DNA of 63,232 bases, filler included, from Reclinomonas americana ATCC 50394 (Eukaryota): NCBI GenBank assembly GCA_048213135.1. It is 19 parts of 19 records of this genome, joined end to end, with 100 filler letters (N's around TTAATTAATTAA, not from the genome) between each part and the next. Parts side by side here need not be neighbours in the genome. Positions count along the whole stretch, not along the records: positions 59,138 to 63,232 come from AFZH01020175.1; 18 more parts are not named here. One strand, given 5' to 3'. The position numbers and the translations under genes are program-made. Below, piece after piece: positions 1 to 63,232 of this stretch; the first letter of the stretch is position 1; every line of letters begins with the position of its first letter. Below the pieces are notes generated by a model. The model saw nothing but the letters and a program-made list of their open reading frames with translations, did no database searches and was not told where the DNA came from.

Positions 1-44600: not shown

Positions 44601-47529
44601 GCATGACCCGTGGAACACCTCCGGCAACTTTGAGGCCGCCGTGCGTGGCGCCGGTGCCATCATTGCCGACACGGAGTTTGCCGACAACTCAGACGACGAA
44701 GGCAAGCCGGTGCCGCGAGAGAAACCCAAGCCAGCACGTGGTGGTCGAGGCGGTCGCGGAGGCCGTGGTGGTGGTCGTGGCAGTCGGGGCGGTCGGGGTG
44801 GCCGTCCACGTGGTGGAGGTGGAGCCGGTTCGCCAGGTGGTGGTGGTGGCGGCGGCGGCGGTAGTCTCGATGACGACCCAGCCGCCATTCTCGACGGCAG
44901 AGCCAAGATGCCCTCGTACATTTCGCGAACACGTGCGCATGAGATTCTTGGCCATTTGGTGCCGGCCGATCGCATCAACGCCATGAACGCCAAGGAGCGA
45001 CGCGAAACAGTGCGCAAGTTCCGCACCGTGCGCGGTCGTTGCGTGTGTTTTTAGCTCGCCTCTCTGTGGTGATGGTCGGCACTTTATTCACCTTCTCTCT
45101 CCCACTCCATCAATCAGACCGCCCCACGAAGCGCGAAGAGGATATTGGAGGTGCTGTGAGTGGGCGACGCGATGCTGGGCCTGATGACGCAGCAGCTGCG
45201 GCACGCTCGGCCACCGTGATTCTGCGTCGCATGTTTGAGCGTGAAAGCAATCGTCTTCGCGATGTCAGCTCGCCGCAGGTACGCGTGCACTGCATGAGAT
45301 TGGCAACACGCCGAGGCGTCAGTGCTCACAATGCATGCCACAGATGTCACTGTACAAGTCGTACCTGGAGTTGCTGAAGCAGCGAGCTGCGGAGGAGTCG
45401 GAGAAGAGCGAGAATGAGCTGCGCGGCGCTGCTGCTGCGCTGCGTGTGCGGAGTGCGGCAGCTGGTGGTGCGCTGATGATTTCACCTTGTGCTTGGTTCA
45501 TGTGCGGCTTGTCACCCACTCACTGGCACCTGTGGCAATGACACAGAGGGCGAGGACATCCAGCTGTCATCGTCGGTCACGGGCGATGCCTCCAACACGA
45601 CGATTTCGTCGTCGTTCAGCGAGTTGGAGCTGGATGATTTGGATCGCGAGCTGGCCAACATGATGGAGGTGAGGGGGAGGACGACGTGTGGTGTTTGCCC
45701 TTTTTCTCTGTCGCTCATCACTCGGCACAGGGTGAGGACGATGACGATGAGAGCTCGGAAGACGAGGAAGCACAGCTGCATCGATTCATTGGCGAGCTCA
45801 GCGTTCAGCGCAAGCAGTCGGGAGCGTTGCGTGTCTGGCTGTTGGATAACTGGTGTGTGGCGATTCTCACACTATGGCATCACAGTGAGCAAGTGGTGGT
45901 GGAGCGACGCACCAAGATTCGGTGGAGGAGAAAGGTGACTGGGTGGATGGAGGTGACGGATGGGTACAAGGTGGGTCAGGCACTAACTTGCTGGCGATGG
46001 GATGCGTAGGTGCAACAACCGAATGGCCAGTTGGTGGAAAAGGAGGACATTATCGACGACCCGGCGGCTGTGCAGCGTTTCCTGGCGGAGCGCAAGAAAC
46101 GGAGGGCATTCCTGGAAGGGTGTGTGTGAGAGACAGAGTGTGAACTGCAAAGGATGGTCGTTGACGCCTTCGGTTGCCGCTCTCGTGTGCAGTGCTGCTC
46201 TGCGTCATTCTCGCGAGCTGGGCTTCTTCCGTGGCAAGGCCGAGCGTCGCCGTCTGCTGGATCAGTTCCGCCGTTTCCGTCAGCAGTACGTGAAGAACGC
46301 CGAGCAGGGTGACATTCGTGACCTGACGCGCGAGATGGCGCTGGTGTGTATGCGCGCTGCTTTCTGTTGTCGTTTTCGTTCACCACCTTGATCGACTGCC
46401 TGACCGACTGTTGCGTACCACAGAAAACCAACAGCAGCGTCAAGTGCAGTGCGTGCGGCAAGATCGGGCACATGTCGTCGAACCAGCTGTGCCCGGCGTA
46501 CGGTCGTATGCGTCGCACGCCGGGTCAAAAGTCGCACGTCAAGGTGAGGTGGTGCTCCTCTTGACACAAGTTGACGGGAGTCAGAGAAATCATTGTATGA
46601 AGTGCAGGTGGAAGGCAGCAGCATGAGATTCGATCTGAAGAACCTCCTGGTGCCGCCGTTGCGTTGCTGTTCTACCCTATCGTTGATTGGTGTATGGCGC
46701 GGGCTCACTCTGTTTCGTCGAATAATGCAGTGCACCCAACGTGCTGGTTCTGCGCAATCCCAACAAGGGAACGGAGGCCGGCAAGAGACCAGCCGGCGAT
46801 GCGGGAGCTGATGCACAGAAGCAGAAGCGACGAAAGACGTTCACGCAGGCGCTGAGCACGGAGGTGTTGCAGCCGGTGATCACCAGACTGCGGCAGACGG
46901 GCAAGGTACTTTTTTGCCACGCATTCTGCTCTCTCGTGCACCACGCTGATAATGTCTCTCCTCTCTCTCTCTCTCTTTTCCACCCTCAGGCTGGCGACTT
47001 TCAGACACCTGCGGCGCAGCTCATCATGCTGCCGCAGTACCGCCAGTTTGTGCGACAACCCATGTCGCTGCCAGACATGGAGCGGAAACTGCGCGATCTG
47101 CTGTACGCCGACGTGGCCGCCTTCCGTGCCGACTTTGATCTGATGATCGACAACGCCATTCGCTACTGCACCGGCCGATACGACGACGTAGCCATCACTG
47201 CCGGCCAGCTGCGCCAGCTGGCCAACCCCATCTTCCGCGAGGCCGCCGAGCGCGCCGAAGCCATTGCCGTCCAATATCGCGACAATGCCGGTGGTGGTGG
47301 TGGTGGTGGAGCGTCCTCGTCCACGACTACAACGACCACCACTACAACGACAACGCCGACTACAGCCACGACGCCGTCGACTCCAGCCGGCGCCGGCTCA
47401 TTAGTGGCCGACTCGCCGATGCTGAACCACGACGACGATGACGGCGGTGCGTATGACGATGAAGACGAGGAAGATGACGAGGATGATGATGAGACCGACG
47501 AAGACGACGATGAAGACGGTGGGTGGTGA
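41606..47529 (+). CDS. TAF1: TFIID subunit 1 (core domain, Zn-knuckle, single bromodomain), start in gap
   Basis: RFYPTFMEEDELRHFHRPRF, LEYIEAHPVVLNNLGMAMLLVNYYKK, MMSPEEACLHESM, IEDVLRHDPWNTSGNF, KCSACGKIGHMSSNQLCPAY, YRQFVRQPMSLPDM...LMIDNAIRYC; about 24 introns. Confidence 0.93.
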
Positions 47530-47701
47530 AAAACGAAAATGAAATGAAATGCTTGCGCGACGTTACACGTGTGTGTCCCACGCCGCCCAGTCGTTGCTCC
47601 AACGAAGATCCACGTGTGATTGTGCTCATACAAGTCAGAGCGTGTCTGTGTGTGCGTGTGTGTGTGTGCGTGTGGCAAAGAGAGCGCGTGATTGCGTGGA
47701 C

Positions 47702-50700
47702 ATGGCGTCGTCTGCGGGTGGTGACAGCCGTCGCTCACACGGCGGCACAAGCAGTGGTGGTGGAGGAAGCAGTGCAAGTGGAGGCAGTGGAGTAGGTGGC
47801 GATGAGAGTGGACTGAGTGGCGCTGGCTTGGCGGGTCCGTCGGGAGTCATGGAGGGCTCGTTGTTTGCGAAACTCAAAGGTGGCTCACGCGCATAGCATA
47901 CACGTGTGTGAGAGAGAGTGAACTGATGATGATGGTGTTGTGTGTGTGTGCAGCGAGTCTGCTGCAGATGCTCAACTTGAATCGCCCTGTGCCTGTGGAT
48001 CCTGCCGCGCCCATCTTCCAGCCGGGTGTCAACGGTTTGAGTTGTCTCTCTCTCACTCACACACACACACACACTTGTCTCACACTTGTCTCTCTCTCAG
48101 AGGAGGTATGGAAGGTGCTGGTGATGGATCAGTTCTGCGTGGACGTGGTGGGTCCTGTGCTTCGAGTGGGAGATCTACGCAAGCTCGGCGTCACGCTCAA
48201 TCTGTTGCGTGTTGGAGACAACTCACTCCTCTTCTCTCTTGCTGGTTGGTGACACCCTCTGTCTCTGCAGCATGCTGGATCAGCAGCGTGAGGCAGTGTC
48301 GGATGTGCCGGCCTTGTACTTTGTGGAGCCGACACAGGCCAACGTGGACAAGATGATTGCGGTGGGAAGGAGAGAGAGAGAGAGCTTGTCTTGTGCGTTA
48401 GCAGGCAAGTGACTTTTTCGTTTTCCACGACACTAGGACTTCCGACGATCGCTGTACGACTCGTACTTTGTCAACTTTTGTGCGCCGGTGAAGCGGGAAC
48501 AGTTGCAGGCGCTGGCTGCCGGCTCGGTGACCAGTCACTGTGCTGGGCGTGTACAACAGGTACAGAGCACGCAGAGAGGAAAGGGCACATTGCAGCGACG
48601 CATACTGACTGCGTGTGTCTGTGCCTGTGCGATGTGTTGCAGGTGGTGGATCAGTTCCTCGACTTTACGTGCATGGAACCGAATCTGTTCACGCTGTTGC
48701 GACCAAACACGTTCCTCGCCCTCAACGATCCCTCCAAGTCGGAGAGTGCGCTGATGGAGAGAATCAACTCGATTGTGGACGGCATTTTCAGTGTGGTGGT
48801 GACCATGGTGCGTCAGAGGGGGAAAGAAACGGAGAGGCTTCTCCTCGTGCGGTGGTGCATGACTCTTGCGCGGCACAGGAAGTGACGCCGTACATTTGCG
48901 CGATGCGTGGAGAGGCGGCAGAGATGGTGGCCACCAAGTTGGACGAGAAGCTGCGTGCGCACTTGTATGAGCAGGCGCAGGAGTCGGAGGAGTGGCGGTC
49001 CATGTTGAATTCACGACCTGGTGAGTGCAGCCGTCTCAAGGTTCACCTTTGGGGTGCCGCCTCACTACTCGCTCGTGCAGTTTTGTTGATTGTCGACCGG
49101 AGCCTCGATATGGGTGTGTGTTTGCATCATCCGTGGACCTACAAGGCGTTGGTGCACGACGTGCTGGGCATGAATCTGAATCGTGTGACTGTCGAAGTTG
49201 CGCCCGCACATTGTTTCAACTGCGTGCGTGATACTCAATGTGTGGCGGGGGGAGAGCAGCTGGCCACCGAGGGTGACGACGCAGCAGCTGCAGCGGCAGC
49301 AGCGGCGGCTGGTGGAGCTGGCCCATCAGGCGCCCCACCCGCACGTGTGCAAACAAAGAAATACGATCTGAGTCCCGAAGACGATTTCTGGATGAGCCAC
49401 GGTCTCATCACCTTTGAGCGTGTCATGGGTGCGTCTAGTCGAAGCCGTCTTCCCCACATATGCACACACACTGAATGTGCGTGCATGCATGCGCAGAGGA
49501 TGTGGATGTCAAGGTCCGACAGTGCGAGGACGATATCAACACGATTCGTCGCAAGACCGGCATCGATGTGGAGGCCGATCCAACAGGCGGTGGCGGGTGA
49601 GGGTGCCGTGTTGTATATGATGGTCAAACCATTGTCGATTATTGACACGCTGTTGCAGTGGAACATCCATGGAGGAAATGACGTCGGGCATGCGTTCCAT
49701 TCCGGAGCTGCTGGCCAGGAAAAAGTCGCTGGCCATGCACACCAACATTGCCGCCACCCTGCTGCGTGCCATCAAGGCGCGCGACTTGCACAGCATGCAT
49801 CTGCTGGAGCAGAATATTCTGCACTCTCGCTCTGTTGTTGCGTCGTGGTTCCACTGCCACCACACGTGTGTACCTGTCAGAATTCTGATGATTGTTGGGC
49901 GCACAGGATTTCACCGATGTGCAACGCATTTTGGAGCCGACGCATGCGTCGACGGTGGAAGACAAACTGCGCCTGTTCCTGATGTACTACTTGTTGGAGG
50001 ACAACATCTCCCGCGACCGGTTAACGCTGCTGGAGCAAAAGTTGACTGAGCAGCGCGCCGACATGAGTGCCTATGCTTTCCTTCGACAGTTGAGTGCACC
50101 CAACACGTCATAATTGTTGTGATCAGCACTCACCGTCGGGTGGGTGACGCAGATTGAAAACCATGCAAGGCTCACTCAGCACCATGCGTGGTGGCGGTGG
50201 TGGCGGGCGGAATTCTGACATGCTTTCGTCGTTTGCCAACAAGGTAAACACGGGCAGAATTCTTGTCGATTGTTTGTGCCTGTCTCATGTCGTTGCCGGT
50301 GTTTTGTTGCACAGTTCCGCATGCTGGGCGACCACGTCAAGGCGGGACTGGGTATGCATTCGGGCAGTGCCAAGTTGCCGGTCACCAAGACACTGCAGGT
50401 GGTGATGGACGGGCAGCGCGATGCCACCGAGCACGCCAACCTCTTCTTCCTCGATCCCAAGGCCGTGTCGAGCCAGCCGACCAGTGGCGACGGCATGCCA
50501 CGCAACTTCCAAAAAGCGATTGTGCTCACCGTGGGTGGTGGCACCTACGCCGAGTGCCAGAATGTGTTCCAGTATGCTGCCGAGACGGTGAGTCTCCGTG
50601 TGCTGCTCTCGCCCCCTCCATCACGCCTCTTACTCGATGTGCAGGGCAAGTACATCGCGTACGGCTCGACGGACATTGTGACGGGCGGGCAGTTCCTGAG

Positions 50701-50740
50701 CCAACTGGAGGCTCTGGGCCGCCTCACTGGCTCACGGTGA
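47702..50740 (+). CDS. SLY1: Sec1/Munc18-family SLY1 (SCFD1)
   Basis: VWKVLVMDQFCVDVVGPVLRVGDLRKLGVTLNL, DVPALYFVEPT, LLIVDRSLD...LHHPWTYKALVHDVL, MHTNIAATLL, AIVLTVGGGTYAECQN, IAYGSTDIV. Confidence 0.95.
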
Positions 50741-50827
50741 CACGAAGCGAATGGAGAAAAAGAGAGAGACGAGAGAGTGCGTGCGACAAAGCAATGAAAA
50801 GCAAAGTGAGAGGAGGAACACCGCGTT

Positions 50828-51550
50828 TTACTCAGTGGCCGCATCAGTGGGGTCGACAATCTCCTCGGCGGGCGAGAACGGCGGCGAGTTGGCACACAGA
50901 ATGTAGGACCACTCACTCGCCGAGTGATTGTGATAGCCGTGCTTCTGACCGACCGCCGGTCGCCGCTCGTCGCCCACCTCCATCGAGCAGAGCACACGCC
51001 CTCGCTCGTCCACCTCGCCCACCGCTGCCACATCACCAGCAACGCCCAGCCGATCACGCAATCGCCGACCCGCCTCTCGCGTGCTGTCCACGGTGTCGCC
51101 CTCCCGCACCTCCCACCACGCCTTTAACGCTCCACCCGCATTCCCCAGCACGGCCTCCCACTCGCGCATTCCCTCGTGGTGATGCGTAGGCAAGCGCCGA
51201 CTCGGAGCCACACACAGGCGCACCACACCAACGACTCCGGCCTCCTCCCAAATCACATCGACGCGACCCCACGGCGGATGCTCACGCACAAACTCCTCCG
51301 CCTCCTTGACCGCCACGTCACACTCGCCAACACGCACTCGTCGACACCCTCCACCCGCACAATCGGCATTTAGCAGCGCACAAATGCGCGCCAAACACTC
51401 CGCCATGCTCTTCCTCTCCTGCGCAATCAGCGGACCCACATGCCGCAACACAAACTCCGCCGCCACTGCATACGGCAGCCACTGTTGCGCATCTCCGTCG
51501 TCGCCCTCCAGTTGATACGCGCAGCCGTCCACATCGCTCTCAATGATCAT
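50828..51550 (-). CDS. Cupin-domain protein, apparently intronless
   Basis: PWGRVDVIWEEAG..RLCVAPSRRLPTHHHEGMREWE...KHGYHN...ILCANSPPF fits the cupin HxH..E..H metal-site pattern. Confidence 0.65.
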   Translation of the reverse strand: MIIESDVDGCAYQLEGDDGDAQQWLPYAVAAEFVLRHVGPLIAQERKSMAECLARICALLNADCAGGGCRRVRVGECDVAVKEAEEFVREHPPWGRVDVIWEEAGVVGVVRLCVAPSRRLPTHHHEGMREWEAVLGNAGGALKAWWEVREGDTVDSTREAGRRLRDRLGVAGDVAAVGEVDERGRVLCSMEVGDERRPAVGQKHGYHNHSASEWSYILCANSPPFSPAEEIVDPTDAATE

Positions 51551-51603
51551 TTGTCGCGCCGGGTATTGACAGGTTGCAAGCGCTGTCGCGTTTTCTTCTC
51601 GAG

Positions 51604-52242
51604 ATGCACGTGGAAGCAATCAACGACGTGTGCTTTCTCGTGCACGGTCTGCTTGGAAGCACACGCGAGCAGCTGGCTCTGTACGACGTCGTGCGCGAGG
51701 CCTACACAGCGACTGGCGAGCCGCACGGAGCACTGTCGACACTGCACAAACGCGCTCGTCCCAACGCCGCCAGTCGCTTCCTGCTGGCGTTTGAGAGCGG
51801 TGCACAGGCGCGTATCGCGCACGAGCTGAGCGAGTGGGCACAGCAGGCGGTGCGTGCAGTGGCCGAGGCGGACAGGGAGGTGCCGGCGACGGGCGAGGAC
51901 GGGCGTGTCGATGAGTGGGTGGCGCCAAATCGTCTGAACGTCGTGCTGTACCCGCTGGGCACGACTCTGCGACAGCACATTGATCACTGTGCGGGGTGGG
52001 TGATCATTCTGTCGCTCGGCTGCGCGTGCGAGTTTGTCATGAGCGGCGTGACGGTGCGCGTGGAGAGTGGCGATGCGCTGGTGTTTCCCGGATCGACCTC
52101 GGCGGCCATTGTGCATGGCGTGGAGGCTATTGTGGCGGCCTCCTGCCCCGAGGAGCTGGGCGTGGAGGTGCCAGTGCTACGCGACAGTCGCGTGTCGGTG
52201 CAGGTGCGCGACGTGATCGCTGACCGGCCAGTGGGACAGTGA
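51604..52242 (+). CDS. AlkB-like 2OG-Fe(II) dioxygenase, intronless
   Basis: NVVLYPLG..LRQHID...IILSLG...ESGDALVF...HGV...RVSVQVR gives the HxD...H...RxxxxxR signature. Confidence 0.85.
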   Translation: MHVEAINDVCFLVHGLLGSTREQLALYDVVREAYTATGEPHGALSTLHKRARPNAASRFLLAFESGAQARIAHELSEWAQQAVRAVAEADREVPATGEDGRVDEWVAPNRLNVVLYPLGTTLRQHIDHCAGWVIILSLGCACEFVMSGVTVRVESGDALVFPGSTSAAIVHGVEAIVAASCPEELGVEVPVLRDSRVSVQVRDVIADRPVGQ

Positions 52243-52265
52243 GTGAGTGCGTGGAGGAGAGAGGA

Positions 52266-53316
52266 ATGGCCGCCGCTGCGTATTCTGGCAGTGCGGTGGT
52301 GGAGCTGGAGGTCGACTCGGTGGAGGCCATGGTCGACACGTGTGCGGCACTCAGAGCGCGCTCACTGCTCGGTGCCGATGTGCATGCATGCCTGCTCATT
52401 GGGTGCGTCTCTCTGTCCACCCGTTGCGCCTCTCTCTTGCATGCACTGACGCTAGATGCAGACCGAGCTCGCATTCACCGCTGCCTCGGAGCATGGTCGC
52501 AGCAGTGGCGCGGGCTATTCTCGAACACATGACCGCGGAGACAACGCCGGCGGTGCTGTGGTCGGGCGGCGATCCCGTGTATCGACGGGCACGTGAGGGC
52601 GGCAACGTGGCCGACGTCATTGTGTCGCTGATGCAACTGGCGGGCGATCGTCTTCCGCTCGTCACCAGTGCCTGCATACAGCACGAGGATTACATGGCCA
52701 GTGCGCCGGCGTGCCACACGGTCCGCGTGTCGTACAAGAAGGTGTGTACATGAATGAGCGTGTTGCGGTGTGAGCTGTCCTCAGTCGTGAGCGTCAGGGC
52801 ATGGCCGTGTCGTCGGTCACGGGCAAGCCGACATTTGGTGGTTTTGAGAAGCAGCTGCCGCAGCGTGCGATGGCCATGTGGAAACGCGCTGTGCTGGCGT
52901 TGACAGAGCACCGTGATGAGCTGGTGGTGAACGCCTCGTTGCATCCGCCAGAGGGCGTGGTGCCGCTGGCCGCTGGAGGTGCGAGGACCACGCACACGCA
53001 GTTCTTCTCTCCGGATCGCGGGTCTCACTTGTCTTCATGCACAGTCGGCTACCTGTGGGCGTTTCCCGTCTGCTGCCGCTCGCTGACAGTGTTTGTCATT
53101 CCACGGGCCGGCATGATCACGCTGCAGGAGCTGTTGTATGTGCAGATGTTGCTGCGGGGCGGAGCGGCGGCACTGTCGGTGGTGGCCGTCACGTGGGACA
53201 GCATGGAGCGCGGGTTGAGTGAGAAGAGTCAGTTTGCCGCCATCATGGACGTGGTGCACGAGTTGTGCGACGAGTTTCCGGCACAGGCGCGGGTTTTGAG
53301 AGTGGAAGAAGACTGA
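52266..53316 (+). CDS. Uncharacterised alpha/beta protein (weak SLOG/Rossmannoid resemblance)
   Basis: Spliced ORF (2-3 introns): CLLIG|CR...LWSGGDP...VFVIPRAGMITLQELLY; ATG 23 nt after the AlkB-like stop. Confidence 0.6.
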
Positions 53317-53814
53317 ACAGCGCAGCGCATACATAAGTTGGTGGTTCTTATATTGGGGGTTTCGCAGGGTAGATTGATTTCTCTTCTTTCTCTTTCTCAC
53401 AAAGTGATGCTGCTGCCGCGAGTCGGTGTGACGCGGTGGGAGCACGGCTACACTGCCGAGCTCCCTCGTGGCCCCCTCACCAACAGTCAAAATTGAGGGG
53501 TGCACCACCGACTCTGGCCAGCAGGCAACAGCAGTAACAGGGTCAAAAAAATACCACACATGTACAGGTGGAGGTGGTGTGGTGGTGTGGATAAACAAAC
53601 AGGTTAACAAGATCCGAAACAAACAAACAAACAGAGAGTAGTAACAAAAANNNNNNNNNNNNNNNNNNNNNNNNNNNNNNNNNNNNNNNNNNNNTTAATT
53701 AATTAANNNNNNNNNNNNNNNNNNNNNNNNNNNNNNNNNNNNNNNNNNNNTCACATACGCGCAGAGAGAGAGAATACCGGGAGCGGAGGAACAAACACCC
53801 CTTCTTGCACACTC

Positions 53815-54295
53815 ACCAGTCTCAGCCTTGACATTGGCCAACACGTCCATGATTTGTGTGGGAAAGAGATAACACGGGAGAAGTGGTAGAGAGAGAGTGT
53901 GTGTATGTGTATGTGTGTTAAGTGGTGGTGAAGCAAGTGACGAGCGCTCCACAACAAGTCGACAAAAACAAAGTTGCGTTGTTCGAGAGCAAGTTGGCGC
54001 CAAAATAATCGCGCGCGCGACTCGGAACCGAACATGAAATCAAAACGGCGCCGTCCGTCGCTCCAGCGAAATGGCGAAATTGAGCTCAAAAAACGCAAAT
54101 AATAGCACTGCTCAAGTCGCGTCGCCGACGAGGGGAACAGCAGCAGCTGGCGGCAGTGGAGCACAGTGTGCAAAAGGGAGCAGGCAGCGGATCATAACAG
54201 CAGCCAGCGCGGGAGGACATTGGCCGACAGTGCTCGCGCGCAACGGACTGTCCATTCGTAATCAATCGCAATCATCACAATGGCGACGCTGGCGG
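53815..54295 (-). CDS. Possible spliced coding fragment of unknown function
   Basis: Exon-like blocks (LLLFPSS...FMFGSESRARLFWRQL; IMDVLANVKAET|gtgag) bounded by plausible splice sites; frame joins not resolved. Confidence 0.3.
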
Positions 54296-54718
54296 CTTCA
54301 GGTGAGCATCTCGTCGTGGTTCTGTTAGGGCAATGAGCAAGAGAGAGCGCACGCGCGTCTGCGTGCACGTTGCGAAAAAATGTTGAAAATGAGTCGGGGC
54401 ATGTGCTGAAAGTGGGCATGTACACTTTTGGTACTCGCACACACACACACACGCACGCACACATTCACGCAAGCGCTGCTCGTGTTCTATGAGACACACA
54501 CACACGCACACACACAAAGAGAGAGAGAACGCATGCGAGTGAGCGACATGATCGGCATCGATCAATCTGATTGTTCATGAGTCGAGAAACCCGACCGATT
54601 CCCTTCTTTCTCGTCGCTGTTATTGTTGTTGTTGTTGTTTGTGAGCGAAGACACACCCGTCACACTGTCGACTACCACACTGAGCGCGTCAGAGAGAGAG
54701 CAGAAGAAGAAGCAGAAG

Positions 54719-55829
54719 ATGTTGGTCTCTGGTGGTGAGTTCTTCCTCGTTGTGAGAATCATCATGAGCCTGTGTTGTGTGCGTGCGTGTGAGGCTGCTT
54801 GTCACTATAATGGGCGACGACACTGGTCTTTTCGTTACACGCACGCACGCACACACACACACTCTGCCTGTTTCCTGATGAGCAACATTCCTGTCATGAG
54901 TGCGTTCTCTCTCTTTCTCTCTCTTGCGTCTCGTGTACTCATGTGTGGGAGTTGTGCTGATGCACAACTGACGCGCGTGTGCTTTCTTCTTCTTGCGTTC
55001 ACTCGTCGTCGTCTGTCTTGTGCGAATGAGTGAGAGAGAAAGAGAGAGGGAGTAGAGATTGATTGCGTGACGCAAGCACATCACATCCATGTTCACTTGG
55101 CTCCTTTTTTCTGCGTCAGTTTGATCATTCTGTGTGTGGATTCTCCTCTCTTGCCTTTCCTTTGTCATTGCCTCGTCGTCGTTGTTGCTGTGTGTGGGCA
55201 TTGCGCTCACGGCTGTTTTGTTCGTGCGCGCAGATCCATTTAAGGGCCTCGATGAAGACGAGCCGGAGTTGGAGCCGAAGAACATCGTCCGTTGCGTGGC
55301 TTCTCCTGTGTGTGGATGAGAGAGAGAGAGAGCGTGTGCTGAAACTCGTGCGCAGACATTCGCATCCAGCAACGTAATGGACGCAAGAGCATCACAGTTG
55401 CGTTTCTCAGCCCCAACTCACGATTATGATGACGATGATGATGAGACTCACTGCTGCACTCGCCCGCAGACCGTCTCTGGCCTCCCACCCAAGTTGAGCG
55501 CGAATGCGCGTGGCCCCTTTTCACTGTTTCACTTTCTCACCAACGCACATGCACGCACAGGCTGAATGTGAAGCGAGTGCTGCAGTACTTCAAAAAGGTG
55601 TTTGCCTGCAACGGCAGCATCGATGAGGACACAGAACACGGCAAGGTGCTGAAGCTCTCTGGTGATCAGCGTAAGCTCATTTCTGAGTTCCTGGTCGCCG
55701 AGGAGATTGTGCCGAAGGAATGCGTCAAGGTCCACGGTGAGTTTTTCCCCCTCCACATGTGCTCGCCGCTTACTCGCTGCTTCTTCGCGTGCTCACTCGT
55801 TTGTCGTCGCGCTCTGTGCAGGTTTCTGA
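54719..55829 (+). CDS. SUI1: Translation initiation factor eIF1 (SUI1)
   Basis: Six exons give MLVSGDPFKGLDEDEPELEPKNIVHIRIQQRNGRKSITTVSGLPPKLNVKRVLQYFKKVFACNG...LSGDQRK...VKVHGF*. Confidence 0.97.
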
Positions 55830-55952
55830 TGTGTTTGCAGTAAAATCAAGAACTACTCTAAAAGAAAAAAGCGAGCGCCCATTGTGTTTCATTCTTACGA
55901 GGTGCACCGCCGCGGGGAGTGAAGAACGCCTTCTTCGTCCACCAGTGCGAGA

Positions 55953-56225
55953 TTACACACCGCTGCCGCTGGCGCTGCCACCTGTCTCGTCATCGTCGTC
56001 CTCATCGTCATCACCGCCCGCGTTGACCGACTCGATGCCCGCGTCCGTGTCCACCAGCACGAGTCGGTACGTCACCTGCATCGGCAAACGAGAGGTGTCA
56101 ATCACCAACACACAGTCGTCAACTTGTTCGCTTGTTTGCACACCGTCTTCGACGTCCACCGTGAGAACGAGTTGTCAAACACCACCGTGTAGCGACCGGC
56201 GTCGGGCAACACAATCGTGTCCTGC
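55953..56225 (-). CDS. GOLD-domain protein C-terminus
   Basis: PDAGRYTVVFDNSFSRWTSKT|VTYRLVL, the typical GOLD C-terminal motif. Confidence 0.8.
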
Positions 56226-56525
56226 ATGAGTGGAGCTTGAGGCACGCGACAGCTGTCTCTGCATCTCTCTCCCTCTCTCTCTCTCACACGTACACGTACA
56301 CACTTCTTTCTTTCTTTCGTTCTTCTTTCTTTCATTGTTTTCTTCAATTCTTTCTTTCTCTCTCTNNNNNNNNNNNNNNNNNNNNNNNNNNNNNNNNNNN
56401 NNNNNNNNNTTAATTAATTAANNNNNNNNNNNNNNNNNNNNNNNNNNNNNNNNNNNNNNNNNNNNTTCGTCATTTACATTGTCACCCTTACACACGCAAA
56501 CACACACACGATCTGCTTGCGAAGA

Positions 56526-58930
56526 ATGAATGTTGCCCGTGTGCAGGCCCTCTTCCAGGAGGCCGTGCTGATGGCCTCCCTGGGCGACATGAGCCTGCTC
56601 GCCGACACACTGCGCGAGGCCTCACGAACACTTGGCGCGGATCATCCACTCACACTCAACGTGGAGTCGGTGCAGGCGCAGCTCCTTGTCTCCCAGGGCG
56701 ACCAAAAGAGAGCAGTGACCTTGTATGAGGGGCTGCTGCCGCGCCTCCGTCGCGTGCTCGGCGGAGAGAACGAAGTCACGCTGCAGGCGTCGTCAATGAT
56801 GGCCGAGGCGCTGCGTCAGCTGGGGCGCTACGATGAGGCCGAGGCGCTGTTGCGCGAGACACTGGAGGTGCTGAAGCGCGTGGTTCCGGAGGACGATTCG
56901 AACTTGCTGGCTGCCATGGGCGGCCTCGGCCTTGTTCTCACGGATCGCAACGACGACGAGGCGCACTTAGCTGAGGCGATTGAGCTGGCGCGCGAGGTGC
57001 TGGCTCGACGCAAGCGCTCGAGTGTCAAGAACCCCGAGGGAACCGTGACCAGCGCGTTCAACTTGGCCGTGTATCTCGCCAGTGTGGGCACTGTGGAGGC
57101 GATGAAGGAGAGCGTGGAGCTTTTTCAAGAGACGTACGTGCTCTCGCGGGATGTGCTGGGCGCGCAGCATCCGCGCACGCGTGAGATCGATCATCGAGCC
57201 GAGTGCGGTGCCAGGGTGCTGAAGGAGATGATGCGGGAGCAGGCACGGCAGCCAGCACCGAGGCCGGCAGCAACTGCTGCGGCGCCAGCGGCAGGGCATC
57301 GAGCGCCGGGCCAGCCCTCTGCTTCGGAGAAGCCCAAGAAGCGCAACAGGCGTAGAAATAGGAAGAATAAGAAAGCGACAGCTGCAGCTGCAGGTACTTG
57401 TTACAGCTCTCTCTCTCTCTTTCCTGTGTGTTCTGCCGACGCTCACCTTCACGGCCCGTGCAGCTGCAGAGGAGGACAGTTCAGACGAAGATGACGGCCC
57501 TTCTGCATCTGCTTCTGGATCTGGACCAGCAGTTTCGTGCCTGCTACGAGCGATTCGCCCGGCTCATACCATTTCTGTAACGTCGATAATTGGCAGGGAT
57601 CCTCGTCTGCTGCCGATGCGAAGGCGGATAGGCTTGCTGATGTAAACCGCCGCATAGCAGAGATGACGAATCAGAAGATCTTGGCCAACTATGGTGTCGC
57701 CGCGGCCATTGGCCGCGAGCTCGTGCGCGACATGACGGAGCTCCTCGGAGCCGACAACGAGCACACCCTCGCGGTAGCCTTCCAGCTGTGCGGAGTCTAC
57801 GTCGGCCTCAGTGACCACCAAAGCGCTCTCCCGCTATTCCAAGACACGTTCGATCGCAGGCGTCGTCTGCTTGGAGCAGACCACCGCGATACGTTAATGA
57901 CGGCTTCAAACCTCGGCCTATCGCTTATTCAACTGGGCCGTTGCGATGAGGCACTTGCGCTGCTGCTTGACACGCTGGAGCGGCAGCAGCGAGTGCTGGC
58001 AGCGGATGACGAAACCCTGTGCGTCACCATGGATTACCTCACCTACGTCTACCAAGACCTCGGCCGGATGGACGACGCACTGCGTGTCGCTCGTGATTTG
58101 GGGCCTCGATGGCGACGATGTGTTCTTGCCGGCAGATTCAATCCCATGTGTTGGGTCCACTCGCGTGACGCTGCCATCCTGCTCATGCGGGGTGGCGGTG
58201 TGGAGAACTTGGAGGAGGCGGTTGCTCTTCTCCGCGACACGCACAGGATGCAGACGCAGGTTTTCGGAGGAAACCACGACAATACGCGCGACACCAAGAT
58301 GCTGCTCGATCGAGCTTCCTCGCTGCTGGCGACCGCGCGTCGCGAACAGAAGGCGAAGCAGACGACGACGAAGGGTGCGCCACCGCGCGCGCAGCCAGCG
58401 GGGAGCCAGGGTGAGTCACTGCCAGTGTCCCACAGCTTCGGTGCAGAACCTTTCTCATCATGTCTTTCTGCGCGCAGGGGGGCCCTCCACTGTGAAAGTT
58501 TCGTCCCGGCCTGTTGTTGCACGCGAACGCAGTCAACTCATCGTTGTCCGCAGTCAACTGCTCCGGCGGCCGCGTCTGTGGCGGCATCCACTGCTGGAGA
58601 TCCAACGCGAGTAGCGGCTGAACGACAACGCACCGACGAGTGGCAGGCGCGAGCGCAGCAGCAAGAGGTCGCAGCCGGGCTTGCTCGACAGCGACTGGAG
58701 CGGGCACAGCGCGAGCTGGAAGAGGCTCGCCGCCTGAGGAATGAATTGCAGCGAGACGCAGAGGCAGCGTCAGTAGCAGCGGCTGCCGAAGCACAGCGCT
58801 CCGAGGATGCATGCGCTGCGATGCGGGAGGCGTTGGATCGCGTGAACGAGCTGCGACGTCGCGATCAAGAGCGAACGGAGCAGCTGGAGGCCGATCTTGC
58901 TGCGGTGCAGCGCGATGTCAGCCAGTTCGG
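56526..58930 (+). CDS. TPR-repeat (kinesin-light-chain-like TPR_10/12) protein with C-terminal coiled coil; likely continues into the downstream pseudokinase-RING
   Basis: ~42-aa repeats LGADHPLTL / RRRLLGADHRDTLMTASNLG in two TPR blocks, then a long heptad-rich region ending at a GTTTGT donor before the 59038 spacer. Confidence 0.85.
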
Positions 58931-58944
58931 TTTGTTGGAGATTT

Positions 58945-58997
<53 letters not shown>

Positions 58998-59137
58998 GAC
59001 GACGACGTACGTTACGTACCGTACCGTACCGGTACCGNNNNNNNNNNNNNNNNNNNNNNNNNNNNNNNNNNNNNNNNNNNNTTAATTAATTAANNNNNNN
59101 NNNNNNNNNNNNNNNNNNNNNNNNNNNNNNNNNNNNN

Positions 59138-60623
59138 GCTGGCCGGGTGCGCATGTTCCGAGGAAGCTGGGCGGGCGAGAGTGTGGCAATTCAAGTCTTT
59201 GACAGTGCGCTGCCGTGGTGCATTGAGTCGTTCGCCAGTGAGGTTTGTTTTTGCCAAAGAGAGAGAGAGAGACAGGAAGAAGCAGTGTCCCTCATTTCGC
59301 ACATATCGCAGGTGGCGAAGTTGAAGGCCTTGAGCGTCACTGGTGTTGTTCCTGTTGTCGGCTTTTCCGAATCGGCCGACGGCAAGCGTTGTGTGGTGGT
59401 GGAGGCGATGAGGTGAGGCTGAACGGGCTCGAGTACTTAAGTTGACCATTCTGAAATGATTAATTGCCCGCTGCTGTGTACAGTGAACACAACCTCGAAC
59501 ACCAACTGCTGCAGTGGGAGCAGCATGGACTGCCGGTAATGTCCGTGGAAGCTCGCATCATGTGCTTGCTACGGTGTGCCGAGGCCGTGGCTGCGCTGCA
59601 CAAGTTGCGTGTCGTGAATCCAGTTCGATTCCTGTTCAACAATGTGACTGACTCTCCCCACCTTGCAGGAACGTGAGTCCTTTTGTGTCTTTGATCTTCT
59701 CACAGTCGATTCACTCATTCGTTGCTGACGTGCATGGTGTTGCGTGCAGAATGGTGCGATGCGGTACTTCGTTTTGTTTTTGGCATACCACGAAGTGCTA
59801 TTCTCATGATTTCTCCTCGCAGTGATCCACGGCAATCTGCGGCCACAGAACATTCTGTTCGATCAGAGCGGGTCTGCACACATCTCGGATCTGGGAGTGG
59901 CGCATTGGTTCCGCGTTGACGAGGTGTGTGTGCGCCATGTTTTGTGTTGGCGTGTTGTGTTGCTGTGGCCACTCAATTACAGTCGTCTCGGACAAGGCGG
60001 CGTCTTCTCCCACCGTTGCCGGTGATCTGCAGTATGCAGACACTGCGGTCAAGCGCAACCAGCTGCAAACGAGTGCGGACATTTTCTCTCTCGGCCTTGT
60101 CATCTTCCAAGTGTTCAGTGGCCTGCCGATTGATGAGGTGCATCGGCGAGTGGAGGCACTCAAGGAACTGGAAGAGAGTGCAGGCGACGGCGACGGTGCA
60201 CTACTGGCTGCCGCTGTGGCGCTGGCTGATGAGCGAGTCGGTCGTCGCTGGCCCGCTGCTGCGTGTGAGCGCATTGTGCGACTCGCGCTGCGGTGCGTTG
60301 GGGCGAGTTCGGGAAAGCAGAGAGACTGGGTGATTCACTATTTCTGCAGATGTGTGGACGGCCGTGTTGCGCAACGACCGACCGCGCAGCAGCTCGTGGA
60401 GGAGCTGAGCGATCTCAGCGTGCTGTGTTGCCGCCGGACGTGCATCATGTGCGACAGACTGCGCGACACTCGGCTTCGTCCGTGCACGCACCAGGTGCTC
60501 TGCAAGCAGTGCGCGGAACACATGGTGGCCAAGAGGAGCGAGTGCCCCGTGTGTCGAGTGCCAGTGGAAGGCCTGGATACTGGTGACAACTACGGGCTCC
60601 GCACCTTTGCGGCATCGCAGTGA
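59138..60623 (+). CDS. Pelle/RLK-like pseudokinase plus C-terminal C3HC4 RING finger
   Basis: VAIQ, LH-KNN-VIHGNLRPQNILFD, ISDLG, SADIFSLGLVI, RWPAAACERIVRLALR|CV..RPT; RING CIMC...PCTHQVLCKQC...CPVCR. Confidence 0.85.
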
Positions 60624-60969
60624 CGAATCGCACAGAGGCCACCACTTGTCACTGATAGACCATGGCTTCAGCATGCAGTTGATTCTCAGCGTACTACCCA
60701 ACAGACTCCTCTCGTTTCACCCCTTTGCATGTATTCCTTCAAGTGGCGCCGGCTTGTTGACGCAATGAAGAAAGCAACAAACGTCGCTTCGAATCCCTTC
60801 TTTTCGCATGCCTCGTTTCGTGGTCTTCTATCAGGGTACGTTGGTACAGCAGTCGTGCTGCTGGCTTGCGCTGTGGACCATCAACTTCAAGTCTCTCACC
60901 TGTGGATGACGTAAAGAGGACATCAACCTCGCACCAATCACACGCGCGCGCGGACATACCTCCCCAAGT

Positions 60970-63232
60970 ATGTTCACGAACTGGCACAACCAACACCACG
61001 GGAATCGAGGCCGAGGCCGAGGTCGAGGGCGAGGGCGAGGGCGCGGCCGTGGGCGTGGCGGCTTCGGCGGCGGCGGCGGCGGTATGCAGTTCATTATGAA
61101 TTTTGCCGCGTGCACCGAGAGCTTCCAGGCCGCCGTCAGGGTGTTCAACAGCGGCGACTTTGCGCGAGCGACGACCATGTTTGCCGCGTGTGCGGAGGAA
61201 TGCGAGGAACTGCTCGGCAGTGACCACGGATTGACGATCAGCAGCCTCATGTGGCACGCAGAGTCTCTCCTGGAGAACGATCGCGACGCCAACCGGCACC
61301 GGCGGGCGCTGGCAGCGTTCGAGAATGTGTATCCGCGCTGTGTGCAACAGAACGGCCGCGATTCCCTTGGAGTGCTGACTATGGCGATCAAGATGGGTCT
61401 CTGTAAGCGCGTGCTGGGGCGCGGCGAGGAGGCCATCGTGATTCTGCGAGACACGTGGCAGCGAGTGCAGCGACTGCGGCCGCCTGCGCCTGACGAGCTG
61501 ATGCTTCATTTGCTGGGGGGGTTGAGCAACACACTCGACGAGGAGCAACACTTGGCGGAGGCCGCGACTGTTGCGCGCGACCTCATGCAACTTCAGAAGC
61601 GAGTGTTTGGCGAAGGCGATAAGCGCACGCGCGCTACCACACACATGGTTGCCACCTGCCTCGTCGAGACTGGAGATGAAGCCAAAATAGAAGAGGCTCT
61701 CCCGCTCCTGCGCGACCTGCTGGCGGTCGAGACGCGACTGCTGGGTGCCAACCACGAGGATACGAAGGCAACTGCCGAAGCGTTCCGCGTCGTCTCGCAT
61801 CTTGTCGCCGCCGGTGCCAAACTCGCGGAGGCCATGGCAATCATCGACGGCGACGATATCGACTCCGCCACTTTCGCCGCCGCCGCTGCAGCACATCTCG
61901 ACTGCGCGCACGAGTTCAAGGAAGCCGCCGGCGGTGCCTACAGCAGGCCGGCGTTAGCCGCGCTGTACTACCACGCATTTTGTCTGTTCCACGCGGAGGA
62001 ATCCGATCTCGAACGTGTCTTGGAAATTGTGGATGATGTGCTCACTCGCCAGCGCCGCTTGCTGGGCGACGATGAACGCGACACCCTCAACACTGCCGCC
62101 CTCAAGGGAGAAGTGCTCTCCAGTCTGCGCCGGTTCGACGATGTGATTCCGCTGCTACGCGACACGTTGGAGCGGATGGAACGCGTGCTTCCGGACACGG
62201 GCAAGTCGCACGCAACGGCAACCCGCCTCTGCGAGGCCCTCAGCTGCAGTGGCGCCCATGACGAGGCCATCGAACTCGGACGGAAGATGGTGGCGTCGAG
62301 TCGTCGAAAGTTTGGCGACGATCACCCAAAATCATTCTCGGCTACCCGTCTTCTCGCCGAGCTTCTCGTTGCGGCTGGCGGAGTGGACAACGTGAAGGAA
62401 GCCGTGGCCCTGTTGGAAGACACATTTCAGCGTCAGAAGCGGGTCTCCGATGTTTCCGACCCATCAGTCATCGAAACGGTGCAGGCGCTCAACACTGCCC
62501 GTCTGGCCATGCACACGGATGCGGAGCTTGAGGACATGGACAAGGCTGGTCACGGTACTGGTCGCCTGGTGCTTTTTGGACAAAGTCGGCGACTACCGCG
62601 GCACCTCGAACAGCAGCAGCAGCCTCAGCGTCCCGAAGGGCAAGCGCAGCAACAGCAACAGCAGCAGCAACCGCCGCCGCAGCGTCCACAAGCGCAGGTG
62701 CAACAACAGCAGCAGCAGCAGCAGGCACAGGGGCAGGCACAGAAGCAGCCTCAGCCACAGCAGCAGCAGAAGCCGCAACCACAGCAACAGACCCGTCCGC
62801 AACAATGGCGAGCGAAGCGGCAGAAACAACAGCCCCCAGGGCAAGCGCAGCAGGACACGAAGGCGTCGGGCTCGGCGACGAAGAAGCATGAGGAGCAGAA
62901 TAAGAGCGCCGGAGGTCTGTAGCTGTGTGTTGTTGCTGGCTGCACTACCTCAATTCCACTGCCCTCTCACCATCATAGTCGTTGCTCAGGTGGCATCTTG
63001 ACGCCGGAAGAGCTGGTTCGTTCACATGCGCTTCGCCAGCAATCTCTGTTCCTCTCTCTCTCTCTCTATGTGTGTGTGTGTGTGTGCCTCGCTCTCACTG
63101 GGTTGTGTTGCACCGACGAACTCCTATCTCATGTGCAGGCCCGTCGAATGACCTTCGAAGACCCTACAGGATTGCTCATTCATCGACCGCGTGTTCCTCA
63201 CTGCACGTGCGGCGGACACCACGATCATGAGC
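60970..63232 (+). CDS. Second TPR_10/12-repeat protein with RG-rich N-terminus and polyQ region (runs to window end)
   Basis: 650-codon first ORF with LLGSDHGLT / LLGANHEDT / FGDDHPKS repeats; further short exons near 62989 and 63139. Confidence 0.85.

Follow-up and report, generated by a model that had tools for sequence, protein, structure and literature searches.

Two candidate coding exons of a few bases each between three short introns in a kinase-like gene of Reclinomonas americana

The window, meaning the whole stretch of DNA analysed here (63,232 nt with filler, from Reclinomonas americana ATCC 50394), ends with a contig that carries on its plus strand a gene for a kinase-like protein. 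The start of this gene lies before the contig edge, and its visible part opens with two exons (59138-59242 and 59312-59412, separated by an intron at 59243-59311) in which VAIQ stands where the VAIK lysine would be. The next exon, 120 nt long (59484-59603), codes for ...EHNLEH...RCAEAVAALH-K(AA), which corresponds to the end of kinase helix E, and its 3′ end reads ...CTG CAC AA. After a stretch of 219 nt (59604-59822), a downstream exon (59823-59927) begins with TG ATC CAC and encodes (V)IHGNLRPQNILFDQSGSAHISDLGVAHWFRVDEV, covering the catalytic loop and a DFG-like region. Translation across the joined coordinates gives an open frame, and the splice joints of both exons were checked. The last two exons (59983-60292 and 60350-60623, on either side of an intron at 60293-60349) supply the kinase C-lobe and a C3HC4 RING finger and run to a TGA stop at 60621-60623. 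The RING finger is recognized by Pfam zf-C3HC4_3 with an E-value of 5.9e-9 and 36 bits, where the cut-off is 27. The downstream exon matches positions 120-148 of Pfam Pkinase (E 5e-4), a fragment under the curated cut-off, and the match of another single exon (E 0.02) also lies under it. The upstream exon alone has no match in Pfam, so that the spacing between its terminal LH and the following H is not readable from the Pfam profile.

The lysine of VAIK and the aspartate of HRD have catalytic roles in protein kinases. In the encoded protein these motifs are replaced by VAIQ and HGN, while the DFG-like DLG is retained. Because the catalytic lysine and aspartate are absent, the predicted product is probably an inactive pseudokinase, with a kinase-like fold followed by a RING finger. 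The gene was assessed as a candidate for the TKL / IRAK-Pelle-like type of kinase domain with a C-terminal RING. Relatives that combine kinase and RING domains were found by phmmer at 33-35% identity (E 1.6e-12); an exhaustive search returned distant relatives only, with no protein above 35% identity. Protein word searches with the C-lobe and RING piece, in two length classes, gave no match, the window contains no paralogue of the gene, and an exact scan of metagenome contigs for a 24-nt piece of the downstream exon gave 0 matches.

The 219 nt that separate the helix E exon from the catalytic-loop exon can be divided into three introns and two exons of four bases. Intron 1 (59604-59668, 65 nt) runs from the donor GTTGCGTG to TTGCAG, with a branch-like motif ACTGACT at 59647-59653, and is followed by the microexon GAAC (59669-59672). 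Intron 2 (59673-59749, 77 nt) extends from GTGAGT to GTGCAG, with candidate branch motifs ACTCATT (59713-59719) and GCTGACG (59724-59730). The second microexon, AATG (59750-59753), is followed by intron 3 (59754-59822, 69 nt), which runs from GTGCGA to TCGCAG and has the motif TCTCATG at 59802-59808. All three introns thus have canonical GT..AG borders (GTTGCG..CAG, GAAC, GTGAGT..CAG, AATG, GTGCGA..CAG). The first microexon has an alternative 3′ end at 59684, which makes it 16 nt long and shortens intron 2 to 65 nt by means of the donor GTGTCT at 59685. An earlier sequence-only reading had given this arrangement with exon ends, introns and both microexons correct to the base. It had also described the introns as being of local modal size and as carrying branch-like motifs, and both descriptions hold: 78 predicted introns, used for training, are 45-113 nt long with a median of 66 nt, and the distance from motif to AG is 16-32 nt here and 12-38 nt in the training set.

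Joining both microexons produces the in-frame sequence ALHKNNVIHGNL, or LH-KNNVI-HGN. The claim that skipping disrupts the frame when the 59604 donor is used was likewise borne out. Omission of GAAC gives ALHKM*, omission of AATG gives ALHKN*, and omission of both shifts the frame towards a stop 35 codons later. After intron 1 there are 11 in-frame completions.

The splice model applied to these signals was self-trained on 78 predicted introns from a single 63-kb window and has a weak donor matrix. Its introns come from a gene parser written for this analysis, which, when unconstrained, over-splits known coding sequence and, for example, excises the DLG motif of the kinase-like gene; the statistics therefore use only its filtered introns. 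The parser was rejected as an arbiter between splice paths, as without an exon-length prior it makes exons of 0-2 nt and removes DLG. Relative to the training introns, introns 1, 2 and 3 score 9.4, 16.8 and 15.1, corresponding to the 15th, 92nd and 73rd percentile. The AATG exon lies between an acceptor scoring 11.3 and a donor scoring 4.5, the strongest combination of acceptor, 4 nt and donor in the window. Across 122,864 nt, counting both strands, there are 14 cases in which a decent donor (≥3.4) lies 1-12 nt downstream of a strong acceptor (≥7.5); the gap is 4 nt in only two of them, both at the kinase locus and 81 nt apart. Similarly, the best score for two exons of ≤20 nt inside 219 nt is found in 4 of 21,848 scanned intervals, all at this locus, where it amounts to 33.7-34.4 against 32.5 at the next locus, a small margin over the background of real sequence. 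Dinucleotide shuffles did not match it in 3,000 attempts (shuffle maximum 30.5, in-frame 27.9). The pattern of two tiny exons is more than chance.

That intron 1 scores low reflects a flaw of the splice model, because its donor is enriched, intron-compatible and backed by homology. The window contains 17 copies of GTTGCGTG where 3.7 ± 1.65 are expected, and none of 100 shuffles attains 17. For ten of these copies a good acceptor follows at 55-85 nt and the frames on both sides are open, whereas the same intron-compatibility test is passed by 905 of 7,607 GT dinucleotides overall, a baseline of 11.9% (P 5e-6 for the excess). Additionally, homology fixes GTTGCG as the donor of a COPB2 intron (30576-30512) and of a Sec1 intron (48204-48270), the latter between exons that match Pfam positions 1-28 and 31-59. 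As a donor class, GTTGCGTG is both genuine and common in the window, and standard position-weight models rate it as bad. At sense-strand training donors, the hexamers required by the path with two 4-nt exons recur in 5/14 (GTGAGT), 3/11 (GTGCGA) and 3/26 (GTTGCG) instances, against 0/17 for GTGTCG, the donor of a single 214-nt intron, and 0/6 for GTGTCT, the donor that makes the first exon 16 nt long.

Comparison of the 97 in-frame GT-AG paths, with posteriors calculated under a varied microexon penalty, favours a division into three introns. Paths of this kind hold a posterior of 0.53-1.00 at penalties of 5-9 nats, and given intron 1, the top two completions lead all completions lacking an exon below 30 nt by ~24 nats before any penalty is applied. 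AATG as a 4-nt exon is common to nearly all good paths, and paths that include it carry at least 0.70 of the model posterior at penalties of up to 9 nats. COPB2, the one gene mapped by homology in this respect, needs no tiny exon over residues 8-765, so that the window itself gives microexons no higher prior. Taken together, these data suggest, with a probability of roughly 0.7, that the 219 nt consist of three ordinary short GT-AG introns and two coding exons of a few bases each. The most likely exact path is 59604-59668/GAAC/59673-59749/AATG/59754-59822, giving LH-KNNVI-HGN, for which the chances appear close to even.

The chief variant within this three-intron reading uses the donor at 59685, which would yield a 16-nt first exon and the product LH-KNVSPFNVI-HGN. 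It scores about the same, and the preference flips with the donor model: the position-weight model favours 16+4 nt (0.63-0.70) over 4+4 nt (0.22-0.25), while a whole-hexamer donor model favours 4+4 nt (0.59-0.84) over 16+4 nt (0.10-0.15). An argument against the 16-nt exon from avoidance of GTGAGT in exons was dropped, since first-pass exons show no avoidance (≤4 occurrences against ~4 expected by our base-composition estimate). On balance, the longer first exon is the less likely form, though a serious one, and the two forms may coexist as in-frame isoforms. The earlier proposal that both microexons are needed to build kinase subdomain VI therefore stands in part: three short introns are preferred over one intron of 214 nt, while the length of the first exon is ambiguous.

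Homology bears on the same choice through the number of residues between LH and H. The sequence-only reading had called the spacing of the joined product exactly that of kinases, and five residues indeed separate the two motifs in 7 of 31 kinase relatives; the nearest relatives, however, have 8-11 residues more often than five. A local family profile of the 31 relatives gives 216.0 bits to the joined 4+4 model, 216.9 to the 16+4 variant LHKNVSPFNVIHGN, 217.8 to a path with one microexon from donor 59623 and 211.1 to a single intron. With 5-14 residues at this position within the family itself, the profile cannot separate the microexon paths, and the case for an exact kinase spacing is weaker than that reading had supposed.

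The rival that survives best retains AATG as the only tiny exon. A longer intron would then run from a donor at 59623, 59614, 59611 or 59644 to 59749, followed by intron 3, and the products would be LHKLRVVNPNVIHGN (donor 59623), LHKLRVNVIHGN, LHKLRNVIHGN or LHKLRVVNPVRFLFNNNVIHGN. Such paths require one microexon instead of two, and the 59623 path not only has the best profile score but also places a proline 4 residues before H, a placement shared by 6 of the 8 relatives whose spacing is 10 residues. It tops the plain matrix at microexon penalties of 9-11 nats (0.43-0.74), and the 59614 path has a spacing of 7 residues in common with P0116 (HGDLKPANILFDEDG), the relative most similar in the catalytic loop. 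These points are offset by the intron lengths and donors involved. The introns would measure 106-139 nt, whereas among 138 predicted introns 8 are 104-122 nt long and only 2 exceed 122 nt; the donors do not recur at training donors (GTTCGA 0/7, GTGAAT 0/1, GTCGTG 0/10) and, in a donor-independent test, reach 2/29, 3/25 and 6/50, at or under the 11.9% baseline. Moreover, these paths read through the GTTGCGTG donor, leave the strong acceptor at 59668 with a GTGAGT 4 nt further on as coincidence, and fall below a posterior of 0.01 with hexamer-aware donors. A single tiny exon is thus improbable.

Slightly more doubtful still is the absence of productive splicing, through a freshly dead gene or an indel in the draft assembly. 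One example would combine intron 1 with a 70-nt exon (59669-59738) and an 84-nt intron (59739-59822) that starts at a second GTTGCGTG, with a TGA at once in the sequence as assembled. This path uses two donors of the GTTGCGTG class and two introns of modal size and does without any microexon; the draft is highly fragmented, with 63 kb spread over 19 contigs, and the kinase domain already lacks its catalytic lysine and aspartate. Nevertheless, a productive path is expected because the frame stays open through the remaining exons of the gene, with their 4 introns, and splicing is correct through the RING finger for ~230 further codons. If the frame were repaired, the path would introduce an insert of ~23 residues, against a maximum of 14 in relatives, and comparable paths with long inserts cost ~15 bits. 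Coding signal is lacking in the 70-nt stretch (+0.4 nats, where ~+2.4 would be expected), and the GTTGCGTG copy at 59739 fails the intron-compatibility test. A single 214-nt intron (59609-59822) giving LHKLLIHGN, its internal splice-like sites due to chance, can be dismissed as very improbable: it is the only in-frame single-intron path, is free of microexons and has a precedent for length in a 207-nt COPB2 intron fixed by homology, but its score of 5.1 lies under all 78 training introns, its donor GTGTCG reaches only the baseline (8/65) in the donor-independent test, its four-residue spacing is seen in 0/31 relatives and costs 5 bits in the profile, internal signals as strong as those it contains arise in 0/3,000 shuffles, and its posterior is below 1e-4 in every setting.

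For the preferred arrangement of three introns and two 4-nt exons, a mechanism can be proposed. Each intron would contain a donor, a branch site and an acceptor of its own inside 65-77 nt, which would allow recognition across the intron, known as intron definition. Four nucleotides are fewer than are contacted at a 5′ splice site; adjacent introns could therefore hardly be engaged together and would be removed one by one, with every removal joining a tiny exon to one of normal size. The layout of sites, the statistical results and the in-frame product are observations; we infer that the candidate sites are used and that the introns leave in sequence. That two constitutive 4-nt exons lie back to back at the junction of helix E and the catalytic loop, with introns removed strictly in turn, is a tentative proposal with chances somewhat short of even. 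Under this constitutive reading a slip would lead to an immediate TGA, and the arrangement could thereby gate the protein by splicing; the on/off switch suggested earlier is speculation, drawn solely from the stop that follows skipping.

Further features of the sequence were also considered. Similarity among introns 1-3, as expected from intron duplication, is not significant (p 0.14-0.89), the RNA fold of 59590-59835 is as stable as that of shuffles (z 0.19), and no Rfam family matches in the window. A copy of the spliced 10-mer is present inside intron 1 and might be a relic of intron origin.

If confirmed by transcripts, the locus would provide an extreme test case for intron-definition splicing. 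It would comprise two exons under the splice-site footprint, in series and in a conserved protein core, in a lineage without close sequenced relatives. It also represents an annotation trap, in which gene finders will either omit the C-terminal half of the gene or create a false LHKLLIHGN product. The kinase locus opens no new question, since microexons that are ultra-short and adjacent have been described before from plants and animals.

In plants, two reports describe adjacent microexons of 5 nt and 12 nt in a Peptidase M1 gene and 1-nt exons of APC11 and VPS55, with verification in Zygnema and rice by RNA-seq and RT-PCR (PMC11096116, PMC8831610), and a class of 1-15 nt microexons is defined elsewhere (PMC12409088). 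This plant pair is also the closest parallel in the literature searched, where a tandem pair shorter than 4+4 nt was not found. The authors of one report argue that exons of this size leave no room for spliceosomes to occupy both flanking introns at once, so that one intron waits (PMC8831610). The plant microexons resemble the candidate kinase pair in that they code for protein in just a few bases, that two of them adjoin, that GT-AG introns flank them and that annotation routinely misses them; in plants they are required for a conserved frame. Unlike them, the predicted kinase pair measures 4+4 (or 16+4) nt, lies in a host that is not plant-like and has introns of ~66 nt.

In Caenorhabditis elegans, intron definition suffices, without PRP-40, for the inclusion of microexons that lie between introns of ~50-60 nt (PMC8378409). 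The flanking of tiny exons by very short introns is shared with the kinase locus, whereas the nematode exons (≤27 nt) are described as mostly alternative, neuronal and tested, and those considered here are presumably constitutive and predicted. Human RPS24 is reported to have three consecutive microexons of 3, 18 and 22 bp (PMC12207440), again several in series within one gene; they differ from the kinase pair in lying at the 3′ end, in being alternative with long flanking introns, and in being dispensable for the core of a conserved domain. Finally, recursive splicing and stwintrons share with the proposed arrangement the stepwise removal of a long non-coding stretch. In recursive splicing the AG abuts the GT, leaving an exon of zero length, whereas 4 coding bases separate each AG from the next GT here; and unlike stwintrons, the three candidate introns are arranged in tandem and are not nested, each with a complete donor, branch site and acceptor.

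Between positions 59604 and 59822, a kinase-like gene is interrupted by what is best read as three introns separated by two tiny exons; the probability of this reading is about 0.7 and, like the odds of every reading, leans on the microexon prior assumed for this genome. According to the sequence-only reading, the introns are 59604-59668, 59673-59749 and 59754-59822 (65, 77 and 69 nt), and the exons are GAAC and AATG (here the 4+4 path); each coordinate, length and letter of that description was found to be correct. Inclusion of both exons produces ALHKNNVIHGNL. The claim that skipping from the 59604 donor disrupts the frame also held on translation: omission of GAAC gives LHKM-stop, omission of AATG gives LHKN-stop, and with neither exon included the frame shifts and reaches a stop after a further 35 codons. 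Retention of intron 1 leads to a stop after 23 extra codons. The proposed acceptor is the first AG after the branch motif in all three candidate introns, which are not copies of each other, and the RNA fold of the region (59590-59835) shows nothing unusual (z 0.19).

The gene lies on the plus strand of the last contig (59138-63232) and starts beyond the contig edge. Its exons at 59138-59242, 59312-59412, 59484-59603, 59823-59927, 59983-60292 and 60350-60623, joined by coordinates with the disputed stretch, encode about 339 residues in one open frame. The kinase-like domain carries VAIQ in place of VAIK and HGN in place of HRD (59141-59242 and 59823-59927), retains a DFG-like DLG motif, and is followed at the protein end by a C3HC4 RING finger (Pfam match 36 bits, cut-off 27); Pkinase itself is matched weakly, on single exons (E 5e-4, profile positions 120-148). 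Because the VAIK lysine is replaced by Gln and the HRD aspartate by Asn, the domain probably represents a pseudokinase, here in fusion with a RING E3 finger. P0116, the relative closest in the catalytic loop, keeps both catalytic residues (VAIK, HGD). An exhaustive search of 1.84 billion representatives recovered 248 proteins at E <=0.001 and two at <=1e-10, the best being kinase+RING proteins with 33-35% identity, and word-indexed protein searches with the C-lobe+RING piece returned no match.

The 19 contigs of the window, about 1.2-12 kb each, are joined by artificial 100-nt spacers (N44-TTAATTAATTAA-N44, for example 59038-59137), so neighbours in the window need not adjoin in the genome. 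Runs of (GA)n or (GT)n are found at the ends of several contigs. The other genes are ordinary eukaryotic housekeeping genes, including coatomer beta', Sec1, a TAF1-like gene with a bromodomain, and NAP. Coatomer beta' reaches at most about 61% identity among the matches listed, with one partial match at 65%, which indicates that the collections searched hold no close relative of the organism. Plus-strand open frames rich in TPR_12/TPR_10 flank the kinase-like gene (56469-59036 and 60910-62919), the downstream one ending in a long Gln-rich tract at about 62600-62900. The preceding contig ends in a coiled-coil-like stretch; as a coiled coil also precedes the kinase in the distant kinase+RING relatives, that contig may contain the 5' part of the kinase-like gene.

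Splice signals were scored with a model trained on the window itself, with 59590-59830 left out, using codon usage from Pfam-supported open frames and a Viterbi exon/intron parser run for three re-estimation rounds over five gene spans with strand fixed by Pfam. The 78 filtered training introns have a median of 66 nt (range 45-113), which bears out the earlier claim that the candidate introns are of modal size; the consensus is a donor of roughly GTGnGT with G at +5, a GCAG acceptor, and a CTSAY branch motif 12-38 nt upstream of the AG. Left free, the parser over-splits, excising the DLG motif of this gene and proposing exons of 0-2 nt, and the model was therefore used for scores and controls only, not as a judge. 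On this scale, which rests on predicted introns and a weak donor matrix, introns 1, 2 and 3 score 9.4, 16.8 and 15.1 (15th, 92nd and 73rd percentile of the training set).

The weakest signal is the donor of intron 1, GTTGCG, which scores -0.5 because it lacks G at +5. GTTGCG is nevertheless a real donor class in this genome. The coatomer beta' intron between NLKSAI and EDIVDGEPL, fixed by tblastn with six relatives, has a single GT that joins its exons in frame, GTTGCGTC (30576, minus strand; intron 65 nt). The Sec1 intron at 48204-48270 (67 nt), whose flanking exons match Pfam Sec1 profile positions 1-28 and 31-59, has the donor GTTGCGTGT and shares 9 of its first 10 letters with intron 1. 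The 8-mer GTTGCGTG occurs 17 times in the window, for example at 30754-30761 (minus) and at 42575, 43102, 43906, 44536, 45038, 45826, 48204, 59604 and 59739 (plus), compared with 3.70 +/- 1.65 in shuffles (4.6-fold; 0/100 reach 17). A donor-independent test, requiring an acceptor+branch score of >=5 at 55-85 nt downstream and >=25 open codons on both sides, was passed by 10 of the 17 copies, against 905/7,607 (11.9%) of all GT (P 5e-6). By hexamer, pass rates were 25/79 for GTTGCG, 14/73 for GTGAGT, 21/100 for GTGCGT, 8/65 for GTGTCG and 3/48 for GTGTCT. Good acceptor partners of GTTGCGTG donors lie at 59-80 nt, and that of the 59604 donor is 59668, 65 nt away. GTTGCGTG thus behaves as a frequent 5' splice-site variant without G at +5. 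Standard position-weight models give it a poor score, so gene finders may move neighbouring donors by an in-frame 9-21 nt (e.g. 42554/42575, 45038/45047).

The tandem arrangement stands out from chance. With 151 strong acceptors (>=7.5) and 1,344 decent donors (>=3.4) in 122,864 nt, acceptor-donor pairs within 12 nt are not rare in themselves (14 cases); two of them have a 4-nt gap, namely the GAAC and AATG pairs, 81 nt apart. When every 219-nt window on both strands (n=21,848) was split optimally into three introns and two exons of <=20 nt, the 4+4 score of 33.7 was reached by four, all at this locus. The runner-up locus, at 32.5, is antisense to coatomer and certainly false, hence the modest margin over real-sequence background. 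Dinucleotide shuffles of the inner 181 nt never reached 33.7 (0/3,000; maximum 30.5, in-frame maximum 27.9).

Allowing up to three introns of at least 40 nt, the number of in-frame stop-free paths is 228 if donors may be GT or GC and 97 if they must be GT. Scoring of the 97 combined splice signals, the length of the introns, codon usage and a profile of 31 kinase-bearing relatives; each exon <30 nt (<25 nt in one run) cost a penalty that stood in for microexon rarity. Coatomer beta', the sole homology-mapped gene, needs no microexon over residues 8-765. The AATG exon keeps a posterior of >=0.70 for penalties up to 9 nats, and three-intron paths hold 0.53-1.00 at 5-9 nats. Once intron 1 is accepted, 11 completions are available; the 4+4 path and one using the GTGTCT donor at 59685 (59604-59668, 16-nt exon, 59685-59749, AATG, 59754-59822, plus strand; the 16+4 path, LHKNVSPFNVIHGN) lead the others by >=5 nats. 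Over the completions without an exon <30 nt, whose exons measure 68, 95 or 107 nt, their lead before penalties is about 24 nats. The choice between the two is not robust, as it depends on the donor model: the plain matrix gives 16+4 0.63-0.70 and 4+4 0.22-0.25, whereas a hexamer-blended model gives 4+4 0.59-0.84 and 16+4 0.10-0.15. Sense-strand training donors favour the 4+4 donors (GTGAGT 5/14 and GTGCGA 3/11, versus GTGTCT 0/6); avoidance of GTGAGT in exons was looked for and none was seen. The exact 4+4 path has close to an even chance, the 16+4 path is unlikely, and two tiny exons of other sizes account for a few per cent.

The protein product constrains this choice less than had been assumed. 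The 4+4 path was said to restore the exact kinase spacing; its five residues between LH and H-x-D do occur in 7 of 31 relatives, and its three polar and two hydrophobic residues resemble ALHSRGFIH, ALHDRGVVH and ALHRHGLIH, but 8-11 is the usual number in the relatives nearest by either half of the domain. The remaining relatives have 7 (four), 8 (one), 9 (six), 10 (eight), 11 (three), 12 (one) or 14 (one), so that 9 or 10 residues are also permitted, and the protein-level evidence for 4+4 is weaker than first thought. By profile, 16+4 scores 216.9 bits and 4+4 216.0, and the top score, 217.8, goes to a path in which a longer intron, 59623-59749, is followed by a single tiny exon (AATG). Its product, KLRVVNPNVI, has its Pro four residues ahead of H, a position shared by 6 of the 8 ten-residue relatives. 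This path is improbable, however, as it must read through the GTTGCGTG donor, and requires a 127-nt intron and the donor GTTCGA (0/7 training donors; 2/29 in the donor-independent test). Predicted introns exceed 122 nt in 2 of 138 cases. A 207-nt coatomer beta' intron, 31711-31917 (minus), fixed by homology (relatives' residues 8-32 and 31-214 flank it), shows that long introns exist here, though rarely.

It is also doubtful that the locus has no productive path or reflects an assembly error. The second GTTGCGTG (59739-59746), just before the intron 2 acceptor, could serve as donor to 59822 (84 nt), giving two modal-sized introns and a 70-nt exon with no microexon; this path meets TGA at once and may be an unproductive side product or isoform. 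A single 214-nt intron, 59609-59822, the sole single-intron path among the 97 (LHKLLIHGN), is very improbable: it scores 5.1, under all 78 training introns, has 211.1 profile bits and a posterior never >1e-4, and leaves four residues between LH and H, a spacing found in 0/31 relatives.

Inside intron 1, in frame with the upstream exon, the 10-mer AACAATGTGA (59638-59647) is identical to the predicted 4+4 mRNA spanning both tiny exons. Of 500 shuffles, 2.6% contain a 10-mer match somewhere in the 230-nt spliced neighbourhood; a match placed exactly on the junction is rarer. Usable by no canonical splice, the copy may be due to chance or be left over from the origin of the introns.

If three introns and two 4-nt exons are correct, each intron would hold a complete set of donor, branch site and acceptor in its 65-77 nt, consistent with recognition across the intron. 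At a 5' splice site, the sequence that pairs with U1 is longer than a 4-nt exon, so neighbouring introns could hardly be engaged together; they would be removed one after another, each removal joining a tiny exon to a larger one. The same reasoning is applied to plant microexons, whose flanking introns are described as tending to be detained (PMC8831610). In C. elegans, microexons between very short introns are reported not to need PRP-40, which fits the intron-definition removal proposed here (PMC8378409).

Comparable exons are known elsewhere. Accounts of plant microexons list 2,398 exons of 1-15 nt across ten species, 1-nt exons included, and describe a Peptidase M1 gene whose adjacent 5- and 12-nt exons were confirmed by RNA-seq and RT-PCR (PMC12409088, PMC8831610, PMC11096116). 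Human RPS24 is reported to contain three microexons in a row (PMC12207440). A narrow search of open-access full texts found no report of two adjacent exons both as short as these. If real, the pair at 59604-59822 would be a new and rather extreme example of a known microexon class, not a new class.
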